A stretch of DNA of 63,644 nucleotides, filler included, from Reticulomyxa filosa (lineage: Eukaryota; Protista; Foraminifera), in the NCBI GenBank assembly GCA_000512085.1. It is 19 parts of 19 records of this genome, joined end to end, with 100 filler letters (N's around TTAATTAATTAA, not from the genome) between each part and the next. Parts side by side here need not be neighbours in the genome. Positions count along the whole stretch, not along the records: positions 40,199 to 49,317 come from ASPP01013495.1; 18 more parts are not named here. The stretch is one strand, 5' to 3'. Numbering within the stretch: the stretch's first letter is position 1; the number at the start of each line of letters is the position of its first letter. Positions 1 through 63,644 of this stretch are shown one piece after another. A program made the translations under genes and the position numbers. The notes beneath the pieces were generated by a model. The model made no database searches. It was not told the DNA's origin and saw nothing but the letters and a program-made list of their open reading frames with translations.

Positions 1-25
1 TGTCTTAATGAAGAGTGAAAGGGTT

Positions 26-60
<35 letters not shown>

Positions 61-97
61 CCTTTAAAAAAAAAAAAAAAAAATGGATCATTATTAG

Positions 98-2832
98 CTG
101 GGAGCAGACAAAAACAAAGTATGTGTGGCAATGATAAATGGGGTAATGACACGAAGAGATTTAATGAAATGGCTTCATGTAAACTTTTCTGGAGGGAAGA
201 TTATAAAAATTGAGTTTGACTATTTACGTTGTCAGGAATGTTCAACCGATGCATTTGTGCATGTAAGCAACCGCAAAATCATTGGCGAAATTTTGCAAGA
301 GTTTCAAAAAATGCCAGAAAAATATAAGATTTACAATAAATGTGTATATATTCGAAGCCTGCAGAGCGGTGTCCGCGTTGGAGAAAAATGCTACAAATAT
401 CCATCTTCGTGGGAGGATTACTGTGGCCATTACAAACATCTGGCACAGTCAGAAAACCTCTTTGGCATAGTTGCATCCCCCAATAGCCGCGAAGAATTGG
501 CCAAAGGACTATCCTTATCTTCCATTGCCGCGCCAAAGTTTCGAATAAATCTGAGTCGATCCAACAGTACCACAGACGAAATTCTTGATATTTCCAAGCC
601 TCCATTCAATGGTCCGGTCGAACGTTTGGCTGATAATGACGGACTATCACTGAACGTTAGTCATGGCCATGACAACAACGGCGTCAACGGAGAGTATCAG
701 GATAACAACAATGGCAATAACTACAACAGCGAAGAAAAGAGACCAGACACTGGCACAAACGGATTTTCGACTAGTACCAACGATACGGACAACAGAGTAA
801 TACAATCGGGTGGTGTATTGGAAGAAGAAAAAGAAAGAGAACCAAGCAGCTCCTCTCAAATTTCTTTGAACGGAAGAGGGGATGTAATGCAAAGTATGGC
901 GTCGTCACAATCCCTTGGTGGGGTTCATAATAGACGAGTTAAGTGGATTGGTTGACGGAAACATTAACTATATCATTATAGTGAATCCTATATTGTCATA
1001 CAGTTTATTTACTTTTGTTTTGTTTGTAGCAAGAAAAATCAGGAACACAGCCTATGGAGATATTGGTTCAAAGACTTAAATCTCTTGTGCAAAAAATTTT
1101 GAGTGCAGAAGAAGATTTAGAACAAAAACTCTCATTGCTGGGAGTGGTTGGGAGTGGGATCAATTTGGATGATGATGGCATTTTGAATGAAAAATATCGT
1201 CGAATGCTCTCCTCACAAAATCAAGATGAGATGAAAATCTATGAAGCCAGTTCCAACCTCGGCCCTCTCAACAACGGCAATAGTCCAAGAAATTCAGACG
1301 ACAAAAATGACACACAAGATGCATTTGAGAAACAACTGACCATGTTTATGAAAGACAAAGACTTACAAATTGAATCTTTGAAAGACACACTATCACAAAT
1401 GCGTAAAGATCAACAACAATTTCAAGTCTACCGAAAAGCTTTACAAGCATTCCAACATGTTCGTTTTGATCATTTTTCTCTTTGTGTATTCGTTTGCTCT
1501 CATCATAGTATTGGATTTTTTTTTTTCGTGTGTATATGTATATGTGTGTGTGTGCCGTTATCCTTTCTCTCCATACCGACTCTCTCCATATGCATTGATA
1601 TGTGGGCCTGTGGACGTAGTCACAATCACGGATAATGCACAAAACTCTGCAAGATTTAAAACCTCTGGCAGAAAAGGAAACACATTTGCTCAAGGATGTC
1701 GGCGTTTTGCAAGATGAAATTGCAAAACTGCAAAAGCAGTTAAAAGCTTTGTGTCAACAAGAACAAACAATATTAAAAGAAATGGACATGGTCCGACGGC
1801 AAAAAACAATGTTACAAGAAAATGTCACCTCTATTCGATGCAAGTTAGAGCCGGTCACCAAATGCTTGATTTCGATCAATGCCCCTGCAGTGTTGGCCAA
1901 AGATATTACTAATAGTAATGGTTCGGTTCACAGGAATGGAAGTATTGACAACAACAGTGACCAAAGCTTCTTCAGTACCTTGGCTCAGGTATGAATTTGC
2001 AAACACGAATAACTGCAGATAGAAAAATTTAATTTGTTTTTTTCAGAGAAAAATTCCCAACGAAAAAAGGCTGAACGAATTAGAACAACATGTTACGTCA
2101 AAAGAAACTAAGTTAAATTATTGGATGCGATGGGACGAATGGAGTTTAGAAGAAGTGATGCGATGGGTAATGGATTTAGAAAATGGAAGATTTTTAAAAT
2201 ATACAAACCATTTGCAAGGATTAAACCGTATTTCAGAGGGATCTATTTTAACTGCAATTACTGATGTCACATTGCAACTACTGGGTATTGACAATCCCAA
2301 AGATCGTAGCGATATTTTACATCATGTTAACACTTTGAAGAAAAGAACAAAGTTGCTACATGATGCAGTTATTGATACTTGATCCCTTTCTTTTGCGTCC
2401 TCTCCTCCAAATGTACAAATTTTGCTTTAAAAACAACAAAAATAGACAATGCAACGCAAAGGCAATTTAAGAAAGGTTTTAGATTTAAAATTGAGCCAAA
2501 GTAATTCCTCTCTCAAGCATGACCTGTACCGGGCCAGAAGCGCGACTTCCCCATTGTCTCCTCTGTCAATGTCAAGTTCTCAAGATCTACTTAACGAAAC
2601 TAGGGAAAGCATAGGCGCAAAGTCTATGACAGAGGAAGATGAAGAAGAAAACTTATGTGTAATCTGTTTGGATCACAAATGTGGCCCTTTTGCTTGTGTT
2701 CCTTGTGGGCATCAGTGCCTGTGTGAAGTCTGCAAAGATATTATTTTGGACAATAAACAAGCACAACCACCAGCTCGTTGTCCTATTTGCAACGACAACA
2801 TTACAATGATTATTAAATTGTTCCGAGTGTGA
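98..2832 (+). CDS. 5'-partial multi-exon RING E3 ligase: RRM-like region, coiled coil, SAM, C3HC4 RING
   Basis: Phase-0 GT-AG introns 938-1029, 1459-1619, 1989-2046 and 2368-2445 join five ORFs. SAM signature WSLEEVMRWV...LQLLGIDNPKDRSDIL. C-terminal CVICLD...PCGHQCLCEVC...CPICN. Confidence 0.8.
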
Positions 2833-3852
2833 TTTTATCTATTGTTTCATTTATTCATGGGACTAAAAAATTCTTTGATGCTTTTATTTGAACATGATTT
2901 TTTTTCTCCTCTTTCTAAAATTTTTAAACTTCAAAAGGTTTTACTTTCTCCCACAAATTCAATTGATAAAAATTCAAAATTTGACAAAAACTACACTAAC
3001 TTGAAAAACAAAGTTGTACAACGTCACAAAATTAAATTGGAAATCCCGCATTTTCGGGCTTTGTTGCACCGCCTTCTCAAATCACGGGCAAGTTACCTAT
3101 TTACACATAATTCTCACTTTTTATGATAGTTCAATCATATGTAATAAAACAAAAAAAAATACTGCTCAAGATTAGCATGGCAGTAATCATAATAACACAA
3201 CACAAGAAGACGGGAAAGATGACACGTATTCCCGCTTCTTGTCGCTAGCCATTTTACAATAGCTAACGAATGTTGTATTATTCTGTCATAAGAAGGAGCT
3301 CCAGTTGTCATCATTGCAAAAAAAAAACAAAATAAGACAAAAAAAGAAAACAAAACTGGCTTTGAAAAACTGCTTCATCTGAAAAACGAGCATTTATATA
3401 TGGATAAGAAAACATTTAACAACGTACGAAAGACAAACAAGGAAACACTAATCAAAATAAAATCCCCCTTTTGTAGGTCAGCTAAATTTGCCACAAAATT
3501 GTCTTTTTCATAATTTTCATTTGTCCGAAATTACAAAGGCTATTAAAAAGTCTAATTCACAAAGTACTTGTCCAATCTAGCAGAAATTGATAATTTGAAT
3601 TTTCGTTATTACAAATTTAGTTTGATGAACATACCACAACCAAGTTCGTAGTTTGTAACTTTTACAAATTCAAAGAACAATTAAATAGCGATTTTGTCAA
3701 ATAAAAAAGAAAAAAAAAAGTAAATACAATTCAACCAATTGGTAAAAAAATGTCAAAATCTATCTTTTTGTCAAATTACTCTGTGTTAAAACAACAAAAG
3801 AAGAGCGTTTTTGAGTTGCAACAATAACCCTGAAAGTGTAAACTGGCAATGA

Positions 3853-5167
3853 TTACATCCTATAAAAAAGAAGTTCAAAAATAAGTTCGCGTGATTGATA
3901 GAAAGAGAAGAAAAAGGTATAAATTGTGTAAAAAGATGAACACATATGATAATGTTGTATATGGATTGGTACAAGCAATACAGCAACCTGATCGAATTTC
4001 CGGGGGTTGTATTTTTTCGAGGATTCTGTTTGCCAGTATTGTTCGAGTTGTTGGAGCTAGTGCAACTGTTGCTGCGATTGTCATTGGTACGACTATCATC
4101 TATTTGTTGTATTTTCCTGCGTTTCGAAGGGGGCATTAAAGAGGAGCCGTTGCTGGTGGAACATGTCTTGTCCTTGTTGGAGGATGCCTCTGATTGAGGT
4201 AACGAGCCGGTATCCACTGAAGTACTAGTGTTGTTGGGAACAACATTTTCCACTGTTTCTTGGAATTGATGATACATTTCCAGCATTCTGTAAGAAAAGC
4301 AAGATATTGCATTCGATAGTAGTTCCAACATTCAACAGTTAAAGTGTACAAGTTTTTTTAACAACTTTGTTTAATGTAGATAATATAAATATAAACTTTC
4401 TTTTCCATTGTGTTTCTGTCACTTGTTTGTCGTGTTCATATTCATCAAGTAAACTTTGTTTCTCTCTCTCGTACTTATGTGTCAATACTGCAATCTCTTC
4501 CTTGTGCGACTTTTGCAAATGTGCAATTTGCAACTTCAAATGCGTTGCTTCGTACTCCTTGTTATGCGCACTCACGTCTTTGCGTTTGATGGTTGCATCA
4601 CAACCATATCTTTGCCATTCCACACATTTCACCAGTGTATTTGGACACTCGGCTGATTGATGGGTTGACAGTTGCGACAACATTCCCGTCCACTCTTCGC
4701 AAACCGTGCAACGTACACGTTCGTTTTCTATTTCTCGGTCCAAAAATTTGCTGCGGTGAACACACTGCCATTTGATCGCAGTCCGACAATGTGGGCATGA
4801 CTGATTTGCTACTTTCTACTTTTTTTTTTTGTTATTGTTGCTGTTACTTTTTTTGCTGACTATGCAAATATACTTTTTTTTGTATTTATTCAAAAAAATT
4901 ATGACTATTCCAACCTTTGGGTTCGTATCAAGCGCTCGATACACGCATGACAAAAGAGATGGCCACATCTGTTTTTGATTCATTCATTATTGTTGTTATT
5001 CGTATTAATTCAATCCTTTTTGTCGTCTTCATGATTTTGAGAAGTATTTTGTTTTTTTTTTTGCATAACTCCGTTTCACACACATTCTTGGCAACTTCTT
5101 GACATACTACACAAATGTATTTTTCTGCGATTTCTTTAGAAACAAAAAGATCGAGATGATAACCCAT
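3853..5167 (-). CDS. TRAF-like RING plus TRAF-type zinc-finger protein (multi-exon)
   Basis: Spliced RING CVVCQEV...ECGHLFCHACI...SCPHCR, followed by zf-TRAF-like WTGMLSQLSTHQSAECPNTLVKC...GCDATIKRKDVSAH and a coiled coil. The 3' end is approximate and one junction near 4810-4860 has an uncertain frame in homopolymers. Confidence 0.75.
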
Positions 5168-5499
5168 TTAAATACTCTTCTTTTCTCCAATTAGCTTAAA
5201 AATGAGGTACAGTTATCCTCCTTTTTAATGCTCAAGTCAACTTTTGTTTTAAGGAAAAGTTTGTGTCAAATGATGATTTCATTTTTATCTATTTTATAGT
5301 ACCTCTTTCGTCATGTACATTTCCTTTATTAAAGATTTAAAATAAAAATGAAAGAAATATTATCATACCCATTCAAGGATGTATTTGTCGTGAAATGATT
5401 TTTTAAAATGAAAGTAAATCGATATTAATACACTGCTTTGGTGCTTCCTCAAAACATTTTTTTTTTTAGAAGTTTTTTCTTTAAGTGGATGTAAAAGAC

Positions 5500-6109
5500 A
5501 TGAAGTCAGGTCCGATTCTTCCAAATCTACATTTTGACAGATATCATCAAGCTCATGGTTTCGGTCTGGCATGTCTAATTGCGGCGTTAATAGGATTTAG
5601 TGCTCACGCGTGGTATTTTACGAAGCTCCAGAGATACCGCAAGGACCGATCGTATAAACCTTTCTTAAAAAAATATTTTGAGGTAAGACAGCCAAAGTTG
5701 TTGGCGACAGACCTGAGTTTCCATGTTTTTTTTTCGTTCATTAGTCCAGTGGTATGGGTCTTGGTTCCATTAGCGATACCAAGAAATGGGTCTGTGTTCT
5801 TCTTATGGTAAGTTAAAAGGTTTTACGAAAGACAATGAAACAAAGCAAACGTCTAATAATTGAACAATAGGGGAGCGATATTGGGCACAGGAATGTTTGC
5901 AATGTTGTTTGGATATTCGTTGCGCATGTGGATATTGTTTGCCCGCTTCAGCTATGCGGCCTCTCAGCTGGAAGAAATGTGGCAATCACAATTGAGTGAT
6001 AATTCCGTTTCGTGGATTTCAAAACATCCTGGTCTTATCGACTGGTCTTATACTGGCCGATTTTTTATTGTTCCTTTCACGATGCTTGGAGCTGGTTTTT
6101 TTGCCACTG
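5500..6109 (+). CDS. Multi-pass membrane protein, 3'-partial (resembles the N-terminus of 7TM/7TM-RGS-type receptors)
   Basis: Several hydrophobic helices, an RQPKLL motif after TM1 and LRMWILF...EEMW. GTAAGT intron at 5808. Runs into the contig end. Divergently oriented from the TRAF-like gene. Family assignment is tentative. Confidence 0.5.
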
Positions 6110-6121
6110 GTAAGCAAGTCT

Positions 6122-6159
<38 letters not shown>

Positions 6160-6259
6160 NNNNNNNNNNNNNNNNNNNNNNNNNNNNNNNNNNNNNNNNN
6201 NNNTTAATTAATTAANNNNNNNNNNNNNNNNNNNNNNNNNNNNNNNNNNNNNNNNNNNN
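6160..6259. other. Artificial contig-joining linker (N44-TTAATTAATTAA-N44), first of 18
   Basis: The same linker, with stops in all six frames, has its 12-mer at 6204, 8283, 11077, 12801, 16977, 19296, 20573, 27800, 29353, 30453, 32538, 34612, 38131, 40143, 49362, 50590, 60652 and 61822, defining 19 contigs. Confidence 0.98.
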
Positions 6260-8238
6260 TCGAAATTGTTCAAATCTTTCTCTTGGTATCGATAACAAAC
6301 TTGGCCGCCTTGACAACTTTAATTCTAATGTCTGGTTTCCATGTTCGATCCCCAATGATGAGATATTTCATCGACAGGGACAATACATTGATATATGGAA
6401 GCAATGTCTGGACATTTGTCCACCAATAGCGACGTAAGTCTTGATACCGCAAACATTCCATCAAGAAATGTTCGACAGTCTCTTCTTCTTCACACCAAAT
6501 ACAATCAGGAGACTCTGATCTTTGGATGTTAAACAAATAATCATTCAATCCAACTTTGCCAGTGATCAACCGACAAATGATCTTGCATTCACTAACTGTC
6601 AACGAATGCATGACAATCTTCTCAAATAATTGTGCTTCCATCAGGTTAGATAAGAAATATCGTGGCATAATATGTCTTGGATATCCACTCCTTCATGTCC
6701 AATGTCTGTTCCATTACTCTGTGAAATAGGGATTCAATCCATGATTATCCAGAAATGCAGCTGATCGGTGTTGTTGATTCAAATTTGGTTGTAATTGCGA
6801 CGCTTTCCTGCGGGCATTATTTGCAACAAGATCCACTTTATCATTACCAGGAATTCCAGAATGAACTTTAATCCAATAGATCCCTGGCAATAATTGGCAA
6901 TTTATAGATGTCAAAATCCCATTTGTTGAATGTTGCATTAATCACGAACTTGCAATCAGTCAGGATAATCACCCTTCCACAATGGAATATGTAATGGTTA
7001 CTAACATATTCCAATGCAAGCCTCATGTATCGATCTCTGAACCAATGTTTGTTGCGACTTGCATTGGTGGGACATTTGGGATTGTATGGGAATCTGGTTC
7101 AACAATCGGCACTCCAGCCTCAACCGCATGGATACATCCACGAGATAATGCTGACAATTTACCAGTCCATGAGATGTAATTTAAATGTGTCTTTGATCTC
7201 GATTCATTCCAAATCTTGTATGCCAACACAAGATTATGACCATTGAATCGACCTGACCATCTGATACACTTATTGTATAGCTTCACTTCTTGTCTTCGTC
7301 GCCATTCAAGAGGAGGAAGTTGGGAGATTACATTGACAGTGTCATAAGCAGTCTGGTTCATTAACCCAAGAATTCGACACATTGCAATTCTTTGTATCCT
7401 TTCTAATCGCCTCTCATGAGTGTCTGCCGCACCATTCCAAAATGCTGATGCATACTCGAGACTCGGACGGATGATGGTCTTGTATAATAGATTATACGTA
7501 GATAAACTTGGTCTGACCCCTTTGTATGAGCATAAGTATGTCAAATATACAATTTTCCTTGCTGCCTTGCCGTATACTAATTAACATGCTTGGAATACGT
7601 CATATGAGAATCGAGGAGCACAAGATATTTCACATGATCGCATTCCTTCAGATTTGATTGCTGTAATGTCAATTTCATCTTGGGAATTTCATTTTACTTT
7701 GATGTCTGAATGTGATACACTGCGTCTTATCAGCTACAAGTAACATCTTCCATTTATTGGACCAAATGGATACTTTATCCAGACTTTGTTGCAATAATTG
7801 TAATTGATTATCCATCTCAGTAACATTACTTGTATATATTGATATCCACAATGCCACGTCATCAGCGAACATGCCTCATTGAATAGGCTGATGAATCACT
7901 GTCTGTAGATTATTAATATATAATAGGAACAATATTGGGGATAACGCAGATCCTTGAGGAACACCAGTATTGAATTCCATCAATTCTGAATTGGTTCCAT
8001 TCAATACTACTCTTCTAAGTCTATCTGATAAGAAGCTATCAATCCACCAATACAATCTTCCATCTAATTTAAATTCATTTCTCATTTTATATCTCAATCC
8101 ATTCCTCCAAACACTATCATATGCGACAGAAATATCCAATAATACTGCATAAGTCACTGAATTGCAATCGAATGATTTGTGAATCGTTTCTGTAAATCTC
8201 AATAACAATTCCTCTGTGTTATGCCAAGATTGGAATCC
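6260..8238 (-). mobile_element. Decayed non-LTR retrotransposon (LINE) ORF2: RT, partial RNase H, C-terminal CCHC
   Basis: RT motifs GFQSWHNT, LDISVAYDSV, GVPQGSALSPILFLLYI and FADD. RNase H remnants ILTDCKFV and WIKVHSGIPGNDKVD. CIWC...ETVEHFLMEC. Broken by stops and frameshifts. Confidence 0.93.
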
Positions 8239-8338
8239 NNNNNNNNNNNNNNNNNNNNNNNNNNNNNNNNNNNNNNNNNNNNTTAATTAATTAANNNNNN
8301 NNNNNNNNNNNNNNNNNNNNNNNNNNNNNNNNNNNNNN

Positions 8339-8690
8339 CAAATTCACCTGATTCAAATTCAATTGAAAATCTTTGGTGGATATTAAGACAATGATTCACA
8401 AAAAAGGACCTTTAATACCACTGAAGAAACTTGGAACTAATTCGAAACAGAATATGAAAAAATGGAAACAAATATTTGAATTAAATTTTAAAAAAAATCT
8501 TATCATAAGCACAAAATTTTTTTTAAAGTAAATGAAAGATTAAATTTTTGAAAAAATTGTAAAGACTTAATAAAAAACCAAAATGATATTTTTAAAAAAA
8601 ATTTTGATTAAATGTTGTTTTTTCATGTAGAAACACAATCATCTCTATAAGGTGGCATTTTAGTTGTCAACTTTCTTTTTTATTTTACTG
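8339..8690 (+). mobile_element. Tc1/mariner remnant: transposase C-terminus and right TIR
   Basis: 8341 translates NSPDSNSIENLWWI (cf. the Tc1 SPDLNPIE motif). Ends GGTGGCATTTTAGTTGTCAACTTTCTTTTTTATTTTACTG followed by TA at 8691-8692. Confidence 0.8.
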
Positions 8691-9231
8691 TATTTCACGG
8701 CATCCAACATTGACTAGGTGGAGTAACAGCAATAATAAAAAGATATATAATTATTATTCCAGAAACAATACAATGTCGCAAGGATTTTTTTTTTGTTTGC
8801 TGCATTAACAACGAAAATTCAAGTCTATTTGATAATTATTTTTTTTTAGTAAACTAACAAATAAAAAAAATCATACTTCAAATTGTACTTGCCAAATTTC
8901 TAATAGATTTTTTCTGTACATATAATACTGATTAAAAACTGCATCATCTTATGCCAAACACAAAAGATTAACAGTATTGTAGCAAAAAAACAAATAGTCA
9001 TTAAACTTTTTTTGCTTATTTTGCATGACTAATTGCCCGTTTAATTTTTTATTGAAATATTACATTTGAAAAATTTTTTTCAACATACATTTTTTTTTAT
9101 AATTAGCCAATGAAATCTTTGTTTGAAAAAAAAAACCTTGAAACAAAAATTATTTTAAAAGAAAACAAGTATTTCCTTTCCAAGTAGAGTATTAAACTAG
9201 ACGATGTGAATATCATATTATACTTACATTA

Positions 9232-9429
9232 TTTTCAGACAACTATAATGTAATTTTTAGTATTAAATGAACGGTGGACCCCCGGTAGGTTAAAACCTTA
9301 TTCAAACGCAACTTGCTTTCGTCTTGTTGTTTTTTTAATCGTTTTCCTTATTGTGTTGTAATTATTTGTTGTTAATTTAATCCTTTTTACTGAAACTGAT
9401 TTTTGTAACTAAATTCCTTTATTATTACA
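9232..9429 (+). repeat. LTR-like repeat family, copy D (5' end degenerate)
   Basis: About 85 bp (9242-9325) align to the reverse complement of 10533-10616. Shares the GAACGG...TAGGTTAAA core, T-rich tract and TATTACA end with copies A-C. Confidence 0.6.
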
Positions 9430-10440
9430 CTTAGTCCACATCACTATCACTTCATTTGTCACCAACTTATATTGAACAAACCAGTTAATGCAAGAACAAT
9501 TTGGAAACGATGTGACAACTGATGTGTTAAGTGAAATAACAAACTGTCATTATATGTTACATAAAATCGAAAAAATTGGACAACGAGTGAAAGATAATGA
9601 TCGACAAGGTCGAATTAATCAACGAAATCGATAGAAATTGCAAATAAACAAGATATGATGTCAACTCAAAACAGTTTTGGGAAAACTATTGCGGAAAACA
9701 GTAGTGTTAGTCATATTTAGCTGCTGAAAATGATGAAAAATCGTTGAAGCAACAAGTAATTATGCTACAAAAGCATGCTGAAGTACTAACAAAATCTTGG
9801 AACAAAAGGTACTAATATGTCTGGAACAAAAAGTAAATACAACATTGACAATAAATATGTTTCGAAAATTGAACAAAGTGAATATTATGTAGTACCGATA
9901 TTGAGCGAAAGGCTTTATGTCGGATAGACAATTATTGTAACGATGACATGTACCTCGAGAAATCTGACTAAAACGCGACAAAGTTTGCTTTAGAATCAAC
10001 AAACTGTTTTCGTTAAATTTTTGATAAAAGCTTTAATAATTTTCCAAGATGGAGAATGTAATTTTTTGATTGGATACATATAAGTTACCAGATCGTTTCT
10101 GTCTAAGGTATGTCTTGTACCAATGCTTGTCAGTTGAATTACAATAAATTATGATATAGCAAAATTTGAAAGACTTTAATGAAATGATGTCATTGATTTG
10201 GAAAACGTTTTGATGTAAACACTATGTCAGCTATAGAACGGAAGAATTGTTTCGATTCACTATAAAATTTCGATAAGACTAGCAGATATATTGTTATGAT
10301 TGAAGCAAGCAAAATTCACGCTAAAATTAGAATTGGATTACGCTATATAATGTAACGTTCCTACAAGAAAGATGTTGAAACCTTGTGATTATATATTGAT
10401 TGAAGCTGTTGGATTCATTAAATAGTATTGTGACTATATT

Positions 10441-10627
10441 TGTATTAACCAAAATCCAACATTAGAAGAAACTGAATCTACATTAGATATGCACAAGATC
10501 ACTTAGACGAAGAGACCAAATCCAGATACAGTAGACTAAAGCAAGTTATGTTTGAAGAATGTTTTAACACACAGTGGTCCCACTGTTCCTTTAATACTTA
10601 AAATTGAATTATAGTGACTTTCCTACA
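10441..10627 (-). repeat. LTR-like repeat family, copy E
   Basis: On the minus strand it starts TGTAGGAAAGTCACTATAA (cf. copy C TGTAGGGCAAGTCCCTATTA) and ends GTTAATACA. 187 bp. Confidence 0.65.
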
Positions 10628-12433
10628 AGATGATCAATACTGTTTTAAACTCAATACTAATTATCGTGATCAACTTTAAGTTTTTTCCCAAGTAAATTGA
10701 TAATTGTATTATTTTTGTAATGACTATTTTGAATGATCATAAGTTAAAAAGAAGGAAGGACGAAATTTAGTGAAACTTGAATGAAAAGAAAAAAAGATAT
10801 AAAAAGGATGAGTTGACATATTGTGATATGAAAATGAATAAACTTGATTTAATTTGATTTTTCCCCTTTTTTTTTTTTTTCCAAATAAAAATAGACAAAG
10901 TTTCTCATATACAATAATTAATCCAAAAAAAAAAAAAAAGGAATGATTAAAAGTTTTGAAAATGAATACTTACTGCTTATGAAACCTTTGATGTAAAGAT
11001 TGCAAAAGCAAGAAGATGTGGATTTGATTTGANNNNNNNNNNNNNNNNNNNNNNNNNNNNNNNNNNNNNNNNNNNNTTAATTAATTAANNNNNNNNNNNN
11101 NNNNNNNNNNNNNNNNNNNNNNNNNNNNNNNNCAATTTTTTTTTTTTTTTTATTTTTTTTTATTTTTATTGTTATTTTTATTTGGTGCAATCCAAGGGCT
11201 ACTCGCAAACTGATTTGTGTTTCTTTGATAAAATTCTGATTGTTTTTTGTGTGCGTGTGTTGTTTAGTTGTACAGCGTTATGTGATGCTATTGTTTTTTG
11301 TTTGTTTGTTTTTTTTTTTTTTTTTTGCAAGACTTCTTTAAAATGACAAAGTTTCATGAAGCTATACATCCACTTAGGTCTTGCGCTTGATGGCTTGTTC
11401 AGGCTGTTCTTTCTATTTTGCTTTCCCTTTAGCTTTTGTACCTTATCTTGGCAAAAATAGGATTCTTGTGAATAAACAATAATCCAAGAAATAATTTGTC
11501 TGCTTTTTAGAATGTTTTTTTTTTTAAGTCAATTTCACTTGCCTTTCAACCGTTTTATAACATAACATTTCTTATTGCTTTTTTATTCTGGAGGTATCGT
11601 CGGATTTTTTCTTTCTCAAGTATTTGTAGATTTTTTTGGATCGCGACAACCGGTTACGTGCAAAAATAGTACGTACCAAAAAATGCGGGGATCAAACGTA
11701 CTACGGGCTACGTCGTCATAATACTTTTGCAATTGTATAAAAATTGTGATATTGATCGTGCTACGTCAAACTATTTTCAGTCTCTGAAAATGTCAAATAT
11801 ATAATACTACAAAATGTCAAAAGAGATATTATTTTCTATTACTTCCATGCTGGTTTTTTGCGATTTACAATGCTTATGCTACACAATAATTTCATCAAAA
11901 GTGAAAAGTAAAACTATCTTCACAAACAATCTCTGTTAAAAATCTCCAAAGAAAACTATTGTTATGCTTTTTGCATCTATAGCTCTAAGTTTTGATCTTT
12001 TTTATTTTTATGAGAATGTATTGTTTAAACTCGGATCGAGACCGAAGTGCCAAAATCAATACAAAATGGAAATGAAGAAAGAGAAAGCAACGTGTGTGCT
12101 TCAAATGGTAAAATGATAAATAATTCATTACACTGCTCCTTCACTTTACTTTTACATTTTCCTAACTTCTTTCTGCATTGTGCGAAGATTGCTCTTTTCG
12201 AAACCCAAAAAAAAGCATAGATTTACTTCCTTTTTTTCCTTCTCTCATTTGAGTATTTCCAACAAATAATTGTTCTTTTTTTTCTTCTGTGGCCCAAGTG
12301 CTCCTCTCTTGGCCCCTTTTGTGTCAAACTCTCCCCTTCCTGTGGTTGATGTCGTTCAAATGGGGGACCATTTTTTTCTTGTCTCACCTTTTGTATTCTC
12401 TGTCCCGACAAGCCGACAAAATTGTTTTCGAAA

Positions 12434-12702
12434 ATGAACTCCTTTTCGTTTGGGCGGAAGAATCTTTATGTTGCTACAACAGTGTGCGTGTTGCTCTCGT
12501 TATCTTGGCTTGTGTGGCCCCTTGTTTTTGAGCAAGCAATTGCAGTAGTGCCACAACAAGCCCCAAGTCCTGTGTTGACTCTTCACTTTGTGAAAACGAG
12601 TATTCCAGAGGCAGTGCAAACACAAACTGTCACAAAATCCCCTCATCAAGAGAACAATAAAGCAAAAGAGGTTGTCACCGTGATGATATGTTCATACGAA
12701 AA
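12434..12702 (+). CDS. Type II membrane protein, first exon; possibly a glycosyltransferase (GT64/exostosin-like)
   Basis: Short cytoplasmic tail, TM helix and stem, then EVVTVMICSYEK, which resembles a GT-A first beta strand. GTTTCG donor, then the contig end. Confidence 0.35.
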
Positions 12703-12916
12703 GTTTCGAATGCTTTTTTTTTTTTTTTTTTTTTTTTTCCTTTTTTTTTTTTTTTTNNNNNNNNNNNNNNNNNNNNNNNNNNNNNNNNNNNNNNNNNNNN
12801 TTAATTAATTAANNNNNNNNNNNNNNNNNNNNNNNNNNNNNNNNNNNNNNNNNNNNGTAAATCGTAAAAAATTATAAAATAGTTAAAATAAAAAAAAAAA
12901 TAAACAATGAATTAAT

Positions 12917-13097
12917 GCAAATTCATCGATTTAAATTCAATTGAAAATCTTTGTTGGATAGTAACGACAATGATTCACAAAAAAAGACCATTTACTACCA
13001 CTGAAGAAATTTGGAACCAATTCGAAACAAAATGGGAAAAAATTGAAACAAATATAAGGTGGCATTTTAGGTGTCAACTTTCTTTTTTATCTTACTG
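12917..13097 (+). mobile_element. Tc1/mariner remnant, internally deleted, with right TIR
   Basis: DLNSIENLCWI...TTEEIWNQFETKWEKIE is homologous to 8341-8476. It is joined directly to the TIR ...TCAACTTTCTTTTTTATCTTACTG followed by TA. Confidence 0.8.
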
Positions 13098-13549
13098 TAG
13101 TTTGATTACGCAATCAAATGTGACTCTCGAGCAAAGACTAATATATTTAAAGAAAGTTTTTATAATGTAACAAACGTATAATATAACTTCATACTATCAC
13201 GTAGAATATTGAGATAATAAGTATATGTTACGACTGGATAACGAAAGATTTGAAGATTATCAATCTGACGCAATATTAGAAGTGCAATATCTGGAATAGT
13301 AATCTGAAAGCGATGATATAAATTACAAGTATGAAAAATTATAACTAAAAGACAGTTAACAATGCAGTCAAATATCCAATTGCAAATATTTCTAATGTTG
13401 GAATTGACATGGATAGTAAATTCAAAGTCAACAATATCAATATCAAAATAATAGACTACAAAGATAATCACAAAATAGAATATTATTAACTCATATAACA
13501 CAAAAATCAAATGTAACATTGATAGATTTATCAATAAAAAAAATAGTAA

Positions 13550-13720
13550 AATATTGAAATAATTAGTAAAGATTTAATAAAAAACCAAAATGATATTTAA
13601 AAATTACACGATTTATAGATATTTTTTAAAAATTATGTCTGGATGTTGTTTTTTCATGTAGAAAATAAATCATATATATAATGTGCCGTTTTATGTCAAC
13701 TTTACTTTGCATTCTTTTGC
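13550..13720 (+). mobile_element. Further degenerate 3' end of the same Tc1-like element
   Basis: gtaaagatttaataaaaaaccaaaatgatattt and atgttgttttttcatgtagaaa match 8559-8633. The TIR is eroded. Confidence 0.6.
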
Positions 13721-14557
13721 AAAAAGAATTACATGATTACTACTAATTATTTGGAAGATAGTAATTCATCAACGCTCAAAACAATTATACGTTGATCGTG
13801 TCTATTAAAAATTGTTTGTGATACAATATAAACATAAAGTAACATCAAAATATTCATATTCGTTGGAAATGCTTTGAAACAAAATAAATTCATGTTACAC
13901 AAAATGAATATATTACATATGATCACAAGCCAATTGTACCACAAGCGATTTGAAATTCATTAATGTTATATTTTCGTTGTCATACATTGTCACAGCATCA
14001 AGGAGCTCAAGTGATAGTTGGGCTATTCGCGAATGTTTGTATTTGCCAAGATTAATTGAAGATTTAAATAAGTTTTTGTTTCACGTACCAGTGGCAAAGA
14101 ATGCGCCAAACATGAACTTGGTAGAAATCAATCTTTTCTCAGTGATAGTATGTATGTATAGTATTTGTTAATTAACATAAACTAAAAACTGACACATAAA
14201 TATATGCTAACTATAATTGACAGTTTCATAATCTAAGTGTCCGCCATTTGCAAACGAATATATATACATGTAACACATTAGACAATACTATCAAAGCAAA
14301 ATAACGTACTATGTCAAAGATGATGAAATATGTAAATTGTTTAAATCAAACAATATAATTATGATAGATTTCATCGTTACATGAAAGAACGTTTAGTCAT
14401 TACTTGTATTGATTGTAGTATAGACTTTACAGTCCTTATTTTTACTAGCAATTGCCACTTCGTACAACATTACGCTAAATAAAGTGTCGAAGTTTAGTCC
14501 ACATGAACTGGTGAAGGACAAAAGCGTGGGGAGTCTACAGTGAAGAGCTTCACTAAA

Positions 14558-14748
14558 TGTAATACGAAAGAGTGTTACTCTCAATGAGAGCGACTTTCAG
14601 TAAACAAAGTAAATTAAAGAATAAATCAGAAGACAAAAGAAGTAAGAGAGAAAACAAGTAAGAGGTAGTTTGTTGAGGAGGTTTAACCCAAAGGGAGCTC
14701 CTCAGTTCCATAAGCGTTCAGCCATGTGTAATAAGGGCTTGCCCTACA
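14558..14748 (-). repeat. LTR-like repeat family, copy B
   Basis: TGTAGGGCAAG...CTGAACG...GGAACTGAGGAG...GGTTAAACCTCCTCAACA, T-rich tract, ...CGTATTACA. 191 bp. Confidence 0.75.
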
Positions 14749-14804
14749 CCAATGTAGAATGTACAATCATTTTTCCTCTTCTGCTTCTAACAGTCCACAC
14801 TAAC

Positions 14805-15004
14805 TGTAATACTAGAGATTTGCTACTTAAAGAAAGTGTAAATCCCTTGAAACGAAATTAAATTAAATAAGTAAACGTAAATTTAGAAGAAATGAAAGAA
14901 AAGAGACAAAGGAGAAAGAAGTAAGTTGTGAAGAAAGTTTAGCCTAATGCGGATTCCTCAGTTCCATTTACGTTCAAGTATTTATAGTATAGACTTGTCT
15001 TACA
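14805..15004 (-). repeat. LTR-like repeat family, copy A
   Basis: TGTAAGACAAG...TATAAATA...GGAACTGAGGAATCC...GGCTAAAC...AGTATTACA. 200 bp, 56 nt upstream of copy B. Confidence 0.75.
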
Positions 15005-15418
15005 CCAGACTTCACATCATATATTACATTTGGTTCCAAATCTACCTTCACTTTTACAAAGAATATATATTGCACATATGCGTATGTGTTTTTAATTATA
15101 TTAATGAACAAAATAATGTAATGCTTTAACTTCAAGGTTATAATTTCACGCATTATTCTTGACGTTCACTCAAAAGGGGAAAGAATTAGTTTGTACATAA
15201 GAAGGTAAGTATTAAATAAAAATTTCCCTTTTAAAAAAAAATATTTAAATTTGATTATTTCAAATGAGGACTTGACGTTGTTGAAACAGTACATGTCATA
15301 TTACAAGTATTACTTCTGCATCAAGCCTACTATAGCTATTGCACATTTTATTTAGATAGAGCTACATTCAGTATTTTTTAAAGAGTTCATAGCATAATAA
15401 ATGAAAATTGTATCCAAG

Positions 15419-15615
15419 TGTAGGGCAAGTCCCTATTATAAGTATCTGAACGTCAAGGGAACGGAGGAATCCCCAGTAGGTTAAACTTCCTCAACAGCCT
15501 ACTTCTTACTTTGTTACTTTTCTTTGCTTTTCTTTTGTTATTTTGTTTTATATTTAAGTTACTTTCGTTTTACGAAACTCCGATTCTATTCTAAGTAAAC
15601 ACCTCTCGTATTACA
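15419..15615 (+). repeat. LTR-like repeat family, copy C
   Basis: TGTAGGGCAAG...CTGAACG...GGAACGGAGGAATCC...TAGGTTAAACTTCCTCAACA...CGTATTACA. 197 bp. Confidence 0.75.
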
Positions 15616-16383
15616 ATTAATGCGCCAATACTATCAGCAGACGTCCCACACAAGTATCAAAACAAATTGCAAGATATTTCAATTATTGTGTTTCCTTCAT
15701 TGCAAATTACTACTAATGTATTATATCGTTTTTTTTTATGTCTATTTGCTATTGTTTTTTGTATAGTATCGAACACTCAAAACAGGATAAAGTAAAAAGG
15801 ACTGCATTGTGCATTATCAAAAACAACATTTCTCCTGATAAGATAAGAATGAACAGTACTTCAAAGAAATGCAATCAAATAAAGAGATCCTTTAATATCT
15901 CAGGAATAGTTCATCTTAAAATACCTCACTAAGCTGTAACTGTATGCAAAGCGAATATATTACCAACAATAAATCTTTTCGAATATTACACAATATTTGA
16001 AAATTTGGTCTTTCTTACAATCGAACACTTTACTCCTTGTATGTCTTTACACTTACTATAAGCATTTTTATTCACATTATTTGCTGTTTGTTTTGTTTGA
16101 GAGATATTATTCCTTTTAAGATGCTGTATCATTCCATGCTTGTTTCAGTGACGTCCACTGCAAGGCTGTGTGATATCTTTGCTACAATATGTTATTCCAA
16201 ATGTAACTTCAGAAAAAACAGTTTTTTTTTTTACCGATTTGAAAGAAAAGAGAAATTGCAGTTAAAACAGTAGTTTTATAGCAAAAAGAAAACGCTGACG
16301 TTTTTTGGTTTATGAAATGAAACTTTGATTATTTCATTATTGCTCATAAACGCTGTCTGAATTTATCTGCAAAGCATTTGGCA

Positions 16384-16859
16384 ATGAATGATGAACCTAG
16401 TGTAAGTGTTGGTGATGAAGAAAATGAAAGCAAGGAAGAGACAGAAGAACAGCATAGCCTCGAACAGCATAGCTTCGAACAGCATAGCCTCAAACAGCAT
16501 AGCCTCGAACGGCATATGATGCTCAGCCACAAGCTCGGTGAAGAATTGACTCAGCAAAGAACATCATTTTCTGTCCTTGACCCTTCAAACGAGATATTGC
16601 ATCCCGACTACCAATTGGCTCGGGGATTTTTTTTTTTTTTTTTTAATTCGGGTATATTCCCGAGAGCAGTTCAATGTGCAACAAACAAAAAAGGTGGAAC
16701 AAAGTAGTGGATGGGATCTGAGCAAGAGCAAACTAACGGAAAAGGTCTTATGGCTATTTTATATAAGAAACTGGATATTCGATTACAACATGACACTATT
16801 TAAAGCAGACGTAACTGCAGGACTGACTGTGGTTGGTATGGCGATCCCACAAGCCATCG
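16384..16859 (+). CDS. SLC26/SulP family anion transporter, 5' part
   Basis: WIFDYNMTLFKADVTAGLTVVGMAIPQAI matches the SulP TM1 signature. N-terminal EQHS(L/F) repeats. The frame changes at a 28-nt poly-T segment near 16625-16652. Confidence 0.85.
16447..16515 (+). repeat. 15-bp coding tandem repeat (GAACAGCATAGCCTC-like, about 4.5 copies)
   Basis: Encodes EQHSL EQHSF EQHSL KQHSL ERH. Confidence 0.9.
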
Positions 16860-17032
16860 GTACCCCCCAAAAAAAAAAATTTTTTTTTTTTTTTTAACCA
16901 ACTTCCAAAAAAAAAAAAAAAAAAAAAAAAAANNNNNNNNNNNNNNNNNNNNNNNNNNNNNNNNNNNNNNNNNNNNTTAATTAATTAANNNNNNNNNNNN
17001 NNNNNNNNNNNNNNNNNNNNNNNNNNNNNNNN

Positions 17033-17068
<36 letters not shown>

Positions 17069-17069
<1 letters not shown>

Positions 17070-17560
17070 TCGAGTTGGCCAACGAATACAATTTACCTCT
17101 TTATGTTCATGAGAGATTAGCCCATCAAGACTTGATTGATATTTTAATGAAAAAGAACAAAAATAAAAATGGGAACAATGTCATTGTTCACTGCTTCACC
17201 GGAACAAATGATGATCTTGCACAAACCAAAACACAGTTGTTGAAATATTTGGAATTGGGCTATTTCATTAGTGTTTCCGGCTATATTTGTAAAAGCAAGC
17301 TCGGACAGGCTTTGAGGGAGGTCATCCCACTTATTCCTTTGGAAAAGCTAATGGTTGAGTCCGATGCGCCATATATGCACATTGGCGACAAAAGGGTCCA
17401 AAAGTGGAAATTATTAGACGGAAAAGAAAACGAGCCCGTTGTTTTACCTTTAATTTTTGAAAAACTTGCTGAATGTTACAAACACAAGTACTCTTTTGAG
17501 GAAATTGCCAAAAAGACAACTGCAAATGCAATTAATTTTTTTCGGTTTGCTCCTCTTTAA
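17069..17560 (+). CDS. TatD: TatD family DNase, C-terminal exon
   Basis: LPLYVHER, IVHCFTG, IPLEKLMVESDAPY, NEP and TTANA motifs. Confidence 0.92.
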
Positions 17561-17713
17561 GTTCAATTTTTTCCTCCTCCCCTCCTCAACAATGCTGATT
17601 TGTTTCGCTATACTATATCTTTGAGTATCTGCTAAGTTAGATCGAAAAATAAAAAATATGCAAGTACTTTACATCCCAGGACATAAACCTTGTGTGAGTT
17701 TTTTTAGTTACGG

Positions 17714-19134
17714 TCAAGGTGTTTTTTTGGAAGGGGGAGAACTCTTGAGTGTTTTTGTAGACTTTGAGTACGAAACCTTTTTTTTTGCAACGAATTCATA
17801 CTGCAAATCAATGTCGTTACAATCACCGATCAGTCGTAAAAAACCTGCTGGACAAGCCACTTTGCGTTTCTTGCGAAAGACTTCTTCTGGTGTGTTTGAG
17901 GAAATCTCACGAACAAAAACTGCGGTTCGTGATAGCAAAGAAGAACAATTTTTGCACAACAATGGTAAAAGAGGAAACCTGGTGAATTCTGGGCAGTCAA
18001 AGGAGAACCATGCTTGTGGGAGATTTATAAAACTCCTGTTGTTTGTCTTGCTGGCAATTGTAGCGATCGCAGCCGTTAATGTTTTATGGAGAAATATTAT
18101 TTTTTGTAGATTTTTAAGGAGTTGTAGAAATCCATTTTGTTTATGATTGATGGCGTGATATACAATGTATGACTACAAACAAAAATCTGCGTGATACAGG
18201 TTGTTATAGTATCCTCTTCTTGGGAAAAGCACGAAAGCATCCAACCAAGTTTTGGCCCAACCTTGAACGACCAACTTCACTATTGGCAAGTTACGCTCTT
18301 CACTGGTCTGAAAAACGCAACCAATTCAGTGATGAACTTTTATAACACTTTTAGTTTTGAGAGTTGATGAAAACGTTTTGTCGTTGCTTTTGGGTTGATT
18401 TGGGGATTATTTAATTTAAACTTCATTTTTGTTTGTAAATATTACCCCTTGGAGTATATTTTTGCTTCTACTCTCGTTCCTTCAAGAACAATTCCACTTT
18501 TTGAACTCGGGATGACATCACTAGTTATACTATATTCAATGGAGGTATTTATATACGGTAAGTGTATGTTTTCCAATTGTAAAGAATTTGGTGTTAGTTT
18601 CCACCAACTACTCTTTTTTGAGACAACCAAGATAATCATAAAAAAGAATCAATAATATAGGGCTATTAACACAGTATGCCTTCATCTTGCAGTAAAAACA
18701 TCTATCGGGTAGAAGGCCAACATTTACATCAAATAACTGTTTAATCAAAAAATGTAACTTTTTTTTGTTGATTTTTTTTAAAAAGTGCTATCTTCAAGCT
18801 GTGTCCGTACCTCTGAAGGACGGATTTAACAACAATCAGGATTTTATACTTAATAAACAAAGATTCCTTTGGTTCATCAAAGACGAAATTGATGAGGTTA
18901 TCGAGCAAATGAGAGAAGCGACAATATGACGTGTAAAGATTAAGAGTCAAAAGGAAATGGCATAAAGGCTTCATGTAATATGAATGAGATGACAAAAATG
19001 ATCAAATAATCGCCAGAAGTCTGGCAAAACACTAGTTGGTGACGCAGTCAAAGTCAAGGCAGTCGTAAAAACGCAATGAAAAAGTCGACAATGCAAAGAA
19101 GTGCGCTGCTGCATGAGCTGTAAAACAAGACAAT
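17714..19134 (-). CDS. Multi-exon hypothetical protein, 5'-partial
   Basis: A series of open minus-strand segments separated by GT-AG-bounded AT-rich gaps. No family recognised; boundaries approximate. Confidence 0.4.
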
Positions 19135-19215
19135 CTAATTTATTTTTTTTAATGATATTTACGTATACATACACATAAGTATACATATATGTATATATTG
19201 TAGATTCAATAAATA

Positions 19216-19251
19216 CAGTAAGATAAAAAAGAAAGTTGAAACCTAAAATGC
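19216..19251 (+). mobile_element. Tc1-like TIR at contig end
   Basis: TA followed by CAGTAAGATAAAAAAGAAAGTTGAAACCTAAAATGC is the reverse complement of the TIR ending at 13097 (one mismatch). Confidence 0.85.
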
Positions 19252-19351
19252 NNNNNNNNNNNNNNNNNNNNNNNNNNNNNNNNNNNNNNNNNNNNTTAAT
19301 TAATTAANNNNNNNNNNNNNNNNNNNNNNNNNNNNNNNNNNNNNNNNNNNN

Positions 19352-19641
19352 AATGTTGGGTTTTTCGTTGGATGCAATGTTGGGTTTTTCGTTGGGTGCA
19401 ATGTTGGGTTGTTTGTCGGGTGTGGGGTTGGGGCATTGGTCGGCACTTTTGTGGTGAGAGGGCTCGGTGTCGGGGCACTTGTCGTTGACGGGGACGACGT
19501 TGGGACCTTAGATGGAGACTTGCTTGGAAAGGCTGTGGACACTTGTGCGATGGATGGAGACAACAGCAACAGCAAAAATAACACATGCACCAACCACGTA
19601 TATGATCCCTTTTGAAGCATCTTTTTCATGGATGCGTTCAA
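19352..19641 (-). CDS. Secreted/surface protein with signal peptide and PT-rich repeats, 3'-partial
   Basis: VLFLLLLLSPSIA-Q signal-like segment followed by PTxx repeats (PTKNPTLH). Confidence 0.7.
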
Positions 19642-20631
19642 CCGAATTTCAAAAAAAAAAAAAAATTACATATGAACGGTGTGTTTATATGTGTTTCGAA
19701 CAATTACATTTTTTGTCCGTTTATTGTACTTCAGATTTGGTAGTTAAAAAGCATTCCAATGAAACTTTTCTAAACCAAGGCTTGTCTTGGTTTTGAAACA
19801 CTGTATTTCACAACAGTTAATTTTTTTTTATAGTTGACAAGACTAGCAAAGTCGGAACAGACCATCTCGAAAAGATACCTTGCAAAACAAAAGAAAGACA
19901 ACAAAGTGCAGCTTTGTGACAACATAGAACATTTCTTATTTGTTCCAATTTGCTGAATTTGATTGAGATATGTGTTACATTTTGGAAAGTGAAAGAACAC
20001 CAAGGACTTTTCACTACCAGAACCTTACTGATACCACGATCATTACTTGAGATTGGACGTTGAGCATTGCCACCCTTTTCAGAATTTGCAAGTTTGTGTT
20101 TAGCAAAAGCAGACCGAGTGATAGATGGCCAAGATTTAACGTAATAGAAAATACAGAATCGCATTTCAACTAAAAAAAAATCATAAACAAAGGTACAGAT
20201 CTGACTTTGTTTTTACGGAAAAAATATGCCAAAAGAAGATTTTTTTTTTGAATAACCCAGTGGTCATTGAGAAAAACGGAAAAAAATACTGATTCGCTCA
20301 ATTGAAATCCACTCCGAATCCCCTTTTCCAGTTTACAATTAATTGGAAACAATTTAAGCCTGTTGTCTAGCAAATGTTTGTATGAACTCTGTTCCGTACA
20401 ACAAAGATAGACTTCCATTGTCAAGTTGAAATGCTTCGGCTCTTCTGCTGCAGCTGAAGTTGTCCTTAGATGGGGGTTCTACATATGCACACAAAACCAA
20501 ATGTTGTTTACAAAAGCAAAAAAAAAAANNNNNNNNNNNNNNNNNNNNNNNNNNNNNNNNNNNNNNNNNNNNTTAATTAATTAANNNNNNNNNNNNNNNN
20601 NNNNNNNNNNNNNNNNNNNNNNNNNNNNAAC

Positions 20632-20912
20632 TTGTAGAACGTATGGTGCCAGATTTTTTCCATATCGTCCCAGTTGGTTACGATGCCGTGTTCAATAGGA
20701 TATCGGAGGGATAAAATACCTCGCTTTGCTTGGGCCTCATCACCAACGTAGGCGTCCTTTTGGCCCATGCCGACCATCACACCTTGGTGTCTTGGTCGTC
20801 CGACAATGGATGGGAAGACGGCTCGTGGAGCATCGTCACCGGCAAATCCTGCCTTAACCATCCCACTTCCGTTGTCAATGACACATGCGGTTGACTCTTT
20901 ATCTTCAGACAT
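20632..20912 (-). CDS. ACT: Actin, first exon
   Basis: [41 protein letters not shown]...[13 protein letters not shown]. Donor AA|GTT at the contig end. Confidence 0.99.
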
Positions 20913-22133
20913 TTTCTTTAGTTCTTAGTGATAAAAGTTACAAAGAATGCAAAAACAAACCAAAACAAAGCAAAGTGAAGAAGAAAAAAATTGTGACCCT
21001 TCCAGAGAACGTTTTTAAAAAAGTGGTTTTGCTCTACGGAACAGCAAAAATAGTAATACATACTGTGCGCAGTATTTTTGGAGACCGTTTTCAAAGATTA
21101 GCCAAATCTTACTGCAATTTTTTGAAACAAGTACATAATTTGGGTTTATTAATATTTTGTTACAGAAATGTACAAAAGAAGCGTGACTGGAAAGCTACAT
21201 TGTAAGATAAGATCTCTCAAAAAGGAACAACTAAAATCAACGGTGAAAATACATCCTAAGATGCAATAAGTAGGGTGAGTGTCAATGCAAAGTAAAACCA
21301 AAAAACACACGAACAAAACACAAACTTTTTTCCCAAGTATAAATTGAATTTGAGTTCATTTGCCGTTCTTGAAAGCCTTTACATGGGTTTGTGTTGTCCA
21401 AAACAAAAACAAAGCTCACACAAAAATCAATGCAAACAAAAGCCGAAAACAACTTTGTTAAAACAAACAAGGGTTAATTTTGTGTTCCTTCGGCAAGCGC
21501 TATCACACATTTGAAAATTAGAAGAGGACACAAGCAAAGAGTGGAAAAAAAAATTAATTTAAAAAACCAAGAGTCCGAAGACAATCAGTTTTAATATTTG
21601 AAACAAAAAAAAAAAACATGTAAATAGTGACCAATCCCAAAGAGAAATCCCTTCCCTCACACCCTCTTATCTCCCCAAGTACACCAAAATGCATATTTTT
21701 TAAATTCCCTCTTTTTTCAATACCAATTACCTTTTTTTTTTCTTTTGGAATTGTTTTGCTGTTCTTCTTTTCTTTTTGGAAAAAATAAACAAAAGCACGA
21801 AATAACCAGAAAAAGTGATGCAAAAATCAACAAACCTACACATACATAAACAAAAAAAAACAAGGCATGAGAGGAAAAAAAAAGCACATCAATGCAGAAT
21901 CCAACTGTTCCTTTCAGGTAAAAATAAAAATCGCATTGACTTCGTCCAACAACCCAATGATGGGATTTAGACCTTGCGTTTATTGTCTGTAGTACAATTC
22001 ATTTGAAGAGATAACACCCATTGCGCACGTACAAGCGATACACACGCACGCAAGCAAAAAATTCAAACAAATTGTCATCTAAAAAAAAATAAACAGCACA
22101 CACACACACAAAATCTACTTTTGGACAAAACTT

Positions 22134-25100
22134 TCAGTTTGTGATTTGGTTGGTAGACTGTCTCTGCGGTACTGGGGCAGTGATACGTTGTCCAGGACCA
22201 AGTTCAGGTGCACTTGAGGTGCTATTGACGGTAATGGTGTTGGCAACCATTCTTGGCGCGATGGACGTGACGCACGACGTAGCCGGATTTTTGGTGTTCA
22301 CGCCAAAACTAAGACTTGAACTGGTTGAAACCAGCGTGTTGTTGGCATTGTTGCTCGTGGACAGCGTGATAGGAACTGTTAGCGATTGTGTGCTTGTCAT
22401 GTTGAACGAAGACGTATTGTTACTGTGCAACGAGGCGGACAACGAATTCAACATATCCACTGTTTGTTCTTTTGATAGAGTTGACGAAGAAACCAATGGG
22501 TCAGTTTTTATTGTGCTGGGGTTCAAACACAAAGACCCAAAAGCATTCAACGCCTGATTGCAACTGGGATCAGTTGAACCCAAGTATTCCACCAATGCAC
22601 TGCAATCCACATTCAATAAATCCAAATTCTAAAAAAAAAAATATTTGCAAAGGGTGTGCACATATACGTATACACAAGTGTTTTTATGTTGCTATCATCG
22701 CTACTTTTTTTTTTTTTTAAAAAAAAAAGAAATGTAACAACTGTGCCAATGTTCAGCAAATCTTGATTTAACAATTGCATTGTGTTTGTATTGGTCGAAG
22801 TGGTATCAAGTCCGAAATCATTTTTGGACCGTGCCAAATTGGAAGTAGCGTTAAGTAAATTGCTCATACTATTGGAAAGGATGGAAGAGACACCAGCAAG
22901 CTGATTTGTATTTGTGGTCGTGGTGGCCGCCGCGGATGAGAAAATGTTGGATGGCACCGGCGTTTGAGTGGGTGTGGCCACAGGTATACTGTGAACATTG
23001 CCTTGGCTATTGAGCACAGCGTTGAGCGAGCTGAACAAATTGATGGGCGTAGGCGTGGACGGGTTAAATGACGTGGCAAGCCCAAAATCAGATCCACTGC
23101 TTGACGCACGTGTAAGTCCATTAGGAATAATGGAGCCAAGGAACGAGCCAATGTTTGCAGGAGTGGAATTAAGCATCGAAGGCGAGGGCGAAGGCGTGGG
23201 CAAAGGAAATTGCAACAGGTCTTCCACTCCAGGTGTTCCAACAGGAGTCATCGAGCTTTGATGCAAGTCGCCCAAATTGCTAACGCTGAACAAGTTGCGC
23301 GTATCAAGAGTCGCACTGCCATTGGTATGGATTTCTGCATTGCCTTGTGTCGGCGTGTCATTCGAGCTTTTTTGAGTACCCGCGCTGTTCGTCGGGATCG
23401 GAGCACGTGCGACAATCGGAACGTTCTGAGCTGCTGCCAGCAACTGTGCCGATACGTATTCCAATTGTGCAGGCGTGAGTGATGCCAAATATTCTGAGGC
23501 CATGGCATTGAAATCTGGTCCAGACTGTTGTGTTCATTTTTCATAGTTTAATATATTACATATAAATAATTTTTTGTTTTGTGTATTGCAATACGTATAA
23601 TCAATTCTTTTCATTAACAACACAACAGCTTCATTCACTCAACTTGCAAGTTTTGTGAGGACGTATCCAAATTCAAAGGAGGATATCCAAGGTTTAAATC
23701 TTGAAGCGATGTTTGTTGCTGAAGGGGCATTAGTCCGTATGCCATTGGCACAACGCTTTGGGTTTCAAACATATTTGAAGACATTCCCATAAATGGAACG
23801 CTCATATTCGTGGTGGCGGCGGTGCTGCTTGTATTCAAGTCGCCCATGCTCGATGTTCTAAAGTACTGTCCAAAACCAGTTACATTTGTGTCCGACACGC
23901 TATTTACATTGCCACCGTTTGTGTTCATGTTGATCAGTGTCTGCGGCAAAATGGGTTTTATCACAAGTTCTTTCGTTTCCTGTTTGCGTGCCTTGGTTTT
24001 TTTGCTCTTCTTGTCTTTTGATTTCGACTTTTCTTTTTTCTTTTTATTTTTTTTAATGCTTTTGCTTTTGTTTTTTGCCTTGTTTTTTTTTTCGATGGCT
24101 TTGTTGCATTACTGTCATCCGTCTCGGTTTCATTTTCAGTGATCTTGTTCTAATATCAATTCACAATGCATATACACACGTTCCTTCTTTGTCTTAAGCA
24201 CATACAACAAATAAATACAACAATAATACAAAACGGTTCTTTCATTGTGACCACAGTTATGTGGACAGGTCTTAATATCATCCTCTTCTGAGACAACCAT
24301 TTTTTTGGCTTTGCTATCTTTGTTTGTGCAAGCATCAACTTCGTATCCGTCCATTGTCTTGTTTTCGTCTGTTGCTTGTACATTATCATAAGGTTGGTTT
24401 AATGTGTTCGTTCGAACTGTAAATGGCACAGCGTCTGGTCTCAATTTTGATTTTGGTTGCAATTTCGTTTTTACTTTTGCTTTGGATTTGGATTTTGATT
24501 TCGATTTCGATTTTGACTTTTTCGATTTCAATGTTGTGTTGCTCTTTTTTTTTTGGCTTTTGCTGTTCCCGCCTCACCACAACAAGATTTTTTGCTATCC
24601 TTGCCACCACCAATTTCCACTGATTGTTTTAGTTCTGATTCTTCTACTCATTCATTTCATTTGAGTCAGTTATACAAATTTTTTTATATTTTGTTGTTGT
24701 GAATGATTGCCACTTGTAAATTTTATTCTTTTTTTTTTTAAAAAAAGGATTTCAAATTGCCAGCAAAAATCAAAATAAGATTTCTTACCTTTGTTCTCCA
24801 ATGTTTCTCCGGCATTGATGGAAGATGCTCCCCCAAATGTATTGCCAGCACTCCACTGTTGCCCATTCTTTTGGCTCTTTAGCATTTTGTTTTTGTAATG
24901 CTTCATGGATGGACTCGTGGAAGAACTGCTTGAACAATCACTTTCGTCTCCCTCCATCTCATTTTCATATTCATTCTCATCATTTGATTCTATTTTGCCC
25001 TCATTTTCATCGTCATTGCTTTCATTATCTTCTTCTTCTTCCTCTTCACTGCTTGTGTCGTCGTCACTGTCGGCCTCAGTGTCAGTGTTAGCACTCTCAT

Positions 25101-27722
25101 TGTTTGGAGAGGCCTCAACCTGATAGTGAAAGTATAAAGGAGGGTTATTTGGCATTCCGTTGAGATGGATTGTATTTGAGGGCCCGTTGTTATTATCCGC
25201 ATTCATCAATCCATTGGTTGGTTGACTGTTGTTCACAACACCTCCAACTAGCAGCATACTTTGTGGGCGAACTACCCCGTTTTCTGATGGCGTTGAATCT
25301 GTCGAACCATTGATACTATTGTCGTTGCCTGAGGCGGGTCCATGCAAAAATTGACATCTGTTTTTTTGCAATTTGTATTATGTGCTTTCACGAAAACAAG
25401 CCAATAGCAACAAAAAAAAAACAATCCAAAAAACGTACAAAACTAAAAAAAATTTGTCACAGTCAGACAAACTTGAAACAAAACAAATACAAGGCAATTT
25501 CGGGGTTTTATTGAGAACAAATTTTTTTTTAAAAAACATGGAAACAATTGTGTTGTTTTAACACCAATTTTTTTAAAATTCATTTACTTGTTATAATTAA
25601 GAAAAAAAACAAACAAACCTGTGTTCATAAGGACAATAGCCTTGAGTGTCCCAGTTTCGACATCGTTTTGTGCGCCATTTTTTGCTACGAAAAACTGGTC
25701 TTAGTTCTTGTAACCCGTGCGAAAACGAACAACGTTTTCCATAGTAACACCAACCTTACCAATTTTTTCAAAGCAACACATACAATACTTCTTATGTTTT
25801 TCATCAAAAAAAAAAAAGATGTTGGTCCAATTAAATGTTAAATTTTTTATTTTATTGTTTTTATGTGTTCCAATAGTTCAAATAAAACGATGAAAGATTT
25901 AATGACAGAACAAAAAAACAAAAAACGACTGTGCTTTTGGAATACAGACACAGTCAGAGAAATGCACAGCTCACCACTTTGGGCCCATTCACGACATAAT
26001 TCAGTTTTAAATAGAGATTGATGATCTTTTGGTTTGGGTAATGATTGATTTGTAAACTAACAAGAATACATTTTGTGTTTATATTCCAATTTTTTGACAG
26101 ATCTGTTCTCGAACAAAAAAACACTTTCCAAACAAGCAATTACGTACAGTAAACACCTCGGTGATTATGTTAATGTTGTGTCCGTCAAAGTGAACCGGAA
26201 CCGGAACTGCTATATCTGCGGTAAATGACATCTTGGTCTGTTGTCAACTTCGTTTGTGCTGGCTTCTGTTTCAATATTTGTTGTTTGCGTTTGTTGGTTG
26301 TTGTGCACTTTTGTTTAAGTCGAGTAGTTCGGAAATCATTCATGTAACATGCCTTTGAAACTTAAACTTATTAAAAGGCACAAAAAATAATATCTTGCTA
26401 ATTAGAACGTGAATATGAGTGCACAATTTTCTAGAAGCAGTTAAAAAAAGCCGAAAGCTGCTTTAAAAAAAATATACAAACAAAAATGAAACGTACCAAT
26501 GTGCTTTTAATAAATGTTTGTAAATCGATCATAGGCAAAGAAAGTTTTCAGCTGCTAGGATGCTTATATAATTTTTCTAAATTTTTTTAGCAAATTTTAA
26601 AAATTTGGTATCCTCTTGGTTACGCTATACTTTGCAGAAAAATACAAGATCTATTTTATTGTTATAAACGACGTGGCTTAAGTGTTTAAGTCTCCTGTTT
26701 CAGCCCTTTGTCGAAAGCAAAAGGCATATGAATGTACAAAATGACACATGGCTACTCTTTGTGGAAATTGCCTCACGATGGCCAAACCTTTGATTTCTCT
26801 TTTCCTTTTATTCTAAAAAAATGCATTGCTGACCTCCACAGTAAATTTATTGACATCAAAGTTTTCCCCTTGCGCATTAATTGTGTTGTGTTCTGATTTG
26901 TCTCTTCGTAAGACCTTTCGTTTTGAACCATCTTTTTTCAAATTGCCGTAACTAACGTGTGGAGTAAGTTTTCTTGTTTCTAATGTACTATCTCCACTGG
27001 TTTGACTATTTTCGTTTGTAATCGTGCTGGAATGTACAAGTTCATTATCTTGTTGTTGTTTCCGTTTTTTTTGTATATCAACTTGGACTGCCGTTGATCC
27101 ATCAGAATCGATATACGTTGGTGATGTTGCTTATTGAATGTGGACTGCGACTCACTCCTCCACTCTCGATTATCCGATTCTTTCTTGTCACTCTCTGGTT
27201 CCTTTTCCTTTGTTTCTTCGGTACTCTTTTTATTTGTTTTTTTAAATGTGTTATTTCATTATTTTGCACGTCAGATCAGCAACAGCAAAAACAAGATAAT
27301 GCGCAAACACATACAATATATATATATACATATACCAGATCACTGTTGATACGAACTGCACCTTGCAAAGCTCTAGTGGCTTTTCCTTTTTTGCGATAGA
27401 ATATGTTAGTGAAAAACGATCCTTCTGCAGTCCAAAAAAGATAAAGACAAACAAAACATTCTTTTATTAATTCTATTTTTTTTTTTTTTTTTAAGTGATA
27501 AAAAAAAAGTATTGAACTGTTTTCTTCTGGCAACGAAGTCAAAGTTTCAGATGGTTTGGATTCAACTTGCACATCTACATCTTGCAAACTCAGCATACTC
27601 CCACCTACTAATTTCTTTCCCATGACCAGCAATTCCGGTGCAAGTTGAGTAGATCGCTTACTGAGCTGGCTGTAGAATTGTCCAAGCATATCGGATTCTT
27701 GCGCGTGTTCTATTTTGTTATA
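22134..27722 (-). CDS. Large low-complexity protein with a TTP/ZFP36(Tis11)-type tandem CCCH zinc finger
   Basis: Removing introns 25755-25974 and 25358-25618 gives FKTELCREWAQSGWCYYGKRCSFSHGLQELRPVFRSKKWRTKRCRNWDTQGYCPYEHRCQFLH. Joining of the distal S/T/N-rich exons into one gene is inferred. Confidence 0.8.
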
Positions 27723-27855
27723 TGACGCCACAAAAATAAGGCAAAACAAAAAAAANNNNNNNNNNNNNNNNNNNNNNNNNNNNNNNNNNNNNNNNNNNNT
27801 TAATTAATTAANNNNNNNNNNNNNNNNNNNNNNNNNNNNNNNNNNNNNNNNNNNN

Positions 27856-28142
27856 CATTTTCATTTGTAGCATTATTTTTTGTTTCTTGCTTTTTTGCTT
27901 TTTTTTCTGCTTTATTTTTCTTTTTTGATTCTTTTGCATTCTCACTCTTTTCATTTTTTTCATTCTTTTCTTCTTTTATTTCTTCCTTTTTCGCTTGTTT
28001 TTCTTGCTTTGGCTTTGGTTCTTCTTTTGGCGCTGAACTTACTTCTGGCAACGCCAACACCTCATTAAGGAGATCATTTATTCGCTCCGACAAGGGTTTG
28101 TCGCGTTTAAAATATCTCCCTTGTTGAATAGAAGTGGACATG
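27856..28142 (-). CDS. Lys/Glu-rich hypothetical protein, 3'-partial
   Basis: ATG-initiated MSTSIQQGRYF..., open to the contig end. Confidence 0.55.
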
Positions 28143-28641
28143 ATTTTTTTCACACGGAAAACTTTGACTCTTTTCAAAAGAAACTCTTTTTCGTAACAGA
28201 TCTGAAGTGTAATAATTTGTTGCTTTTCAAATAAGTATTAGACAGGAAAGCAACTTTAAGTATAGATTATTTAATTGTTGTTTGTTTAAACTAGAGGCTT
28301 TTTAAAAAATGCATTCTAGTACGCTTTGAATTATCGTTATGTCCTTGTCTATCGCACGATAAACAATGTTTAAAATAAGTTAAACTTTTCATTTTATGAA
28401 TATTTTTTCTATTCGGTAAATTAACGTTGAAAAGTTCAATGATCAATTGTGTCGTAAAAATATTGTTTAAAAGTGCAGCCAAATATGATGTAAGTAATTA
28501 AACATCAATATAACCGGAACTTAAATTCTTATTTTATTGTATGTTCAATATTTGAACTAACAATGGTAAAGACACTAAATGCAATATTTTGAGTTTGTCA
28601 TATAGGCTGGTTTTCAGTCAAAGAGAAAAAGAAAAGGGATA

Positions 28642-29113
28642 ATGACAACTCTTGAATATAAAAAAAAAATTTCGGGGACAGTAATGGATAGCACAAGATT
28701 AGATGTAAAATTTTTAGCAGATGAAAGAGAATTGTATGACGAATTGCAAACGTGTACAGATGAAGACGAGTTGTTGATATTGATGAGTAACATCCAAGCG
28801 CATTTTTCGGAAGAGCTGCAAAAGCAGCAAGAGCAGATTTGTGAGCGGCACAAGCAGCTTATCAAAGAAAAAGAGCAAGAGAAGGAGGGAGTGAAAGTGG
28901 ACAAGTCATCATTTTTCAAAGCAAGTCAAAATATACCGTCGATGATGAAAGCAGGTATAACAAGCACATCAGGTAAATACCAAGTTCGCAGCGACAGCAA
29001 GTCGCAGGATCGGCCCTCTGTCGACGATAAGGATCACTTTGAAAACAAGCATAAATTGGATGCGTCAATGCCCTTGTTTACACCACGCACAAAGTATGGC
29101 ACATATCGACTCG
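28642..29113 (+). CDS. Hypothetical coiled-coil protein, first exon
   Basis: 157-codon ORF ending at G|GTTAAG before an intron-like poly-A/TA tract. Divergent from the previous gene. Confidence 0.6.
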
Positions 29114-29266
29114 GTTAAGTTGCAAAAAAAAAAAAAAAGATATTTATATATACATATACATAAATATATATATATATATTTTTTTTTTTTGCACTAACGT
29201 ATACTTTCTCGCTCCCTCCCTCCCCCTTTATATATATATATATGTTTTTGAGGTTGTTATATCAAT

Positions 29267-29308
<42 letters not shown>

Positions 29309-32282
29309 NNNNNNNNNNNNNNNNNNNNNNNNNNNNNNNNNNNNNNNNNNNNTTAATTAATTAANNNNNNNNNNNNNNNNNNNNNNNNNNNNNNNNNNNN
29401 NNNNNNNNCAAATCGTCTTTATCGACATCCTCTTCTTCTTCTTCTTTCCCGTCCTCCTTTTATCCTTTTTTTTGCACGTATTATGTTGTCGCTTTAGTTG
29501 CTTATGTCCTTTCGCTTGGATTATGCTTAGTCATCATGTTTGAATGGAAACATGCACAGGTTTGATTTAACTTCTTTTGTGATATTTGCCTATTCAAAAA
29601 TAATAACAATAACATATATATGTGCATGTATATTTATTTATTATTTTAACTTACTTGTTTGTATGTTTATCCTCCCCAAAGCCTGCTTTGTTATACTTAG
29701 TTCCTGGGGTATTGGTAACAGTATCACTTGCTGCCTTTTTCCGAAAGGAATTTGACAAGCTCTGGAGTTATGAAGAATCTGATAAGCATAAAAAACATTG
29801 AAACTATAAATCCATACACTAACATTTTGGCATTGTTTTCGCCACGTTCTTTTTCTTCTTTCCTCTGCCACTTAAATCTTGTCTTATTCCAATAATAAAA
29901 AAAAATAGCTGTTATATTTTATTAAAGAAGGATTCGATTAAAAAAAAAAAAAAAAAAGAATAAAAGTGAATTAATTACAATTAAAATAACTTTTTCTTCA
30001 AATAAACAAAAAAGCATATGTTAATGTCTTGTTTTCTTTTTTTGGTATAAAAAAATATAAAAATATGCACTTGTGATCCAGCTTGCTATCTATTTTGACT
30101 ATCGGACTCCAATTTTGTTTATTTGGAGAATTCACAACTCTTTTTTTTATTCCTTACGGGGCGCTGTTTTTATTTATAAAACTGTAGAACCTCTCAAATG
30201 GTCATGCACTACCTTAATAGAATTTATATTGCTTTTTTCTTACAAAAAGCTATTTATTACAATTGACTCTAAAAAAAAAAGCAGTTCCTCTAAAACCGGT
30301 CTTTAAAAAATCAAACCTTAAAAAGGTTATTTTTTTACAAATTCTGAAGCAGAAATAATTTTATTATTTGTCCGTGCTTGATTTAATAAAAGTTTGACTT
30401 TTTAAGGGNNNNNNNNNNNNNNNNNNNNNNNNNNNNNNNNNNNNNNNNNNNNTTAATTAATTAANNNNNNNNNNNNNNNNNNNNNNNNNNNNNNNNNNNN
30501 NNNNNNNNAAAATTTTGAAAAGTTTTTTTTAAATAAATTTGATTGTAATTTTATGCGTCAGTTCATTTTGGGGGATTTTTTTTTTTGCGTGTTAATAAAT
30601 GATTATGATTATTTCAACGAACCAAGCCGAACACATAAAAAAGAGCTGATATGATACTATCCTGCAACTTATTTAGAGTTATACACTCTCAACCGAATTC
30701 AAATGGAGCAAAAGTTTTCTGAACAGAAAACTTCTTATTTTTAAGATTTTTGGCCCCTTTTTTAGCGGTAACATTATGTTACTCCTTTGAAAATATTTAT
30801 AACAAATAATGCAAAATGTAACATATCATTTGCTATTTTTGGATACAATCATCAAAACATTCTGCATTACAACAAAAATTTCATTATATAAATAAATGTT
30901 TTTGAGAACAAGAAAGTACAGTGCAAAATGTTTCCATATTTTTTATTTCATTAGTTAAAGCACCAAAACTTTACATCACATGATGACATGAACTTGTTGA
31001 ATAGAAAATGTTTTGTTTGCAACATATCTTTGAATTTCATTAAGAATGTTGTATATTTATCGAATTTCAAACGTATGAATAGTTAGTCAATAAAACAAAT
31101 CTATTAGTTTTTGCTTCAGTGAGCATAGGATATTGTGATGCATCATTGTTTCTTTGGCACAATAATATAGATTTTTGTTTTTCTAGATAATTTCCTACTC
31201 ATTTATGCATTTGATGATTAAAGTGTAATGTGTTTGCAAGTGTATACAGACACGTCGTCAAAGAAATACTCTCAGCAATATCGTGCAATATATAGTATAT
31301 TTATCACTGAAAGATGAGTCGAATAAAGAGCTTCAAATCTCTTTATGAGACGCTTTAAAAAAATTAACCCACTTTGTTTGTTACGAGAAGGACAAGATTT
31401 TTTTAGTCTGTTTACATAAACTCAACATTTTTTCAAGACAGTATCAACAAAGTTAGAAGTTGGTCATTTTCCAAAACTAGTGAAGACGACAAAAATAAAA
31501 TAAAATGGAACTACTCCCTTTTTAAACGTCTTTTCGATTATATTATTTTGACTTTATATTTTCATTTAATTTAATGCTTTTGTCTTCCCTTAGTGGAAAT
31601 TCTTGGCCGGAGTTACTTTTTTCTTTTAAAACAAATAATTTTAGATAAGTCTTAATTGTAATTGTACTAATGAAGAAAATGAAAGAGATAAATCAACAAA
31701 AATTTATGAATAAGAAAGTCCAAAGATTGACAATTTTTTTTGTCATAGTTTTAAAAAAAATTAATTTGGTAATGTTGAAAAAGTTTAATCTCAATAATGT
31801 TTGCAATCAGCCAGCAAACTTCAAAGATATTCTTTTATATTCAAACCTTGAAGCAATGCAGTGCTGAAAAAAGCTGTCCTTCCTATTACCTTTAAACAAA
31901 TTATAACTATATCATTTATGTAACAGACATTAAGATTTATTGAAATTTCAATACTCGGTCTGAAAAGACATTTATTTAATCATTGTATTTTGAATTTTTT
32001 TTTCATTTAATTTATCATCTCTAGATTATTCAATACATTTATTGGGCATCATTTAGCATTTGGTGATTGAACAACGAATAGCAATTGATAAGTATCTTAT
32101 ATACAAAGAAAAATATTATAAAGATTGACTTTAGTGGATACTCTATTTGCTGAGTCGTTAACAATTGTAATGTTTAAATAATCTTATTGACGAGTAATTA
32201 TTACAAACAACAGATATTCACGCAGTAACATAAGTAATATTCATGTTGTTAGGATTGATTAGTATTTTTAAAAACTGACGAA

Positions 32283-32493
32283 AGAACAAAACTTGTGTAT
32301 AAGTATTCAATGAAAGATAAAACATGGAATCAATGCAAAATCACATTACCAATGAAAATTAATTCATCATTTGCAATTTTGAGTGATGATGATGCAAATG
32401 TTCATGTCATTGGTGGATTTGATGCAAAATATGAAATACAGAAAAAGCGTGTGAGTGTGAATGTAGATGAACTATTTGAAAAATCAGAATTAT
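32283..32493 (+). pseudogene. Isolated Kelch-like repeat fragment
   Basis: VYKYSMKDKTW...TLP...AILSDD...VHVIGG is paralogous to VHKYSIRENKW...TLP...AILSEDNTYVHIIGG at about 52250-52370. No upstream ORF. Confidence 0.7.
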
Positions 32494-32661
32494 NNNNNNN
32501 NNNNNNNNNNNNNNNNNNNNNNNNNNNNNNNNNNNNNTTAATTAATTAANNNNNNNNNNNNNNNNNNNNNNNNNNNNNNNNNNNNNNNNNNNNTTTTTTT
32601 TTTTTTTTTTTTTTTTTTGAGACGTGTCAAATATAAGACATTTGGCTGAATGCACAAAAAG

Positions 32662-33464
32662 ATTGCTGGGAGTGCCGAATACACAAACATGGCCTGATGG
32701 TATAAAGCTGAGACATTGGAGAGATCAACAGTGGCCGAAATGGAAATCCAAAGATTTGAATGAAGAATTGCCAATGTTTAAAGACGAACCAATGGCTGTT
32801 GACCTTGTCACTGTTAATTTACTTTATATATACATTATACATATACATATATGTATACACGTGTAAATGAATACAAGCACTTTTGTATGTAATGTTATTT
32901 GTGACTTGAAATGCAAAGCGCATGTTGGCAATGAATCCAGCGCAAAGACCCTCGGCAAGGGCCTTACTTGATGGACACTTGTATTTGAAAGGCAGAAAGC
33001 GGTGCGTGCCCACCACCAAGACGATTCCCAATTCCTACATGTTTTCTGCAAGAACGGGGTCGACGTATAACAACTCCAACATAATCAAGAAAGACGTGAT
33101 GGATGCCCAAAAAAGATATGCACATGGTCTGTCGACAAACAAGGATGGTATATACATGTATTTGTTTACCTATTTGTTGAAATTGGATCTTTTTGTTGAA
33201 ATGTAATAGATGGAACCCAAAAGGACTTTTTGTTGATGAATAAAAGTCTTTCGGAGTGTCAAACCTATTTAAATTTGGAAAATGAACATGCTACTTCTCG
33301 TGCCTCCGTTTCAGAAAAAAATGAGGCAAGTTTTTTTTTGTTTGTTTTTTTTTTTAGTTTTGTTTTGTTCGATTGAAAACAGATTGCTTGGATATATGTT
33401 TGATGGAAAAAAATTTGGAGGCTTTACAGAAAGCAGTGAATTTATCCGCCAACGCAATAAATGA
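32662..33464 (+). CDS. CMGC/CDK-like protein kinase, C-terminal exons
   Basis: LLGVPNTQTWP...WPKW...DLVT|RMLAMNPAQRPSARALL (intron 32813-32918) matches CDK subdomains X-XI. The last exon is uncertain. Confidence 0.75.
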
Positions 33465-34667
33465 TCACAAAACTCAAAAACTTGTATCTCTGTCTGATGG
33501 GCTGTCGTTCAATTGGAGAGGAGTGTTTGCGAATCATTTCAGGACCAACAGATGATTAAAAACAAATAACTTCTTTTTTTTTTCCCCCTCCTTTCCCTCT
33601 CTCTCTCCTCCCAGATATCTTTCCTTTGTTTTTTTGTATATTGTAATTTTTTCATTTTTGGTTAGCTCATATTTAATTTCAAACTCCTTTCCAAATATTG
33701 ATCCCTACCCTCTTTTTGTGTCCAAGAAGAAATGTCGATAGAATGTACAATTCGTGTGGGAGTTTCGTCTGTGCATAGGTCACTCCTTTTGGAATGATTC
33801 GGTTTATTTATTATTTCCTTTTTTTTTTTGTGTTTGATTGTGGATTGGATGATTTCATTGGGATCATTACAGATTTTAATAATATTTTTTTTTTAACACT
33901 AATTAACTTGGAGGGTGTTATTTAAGAGACGGAATTTCCATAGCTGTTATCTCAAAAAAGTGCAAAACAGATTTTTAAAAATACGATGAATCGTTGAGTG
34001 AACAACGGAATGATGGAATTTTCTTATATTGCACAATGTTTTTAAAAAAAAACAAAGAAAAACAGTGGGATGGACTACTTGTAGCGACTTTGACAAAATT
34101 GTAATTAAACATGTTAAGTGATATCCCCTTTTTAGAAAACTGTACGATTATGGGATGTAAATTCTGGAAAAGAAGCACAAAACAACTGTGTATGCTTTGA
34201 CAAGCTGATGTTATGATAATAGCGGTCGACACGAAGAAAAAGGTGGATGCAACCAAAGTGGGAACCAAACTACATGCAAAGTGAGTGGCGAATGCGCAGG
34301 CGACAGTGGAATCAAGCAATGTCAAGAAAGCATTTATTGCAAAAGGACTAGGATTGACAAAAGCGACATTGTGACAGCCGCTGCTGCTAAATTACAAAGA
34401 CAATATATATTACTATGACAAGCTCAATTGACTAGACAAGCAAATCTACATAAACACAATTGATTAGAATATTATTTATAATAAATTTTATTTGTTTTGC
34501 ATAGGACTGGTCCGGGTTATTTATATTATGTAATTGAAATCAGTTTGTGTAATTTTTGTTTTGTTTCNNNNNNNNNNNNNNNNNNNNNNNNNNNNNNNNN
34601 NNNNNNNNNNNTTAATTAATTAANNNNNNNNNNNNNNNNNNNNNNNNNNNNNNNNNNNNNNNNNNNN

Positions 34668-35003
34668 AAGACCAACGGCAATACCAACAACAACACCAAC
34701 AACAAGACCAACAGTAACACCAACAACAACACCTACAGCAAGACCAACAACAAGACCAACAGCAACACCAACAACAACACCTACAGCAAGACCAACAACA
34801 AAACCAACAGCAACGCCAACAATACCACCTACAACAAGACCAACAACAAGACCAACAGCAACACCAACAACAAGACCAACAACAAGGCCAACAGAACCCC
34901 AACAACAACACCTACAGCAAGACCAACAACAAGGCCAACATCAACACCAACAACAACACCTACAGCAAGACCAACAACAAGACCAACAGCAACACCAACA
35001 ACA
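34668..35003 (+). repeat. 12-bp-based coding minisatellite (ACCAACAACAAG-like)
   Basis: Degenerate tandem units encoding RPTT/TPTA/TPTT. Confidence 0.9.
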
Positions 35004-37935
35004 GTGCCCACAACGAGGCCATCCTCAAATCCTACCACAGTGCCCACCCTCGGTACCTCAAGACCAACGTCAAACCCCACACCAACGCCTTCGGCAAGGC
35101 CTACCATGGAGCCAACGCCAAGGCCGACGATGACTCCCACACTGAGGCCAACGGTGACTCCCACACAAGTGCCTGTGCCAACAAGGACGCCGACAGTGGA
35201 GCCCACGACAATGCCGACCACAAACATGCCAACCGCAAGTCCAACGCCAAGGCCCACATTGCATCCCACTCTGCCGTCCACGCTGTCTCCAACGCAGCTG
35301 CCTGTCAAATCTCCAACGGCATTCCCAATATCACCTACGAAATCGCCGACTTCTTATCCCATAACATCCAGTCCCGTTGCATCTCCGACGTCAGGATCGA
35401 CACTATCGCCCTCGCCACTGCCAACTACTTCCACTTCAGTTACGACTAATCCCACTATCTCCACGTCGGTTACTTCATTTCCTACCATCCTTACGTCGGT
35501 TACTTCATTTCCTACCATCCCTACGTCGGTTACTTCTTTTCCTACCATCCCTACGTCGGTTACTTCATTTCCTACCATCCCCACGTCGGTTACTTCATTT
35601 CCTACCATCCTTACGTCGGTTACTTCATTTCCTACCATCCCCACGTCGGCTACTTCTTTTCCTACCATCCCCACGTCGGTTACTTCCTTCCCTACCATCC
35701 CCACGTCGGCTACTTCTTTTCCTACCATCCCTACGTCGGTTACGTCCTTCCCTACCATCCCCACGTCGGTCACTTCTTTTCCTACCATCCCCACGTCGGT
35801 CACTTCTTTCCCTACCATTCACACTACGCCGACCACCTTCAGTTCAACTTCAGGTTCCTTTTTCTTTGATTGCTTTTCTTCTATTCCTCCTTTGTTATTT
35901 TTATAGTTTAAAAAAAAAACAAACAAACAGGGACAACGGAACTTGACGACGGCATAATTGTGGAGTTGGTGGAGATTATTCTGGAAAATAACGTATTGAG
36001 CTTGGAGGAGTGGAGTCATTTGGACTCGTTTGGCAATATCCAATTTGTCTTCCAGGTAACGATTAGCAATGCGAGTCCCATCCGACCCACTGTGTCATGT
36101 GTCCAATGCTTTGAATGCCAATGGGGCTATTTCGGCGGCCCTCAAACTTGGTCCAGCGCGAACGAGGACGTGCGTGTATTCATCAATAATACGCATACGT
36201 ATTCTCACTCCTATGTGCTCGACGTCTATCTTATTTGGCCTTCCATTCGCACCTCCCATTCCTATTTCTGTCCCGATAGTCGGGCTCTCACCTGGTTTGT
36301 GCAGCCTGCACATTCGTACTGGTTGCGTATGCTTGTCAAAGATCTTTCCACTTCTTCGTTACGAAACAACTTATATGTACATACATATACATGTATGAAT
36401 ATATATATATATTATATACATATCCAGCATATTACGTGAAAGACACGTATACGATAATATCGAAGGGATAATGTTCCTCCGTTCGTTTGTTTGTTTATTT
36501 GTTTGAAAATAGATCTCGTACCTTTGGCAATTGGACGTTTGGCACAGATCGTTTCCCTGAAGTGGTAGACTGCTCTGTTGCCAATTCCCAAGTGCTGCCG
36601 CCGTTGACCCCTTTTCTTTTGCATGCACCACGGTCAACGCCACTTCATTTAATGTCTTGCATAACGGTGAGTCCAGAAGTAAAGAAAGTCATTCCTACGT
36701 TTTTTTTTTTTTTTTTCCTGTACATTATATGTCAAGTATCTTTCACAAACAAACAAAAATAACGTGTATGCGTGCATGCATGGACAGATGTGCTTGTGTC
36801 GAACACATGGAATACGTCGTTGAGTTTCATTAAGCCCCTTTCAAGTGTTGGCAATCAAACCTATATAATTTTGGCAAAGGATGCATTTAATGGAATCACT
36901 TGCAAAAACATTACAGTTTCCTAACCTTATCTTACTCCAAACAACAAATACAAATATAAATGGATGACAAGAATAATAGCAAACCAATATATATGTATAC
37001 GTATATGTATATATGTATGCGTATATGTACATATGTATGCGTATCTCTTGCAATAGGTGGTGTTCAATTCTACCGCAGGTAATGTAACAAGGCTGTTAGC
37101 AAGTGCTAATCTCACCAATTTGAACAACAATCAAATTTTGACATATTGGGATGTAATTACGTCCACTGATCAGTTTTGTTTATATGTGATATGTACGTAT
37201 ATTTGGGCGTACCCATTATGTTAGTTGTGATTTGCACCGGGACAAATGACGTATAGGGGATTCACCATAGCGTCGAGTTCGGTGGAGGCAATGATCTTGG
37301 GCATTGTATCTCGACCTATTTCAAGCATTGATCAATTGATTAACGACTTGGGCACATTGACGGCGATTACAAACACGTACGAGTGGCTGAGCGAGACAAC
37401 GGTGAGCGCTATATTGGGAAATCAGTCTTATGTTTTCAAGGTCATTGCGTTCCTGAATAACTACACATTTACCTGTCCAGCTGGTTTTGACGCAAAGTCC
37501 ATTGAAATCGCGTCTTTGTCGGCGCTCAGTTACACAAACTGCCATTTTTTTTTTTTTTTTTACTTGTTTATTTTGACATTTTTAGTATTGTTTTTTTTTT
37601 CCGTTTGACGTTAGATGTGATCACGAACATTGAATTGGCAATTGTCAACACGTCGTCGAATGCAGATCTATATCAAACCAATAGCTTGGAAGGATTCAGT
37701 TATTTGGGACATAAGAGCTTAGTGAACAAGCTACCCAGTCAATCCAATTTCTTTTTCCGCGATCAGAAAAATGCGCAATTTTCTCGCACGCTTATGAAAA
37801 CGGGCGCTTTCGTTGAATGCACCGTTTTGAATCAACATCACAACGTCCTGTTAACCGTCACTTTGTCCACCGACTTTGTCAATCTCCACGACAATCAAAT
37901 CCTTGATTGTGTTGTCACGACTCAAACGTACAATG
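34668..37935 (+). CDS. Large mucin-like surface protein (PT repeats followed by multi-exon extracellular domains, possibly REJ/polycystin-like), partial
   Basis: RPTT/TPTA repeats, then TSVTSFPTIP repeats, then exons near 35931-36359, 36513-36698, 36789-36846 and 37057-37935 rich in N-x-S/T. Apparent 1-nt frameshift near 34895. Confidence 0.65.
35463..35822 (+). repeat. 30-bp coding tandem repeat, 12 copies
   Basis: ACGTCGGTTACTTCATTTCCTACCATCCCC-like units encoding TSVTSFPTIP, with no spacers. Confidence 0.97.
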
Positions 37936-38289
37936 GTTTGCTTTTCTTTTTGTGTTGCTATGTGTCCATGTATCGTACACAATTAAACAATGCTCACTGG
38001 AAGGGAGAGGGAGAAAGGGGAGGGGGGGGGGAACACTTTCTACCCATGATATCCAATACACACCAAATTCACAAAAAAAAAAAAAANNNNNNNNNNNNNN
38101 NNNNNNNNNNNNNNNNNNNNNNNNNNNNNNTTAATTAATTAANNNNNNNNNNNNNNNNNNNNNNNNNNNNNNNNNNNNNNNNNNNNTTTTTCACTCGTAT
38201 TTGGTATGACACTTTTGGAGGTAACATTCAATTATCAAGGATATATTCGTTTGGTTGAATGTGGCCTTTTTGTAATACGTGCCCAAATT

Positions 38290-39200
38290 TGCTAGTACAT
38301 TTTGACATTGCTTGATCGCACGAGCCTGGTAGTTCCGAATTGAAACAAGAAATTATTGTGATCAATTTCTTCAGCAGCATGTGATTTGACTACGCCAAAG
38401 AACTGCAGCAAATCCAAAACTTTGCCCATCCACCACACGATATTCGCTTGGCTGTTTGGTGTCGTTGCATGTCCGCAATGACATAATATCATCGCCCATC
38501 CGAAGGATACACTTATTAAAGCTCCACAACGAATAACACATGCTCGAGACCGTCATACAGCACAACGTTGGCCATTATAAATGGACTATCCAACTTCAAT
38601 TCGTAATATCTTTATCTTGAAGCCGAGATCTTTGTCGTATTCAGTATTTCAAGCCATTTGTAATGCAAAGGCACACGCTTGCTTTTCACTATCAATGCAA
38701 TTCATCCAATTTGTACAATCCGAAAAACACAGCACACTTCGAAACGGCTTCGTAAAAAACTAGATTTGTTATGGCAATACGCATCGTCCTCACAACTGTA
38801 GTGAAAAAGGCGTGTGTATATATTGTAGGATTCCTTGTTGGGAATATCGTTTGACTTCGTGTTGGCATCAAATTTGAGATTATTGTCGAGGAATGTGAGA
38901 AATGAGGGTGTGGCGTGTTTGAATCAAATTGTGAGGAAGTGATTGTCACAAGGTTGCGTTGAGTTGCAATAGTGCAGGAGAAATAATCCAAACCTCTTTA
39001 CTTCCTCTCAATGGCATGAATACACATATTTTGACAGTGTCGAGGTTGGGGAAGACAGCTAAAATCACATTGAATACGGAGTAGACCCATATGAAGGAGA
39101 TCTTGTATGGTTTGTGTAGGATAGCGACTGTGCTTAACATGACTTCTAATATGTGGTATTTATGGGGCAAATGCTAGGATTTTTGTGGAAGAAATAGAAA
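38290..39200 (-). pseudogene. Degenerate PT-repeat/membrane protein remnant
   Basis: Short ORFs containing MPTRSQTIFPTRNPT and hydrophobic stretches, interrupted by multiple stops. Confidence 0.3.
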
Positions 39201-40792
39201 AAAGACAAGTGATGAAAATTGTATGATCATACATATTCCATTATATGTTGCGCGTATCATTGTGGTAGTTGTATTCCTACGTACTATGACAATTTGGCTA
39301 TAATTTACTAATAAAAGAGGATGCGATTGTGAGTAAAGGTCTCAGCGATGGCGCATGCAATTGAGACTTCCATTATAAACTACTTGAAGACTAAATAAAG
39401 ATTAATTTCTGTGCACTACAATACAATTCCATAATATGTCATCTTTTTGCAAAGAGATCAAACTGATCGTCCATAATCCGTCAATGTATCTCATTGGCAT
39501 TTGGGCAATGTCAACGCACAATATCACTCGTGTGCGTGACAAACGATTTCGGCACTCCTTCCTCACGTGAGACCTTTTTTACAGCTTAACAAGTGCGCAC
39601 TTTGCATCATGACAATATTAGTGAGTATCTGCATTCAAAATGATTCTTCGATTAAGTGGTTGTCTTCTTTGCACCTGGTGTCGATTTTCATAATATCGAG
39701 ACTCCACTGTATTGTACGACAGATCACTCGTGTTATTTCCTCAATGGAGACACAAAGTTTCTTCCGGATATGCATCGACTGGACAATACACTAAACACAC
39801 TTACTTTGGCTCCAATTATGTATCTCAAACAAATTTATTTTGATAACGACCTTTTGTTTTGTTTTATTTTTTTAAGTTTCTTTGAATTAAAATGAAATGT
39901 AAAGCCATGTAATCAATACTTGTTGCTCGGGGACAGCTATAATATTTACTCCACAAATACCCATTGACGACAATCTTTTCTTGTACTGCATCGATCTTCT
40001 TCTTTTTATTTTTTCAGATGCACGACCACGTACTTTCATTTTTCATTGCCACCTATAATTAAAAAAACAACTCATTTTAGTGTTGCAAAAAAAAAAAANN
40101 NNNNNNNNNNNNNNNNNNNNNNNNNNNNNNNNNNNNNNNNNNTTAATTAATTAANNNNNNNNNNNNNNNNNNNNNNNNNNNNNNNNNNNNNNNNNNNNAA
40201 TGTGATCTTGGTGTTTTCATTTTTGTTTTTTTTTCCAACCACTTCATTCTCCTTTGCTCGGCAATTGTCCTCTTCTCGGAAATTGCTGGTAGAGGGAAAA
40301 AATAGAAGAGGGTCAGACAAGACACCAGTTTTTTCTGTTATAAATTTTCGATGGTTTCAACCACAATTTAAAAAATAATCCTTTTTAAAGAATTGCTGCT
40401 TTTCACCAGAGAAAACTCATAGCCAAAAAATAATGTTTGATAATTCTTTTTCACAAAATAAAAAATTAAAGAGGAGAGTTAGTAATATTGTGAACAGAAA
40501 ATATTCAATAAAGTTCACACAGAGAAAACTAATAAGATATTTCTTTGCAATCAATGTAGAAATGCGATCCAAAATCAAGAACAAGAATAATGGAGAAAAA
40601 TGCTCCAAGCAATGAAGGAGATGAAGACGAAAATTTCAAAAAAGTTGTTCATAATAGAAATACAATTATAAATATTCAGGATTTTTTGATTGCTTTTTTA
40701 CACGCACGAAAATGCCTTTAGCTCAAGAACAATTCAATACAACTTTATAATGAGAATACAATGGATTTTTTCCATAAACAAATAGCCTGTCT

Positions 40793-43700
40793 TTAATTGG
40801 AAACTGCATTGAAGCGCTTTTTTTCTTGTTTTATTATTATCTACCCATAAGCATCTTCATCACTACTTACTTCAACTGCTTTTAGGATGGATACTTTTGA
40901 GCCAAAATTTATTAATGGGAATTGAAATCTTTGTCTTCTTTCTTCGAAAGTGGAGCCAAGATCACGAATTTTCTCCTCCATTTTTGCTCGAAATTCAGTA
41001 TCCTGTAAAAAGTAGCACATGCTAGTGAGGTGATACACATACTTTTTCTTTTTTTTTTTTTTTAAAGACAAAACAAAACTGTCATGCGGCCGTCATCCGG
41101 AAACTTTTCCTCTGGCTCGTCATTGCTTAGCCTATCAATATCGGAGTCACTCCAAACAAGAGGTCCTTGAGGAGGGTCATCTTCAGGTAGTCCCATTGTA
41201 CCATAGGGTGCCTCATAGGTAATTCTACCAGAACTTCTGGATTGTGTTGTTTTGGTAGGAGTGAAGTTTCTACTACTACTACTACTACTACTTCTATTGA
41301 TACTTCTATTGATACTATTATTGATACTTCTATTGATACTGCTATTGATACTGCTGCTTTTATTGATAGTGCTACTGCTGCTTCTATTGATAGTACTACC
41401 ACTATTGATGGTGCTACTGATACTACTGGAATAACTCCTTCCGGTATCACCATGGTCTAAATAAGAGATGTTCGAATGTAATCGTGCCCGAGGACGCGGC
41501 TCGAATAGTCCGGGGAAATTAAGGTGGGAAGTGGAGTCACGACTGTAATCAGTTTGGTTGACGTTAAGATTTTGGTTGGCAAGAGGAGGATGAGAAGGGT
41601 GAGGAGAAGGAGCATCGGTAAGGCTGTATGCATCCCCATAGGAATAGGCGAAAGGAGATATACGTGAAGGATCATTTGCAAAAGAAGACGATGACACAAT
41701 CGGCATGGGATCTTCATAGCTCGAGCGCATGTGATTTCTTGGAAAGGCATTGGAAAAGGGGAGATACGTTGTATAGTCGATATTCGTAAAATGTTGCGTC
41801 GCTGGCGTTATGTGTGTCATTGCAGGTTTTGTGTCCACAACACGATGCACATCACGTTCCCCACCAGCCCAAGATATCTGTTTGCTGGTGGCAAAATTGA
41901 CTGTGTAAGGCATGTCATCATTTTCACGGCGCTTGAACGAATACTGTTCCTCTCCTCTCAAATACGCCGCTTCCATTCCACTGCTTATCAACTGGGAGTA
42001 ATCTTGCCATCCACTGTCTCCCTTGAACTGCCATTTATAATGTTTGTCGTCCATCTTTTCTTCATCCACGCCCTCGCCGTTCTTATTTATCCTGCTATTT
42101 TCATTGTCGTCATTCGCATTCTCGCCATTGCTCGCATTCGCACTATTTATATTGGCGTCGCTTGCATTTTGAGGCATTCCTTCGGATGACATTTCCACTA
42201 TCTCGCTAAGCGTTGTCGGTGTTGTGCTTGCTTTTTCAGTTGGTGCACTTTTTGATTGCACTTTTTTTATTTTTTATTTTGTTTTGTTTTGTTTTAAATT
42301 GCTCATTGCTGTTAACCTTTTTTTTTTTTTTTGAAGTTACTATTAACGTAGCGTTTCTTTGGAGCTTTTTTTTTTGGTCTTCTTTTCATTTGTGGAAAAA
42401 TCCTCGCCATAAGCCAAATCTTTTTTTGAAAGGATGTTCAATCGTGCTGGAGTGGATTTTTTCCTTTCGAGTATGATCTTGCTTGATTTGCCTTCTTTGT
42501 CTTCTTTATTCTCTGTACATTCTTTATCTTCTTTGCTTTCTTTACCTTCTTTACCTTCTTTGCTTTCCTTGACGGACTTACTGCTTGGCTTCTTTTTGAA
42601 TATTTTCTTTTTCTCACTTTCTTTTCTCTTTTTCTTTTTTTGTGTCGGTAATTCAATCTTTTTTTTTTTTTTTTTTTTTTGTCAGATGTGTACATCATGA
42701 GTTGGAAGGGTAAAAGGAAGAAGGGAAAAAAAAAAAAAAAAAAGAATAACGGGCTGTAAGGGGTTGTCCAAAGGTTCAGCCAAGTGACCATTTTGATGAT
42801 TATTTTTAACGTCAGTGCTGGCACTAACATTGATAGTGCCATTGTTGCTGACATTTGCGTTGATATTTGTGTCGACTTGGGTACCCTTGGCATTAGCATC
42901 AGCATTGACATTGGCATTGGCATTGGCATTGATATTGACATTGATATTAATGTCGGTGTTGGAACTCTCACTTTGATCATTACTTGGGCCCTTTTCTTTT
43001 TTTTTTTTTTTTTGAGGGTTTACGTACAAACTTTCAATTCTCTAAAAAAACTTGCACTCCAAATTTTGGGAGGAAAAAAAAAAAAAACAAGCCTTGAGCA
43101 AGAGCAAGCTGAGTCTGGGAAAAGATCATTGCAATGGTATCATGAACATTTTGAGTCAACAGAGCTTTGGTGGCTTCGCAGCGCCTTGCGAGTTCACTCC
43201 AGCTGGAGGTAGATTCTTGGACGTGTCCTGCGTAACATAGTCATATGCGATGCGTGCAGGATAGAAAAAAAAAAAGGTCTCCAAAGATTGTTTAGAGAAT
43301 TTGAACACACGAAATTTAAAACAAACAAACAAACAAATAAATAAATAAATAAACTTAAGACAATGTTGTCAATGAAAAGAACCAAGGGCCTGTGAGAGAT
43401 GGACGTGACGTGCTGCTGAATAGCTTGAAATGAAAAAGACAAATGATCATAACGACGACAGGGCCATGAAATGGCCACGACAGCACGCGAGCGTTGTTGG
43501 CGCTGAGAGATCCACGAGATCAAGTCAAAGGTCGCGAAGAGAATGCTGGCGACAGAGACGGGAGTGAACGACGACGACGACGAGAAAGGATCTTGCTGCT
43601 GTTTGGACAGCTCAAAGTGCACGTACACACATAACAGTTCCCACAGATAGTCATTGGAGAAAAAGGGAGAAAAAGAGGCAGTCGGTGTCGAGGAGAGTAG

Positions 43701-43908
43701 TGCTCGTTTCATTTCAAATGCTTGCCACGCTTTGAAAAACAATATCGCCGCTTGCACGTTGGCATTATGTTCGATTTCTTGTCGCAAATAATACGATCGA
43801 AGCAAAGTGAACGACCACGTCATATTGTCTACTAAAAATCGATGAGGCGATATCGTCGTCGTCGTCATCGTCGTTGTTGTTGTTGATGATTGTTGTTGTT
43901 GTTGTTGT

Positions 43909-43951
<43 letters not shown>

Positions 43952-44651
43952 TTGAAAAGAAAAAAACAGTGTCTCGTCTATGACAAGGTGTGACATCTTG
44001 GATATCCGAAATGGCACTGTCCAATTCCTCTGGGGACATACGATAGACATGAATCCCTGATTGCTTGTAGTGGAACAGACAATATTGTATCTTGTTGTAT
44101 GTGAATACCACTTCAATTGTAAACAACACATTAGGTTGTATTTGTACTTGCACTTTGTGTAATGGCACACTACTTTGTCGACATTCATTCAGACTCTGCT
44201 TTTCTTTATCTCTGTCTTTTTCTTTGTTATTCTTTTTCTTTTCTTTCTCTTTGCATTGCTCTTCAATCCATTTCTTGATTTGTCTTTGCTTCTCCATTAT
44301 CACTTCCAATTCCTCCGCTTTTATTCCGTTCCTTTTATGACGCAACCCGATTTCAAATAAAAATATCAACTCTCCTTCTACTCTTTGCTCCAACACTCGT
44401 TCGAATGATTGAATGTTGCCCCCCATCAACACTCCATACACGTGCTGGAATGCGCAACGCTGCTTCTTGCTTTCTTTCAACAATTCACTGATAAATTCAT
44501 TCGCCCACGTCCAATATTCCTTCTCGTCACTTTTGTGCAGTTCGTCCATCCTTGTCTTTATTTCCTCATCTATTACTTGTGATGACTCGTTTATTGTTGT
44601 CGTCACCACAGGGCTTATCAATCCTTTGTCGTCTTCTTTTTCGTGCGACAT
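40793..44651 (-). CDS. 2'-5'-oligoadenylate-synthetase-like nucleotidyltransferase, low-complexity linker, WWE domain
   Basis: NTase-like VLMGGN...VEGELIFLF...FTIEVVF. OAS1_C-like SFTLLRSYYLRQ, AILFFKAW, DYLWELLCVY, VAISW, RPLVL and, after intron 43228-43354, WSELARRCE. WWE KWQFKGDSGWQDYS...MEAAY...YTVNF...RDVHR. Intervening exons can be spliced in frame. Confidence 0.7.
41270..41430 (-). repeat. Low-complexity coding repeat (SINR/SSS)
   Basis: (TAC)n and 12-bp ATTGATACTNCT-like units on the plus strand. Confidence 0.8.
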
Positions 44652-45024
44652 TTGATCGCTAACCTTCGACACTTGAGTCTTTTATTGCCACTACTTAATT
44701 TTCTGCTTTATTTTTTTCTCCACTATTCCAGTTCACACGCAAATCCTTACTATATATTTTTCCAGCCACGAAAAAGAGAAATAGTTTTTTTATTTGTTTT
44801 TCCAAAAAAAACAAGACAAAAAACGACTTGCGTTCTAGTTTTGTGCATTCACAGTTTTAAAAGACCTTTGCACATGGAATATACTTTTTGTTACATAAAT
44901 CAAGTACACATTTGAGAAATCTTGTCACCTTACATGCAGAAAGATTGTAGCTTGTTACTGTCCAGTGTTTTTTCTTCACATATGCATACACCAGCTGGAT
45001 AGAACAGCATTAGCCTTTTTTTTA

Positions 45025-45230
45025 TAGCAAAATAAAAAAGAAAGTTACTCATAAAATGCAACTATTCTTTACAATTTTTTTTTAGATTAATTACTTTGTA
45101 TTATTTTTCTTGCTGAAATTTTGCATTTTTATTAAAATGTGAAAATAAATTTATTGTTTTGTGAAACAACTGATGTTGAAACTGTGATAAATAGCTGTAA
45201 TCGTCATAAAGTTGCAAAAAAATATATTGA
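45025..45230 (+). mobile_element. Degenerate left end of the Tc1-like element
   Basis: TA followed by TAGCAAAATAAAAAAGAAAGTTACTCATAAAATGC resembles the TIR at 19216. The downstream extent is uncertain. Confidence 0.5.
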
Positions 45231-45918
45231 AGTAATTAGTACATTCAAAAATAGTATTAAAAGAAATGCCCATAAAGATAACTCTAAGATTAAGTCCGTA
45301 TTGATGTTATCTGGGAAATGTTTTAGTGACGGAACTGATAATTTTAGTGTACTTTTAGTTTTTAATGCGACTTATGACTTTCTAAGTGTAATGTTTTTAA
45401 ATTGGTTTTTCTATACAGTTTATTGATCTTTGTTTGTTTCCACTAAAAAAACTCTGGTAAACCCGTAGTGCGTGGAAAACAGAAAAACAGTAAAATGACA
45501 TAATTATAACCTTTACATTGATTATTACAAAAATTATTGCTTTATTACAATCGACAACATTTCAAAATGAAACCAACTATGCGTCTCAAATCAGAACTTA
45601 TAAAAAATACAAGTGATTCCCCCCAAAAAACAGTAGCAGTGTTCAAAAAAAAGATGACCAAATGTTGTTCAGAGAGGAAATCAATCATTTCATAAATGGC
45701 GCAATAGGTTTTCTCATTCTTATAAAACAACTGACTTTTTACTTTGCACTTTGTGCTCAAAGTACGAAAACGGGACAAATGTTGAAATATCTGGCAAAAA
45801 AAGAGGTATGGGTTAAATTTTTTTGGCTGTTTTGTGTTAACAGTAGCAGAAGAAAAGGTGTTTTAGAAAAAACCTAGCTAAAATTAAAACTAGCTCTAGA
45901 AAAGTTCATTTACTTATA

Positions 45919-46836
45919 ATGGCAGGAGAAGAGATAGACTGGGATGCGTTGGTGGAATCTCAAAGCCGACTGAGATCAAGACGTGATGTGTTGATAAGTG
46001 ATGCATCAAGCCTTGACCCTCCTGTGGCTGCCAGCCCAAAGCCGGTGTCAACAGATGAAGTAAAGAAAGTAACACAAGAAGAAGAAGAAGAAGAAGAAGA
46101 GGTAAAGATAAAAGAAAAGAAAAGTAGTGGACGTCAAGTAATGTCATTAGAAGAATCATCAAATATATCATTAAAAGCATATGAATTAACAACATTAATA
46201 GAATCAAAACAAATAAATGAAGGAATAAGTGCATTATGTGTAACAATTCAAAAACAAAGTAATAAAATAAAAGTATTAATATATGTAGCAACAAAAGGAG
46301 ATAAAATATTAGTATTTGAACAAAGTGAATCAATACGTGGAAAAGGAGGAATAGAAATAAAATTAACAAAAAGTGAAGATTTTAAAAAAGCAAAAAAATT
46401 TAAACAAATGGTAATATGTAGTGATTTAAATTTATTAATAGCAATATTATCAGATGGACATTATATAGCATTACATAGTAAAGCATTAACAATAGCAGCA
46501 GAACATATATTACCAATAAAAACAAAAACAGCACAATATGTAATTACAGAATTTGAGAAACCAAATTATCGTTTTGGTATTTGTAGTAAAAGAAATATTT
46601 ATTTATTTGAATGGGATATAAATGATAAAAAATATAATTTAATACGTGATATTAATATTAATGAACCTTTTTATACAATAATATTTTTAAAAGAAAATTG
46701 GTTATGTTATTCTATAAAAAAAAGAGGTTATATTTTAAAAAATGTACAAACAAATGAAGAAAAGAATATAGCATTACCAATTGATGATAATGTATCACCA
46801 ATGATAACAAAAGTAAAATATCAAGATAATAATGAA

Positions 46837-46877
<41 letters not shown>

Positions 46878-47637
46878 TTTTGAAGGATATTTATTATTAC
46901 AAGCATCATCTAATATTAGTGTATTTGTAGATTTTCGTGGTAATCCTGCACCTCGAAGTCCTATTAGTTGGAGTGCTATGCCATTATTTATTGAAGAATG
47001 TGATACATATTTAGTTGGTTATTTAATTAATTCTACTATTGAAATTATGTCTTTAGTTGATCAAAAATTAGTTCAAACTCTTGCTATTAAAACTATACGT
47101 AAAAATACTTCTAAATTTATTTCTATGTCTATGTCTGTTTCTGTAAAATTACCACGTGGTATTAGTGTTGCTAATACTATTGAAAGTCAACAAAATCAAT
47201 CACAATCTTTAATACAAAATCAAAATTCTCAAAATCAAATTTTAAATTTAGATGAAAATATTGATAATTTAATTGCATTACGAGATACTCAATCTTTATT
47301 AGGTATGTTTCAAACACCATATCATGGAATTTTATTATTTTATGATGAAGCAGAAGTACAAGGATTAATGCCTACTCCTATAGAACGACAAATTACAGAA
47401 TGTATTGAATTTTTAAGAATTGAAAAAGGATTACAATTATTAATGAAAACAAATCCAAATATTGAAGAAAAACGTTTATTTCATTGTAAAGCTGGTTTTG
47501 CATTATTTTTTAATATGTATTTTAAGCAAGCAATGGAACATTTTTCAATTAGTGATATTGATCCAAGAGAAATTATTTATTTATATTCTGATATTAAACC
47601 AAATAAAATATCATATATTATTCAATATCAACAACAA

Positions 47638-47668
<31 letters not shown>

Positions 47669-49266
47669 CATTATTAGAAAATGTAAATCAAATTATTCAT
47701 TTTGTTCAAAAATGGAGAAGAAGACATCATCCAAGTACTGATAGAAGTCGTGGTTTTCATAATAATGAATTAGAAGCTACAGCACAATATTTAAGAGCAA
47801 TTCATTATTTAGGAGAATTTTTATGGAATCGTCGATTAAATTATCAACAACAACAACAACAACAACAACAATTAATAATAGATAATGAAATACGAATTAC
47901 AATAGATACAGCATTATTAAAAATATATTGTGAAACATATCGTCATGGATCAAAATTAAAACAAGTAACTCAAACTGAAGAACATTCATTAATTGAATCT
48001 TCTATGTTACAATCACCATTTCCTTTAGAACAATTATTAAATATATCACAACCTAATTATTGTATTTTAGAAGAATGTGAAAAAATGCTTTTACGAAATA
48101 ATTTATATTATGCTTTAGCATTATTATATTATAGTCGAAGTCAAGATAATCAAAATGATACTTTAGCTGCTTCTCATTTAAGAAGAGCATTAACTATATT
48201 ATTAGATTTAGGTACTGGAAAATGGACTGATTCTGCTAATCCTAATTTTAATGGAATTCCATTAGCTGTTTCTATATTACGACAAATGGAATCTTGTCCT
48301 GATTTATGGTCTTATGCACAACCTTTATTACTTCGTTCTCCATCTGAGGCTATTTCTATTTTTACAATGCCTTTAAGAAATAAACGTATTCCTGAAAGTG
48401 AAATTGTGGAATTTTTAAGAGATTTACAATCACAATTTGATCAATCATCATTATCATCATCATCATCACAAACAACAGAAACACAAACTACTCCAGCCTT
48501 AATGGTAAGACAAAAATCAAGAGCTAGAGCTGCACTCAGCTATGAAGATCAATCATTAACTACAACATTATTATCAAATCCTCAACTCCTTTTATTATGG
48601 GAACAAGTAACACGATTTGATTATGAACAAATCTATTTAGAACATATTGTAATGGGAGAACATATTACAGTTGGAAGTTATCATGATGATTTAGCTCTTA
48701 TTTATATGTCAAAAATTTATAAACTTATTCAAATTATTCAAATTAAAAATAATGATATATCAAATATTAATTCAAAACCAATTCAATTATTAAATGAAAT
48801 TCGTTCAAAATTATTATCATTACTTGATTGGAGTGAATGGTATGCAGCTGAAAAATTATTACAAAAAGCAAAACAATATAATTTAAATGAAGAAATGATG
48901 CAATTAAATAAAAAATTAGGAAGACATGATGAAGCATTAAGATTATTATTAATTGAAATGAAATGCTTTGATCGTGCTATAGAATATTGTTTATTGGCTT
49001 TACCACGATCCAAAGATAGAAGTGATAGATTTTTACAATTTATTCAAATCTTTTTACAACAATCTCCTTCATCTCTTCAACCTATTGTACAATTATTACA
49101 AAAATATCCTCATGATATTAATCCTACTCTACTTTTAAAAATACTTCCTTCTAATATACCTATTCATGTTTTTCAAAATTGGTTTAATTTAATTCTTCCT
49201 GCTAATATTCGTCGACAAAGACAAATACAAGCTCAAAAGCATTTTTTTCAAAACAAGCTTTTGCAA
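45919..49266 (+). CDS. VPS39: Vps39/Vam6/TGFBRAP1-family protein (CNH plus alpha-solenoid), 3'-partial
   Basis: CNH-like FVDFRGNP..RSPISWS..P; IDPREIIYLY, IDTALLKIY, ALALLYYS, YLEHIV...YHDDLALIY, KLGRHDEAL...AIEYC and LLKILP. CAA|GTTTAT donor before the contig end. Confidence 0.88.
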
Positions 49267-49905
49267 GTTTATATACATATATATGTATATATTGTATATA
49301 TGTATATATGTATATATNNNNNNNNNNNNNNNNNNNNNNNNNNNNNNNNNNNNNNNNNNNNTTAATTAATTAANNNNNNNNNNNNNNNNNNNNNNNNNNN
49401 NNNNNNNNNNNNNNNNNACTATTATTTTTTAACAAATTATTCATTTATTTATATAATCGTCAAAAAAAAAAAAAAAATTAGACAATATTCACATTTCACA
49501 AAGAAATCTTTATATTCCACACTTTATCTTATTCAATAATTCAACATTAACTTTGCACAGTTGAAAAAATTCTTCATCTTCTAACACGAACGAAAGAAAG
49601 AATAAAAATTTTTTTCATTTACAATATTTTCTCACAAAATGAAACAAAAGTCAGTCCAACAAGGAAAACTCTTCATAAACAATCAATGTTTGTTATCGTG
49701 ATGTAATTACATCTACACCTAATGTTCTAATTTTTTGTTTCAGTTTGAAAAACTGTAAACCATAATAATCATCAGATCACAAACATTGTAGATTTTTTTT
49801 GTGAACATTTTCAAAAGAGAGAAAAGGGCTAGTATTGTGGTTGAGAAAAAAACCCAAAAATAAACTCACTTTAGTCAGTTGTCAAGGAGTTGCTCATGTT
49901 TTTTT

Positions 49906-50187
49906 CTAAGGTTCGTCCAACACCATTGACACAATAAAATTTATCATATCATTGGACACTTGAATGCCCAAAGTCTTCATTTGTTCAAAGCACATCCAAT
50001 ACTTTAAAGAGTCAAGTTTCACCAGACCCCAACAATGGTCTTGAAAAAAAGGTTGCCATCCACACCACTGTTGACAACTCCTCGTCTGCCAATGCATAAT
50101 CGGATAATACATCCTCTCTTTTGTTGTCACAGCTACGACGTTCACAATCGAGTTCGGTGCTGAGTGCACGTTAGCTGTTGATCCCAC
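49906..50187 (-). pseudogene. Short coding remnant with one PPR-like motif
   Basis: FEQMKTLGIQVSNDMINFIVS resembles a PPR helix pair. The context is degenerate. Confidence 0.2.
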
Positions 50188-50645
50188 CGTTTCACATTTT
50201 CATGCAAAAAAATAATTATTCCATGTTTATCTGTCTATTTTTTATTTATTTTTTTTCATAAATAAAAAAACTTGTTAAAATCCTCGTCTTCATGCATGTC
50301 GATTGTAGATATACGTCGCTATTATGGTATTCTAAAATATGTGTATATGAATTAGTCCTTAATATAAAACAATTATAATGTATATAATCGTCAGAGAGTA
50401 AAATACTTCTTTTAATAAATCGAAAATATTTAAATCAAATACAGCAATGTTACTTTGTTGATATTTAATAAACAAATTATTGTTACTTCCATAAATTATT
50501 GCATGCACTCCTTCATAATTATTTTCATTATGCACAATATGAACTNNNNNNNNNNNNNNNNNNNNNNNNNNNNNNNNNNNNNNNNNNNNTTAATTAATTA
50601 ANNNNNNNNNNNNNNNNNNNNNNNNNNNNNNNNNNNNNNNNNNNN

Positions 50646-53201
50646 ATATGTTGAATGCGTTCACTGAACAATGAGAAATCAGCTGCTCGATATCCCCTTG
50701 TTGTTGACCACATCGTTAAGAAACCATAGTCATCATGTATATTGTTTCGTTTTGTTGTTTTTCCTCTTTTTCGAATGACGTCTGAAACTTGAGGATTACC
50801 ACTACCACGGCAAACATCAATGATAAATATTTTAGGATAATCTCTCAAAGATTCCATTTTGTTACAATTGAATAAGGAACGTATTCCATCTATTGGAACA
50901 TGTTTTCCATCACTTGTCACTAATGCATCGCCTTCATCCCCATGTCCCGCTATTATTATTATCAATGCATCATAATTCCTTTTATTTTTGTAAAGTTTAT
51001 GATTGACTATTACATTTTCTAAAAATTCGTCAATATCTTCTTTGTTCATTTTAAACTCTTCATTGCATACAAATTCATAATTCAATTCTTGTTTAAATAC
51101 TTCTCTGAAATTTTTTACGTCCTTTTCTCTCACATTTGGAAGATTACACAACATCTTGTTGTCACAATATTCGCTAATGGCAATCATTACCACTAAAGCG
51201 TTTTTTATTGTTTTTATTTTTCCAATTTTTTCAATTTTTGGAACCCAAAGTAGTTTAAATAAAGGATCACCATTTTTGAATTCTTTCCTCACATCTTCGT
51301 CTGATTCAATAGTATTATTCTTCATATCAACCAATTGCATTTTAAAAGGTTCGTTGTTAATTTTTAGTAAATATTTGGGCTCCAAGCAAGTACAAATTTG
51401 ACAAAAAAGCTCGTCAAATGTCAATTCTTTCATTTTTATCGACATTTTTCTTTCATCCACAATCACATATGCTGTCAACTATTTTATGTTTTGTGAATGT
51501 AATTTAATTAAAAATAAAAATGAAAGAGCACATAATTGATCAACTTCTTTTTCTTTGTTATCTTGATTATCCTATTATCAAATAACACAAATATCAATAT
51601 GTATTAACTATAGTTTCATACATTTTTATATCTTTCTGGGTTTTGTTTAATATTGGATATATAAAAAACACGGATAAAACAAAATATATACTAACATTTA
51701 CTTTCTTTCTTTTTCTCATGCCTATTTCTTTGTTTTTATTCTTAGTTTTCTTTCTTTTTTGTTCTACACTTTTCTCAGTTACCTATTTTTAAAAAAATTA
51801 GTGAATTTGCATAATTTTCTTTTTAAAATAAAACAAACAACAACAAACTTCATCAGTGGGATGATGATCAACGTAAGTTATCGCATGAATATTTCCATTG
51901 TTTAAATCATTTTTCCTTGGATTTTCAAAATCATCACTTGACAATTGCTCAAATTTTGAACACGGTTCTTCTTTTTCTTTTTTCTATTTTCATTTATACA
52001 GTTCAAATCGCCTTTCTTAAACGTTGTCACAACAGAAAAAGTAAAAACTCAACAGTAATCTGTTTGTTCATTTTATCTTGTTTATTATACTTTTTTTTTA
52101 CAATTTTATTATTTTTATCCTCTTCTTTTTTTTCTTCTTTTTCTTCTTCTATTTTCAATTTATTTTCTTTTTTCATTTCTTCTTCGCTCGGCCATTCATT
52201 CACTTTCGTTTTCATATGCATTGACACGCACTGATTTTTTTCATTCTTTCCTCCAATAATGTGCACATATGTATTGTCTTCACTTAATATTGCAATACAT
52301 TCCTTCAACAGACTAGGTAAAGTGTTTTGAAATGTCATCCATTTGTTTTCTCGAATCGAATACTTGTGCACTGATTTTGAAATAACATTATTACTGATAT
52401 TCAATCCGCCAAAGAACAAGATTGCGTCATTGACATACACATATGCATAAAAATTAAGTGACGCAATGTCATCACAGACAGGTAGTGGATGGAATTGAAA
52501 AGTTTTGTTTTCTTCGTTGTATTCAATTAACAATCCTGTATCATAACAAAATAATAGCATTTCATGAATTTTTTTCTTTATGCTACTTTCTTTTTCTTCA
52601 TTTGATTCTTGTCCATTTTCTGACTTTGATACAAAGCAATGACAACTAATATCATAGTTAGTTGGTAAAGCAGCACGTTCAATAAATTGAAATGTATTTA
52701 AATCGAACACACTAATTTTTTTGAAAAAGTGATAAATAACAAATGATTGTTGCTTCCACCAACCACTGCACGCACTCCAATAAAATCATCTTCAGATTTT
52801 CCAATGTAAACTCGGTTTTTATTGTTTGTGAAAGGAATCCATTTATTGTGATTTTTTGATTTATTTGATTTATTTGTTTCATTGTCATTATTGCCATCGC
52901 TCCAAACACTTACATATTTCATTATCAATGTATGTTTTTTAAATCCACCAAATGACAACAAATTAATTTCATTGCTGTCTTTGTTGTTGTTATCCAGTTT
53001 CACTACACAGTGTCCATCCAATTCAACGTCACTTGGATACGAACAGACAAACTTGTATTCATTTTTGAGTATATGATAAGAATAGCAGTCTCGGTTACGT
53101 GTGTCTCCAAAAATGAGGAGTTCATGTCTGTGTAGCACACATTGAGATAGAAAAAGTGGAGTGGGCAAATCCTTCAAAATTTGAAAAGTTTGATTACTCA
53201 T
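50646..53201 (-). CDS. Kelch-like propeller, linker, PB1-like module and caspase-like (C14) protease, 3'-partial
   Basis: Exons 53201-52102, 51983-51849, 51782-51702, 51571-51545 and 51478-50646, with all junctions GT-AG phase 0. Catalytic dyad AGHG and IIDVCRG. One frameshift in an A7 run near 52716-52722. Confidence 0.8.
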
Positions 53202-54497
53202 GCTGTTAATGCTGAGAATATTATGTAGTTTTTAAAAAGCAATTACAGAAAAAAGTCACCTTTTGAACAGACAAAAAACGCACAACTTTTGACTACTCGT
53301 AGAAGACAAAATCAAGTTTCTTCAAAAAAGTGTAATGTCAGTTCCTTCCAATAACCTCTTATAAGCAACAAACCAATTTATTCATTGAAAATAAATGCAT
53401 AAGATCATTTATTGTCTAAATATATAAATGAATTTTGAATTTTTTGTTACTTCCAAAGAGATTATATCTTTCATGACAAAAACGACAAAAGCACGCTTGA
53501 TTACTTCTTGATTTTGCTCATCTTTCGTCTTTTGAAAAAATATTTTACAATTTTCTAAAAAAGTGTATTTCATGTACGAAAATTATTTTATATCAAATAT
53601 TTTTTATTATTGGAGGACGTCGCAATACTTTGACAAAACAAAATACATGGTTTGCACAAATTATATTTTTTGATTTACTTTCACAAATGTAAAAAAATTT
53701 AATGAACTTGCTATTTTAAAAATTAATATATTTTGATTATGTAAAATTTGAACATTTGCTAATTCATTGGCCATTCCATCATTTCTCAACTTCCTTAACC
53801 GAACAAAAACTCTATTTTATAAAGGTCTTAGTGGTTCATGAATGAGCACATACATGGCACATTTTTTACAATTATTTTTCTATTGAAATAAAAAATTGTC
53901 ATTATTTAATTACCGAAAAGAGTTTTTCATTTCATTGCATCAAAATTTAGTAAATGCTTTATCAGAAAAATGACCAAAAAATTTGAATACTGAACTATCC
54001 TTTTCCAAAAGGAGAAATAACAAAATATAGTAATAGTTGTTGCATAATAAACAAACAGCAAATCCATTGAAGTGTATCCAAATTTCATCTTTAAATCCCT
54101 ACAAACTTTCGTGACGTTATTTAAATCACACTTGTACAAGTTTATATACAACATCAAGGCGGCTGAATAAAGGAAAGTAGCTTAAACAAGGAATTATATC
54201 ATTTCAAATGAAAAAATATTCAACAGAAATTTCCGTACCCAGCCAACAGCGTCAGCACAATTTCCAAAAAGGTGCGGTTCAGGGGAGCAAAAGCCTTGTG
54301 GCAGCAAAAAATTTTTAATTGTTTAATTAAAATTTCATATAAAAACAATAAAGTGTGAAGACTTACTATTTTTCGAGGTACTGATTTTTAGGTTGAAAGT
54401 TTATCAGCAAAAGAAGTAAAACACGTGTCAAAGTTTTTTGTACAACAACACAGAGCTGAATCACTATTATTAGTTATCACTGTGAAAATATTGAAAG

Positions 54498-55658
54498 ATG
54501 GACACCACTACCACTGAAAAAGAGGCTCCAATACTACGTTTGGTATGCTTCATCAACATTTAGTTTACCAACATAACGGGTTCCTACATATGATAGTTTA
54601 GTCAGAAAACAGAATAAAATTGATTATTCAAAGATGGATTCGAAGTTTACATATTAAATTTGAATGGGCCCACGTTTTAGATGAAATTATTGTCAAATAT
54701 GTTAATGCTATTTTTTCTTTAAAACAATAAAAATGAAAATATAAATTTATTTTCTTAATAATCAACGTTTTTGCACAGATCATATACAAATTGTCGAAAT
54801 TTTTGAAAGGGCATGACGATGGAATAAACAGTGTGAGATTTTCGGCAGATGGTGGCAAGATTGTTTCATCATCGCAAGATAAAACAATTCGTGTATGGGA
54901 TGTTGCATCCAGAAAACAAATCCAAATTTTTACTGGACACGACTATTGGGTCAATGCTGCAGAATTTTCACCAGATGGAAATACTGTTGCATCGTGTTCC
55001 TATGACAAAACAGTTCGATTGTGGAGTGTAGAATCAGGAAAAGAATTGATGAGATTAGAATGCGATTCAAATTGGATGTGGGGTCTAACCTTTTCTCCAG
55101 ATGGAAAATATATTGTTTATTTAGACAATACAACAATAAGATTCTTGGACCTTGGTTCTGGGAAAGAGATTCAAAGACTAGAAGGTCATTCAAATGGTGT
55201 ACTGTGTGCACGATTTTCACCAGATGGTCAAAAGCTTGTAACATCATCTTTTGATAGAACAATTATTATATGGGATGTAAAATTAGGTGAAATTTTGAGA
55301 CTGTTGAAAGGACATTCCGACAGTGTAATGAGTGTACAATTTTCTCCAAATGGCCAATTTATTGTGTCATGCTCAGCCGATACAACGATTCGCATATGGG
55401 AAGTGAAATCAGGAAAAGAATTGAAGAAATTGATGAATCATTTAGATAATGTAATAGATGTTAAATATCTTCAAGACGGTCAAATGATCGTATCATGTTC
55501 AGAAGATAAAACAATTTGTTTATGGAGTGTAAAATCAGGAAATAAAATACAAACATTGAACGGACATTCTCCGTTCAGTGAGGTGTATTGATGTTTCACC
55601 AACTGACGGTACAATTGTATCAGGTTCTTATGATAAAACAATCGGAATATGGGCATAA
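54498..55658 (+). CDS. WD40-repeat protein (7 blades; frameshift near 55572)
   Basis: GH...FSPDG...SxDxTIRxWD repeats and two short 5' exons. The last blade SVRCIDVSP...[11 protein letters not shown] is in the +1 frame. Confidence 0.9.
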
Positions 55659-56578
55659 TCCATCCGAAAAGCAAATAAAAATCTCTTTTTAAAACAATAG
55701 AGTTGAAAAGGATACTGCTTATAAATTGTCTGTTTCATAAGATTTTAATAATCTTTTTTTACTTTTGAATAGTTTCACATTAAAATTTGCCTTTGAAAGT
55801 ATCAATAAAACGAATATAAAAATTAAAAATTTTAATATTGTACAAATTAATAGACAGGAATAATTTGACTATGTTTTTAATTGATAGTATAACTTTGTGT
55901 CTGTATATTTGTTTAATAACAAATTGGGAATCGAGAATGGCTGTTATGCTTCATCACTTCGATTAATTCAAGTGGACTGGACAAGAAAAGTAGTTCATTG
56001 AACTCTTTTTCTGTAAATGAATTTCGGAGTCATATTTGATGATGTCTTCAGTAGTAAGAGTAGTTTGATTGTATCAAATGTGATTAAAAGATTGAAGAGA
56101 AAGAAACAATGAAAATATATTGGAGAACAAACACATTAACTTTTCAATTTCAACAGCATACAATGCTATTGTAGATTTGTGTGAATGTAAAAACAATATT
56201 CGGTAGACAGAACGCTCATGAGGACGCAGAAGAATTTGACAACACAAAACAAACCAAAAGTGCAACATACAATTCATAGTTTCACAGTGTGGAAAAACAT
56301 ACCATCACTTTGTGCAAATTATGATAACTTCATTTTGACAAAAAAAAAACAAAAAGCAGAGCACTTCCAAGAGAAAACCGTTTTTTGTGTATGTCGTAAT
56401 TGTTTATTAATTAAGGACTCAAAAAAAGCGTTTTTGTATTGATTAGCAATGTAAATTCGTAAAAAAGTGTTTTTGTGATCCAATTTGAAAATTGGTTATT
56501 GTAATAAATGTCTGTGTTACCAATTATTTGTCCCTTTTATTGTTTTTGTTTTTTTGATGCATTTGTTTTTATTGTACT

Positions 56579-57545
56579 TTACAAAATACTGCAACGACAT
56601 TTATCGCAGCAATTGGCCGACTGTGTAGAACGTGGGGAAGTGGCGTGAGTATCGACTTCTTGTGCGGACTCGCGTAGCAATGGACGACCATCGACTCCAG
56701 ACGGTTCCACTTTGTTGGGGTTAGAATGGCCATCCGAGACATTTTGCTGCGAATGGTTATAGCTTGTGTCATTCGAATTTTTAACGTGCACATTTTCTTG
56801 CACATCAGCTGGATTACTCATCCACGAGTCTCGCTTTTGTTGTGCTTCATTGGCTCCAAATTTTTGTGGATTGGCATTTGAGACTCCATAATTACTGTTG
56901 TTATCATACTGGGATAGGGATTGTTTGTCTTTGAGAGTATCCGCATCACTGCTTCCCATCCTTTTTTTGGATTCGCTCATTGTTGGTTTCATGTGAGGAG
57001 GGGCAATACTACCAAAACATTCGAAACATACACGTTTCTTTGATTTCTCCCCTTGAAATTTCACTAAATGTGGTGAGCATTTGCTACATACAACACGGCC
57101 ACATTTACGACAGTGGTGCTTTTTGTTGTCATTGTTGGTACAATATCATTACATTCGCATATGCATATATACATATACATACATATATGTATATAAGCAA
57201 AGAGAGTGATGCCAAATTTCTTCTTTGTTTTGATGCTCAAAAAGAAAAAAAATCGAAACTCGTCTTGCTTTTGCGATTCCAAACTTCATTGTGCAGATCA
57301 TACATTGTGGCGCTTCATCATCAGGAACCCAACCCTGTGGCCCAAACAAACATTATTATGTTTTGGGATCTCACGTGCAATTTTTCAATCGCGTTAGTTG
57401 TATATTTAAGGGAAAAAAAGATTATTCTTTAAAAAGGTTCTTGTAGAAATCAGCAAAAAGATCGTCATGGATTAGACCAAACTGATCCATTCCTTTTGAT
57501 ACGATTTTCGTCGATATCAATATCTGCATCGTCGTGGAGGGACAT
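56579..57545 (-). CDS. FYVE-domain protein with C-terminal CAAX box
   Basis: WVPDDEAPQCMIC...RR|HHCRKCGRVVCSKCS...RVCFEC (intron 57119-57259). Ends CCDKCRCSIL-stop. Confidence 0.9.
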
Positions 57546-58552
57546 TCAAATAATAAGATGATTGGTTTTTCGGAAAACAAAACTTTTTTATCCCCCGTTT
57601 TATTTGAGTTGGAAATATATTTTTTGATTTGTACAAGTTACTCCACAAAGTTTGCATACATAATAACACTTTTTTGTTAATAAATCTACAGAATCGTGTG
57701 TTATTTGTTTAGAATCAGTATTTATAAATCTTTTATTTTTTGATGTCATAAATTAAGATATTCACAACAATGCGCAATGCTTTTTTTACATTTAAATGCA
57801 TCTCTAACAAGCATCGAATTTTGGATATCAATGAAGCTTTATACATTTTGTTTTTACTGTGGTATACAACAAAATACTTCCAATATTTGCGTAATCTCTG
57901 TCTTCCAACAAGCAAAAGAAAGTGATAAAAAAATATGTACAAAAGCCGTTGTCAATTAGCTTTTCCCAGAAGTTGTTTCAGAAATAATTTTATCGGTATT
58001 GAAATACGACTTTTTGAAACTGTTAGAAGCAATTCTTTAATAATAATAAAGACAATAACTAATAAAGGGCAAAAAGATCTAAAGAAATATTAAAAAGAGC
58101 AAAAGATTGGTTGAAGAAGTGAATTAAGAAACTTTTTTTACCTTTTTCAATTAAGGTTTTTTCATTAAAGAAGTAGCGGGTGCATAAAAACTATTTTTCG
58201 GTGGAAATGTAATCCGCTTTTGCAGTAGTGTATGGTTGTTATAATGGTGATCAGATATCACCAACCATACCACAAGACGCATAAAAAGCGTACAAAAGGG
58301 GAAAAAGGATCAATTGGAGAACAACCGCCACAAAACGAAGGATTAACTTAATTAAGCGCAAAAATAAAAAATGAACAACAGAGCATAAGACAGTTTTGAA
58401 TTCTTTTCAACATCAGCCAAGTACGTTGGCATCAAGAGAAGAGCGGGGAAAGAAAGGGAAAAAAAAAAGAACAGAGACACACAACAAAAAAAAAAAAAAA
58501 TCCATCGAATAGTTTTCTCGTGTTGTTTATTAAAGCATTTTTTCTTTTGAAA

Positions 58553-60607
58553 TTATTGTTGTGAACTGAATTGATAATTAACGAAATAAGGATTGAAATT
58601 TTGTTGTTGTGGTTGTTGTGTTGGCATTTGTGAAGGTTGGGAATTGACAAAGGACAAGTTGGTTGCAGTGTTGGGGACAAGGGAAGAAGTAAAAGGCTTG
58701 AACGTAGGCTGTTGAGTTTGTGCGGTATTCTCTTTATGCAGTTGTTGTGCATTAAAGTGTTGAGAGCCGATATTAGAGAAATTGTTAATATTCAGATTGG
58801 TGTTTTGAGCGACATTTGCCTTGGAAACATGATCGGCAGTAACCATAGTGGGGACTCTCATATCGCTGACATTGACAGGATTTAAATACTCATTTGTATT
58901 TGCCGTTGGATTGGTGTTATTTAGGCCCGTGGCAACAAAGTTCATTCCCGAAAACGAGTTCAAATTAACGTCATTCAGGTTCATATTGACGGGAATGGAA
59001 GGAACACCGAGACCGAGCCCCAAACCGAGACCCATGGTTGTCGTGTTGGGTGGATTGATAGTTCCCAATGGCAAATTGAACGTGGGCATATTCAAATTGG
59101 CCACGTTGTTTAAATTCAATCCGGTGTTCAAAGTATTGAAATTGGAAAGAGAGGCAAAGTTGTTTAAATTGAAATTGCTGTTTAATTGATTCAATCCATT
59201 CCATTGGGCGTTGAATGTATTGAATGGATTTTGGAGAGTGTTCAGGTTGTTCATCTCATGAACCCCGGCATTGCCCATGCCACTGTTATTGCCAACAAAC
59301 TGTGACGCTACATTTGAAAAGGGCAGAAACGGATAAAACGGGGCCGATGATGAGCTTGGATTGAATGAGCCTTGGTTCAATTGATTCAATGTGTTGTTGG
59401 TATTGAATGTGGTCATAGCATTGGACGCATTTGGATTATTGTTGTTGGCTGTGTTATTTGCCGTGGCAATATTGTTGTTATTTAAATTATTCATGTTCAT
59501 GAGACTATTCATATTGTTGTTGACATTGTTATTGTTATTACTATTGTTATTGTTGTTATTATTGTTATTATTGTTATTATTGTTATTGAGACTGATATTA
59601 TTATTCACATTCGATACAATGTTTCCATTCAAACTGCCATGCGCTTGAACAAAAGTCGCCGGCGGTTTCGTTGTTTGTGGCGACGGTACTTTGTCATTGG
59701 GATAAAAATCGGGATTGAACTCGTTTGCATTCGGATTAAATTTGAACTGCTTCGGCTGATCGTTTTCGTTGGCCAAGTCATCCATTTTTTCAAATGTGTC
59801 TGTTTCTGTGCCTATTTCGCCCGTGTCATTGGTCTGTGTTTGCATATGCACACTCGCGACATTCTTTTGGCTATTGCTATTGCCGCCGATTTGGCTGTGA
59901 TTGCCCTGCATCTCGCTTGAGTGAATTGAGTGCGGTATTCCGAGGATATGTTTTCGCGTGATATCGGCGTCAATGAAACTGACATCAGCAAAGGCTGAGG
60001 GTTGAGGATTGGCCGAATTGCTTAGCAACGCCTTACTTTTGATTGGAGGTTTTGTGGGTGCTTTCGTGGGCTTCAATGTCGCCTAGTGCATATCAAGTCA
60101 TTTGCAACAAGGTCACACAAATTTCCAAAAATTTCAAACCAAAAAAAAAAAGACTAAACATTGGACTGAACAGCACTAAATAAGTCTTCTTCATCCATTT
60201 GAGCCGTGCTCACATCCAAATTGCGATCTTCCAAAACGTGGGGATTTGACGTTTGCTATTCACAAAATGGCACAATCGAGAACAAAGACTATTTGAGAGT
60301 GTGGACGATGCACGAACAAAGGAAAAAAAAAGTTCAAAACAGTGGCATTAATTTATCAGCAATGGCTTTTGCAGTTTTAAGCATTTTGGGAGTGACTTCG
60401 TCTTGATTGACAGGCTGCGTATATAGCCCTTCGTGATACGTGGTTTCCTTGCCTTTGAATTGGTCAAACTCTGATTGTTCCAATTCCTTTTTGATCGTGT
60501 CATCGTCTCCCCACGACAGTGCACTCTTCCCTTCTTTCGTCGCATTGCTATTCCCGCACTGCTGTTGCCGCCATTGGCGCTCGTGCTGCCATTGCCATTG
60601 CCATTGC
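58553..60607 (-). CDS. ATXN2: Ataxin-2/Pbp1-like protein (LsmAD, PAM2, Asn/Gln-rich region), 5'-partial
   Basis: LsmAD-like FDQF...TTYHEGLYT...AKAIA and TSNPHVLEDR...DEEDLFSAV. PAM2 FKFNPNANEFNP. Confidence 0.82.
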
Positions 60608-60818
60608 NNNNNNNNNNNNNNNNNNNNNNNNNNNNNNNNNNNNNNNNNNNNTTAATTAATTAANNNNNNNNNNNNNNNNNNNNNNNNNNNNNNNNNNNNN
60701 NNNNNNNAAAAAAAAAAAACACGAATCTATTAAAAATAAAATAAAATAAAATAAACCACGTATACAACATACAATAACAACAATCAAAGATCCAACGACA
60801 CTCTTTGGCCAGTATGGG

Positions 60819-61029
60819 ATGAATTCAAGTGGAGGACAGATGGAAGATCGAAGCAAAGAAATGGAGAGAGACCAAGCTAACCTTTGGAGACAAAGAGAAG
60901 CTATGATGACACATCCTACCTTTGGTTCAGTGGTGCCAAACCCGTCCTTTGCCTACAATTATGCCATGCATAATCATCCTGTTACTACCTTTTCCCCTCC
61001 TCAAAGTTACTTTTTTTTTTTTTTTTTTT

Positions 61030-61060
<31 letters not shown>

Positions 61061-61777
61061 TTTTTAAAAGAAAAGAAAAGTTGACCATAACGTTGGTCAA
61101 AACTTGTAGATGAACAACACAAGTTGATGAAAGGCAATGCGAATGGACAAAACGCGAATGAGATGAACATAAGTAATTCCATGGGCTTCAATCCGATGTG
61201 GACCAATACACATGTGCACATGAATAGTCAAGGTCCAAGTCCGTCGCAGGCTCTGTATCATCAATCCCAACTCCAAACTCCAATTCATACGACTACGACC
61301 ACGACCACGACCACCACAGAGGGTCAAATGACGAAGTTGTCCAATGCCAACACCAATCAAGTCCAAGATGATTTGTATTGCGACATATGTAAAGTTTAAA
61401 AAAAAAAAAAAGGGGGGGGGAAGGGCAGAGAAGGGGGAAGGTGTTACTTTTTTTTTTTACTTTTGTGTATACATGTACAAATATATGTATATATTTATAT
61501 ATCTATTTGTACATATATATATATATATATGTGTATATATCGTTATATATATACATACATACATACATATATCATTATTATAAAAAAAGTTGACTGCAAA
61601 AAGTCAGAAGGAACTTGAAATGCATCGCAATGGCAGAAGACATTTGAAAAACGTAAAGTGCTACCAGTCAGGTCGATTGGACAAAGTGAAGACCTCGAAT
61701 GTGCTGGACATTCGCGAGCAAATCTTGGAATTTAAAAGCGCGGAAGACGTACCCATTTGTGTAAAGACCATTGTGAC
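60819..61777 (+). CDS. U1/matrin-type C2H2 zinc-finger protein, 3'-partial
   Basis: Introns 61006-61109 and 61394-61589 give LYCDICK|LTAKSQKELEMHRNGRRH. Confidence 0.8.
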
Positions 61778-61877
61778 NNNNNNNNNNNNNNNNNNNNNNN
61801 NNNNNNNNNNNNNNNNNNNNNTTAATTAATTAANNNNNNNNNNNNNNNNNNNNNNNNNNNNNNNNNNNNNNNNNNNN

Positions 61878-62710
61878 ACAATATCTGTATGTCCTTTAAA
61901 AACTTGACATTTATTATTATCTCGAATATCTCATAAACGAACAGTATTATTACTTGATCCAGATAATACTGTATTCTGTAGTTGGTTTGATTCATATTTT
62001 ACGCTTCTTAATCCACGCTCATGACCTAATAAAATATTTAATTGTTTCTTTTTCTCTATATCCCAAATACAAATACTACCATCATATGATCCAGAACACA
62101 TTGTATATCCATTACCACCATTATTTCGTGATGGTGAAATAGCAATACACTGAACAGCATATTTGTGTCCTTTTATAAAATATAATTTCTCGGATTTCTC
62201 AACATCCCATGCATAAATATTATTATCGAATGATCCGGCATATAAATATTTTCCATAATTAAAAGATGAAAATTCAATACAATAAATAGACATGCCATGT
62301 TTAAACATATCTAATTGTTTATTACACTTGAAATCTCAAAAACGAATTGTGTTGTCTTCAGATGAAGAACAGATAACATGTTGCTTATTTTTTTGTATAA
62401 TAATATTGTGAGAATTTCACACAATATACTGTATCCAGATGCAAATTTGATAACAAATTCAATTTGTCATCATTGATATCAAATATGGAAACCCTCTTGT
62501 CAGATGATCCAATCTGAATCATAATCTTTTTCGATTGTAAATTTGAAAAGACATTATTCCGCCATCTTCTTCATTACTTTCTTTGGTCATAAACAATTCC
62601 CTAATTGATCGAATATCCAAAAAAGGCTCAGAATATATTACACTACTCCGATACTAATTATTATAAATGATGAATATTTGGCAGTATATACGGTAGCTTT
62701 ATGGTAACCC
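61878..62710 (-). pseudogene. Degenerate WD40-repeat gene
   Basis: Blades GHKYAVQCI...SGSYDGSICIWD, with a stop at the expected W (VRL-stop) and a disrupted upstream part. Confidence 0.75.
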
Positions 62711-63157
62711 TACTAATTTCTGATGTATAAAAAAGAAAATTGTTACTTTGAACGATTTGTTTCATGAGCCAAATGACTGAGTCATCAAATCAAAATGTAC
62801 TTTCATATTTGCAATTAAATGATTATTTAGATTATTCTTATCACACATGCGACTACTTCCAAAAGGTTTATGCCAACAATTTGATGAATTCCCTATCTAA
62901 ATATTGTTTTAAATTTTGTATTTTTTGGTTCACTTCAAGTTTGTCAGTTTTACTTAAAGTTTTCCATTAACGCTTTTTTAATTGGGGTATATTTTCCATT
63001 TTTGATTATTATTTACATGAAGAAAAAAAATCAAGTTATCCAAAACAAGAAAGTAGTTATGAATAAGTCTTTCTGAACACTGCCTTCAAGCTAACAACAA
63101 CACAGTCGAAGAAAACTCTGCATTGCTTTAGATGAAAAAATATTGCTATTTGTTTTG

Positions 63158-63644
63158 TTATCTCCATATTTGAATTGTCTCGTCACTGGAACATGACACA
63201 ATTGTGCCACCATCTGATGAAATATCTAGCGCACTGCACTTAGTTTGGTTTTTCAAACTCTGTATTTCTTTTTCTGTTTTTACATCCCACAATCGAATTG
63301 TACAATCATTTGAACAAGATGCAATAGTTTGGCTATCTGAAAAATATTTCACATCATTAATAGCACCAGAATGTCCTTTTAATTTTTTCAGTTCTTTTCC
63401 TGATTCTACATCCCATATCCGAATTGTTGCGTCATATGAACAGGATAAAATAAATTTATCATTGGAAGAAAATTGTGCTTTCATTACAGTATTTCTATGT
63501 CCTTCAAAACTTTTTAACATTTTACCTGATTTTGCATCCCATTGTAATATTGTACAGTCGTCAGATGCTGATATTATCATTTGACCATCCGCTGAAAATT
63601 GTACATTTCTTATTCCGCTTGAATGCCATTTCAATACTTTAATC
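63158..63644 (-). CDS. WD40-repeat protein, C-terminal part
   Basis: Four WD40 blades, closely paralogous to 54791-55658. Confidence 0.92.
   Translation of the reverse strand, partial: IKVLKWHSSGIRNVQFSADGQMIISASDDCTILQWDAKSGKMLKSFEGHRNTVMKAQFSSNDKFILSCSYDATIRIWDVESGKELKKLKGHSGAINDVKYFSDSQTIASCSNDCTIRLWDVKTEKEIQSLKNQTKCSALDISSDGGTIVSCSSDETIQIWR

Follow-up and report, generated by a model that had tools for sequence, protein, structure and literature searches.

OAS-type CD-NTases are thought to reach back to early eukaryotes, and their function outside animals is almost unstudied. In vertebrates, active OAS enzymes (OAS1 and domains of OAS2 and OAS3) stand beside catalytically dead relatives (human OASL, domain I of OAS2, and domains I and II of OAS3) that share the fold but whose metal-binding triad is degenerate. 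The same fold is found in the bacterial clade C/D CD-NTases of CBASS (CdnC and CdnD), and a PAP/OAS-like two-lobe fold without catalytic residues in the Nrap/Utp22 and DZF (NF45/NF90) proteins. Among described systems, those nearest to the gene reported here include two proteins of the foraminiferan Reticulomyxa filosa, RFI_14454 (ETO22742.1) and RFI_15844 (ETO21360.1), which a published CD-NTase tree puts in the OAS superfamily (Culbertson and Levin 2023, PMC10732462); EP00480_P025644 and EP00480_P024262, to which family members P0005 and P0007 correspond, fall in the OAS-superfamily part of that tree, adjoining bacterial clade C (PMC10732462). Because RFI_14454 and RFI_15844 already stand in the published OAS superfamily, OAS-like genes in Rhizaria are not new, and the novelty that a preliminary description attached to the present gene was overrated. 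Its product is an ordinary, divergent member of an OAS-superfamily paralogue family that is greatly expanded in Reticulomyxa.

The gene lies on the minus strand of a window of 63,644 nucleotides (the whole stretch of DNA analysed here, catalogued under R. filosa), where the ORF at 43194-44672 carries all of the OAS-like motifs listed in the preliminary description except SSWSELARRCE, which is present in a second frame, downstream of the exon 1 frame. Starting at the ATG at 44651, the open frame spans 485 codons (492 if counted from a GTG further upstream), which is long for this AT-rich DNA, where random frames are short. Exon 1 (43355..44651, minus strand) consists of this ATG with 432 codons and one further base, and codes for the nucleotidyltransferase lobe together with the greater part of the helical lobe. 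A proposed intron, read from the sequence, follows at 43228..43354 (minus strand; 127 nt, phase 1, GTTTAT to CGCAG), with the donor A/GTTTAT at 43355/43354, the acceptor CAG/GA at 43228/43227 and AGA as the split codon; in this form the phase-matched intron claimed earlier is directly readable. Its GC content (0.29) is below that of the exons (0.42 and 0.43), and L001, the locus of an R. filosa paralogue, has a readable intron at the same position and phase (after DN-x-x-L, within an Arg codon).

The proposed exon 2 (HVQESTSSWSELARRCEATKALL...; 43034..43227, minus strand) has an open frame to the TGA at 43034-43036, and its 3' end is uncertain. A WWE-domain ORF occupies 41062-42261 of the window. 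Its WSELARRCEA resembles WKDLACVCEA at the equivalent place of paralogue P0002, a marginal similarity (pairwise BLASTP E 0.036), and short HMMs made from the C-terminal tails of paralogues gave no significant match to exon 2 (E 0.55 and 0.79). The predicted spliced protein has ~495 residues; the searches and the structure prediction took the exons singly. Altogether, a foraminiferan related to R. filosa has here a real gene of two exons, and the gene is apparently intact. The rhizarian host suggested earlier was borne out as well: all named members of the family belong to R. filosa, and a neighbouring Vps39-like gene shows 67% identity to R. filosa RFI_16594. With no more than 67% identity for this neighbour and at most 40% for any family member, we take the window to derive from a relative of R. 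filosa and not from that species; the locus would then bring a second foraminiferan lineage into the Reticulomyxa OAS-like expansion.

The family to which the protein belongs comprises at least 21 'hypothetical proteins' of R. filosa and one metagenome fragment. Sixteen true homologues were found among 1.84 billion representatives, all of the named ones being R. filosa hypothetical proteins, and two metagenome scans returned no further relatives. An HMM of the family, made with the query left out, matched it at E 5.8e-64 (208 bits). No member exceeds 40% identity to the query, and no close orthologue of it turned up. RFI_14454 and RFI_15844 belong with the query to this one family (HMM E 5.8e-64), at 25-30% identity and with the same two-lobe architecture; they have in common with it the blocks YGV..GG, FLF, AFTY..YC.FHYK, LK.W, E.LC.Y, WP and DN..L, as well as an intron readable at the equivalent place. 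Unlike them, the query sits in a separate clade with the metagenome fragment (P0001), supported at 100/98 in a tree confined to its own family, and carries polyQ and Lys/Glu-rich inserts.

We then asked how the family relates to OAS. Searched against the PDB, the family profile retrieved OAS2 (E 2e-10), OAS1 (E 0.015) and no other family, and a profile of the N-terminal lobe found OAS2 again (E 8.7e-4). Significant similarity to OAS appeared at the level of the family profile and not for the query alone. Pfam returned no OAS1_C (PF10421) or NTP_transf_2 match at E up to 1 for the query, whole or in pieces, or for 22 relatives, so that this check, proposed in the preliminary description, came out negative on the protein itself. 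PDB searches of the query with phmmer gave almost only polyQ or low-complexity artefacts and no related protein, a word-indexed homology search gave no match, PADLOC models did not match the query, and the ORF products had no exact match in a collection of 15 billion proteins. Judged from the profile alignments, the likeness to OAS exceeds chance.

Structure prediction pointed in the same direction. A single-sequence AlphaFold model was unusable (pLDDT 44), and an AF2 model built on 23 sequences reached pLDDT 77.7 and pTM 0.77, with a two-lobe architecture made up of a Pol-beta nucleotidyltransferase lobe and a PAP/OAS1-type helical lobe. When this model was submitted to Foldseek, the top eight matches were all OAS proteins (OAS1, OAS2 and OASL), and OAS3 ranked tenth. 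VIA-align likewise gave its best score to OAS1 (Z 17.7 over 283 aligned residues, rmsd 4.0), and lower ones to PAP (15.7), OASL (15.6), CdnD (14.2), Utp22 (14.0) and NF90 (13.6). The divergent OAS-fold protein proposed earlier was thus recovered both by the family profile and by the model, and a best match to DZF or Nrap, named there as removing the immune interpretation, was not what we found, as OAS scored higher in profile and in structure. Profile and model together show the protein to have the OAS / CD-NTase fold.

Compared with the described systems, the query has the same motif order as vertebrate OAS1 and the active OAS2/OAS3 domains, which are its best structural match and its only PDB profile match. 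It differs from them in its low identity (~15%), in substitutions at the catalytic Ser and at the third Asp, in having Glu-x-Glu for Asp-x-Asp, and in giving no Pfam OAS1_C match; we know of no RNase L-type partner in its foraminiferan lineage. The bacterial CdnC and CdnD have its fold (Z 13 to 14), and several of its paralogues weakly match the PADLOC models of CBASS cyclases, which the query does not. Unlike CBASS genes, the gene is eukaryotic, contains an intron and does not lie beside a CBASS effector.

Motif by motif, the profile alignments reproduced the pairings with OAS1 that had been proposed for GGS, D-x-D, the FTELQRDFL helix, LVKHW, YALELL and CIYW (residues are counted from the ATG at 44651). 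Within the N-terminal motif VYGVLMGGN, G77-G78-N79 (44415..44423, minus strand) takes the place of the G-G-S nucleotide-binding motif, with Ser replaced by Asn. Within RVEGELIFLF, E92-G93-E94 (44370..44378, minus strand) falls at the D-x-D metal-binding pair, the profile columns 'e-g-d' being aligned to D-A-D of OAS1 and OAS2. Both substitutions noted earlier, GS to GN and D-x-D to E-x-E, are borne out by the family profile. In the helical lobe the query retains a recognisable signature (43365..43733, minus strand): K307 in ILFFKAW, Y335 and E338-L-L in DYLWELLCVY (334-343), ISW (378-380) in VAISW (376-380) and D428 in FIDN. Here LFFKAW, DYLWELL and ISW are aligned by the family profile to LVKHW, YALELL and CIYW of OAS1 and OAS2, and in our own reading of the sequences D428 of FIDN would pair with ILDP. 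The remaining listed motifs, SFTLLRSYYLRQ, FATFDLI and RPLVL (421-425), are also found in the minus-strand ORF.

Two low-complexity stretches interrupt this pattern. A Lys/Glu-rich insert occupies residues 134-152 of the N-terminal lobe (44196..44252, minus strand), and residues 150-163, that is, its end and the next loop, have pLDDT <50 in the AF2 model. A run of 20 glutamines (residues 235-254; 43890..43949, minus strand), followed by a Ser/Thr-rich stretch, forms the linker between the two lobes. This polyQ tract was the source of all spurious PDB and library matches (P0017, P0018).

One of the proposed pairings, FTIEVVF with EFDVLP, was off by two residues. The paralogues' FDILVAF aligns to FDVLPAF of OAS2 domain II, and FTIEVVF of the query (residues 177-183) occupies those columns, which places T178 of T178-I179-E180 (44112..44120, minus strand) in the canonical third-Asp column and a Glu at +2. 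Of the all-Glu triad described earlier, E92 and E94 do stand in the D-x-D columns, whereas the third member, E180, lies two residues beyond the column of the third Asp; the triad rested on the shifted alignment, and no canonical all-Glu triad is present. The query accordingly has GGN where an active enzyme has the Ser of GGS, EGE where it has Asp-x-Asp, and T178 where it has the third Asp, with two of the three metal-binding positions still acidic (E92, E94). RFI_14454 and RFI_15844, unlike the query (GGN / E-G-E / T), keep GGS / D-G-D / D, and the few R. filosa members with this full set are, judging from their motifs, probably active nucleotidyltransferases. Most paralogues lack the catalytic triad: in 12 of those in R. 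filosa the motifs read SGC / CGY / H or much the same (SGH / YGY, CGN), and the contig of P0001 encodes GGD and Q-G-K at the GGS and D-x-D sites. P0001 is the closest relative of the query and its only clade mate, and with Q-G-K there, acidity at D-x-D is not conserved.

From this motif state we infer, with moderate confidence, that the query is a non-catalytic OAS-like paralogue whose catalytic activity has been lost. Its active site, changed at the phosphate-binding Ser (to Asn), at Asp-x-Asp (to Glu-x-Glu) and at the third Asp (to Thr), would make no nucleotide product, and the protein would instead bind a ligand or partner, in the manner of human OASL and of the inactive OAS2 and OAS3 domains. 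It still keeps Lys307, Tyr335 and Asp428 of the helical lobe, residues that line the nucleotide pocket in OAS1; this, like the two acidic metal-binding positions, speaks against a loss of catalysis. Like the query, these inactive human proteins combine an OAS fold with degeneration of the metal-binding triad; OASL matches the model in structure (Z 15.6), and in the family-profile alignment the third-Asp column holds Glu in OAS2 domain I. Unlike human OASL, the query has no ubiquitin-like domains, and its loss would be independent and lineage-specific. The choice left open earlier, between a synthase with altered chemistry and a pseudo-enzyme, thus tips towards the pseudo-enzyme, favoured by Q-G-K in P0001 and by the paralogues without a triad, and the synthase fares less well.

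The synthase nevertheless survives best among the alternatives. It would be an active nucleotidyltransferase with an all-Glu metal site, in which E92 and E94 replace D-x-D and E180 reaches in for the third Asp, and its product would be a signal in the form of an oligonucleotide or a cyclic nucleotide, perhaps with its preference for metal or nucleotide altered. E-G-E lies exactly in the D-x-D columns, K307, Y335 and D428 are kept, and the +2 position is acidic not only in the query but also in P0001 (Asp) and P0009 (Glu); elsewhere among the paralogues it is hydrophobic or of another kind. Because this position is on the same strand face as the Asp column, E180 could supply a shifted third carboxylate; in OAS1 the +2 residue presumably faces the active site, and a porcine OAS1 L149R active-site mutant has been crystallised, as the title of a PDB entry has it. 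Against these points stand the Asn at the phosphate-binding Ser, the Thr at the canonical third position, the Q-G-K of the sole other clade member in place of D-x-D, and the failure of the query alone to match any CD-NTase or OAS model. In Pol-beta-type nucleotidyltransferases, moreover, a change from Asp to Glu at the metal site usually cripples activity, and we consider an all-Glu enzyme unlikely.

A decaying or silent paralogue, that is, a recent pseudogene with its frame still open and without function, could account for the degenerate catalytic motifs, the long polyQ and Lys/Glu-rich inserts, the uncertain 3' end and the weakly supported exon 2, and the size of the family points to turnover by gene birth and death. 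We regard it as very improbable, given 432 uninterrupted codons where random frames are short, fold-defining residues preserved to the point of giving a confident model and a 208-bit family match, and intact splice signals at a position that is also readable in an R. filosa paralogue.

Protein-language-model features clustered the query first with Nrap/Nol6 (score 0.92), an identity that was overruled by the profile and structural comparisons favouring OAS; Pfam gave no Nrap match for the query or its 22 relatives, and neither Pfam nor the PDB profile search gave a DZF match. Most implausible of all, then, is that the protein, unrelated to OAS, should serve as a scaffold in RNA processing outside immunity, like Nrap/Utp22 or the DZF proteins (NF45/NF90): despite the two-lobe fold without catalytic residues and the structural matches to Utp22 and NF90 (Z 13.6 to 14), these proteins score below OAS, which comes first by both Foldseek and VIA-align, have no profile match to the query (none to Nrap, DZF or PAP even at E 10, where OAS2 and OAS1 are found) and differ in size and domain make-up (Nrap proteins have ~1100 residues and six domains, the query ~495 residues), and the catalytically intact paralogues fall inside the CD-NTase/OAS tree.

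For the non-catalytic paralogue that we favour, an immune role and RNA sensing are putative functions only. A bolder proposal is that the clade of the query has a shifted, carboxylate-rich metal site (E92, E94, E180) and is still a synthase, with unusual chemistry or product, and, more broadly, that foraminifera with more than 20 fast-evolving OAS-like genes, mostly pseudo-enzymes, would use them as innate-immune sensors independent of the animal OAS/RNase L pathway; this we hold to be decidedly improbable.

Since no member of the family gives a Pfam match, standard domain searches miss most of it. Only a handful of its copies keep the canonical active site, and the resulting pattern, few enzymes and many degenerate paralogues, resembles the evolution of OAS and OASL in vertebrates. 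With this family there are definite proteins at hand on which to ask if OAS-like genes of protists signal, sense or otherwise act.

The piece at 40199-49317 is AT-rich and holds three long open frames. One of these, located by ORF scan at 43194-44672 on the minus strand, contains, when read from the ATG at 44651, all of the OAS-like motifs named in the preliminary description, in the order claimed there. SSWSELARRCE lies just downstream in a different frame, and the two frames are connected by a phase-1 intron of 127 nt that splits an AGA (Arg) codon (donor A/GTTTAT at 43355/43354, acceptor CGCAG/GA at 43228/43227), as had been proposed. Its GC content is 0.29, while the exons on either side have 0.42 and 0.43. 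An R. filosa paralogue locus on contig ASPP01006525 (L001) can be read as having an intron at the equivalent place and phase, following ...IDNVTL and within an Arg codon, after which the protein continues ...MWKKWSEQAKIALDYL. The OAS-like locus is a real gene. Its exon 2 gave a weak BLASTP match to the paralogue P0002 (E 0.036; WSELARRCEA vs WKDLACVCEA) and no significant match with short HMMs; because this support is weak, the predicted 3' end (TGA at 43034-43036) is provisional. Searches, folding and comparisons used exon 1 (the query, its residues numbered from the ATG) or exon 2 by itself.

Directly downstream on the same strand, a frame of 399 codons (41062-42261, minus) encodes a WWE domain (Pfam E 1.7e-8) and long low-complexity tails rich in Asn and Ser. 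Between this frame and the OAS-like stop lie 770 bp that contain further Asn-rich and Lys-rich open stretches in a single frame (42339-43030), and the WWE gene may therefore start considerably nearer to its OAS-like neighbour, or the two may even be joined. The third frame (45919-49317, plus), intron-less and cut by the piece edge after more than 1133 codons, matches Pfam CNH (E 1e-15) and, weakly, Vps39_1. It encodes a tethering protein of the Vps39/Vam6 type that has polyN and polyQ runs; among named proteins its closest relative is R. filosa RFI_16594, 67% identical along part of its length.

The query alone had no match in Pfam, a word-indexed protein search or PADLOC, and against the PDB it returned no related match, nearly all hits being polyQ or low-complexity artefacts. 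It carries a 20-Gln run in the inter-lobe linker (43890-43949, minus) and a Lys/Glu-rich stretch in the N-lobe (44196-44252, minus); these inserts dominate naive database matches (Mediator, nucleoporin and huntingtin fusions) and, without a family profile, would lead any search astray. Of 18 matches from an exhaustive phmmer search against 1.84 billion cluster representatives, two were polyQ artefacts and the other 16 were real, at E 5e-18 to 2e-5; a profile search added six further family members. The named members, including those on ASPP01006525, are all 'hypothetical protein RFI_...' of Reticulomyxa filosa, which, together with the Vps39-like neighbour, bears out the suggestion of a 'rhizarian-like' host. 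A family HMM from whose construction the query was left out matched the exon-1 frame (208 bits, E 5.8e-64) and nothing else within 40199-49317. The query almost certainly belongs to this family, its identity to other members never exceeding 40%. From this figure and the 67% of the Vps39-like neighbour, the source was read as a relative of Reticulomyxa and not as R. filosa itself.

In the deposited R. filosa gene models, the conserved intron that follows DN-x-x-L is apparently mis-spliced or read through (L001 7250-7560). P0004, P0010 and P0013 have poly-Phe or Cys-rich 'peptide' there, and published family proteins would therefore be partly wrong at their C-terminal end. Six full-length R. filosa paralogues (P0002, P0003, P0004, P0010, P0019 and P0020) extend 100-250 residues beyond the OAS-like fold. 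This extra region shares a conserved (I/V)EHCF motif and matches nothing in Pfam, and a search of the piece at 40199-49317 turned up no counterpart to it.

The fold of the query is OAS-like by two independent routes. When all PDB sequences were searched with a 23-sequence family profile (E up to 10), OAS2 came up at E 2e-10, in four stretches spread over its two OAS units, and OAS1 in three sequences at E about 0.015, with no PAP, TUTase, cGAS, DZF, Nrap or other related match. The alignments reproduced the motif pairings of the preliminary description, apart from the third Asp: VYGV..GGS.QK....DGDL.FL was paired with a 25-residue OAS segment, the start of the helical lobe with FSTCFTELQRDFL, LK.W with LVKHW, E.LC.Y with YALELLTVY and ISW with CIYW. 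An AlphaFold2 model made with the family alignment (mean pLDDT 77.7, pTM 0.77; pLDDT 44 without it) had OAS1, OAS2 and OASL as its best eight Foldseek matches and OAS3 as the tenth. VIA-align gave Z 17.7 for OAS1 (283 residues, rmsd 4.0), 15.6 to 16.3 for OAS3, OAS2 and OASL, 15.7 for poly(A) polymerase, 14.2 for CdnD, 14.0 for Utp22 and 13.6 for NF90. Poly(A) polymerase is modestly behind OAS1, and it is the profile, not the fold by itself, that singles out OAS. An ESM Atlas shape search returned bacterial SMODS and other nucleotidyltransferase clusters, and some paralogues weakly matched CBASS cyclase models (PADLOC).

The OAS-like fold thus stood, but the all-Glu triad claimed with it did not, in its canonical form. 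In the profile alignment, N79 (G77-G78-N79) occupies the column of the OAS Ser, and E92 and E94 (E92-G93-E94) both Asp columns, as described. The third Asp lies in S-F-D-V-L-P-A-F of OAS2 domain II, which is active; aligned there, the profile has e-f-D-i-l-v-a-f and the query L-F-T-I-E-V-V-F. Thr178 is therefore in the catalytic column, and the supposed third Glu, E180, lies two residues past it, in a column that is Leu in OAS proteins. Among the paralogues, P0005 and P0007 keep GGS, DGD and the third Asp, as does the fragment P0016 where aligned (GGS, DGD). P0002 (GGS, ESD) and P0010 (GGS, ESS) retain the third Asp, P0004 reads GGN, IGD and Asn, and a clade of 12 R. filosa paralogues has SGC (SGH in P0012), CGY (YGY in P0012, CGN in P0015) and His.

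The best match to the query, P0001, is a 149-residue fragment from a 921-bp JGI metagenome contig (3300030740), and the two form one clade (100/98 support) separate from three R. filosa clades. On this contig (L002 1-921), what were called as two adjacent 'genes' is a single OAS-like gene, split by a frameshift that lies in an A-run around 330-365. This contig also carries the N-terminal part of that gene (CPFQCIYGVLMGGDIQS...) and, past the frameshift in the third frame, the strand QGKIVFLYQ. The D-x-D columns are therefore Q-G-K in the only other known member of the query's clade, and acidity there is not conserved in this subfamily.

Judging from sequence, the best reading is that catalysis has probably been lost in the query, given the Ser to Asn, third Asp to Thr and two Asp to Glu changes, the non-acidic site of its sister and a triad that is eroded in paralogues generally. 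That it is still an active enzyme, using a shifted Glu site, is unlikely. Strand residues i and i+2 face the same way, so E180 probably points toward the site from a displaced position, and the +2 residue is also acidic in P0001 (Asp) and P0009 (Glu). The helical lobe keeps Lys307 (LFFKAW), Tyr335 and Glu338 (DYLWELL) and Asp428 (FIDN). The lack of conserved acidity at the D-x-D columns, however, argues against a Glu site that functions. That the copy is silent or decaying is more doubtful still. Least probable is an Nrap/DZF-type scaffold: language-model features pointed to Nrap/Nol6, which we took as recognition of the common PAP/OAS-like fold rather than as membership, but the profile found OAS only and NF90 and Utp22 scored below OAS.

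The query is a new and divergent, probably non-catalytic member of the protist OAS-like family, and a role in RNA sensing or defence would be an idea by analogy with animal OAS and bacterial CD-NTases. The family itself is largely known and catalogued. Culbertson and Levin 2023 include five R. filosa sequences in their supplementary trees and alignments, and in the main tree EP00480_P025644 and EP00480_P024262 form a clade amid dinoflagellate, green-algal, diatom and animal sequences, in a group that branches beside bacterial clade C, is named the OAS superfamily and is reported in 8/12 eukaryotic supergroups (PMC10732462). These two are P0005 (RFI_14454) and P0007 (RFI_15844), respectively. 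The text of that paper does not discuss Reticulomyxa (PMC10732462), and a literature search found no paper linking Reticulomyxa with oligoadenylate. How large the expansion is, and that most of its active sites are degenerate, appear to be undescribed; what has gone unreported is a large family that Pfam does not see and whose members are mostly degenerate.

What the first reader, a model, noticed from the sequence alone, without database searches (positions are those of the whole stretch)
50646..53201. Kelch propeller spliced to a caspase-family protease: candidate one-piece sensor-effector
Seen: the ORF track shows separate Kelch and protease ORFs. Three small open exons of 135, 81 and 27 nt (51983-51849, 51782-51702, 51571-51545) bridge them, with four GT-AG junctions that are all phase 0. 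The protease exon has no ATG at its start and begins at an AG acceptor. Known: caspase-fold proteases are activated by proximity through fused or adaptor sensor domains. Inference: the Kelch propeller (another paralog fragment lies at 32283) is a ligand sensor wired directly to a protease. This may be an innate-immune or cell-death receptor family in this lineage.
Basis: partly seen in the sequence, partly recalled or inferred. Interest (0 to 1): 0.82.

Follow-up and report, generated by a model that had tools for sequence, protein, structure and literature searches.

The report
Kelch-propeller caspase-like protease gene, foraminifer
This is one copy, possibly broken, of a large gene family in the foraminifer Reticulomyxa filosa that joins a Kelch propeller to a caspase-like protease; GenBank already models it as one gene, but the family's build has apparently not been described in print.

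Summary
All junctions are GT-AG and phase 0.

The DNA is Reticulomyxa filosa. This 9962-nt contig already carries GenBank model RFI_25954 (partial, 699 aa).

The architecture is well supported:
- At least 21 of 61 retrieved paralogous models are Kelch + caspase-like.
- One paralog encodes Kelch, linker and helical module in one uninterrupted ORF.
- Two "caspase-only" GenBank models start at an internal conserved Met, with a Kelch ORF directly upstream.

A high-confidence model of an intact paralog shows a six-bladed Kelch propeller, a long charged helix, a small helical module, a PB1/CIDE-N-like beta-grasp domain and a caspase fold with a His/Cys dyad.

This copy looks worn. It has a 1-nt frameshift at the A7 run, a helical module with two deletions, and a decayed second module.

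No RNA run could be listed, so splicing is inferred. A sensor or immune role is speculation.

The parts
52716..53201 (-). Kelch propeller, first part (start ATG at 53201; blades I-III), frame a
   Evidence: ORF. It is 48-56% identical to the N-terminal Kelch part of paralogs P0033, P0094 and P0038. The N-terminus MSNQTFQILKDLPTPL matches paralog starts.
52716..52722 (-). A7 homopolymer where the Kelch reading frame shifts (1-nt deletion relative to paralogs)
   Evidence: Frames switch here in tblastn. GenBank hides the shift in a 32-nt non-canonical 'intron' that removes the conserved LLFITFSKKIS.
52054..52715 (-). Kelch propeller, second part (blades III-VI), plus the K/E-rich helical linker, frame b. 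The exon ends at 52102 (reader, GenBank) or at 52054 (donor position shared with paralog L010).
   Evidence: Pfam Kelch-type hits are below threshold. tblastn to paralogs is.
51849..51983 (-). 135-nt exon: a shortened copy of the family's small helical module (KW.KWW...WLLN..KWK type). It lacks the N-terminal W-rich part and has 6- and 5-residue deletions.
   Evidence: tblastn to P0038 331-387, E 3.4e-8, alignment shown. Translation. The acceptor scores 9.5, third best of 54 AG sites in the region.
51609..51782 (-). Remnant of a second helical module. It may or may not be spliced in, and skipping it keeps the frame.
   Evidence: The DNA alignment with L006, L003 and L004 places it on their module exon. 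Only low-complexity protein matches were found.
51545..51571 (-). 27-nt micro-exon (DNQDNKEKE)
   Evidence: It is present at the start of GenBank model RFI_34929 (P0001) and in P0004, P0009 and P0033 as NQDxKEE-type linkers. The flanking intron ends are conserved. Its donor score of 9.0 is the best in the region.
51209..51478 (-). Beta-grasp (ubiquitin-like) domain most like PB1 and CIDE-N domains. It starts at the AG acceptor.
   Evidence: It is conserved in all paralogs. It was modelled from paralog P0189 (pLDDT above 90 over the domain). VIA-align Z is 7.9-7.3 to PB1 (Par6, Bem1p, p62, NBR1) and CIDE-N domains, tied with ubiquitin-likes. There is no Pfam hit.
50646..51208 (-). Caspase-like (Peptidase C14) domain, cut off by the contig edge before its C-terminal part. 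His codon at 50944-50942 (AGHG); Cys codon at 50812-50810 (DVCRG).
   Evidence: Pfam PF00656, E 1.7e-20. The best solved relatives are caspase-3/6/7 and caspase-8, with His and Cys aligned. The paralog model matches caspase-8/-3/CED-3 with TM 0.72-0.77 by target.

Best explanation
The locus is one member of a large Reticulomyxa filosa gene family. In this family a single spliced gene encodes, from N to C: a six-bladed Kelch propeller, a long charged helix, one or two small helical modules, a short linker encoded by a micro-exon, a PB1/CIDE-N-like beta-grasp domain, and a caspase-fold cysteine protease with a His/Cys dyad.

Shown: the architecture, the homology of the parts, and the exon layout by comparison with paralogs and with GenBank's model of this same contig (RFI_25954).

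Inferred: by analogy with other C14 proteases, the protease is made as an inactive precursor and is switched on by being brought together with other copies. The beta-grasp domain is the likely self-association part, and the Kelch propeller is the part that binds a partner or recruits the protein. The P1 preference is probably not aspartate, because the Asp-binding Gln and Arg of caspases are replaced by Asp and Pro.

This copy is worn. It has a 1-nt frameshift in the propeller, a shortened module and a decayed second module. It is either a young pseudogene or, for the frameshift alone, an assembly error.
For: - Organism and family: all hits are R. filosa proteins.
- GenBank model of this contig: P0203 (RFI_25954, 699 aa, contig 9962 nt, the same length as the piece) maps exon by exon onto the window and carries Kelch and PF00656 domains.
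- Paralogs: 21 of 61 retrieved caspase-like models carry the Kelch cassette.
- Evidence that does not depend on splicing: L008 has Kelch, K/E linker and module in one ORF.
- A clean three-exon paralog gene, L010.
- The L003 and L004 'caspase-only' models start at the internal Met of the conserved KW-M-KWW motif. Their frame is open back to the AG, and a Kelch ORF lies 90-150 nt upstream on the same strand.
- Kelch tree: 17 of 18 caspase-linked Kelch domains fall in one half of the tree, and the window's Kelch lies in a supported clade (95) with 15 of them.
- Structure of intact paralog P0189: mean pLDDT 89.8, with domain order as stated. Foldseek hits are Kelch domains (E down to 2.5e-14) and caspase-8/-3/CED-3. 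The beta-grasp domain matches PB1 and CIDE-N domains.
- The catalytic motifs GHG and D[AVI]CRG are conserved across most paralogs and are present in the window.
- Signs of wear in this copy.
Against: - No RNA evidence: no sequencing run could be listed, so every junction is inferred.
- The paralog models are themselves predictions. They often patch frame breaks with 22-40-nt non-canonical gaps.
- Every Kelch exon runs into a stop within about 10-25 codons of the proposed donor, so a Kelch-only product is possible if the intron is retained.
- A protease-only product could start at the ATG at 51445.
- A crude splice-site score cannot choose between the Kelch donors at 52102 and 52054. Both are weak (3.6 and 3.7).
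- The activation mechanism and substrate preference rest on analogy and on a sequence alignment, not on any assay.
- The structure was predicted for a paralog, not for the window's own protein.
Confidence: 0.8

Rival explanations
1. Two separate neighbouring genes. A Kelch gene ends at its own stop (52027), and a protease gene starts at the ATG at 51445 or at the conserved Met of IKMKEL. The pair is duplicated together, and the fused GenBank models are gene-prediction artefacts in A/T-rich, K/E-rich spacer DNA.
For: - GenBank itself splits the pair at L003 and L004.
- The Kelch ORF has an in-frame stop soon after each candidate donor.
- Some caspase-like paralogs have no Kelch upstream (L002, L005).
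- The 81-nt exon has no homology support.
- There are no RNA data.
Against: - L008 encodes Kelch, linker and module in one ORF.
- The module, micro-exon and LTAYVI.DE.KK segments are conserved as protein upstream of every candidate Met.
- The window's module exon has no Met at all.
- Phases match at all junctions in several loci.
- The Kelch subfamily co-segregates with the caspase partner.
Confidence: 0.1
2. The architecture is real for the family, but this copy is a dead pseudogene and makes no working protein.
For: - There is a 1-nt deletion at the A7 run inside a conserved blade.
- The helical module has lost its W-rich start and 11 core residues.
- The second module has decayed to a K-rich stub that runs into a stop.
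- Many paralogs also carry frame breaks.
Against: - The propeller halves (167 and 227 codons) and the protease ORF (277+ codons) are otherwise open in DNA of about 30% G+C.
- The His and Cys are intact.
- The frameshift sits in a homopolymer and could be an assembly error.
- The module deletions are in frame.
Confidence: 0.45
3. One reading: an intact one-piece receptor in which the Kelch propeller senses a ligand and directly triggers the protease, as part of an innate-immune or cell-death receptor family.
For: - The family is large and modular. The Kelch cassette is joined to WD40, TPR or caspase-like parts, and the caspase cassette to Kelch, TPR or a Ras-like GTPase.
- The BC and DA propeller loops vary most among paralogs: 1.70 bits, against 1.27 for the other loops and 0.86 for strands.
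- A PB1/CIDE-N-like domain lies next to the protease.
Against: - Nothing here tests function.
- Loop entropy is descriptive, not a selection test.
- No NTPase switch domain of the NLR/STAND type is present.
- This copy is damaged.
Confidence: 0.2

Closest known systems
GenBank RFI_25954 (hypothetical protein, partial, Reticulomyxa filosa; P0203) and its annotated paralogs such as RFI_21820 (P0038) and P0189 (named 'caspase-8')
   Same: It is the same locus and nearly the same exon model: exons 52710-52102, 51983-51849, 51571-51545 and 51478 onward. It has the same Kelch + Peptidase_C14 content.
   Different: GenBank removes the frameshift with a 32-nt non-canonical gap that deletes conserved residues. 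It also uses a longer middle exon (51782-51609). No function or family description is attached.
Reticulomyxa caspase-like proteins reported by Klim et al. 2018 (PMC5982838)
   Same: It is the same protease family. In their trees it groups with animal caspases. Here the best sequence and fold matches are also animal caspases.
   Different: That paper treats only the protease domain and does not mention Kelch. The Kelch, TPR and Ras partners, the beta-grasp domain and the changed S1 residues are described here.
Initiator caspases with CARD or DED prodomains, and the paracaspase MALT1 (established knowledge)
   Same: It shares the logic of an N-terminal interaction region placed before a C14 protease that is activated by induced proximity. 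It has the caspase fold and the His/Cys dyad.
   Different: The prodomain is a Kelch propeller, a helical module and a beta-grasp domain, not a death-fold domain. The Gln of QACRG is Asp, and the Arg179-equivalent is Pro. From general knowledge, this resembles Arg/Lys-specific relatives more than Asp-specific caspases.
Bacterial metacaspase/orthocaspase proteins joined to WD40, TPR or Sel1 repeats (Asplund-Samuelsson et al. 2012, PMC3501461)
   Same: A C14 protease is joined to protein-interaction repeats, in lineage-specific expansions.
   Different: In those proteins the repeats usually follow the protease, often with a NACHT NTPase. That paper does not report Kelch as a partner (0 occurrences). 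Here the partner is N-terminal and no NTPase is present.
Kelch substrate receptors (KLHDC10, KLHDC2/3, LZTR1, NS1-BP, KLHL3/12)
   Same: It is a six-bladed Kelch propeller fold. The best Foldseek matches have E 2.5e-14 to 5e-11.
   Different: There is no BTB/BACK or Elongin-binding part. The propeller is joined to a protease, WD40 or TPR part instead. Sequence identity is only 11-16%.

Membership tests
Peptidase C14 (caspase/metacaspase superfamily, clan CD) | Match to Pfam PF00656 above its curated cut-off | tested here: met
   74.2 bits against a cut-off of 21.4, E 1.7e-20, for window 50648-51478.
Peptidase C14 (caspase/metacaspase superfamily, clan CD) | Catalytic His and Cys at the conserved positions | tested here: met
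   aGHGdeg aligns with SHGEEG, and idvCRG aligns with IQACRG, of caspase-3/6/7. The codons are 50944-50942 and 50812-50810. The motifs are conserved in most paralogs.
Peptidase C14 (caspase/metacaspase superfamily, clan CD) | Caspase/haemoglobinase fold | tested here: met
   This was tested on paralog P0189, not on the truncated window protein. The AF2 model has pLDDT 89.8. Foldseek to caspase-8, caspase-3, caspase-6 and CED-3 gives TM 0.67-0.77 by target.
Caspases proper (C14A, Asp-specific) | QACxG pentapeptide with Gln, and the Arg179-equivalent that binds the P1 Asp | tested here: not met
   The pentapeptide is DVCRG (D[AVI]CRG in the family). The column aligned with the caspase Arg holds Pro in the window, and K, E or P in paralogs.
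Caspases proper (C14A, Asp-specific) | Second S1 arginine (Arg341-equivalent) in the small-subunit region | tested here: inconclusive
   This region lies beyond the contig edge in the window. In paralogs the HMMER alignment stops at STTKGH/STAPGY. Extending it without gaps puts a conserved Asp there, but that step relies on the caspase-3 sequence from memory.
Kelch beta-propeller | Match to Kelch-type Pfam models above cut-off | tested here: not met
   For the window ORF the matches are below cut-off: PF24981 at 28.5 against 50, and Kelch_6 at 20 against 25.3. Precomputed Pfam lists do give Kelch-type families for the GenBank model P0203.
Kelch beta-propeller | Six four-stranded blades with the Kelch topology | tested here: met
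   This was tested on paralog P0189, whose Kelch part is 50-60% identical to the window's. There are 24 strands in six blades. Foldseek E is 2.5e-14 to KLHDC10 and 2e-12 to NS1-BP Kelch.
PB1 / CIDE-N oligomerisation domains | Beta-grasp fold with specific similarity to PB1 or CIDE-N beyond the general ubiquitin-like fold | tested here: inconclusive
   PB1 and CIDE-N chains lead the list at Z 7.9-7.2, but they are tied with ubiquitin-like and RBD domains. Foldseek E is no better than 0.02. There is no Pfam hit.
NLR / STAND immune receptors | Central P-loop NTPase (NACHT or NB-ARC) | tested here: not met
   There is no such Pfam hit in the window proteins or in the 46 long Kelch-family members. 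The P0189 model has no such domain.

The most novel reading that the evidence does not exclude
R. filosa, a giant syncytial cell that fuses with others, may run a receptor repertoire without an NTPase switch. In this reading, variable Kelch, TPR or WD40 surfaces recognise non-self or pathogen cues. A PB1/CIDE-N-like domain then polymerises and switches on a caspase-fold protease that cuts after basic residues. This would be a death or incompatibility switch that evolved independently of animal apoptosomes and of fungal or plant NLRs.
Probability: 0.12. Interest if true: 0.75.

Novelty: new variant of a known kind. Interest (0 to 1): 0.42.

Why it matters
Caspase-fold proteases outside animals are rare. 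The Reticulomyxa ones have been used as an outgroup and as evidence in arguments about how apoptosis arose (PMC5982838, PMC10959488).

If these proteases belong to a family of dozens of multi-domain genes, they are less likely to be simple homologues of animal executioner caspases. The family has Kelch, TPR or Ras-like front ends, a PB1/CIDE-N-like domain and altered substrate-pocket residues. It may be a lineage-specific regulated-proteolysis system, and that changes how the sequences should be used in evolutionary arguments.

For this locus the practical result is modest. The gene is already in GenBank, its model hides a frameshift, and the copy may be dead.

Tried and rejected
- RNA evidence: the look-up of sequencing runs listed no run, so read laying could not be used. 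Neither the junctions nor the A7/A8 question could be tested on reads.
- Genome paper: the paper by Glöckner et al. is not held.
- Helical module: it has no Pfam match and no usable Atlas match. It was not folded alone, so its fold remains unnamed.
- Splice-site matrix: I built one from 16 GT-AG introns of GenBank models. It supports the micro-exon donor and the protease and module acceptors. It cannot choose between the two Kelch donors or the two donors of the middle exon. It is also partly circular, because its training introns are predictions.
- Frame breaks and homopolymers: I asked whether frame breaks in paralog models sit in homopolymers, which would point to sequencing error. The result was mixed and gives no verdict.
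- dN/dS on propeller loops: I did not attempt it. Paralogs are only 50-60% identical in protein, and DNA was in hand for few loci. I used a loop-entropy comparison instead.
Exons were searched by reference, and the only joined sequence used is GenBank's model P0203 as returned by the database.
- NLR-type reading: rejected, because no NTPase domain is present.
- 'True caspase': rejected, because the Asp-binding residues are not conserved.
Full report
**What the DNA is**

The piece (50646-60607, 9962 nt, about 30% G+C) comes from the naked foraminifer Reticulomyxa filosa. Every protein hit to its ORFs is an RFI_ protein of the GenBank assembly GCA_000512085.1. One hit, P0203, is 'hypothetical protein RFI_25954, partial' (699 aa). 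It sits on a contig of exactly 9962 nt and maps letter for letter onto the window's minus strand. It is therefore GenBank's own model of this locus. It already carries Kelch-type Pfam families and PF00656.

**Checking the observation**

  - Two are Kelch-like ORFs, at 53201-52698 and 52710-52027.
  - The third is a Peptidase_C14 ORF that runs from 51478 off the piece edge at 50646 (Pfam E 1.7e-20).
- Reading the sequence confirms the three small exons, their AG and GT flanks and phase 0.
- GenBank's exons are:
  - 53201-52743
  - 52710-52102
  - 51983-51849
  - 51782-51609
  - 51571-51545
  - 51478 onward.
- The two Kelch frames switch exactly at the A7 run, 52716-52722.
  - Paralogs read ...AAA AAT ATT AGT GTG TTT... 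where the window has AAA AAA -TT AGT GTG TTC. One base is missing from a conserved blade.
  - GenBank hides this in a 32-nt non-canonical gap that deletes the conserved LLFITFSKKIS.

**Support for each exon**

- The 27-nt micro-exon (DNQDNKEKE) opens GenBank model RFI_34929. It recurs as NQ(D/N)xKE-type linkers in other paralogs, and its intron ends are conserved.
- The 135-nt exon is homologous to a conserved module of about 65 residues (tblastn to P0038 331-387, E 3.4e-8). It lacks the module's W-rich start and has 6- and 5-residue gaps.
- The 81-nt exon has only low-complexity matches.
  - A DNA alignment places it on the K-rich start of a second module that is intact in L006, L003 and L004 but decayed here.
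  - Skipping it keeps the frame.
- The Kelch donor is uncertain.
  - ACT|GTTGAG at 52054 is also phase 0.
  - It lies where the clean paralog gene L010 has GAA|GTTAAG, and L003 and L004 have GTTGGG and GTTAAG.
Introns in GenBank's models here are mostly 55-78 nt.
  - A crude splice-site score does not separate the two donors (3.7 against 3.6).

**One gene or two**

No RNA run could be listed, so the evidence is comparative.

1. Of 61 caspase-like R. filosa models retrieved, 21 also carry the Kelch cassette.
2. In L008, the Kelch propeller, the K/E-rich linker and the module lie in one uninterrupted ORF. This does not depend on any splice prediction.
3. L010 is a clean three-exon gene: Kelch + linker, then module + linker, then beta-grasp + protease. 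Its introns are GT-AG and 77 and 67 nt long.
4. Two models that GenBank calls as protease only (L003, L004) have a Kelch gene 90-150 nt upstream on the same strand.
   - Their annotated start Met is the internal Met of the conserved KW-M-KWW motif.
   - The frame is open, and still homologous, back to the AG.
   - These look like one gene split in two by the annotation.
5. The window's protease exon has conserved residues (LTAYVIVDERK) before its first Met. Its module exon has no Met at all.
6. In a tree of 106 Kelch domains, 17 of 18 caspase-linked ones fall in one half. The window's Kelch lies in a clade with support 95 that holds 15 of them. FastTree support is weak elsewhere in the tree.

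Against one gene:
- The paralog models are predictions.
- Each Kelch exon meets a stop soon after the donor.
- Some protease genes have no Kelch upstream.

**What the protein looks like**

I folded the intact paralog P0189 (758 aa) with a 73-row family alignment. Mean pLDDT was 89.8. The domains in order are:
- six four-stranded blades (residues 1-321)
- one long helix (328-369)
- a small helical bundle (373-428)
- a beta-grasp unit (435-514)
- an alpha/beta protease domain (519-752).

Foldseek matches the propeller to Kelch domains: KLHDC10 at E 2.5e-14, then NS1-BP and LZTR1. It matches the protease to caspase-8, caspase-3, caspase-6 and CED-3, with TM 0.67-0.77 by target.

Folded apart, the beta-grasp unit is most like PB1 domains (Par6, Bem1p, p62, NBR1, MEKK3) and CIDE-N domains, at Z 7.9-7.2. 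This is a tie with ubiquitin-like domains, so only the fold class is settled. The helical module has no Pfam or Atlas match.

**The protease**

- His (AGHG, codon 50944-50942) and Cys (DVCRG, codon 50812-50810) align with the caspase dyad. They are conserved in most paralogs.
- The Gln of the caspase QACRG motif is Asp here. The column of the first Asp-binding arginine holds Pro.
- From general knowledge, an acidic residue two positions before the catalytic Cys is the pattern of metacaspases and paracaspases, which cut after Arg or Lys. I therefore call this domain caspase-like, and I infer, without a test, that its P1 preference is not Asp.

**The wider family**

- An exhaustive search with the Kelch part found 378 clusters, 213 of them at E 1e-10 or better. 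The ten I sampled were R. filosa proteins, apart from two unnamed metagenome proteins, one from the Kelch search and one from the protease search.
- Of 46 long members, 23 join the Kelch cassette to WD40 repeats, 4 to TPR repeats and 5 to the protease.
- The module + beta-grasp + protease cassette is also found behind TPR arrays (5 models) and behind a Ras-like GTPase (1 model).
- So two cassettes have been shuffled in a large family that is partly broken.
- Among the 18 caspase-linked propellers, the BC and DA loops vary most: 1.70 bits, against 1.27 for the AB and CD loops and 0.86 for strands.
  - In Kelch proteins the BC and DA loops form the usual binding face.
  - The loop labels come from the secondary structure of the model, and the face assignment comes from convention.
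  - This is a description, not a selection test.

**How it most likely works**

- Shown: the domain order and the intact dyad.
- Inferred: like other C14 proteases, the enzyme is probably held inactive until copies are brought together. The beta-grasp domain next to it is the likeliest self-association part. The propeller binds a partner or a cue.
- Whether that serves defence, fusion incompatibility or ordinary regulation cannot be told from sequence.
- No NTPase switch is present, so this is not an NLR-type protein.

**State of this copy**

- It has a frameshift in a homopolymer, a shortened module and a decayed second module.
- The propeller halves and the protease ORF are otherwise open.
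- The gene is cut by the contig end.
- Contig L001 is 100% identical to window 51661-50956 and then diverges by about 15%, with indels. A near-identical second copy, or an assembly break in a repeat, therefore lies here.
- I put roughly even odds on this copy being a pseudogene.

**Comparison with what is known**

- Caspase-like proteins of Reticulomyxa were reported by Klim et al. 2018, with no mention of Kelch. They have been used as an outgroup since.
- No held paper pairs 'Reticulomyxa' or 'Peptidase_C14' with 'Kelch'.
- C14 proteases joined to WD40, TPR or Sel1 repeats are known in bacteria (PMC3501461).
- The locus is therefore already annotated, and the kind is known. What is new is the description of the Kelch + helical module + beta-grasp variant and the changed pocket residues.

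I did not build a joined protein from the window's exons. Exons were searched by reference, and the only joined sequence used was GenBank's model as returned by the database.

Noticed in passing
window 54605-55670 (+): This is a WD40 ORF. It has no ATG start (the ORF opens with TTG at 54791). It is 43-49% identical to the linker and WD40 half of Kelch-WD40 paralogs (P0044, P0041, P0060, P0074). It has no Kelch part on its own strand, and it points away from the Kelch-protease gene. It looks like a cassette fragment or the tail of a rearranged gene.
   Followed up: partly
window 50956-51661 and L001:1-706 (ASPP01035632.1): A second GenBank contig starts inside this gene. It is 100% identical for 706 nt and then diverges abruptly (about 15% mismatches plus indels) up to the window's contig end. 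This could be a very recent duplicate, gene conversion, or an assembly break at a repeat. Its model RFI_34929 keeps the His and Cys but has small deletions beside both.
   Followed up: partly
L003:3162-5970 and L004:4951-7681: GenBank models RFI_11496 and RFI_10549 (protease only) begin at an internal conserved Met. A Kelch gene lies 90-150 nt upstream on the same strand, and the frame is open back to an AG. They are probably single Kelch-protease genes split by the annotation.
   Followed up: yes
window 52711-52742; L011, L009, L008, L004 (gaps of 22-40 nt): GenBank models in this family bridge frame breaks with very short gaps that lack GT-AG ends. Some sit in homopolymers and some do not. 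Protein sequences of this family in public databases therefore contain small artificial deletions.
   Followed up: partly
window 57149-57349 (-): This short ORF has the start of a FYVE zinc-finger motif (WVPDDEAPQCMICTMKF; Pfam FYVE, E 0.0016, first 24 profile positions only). It is probably one exon of a spliced FYVE gene that continues towards 56579-57064.
   Followed up: partly
window 58553-60076 (-): This is a 507-codon ORF rich in Asn, with runs of N and GL repeats. It has no Pfam match.
   Followed up: no
P0185, P0193, P0195, P0196, P0202, P0186 (R. filosa): The same module + beta-grasp + protease cassette also occurs behind long TPR arrays, and once behind a Ras-like GTPase domain.
   Followed up: partly
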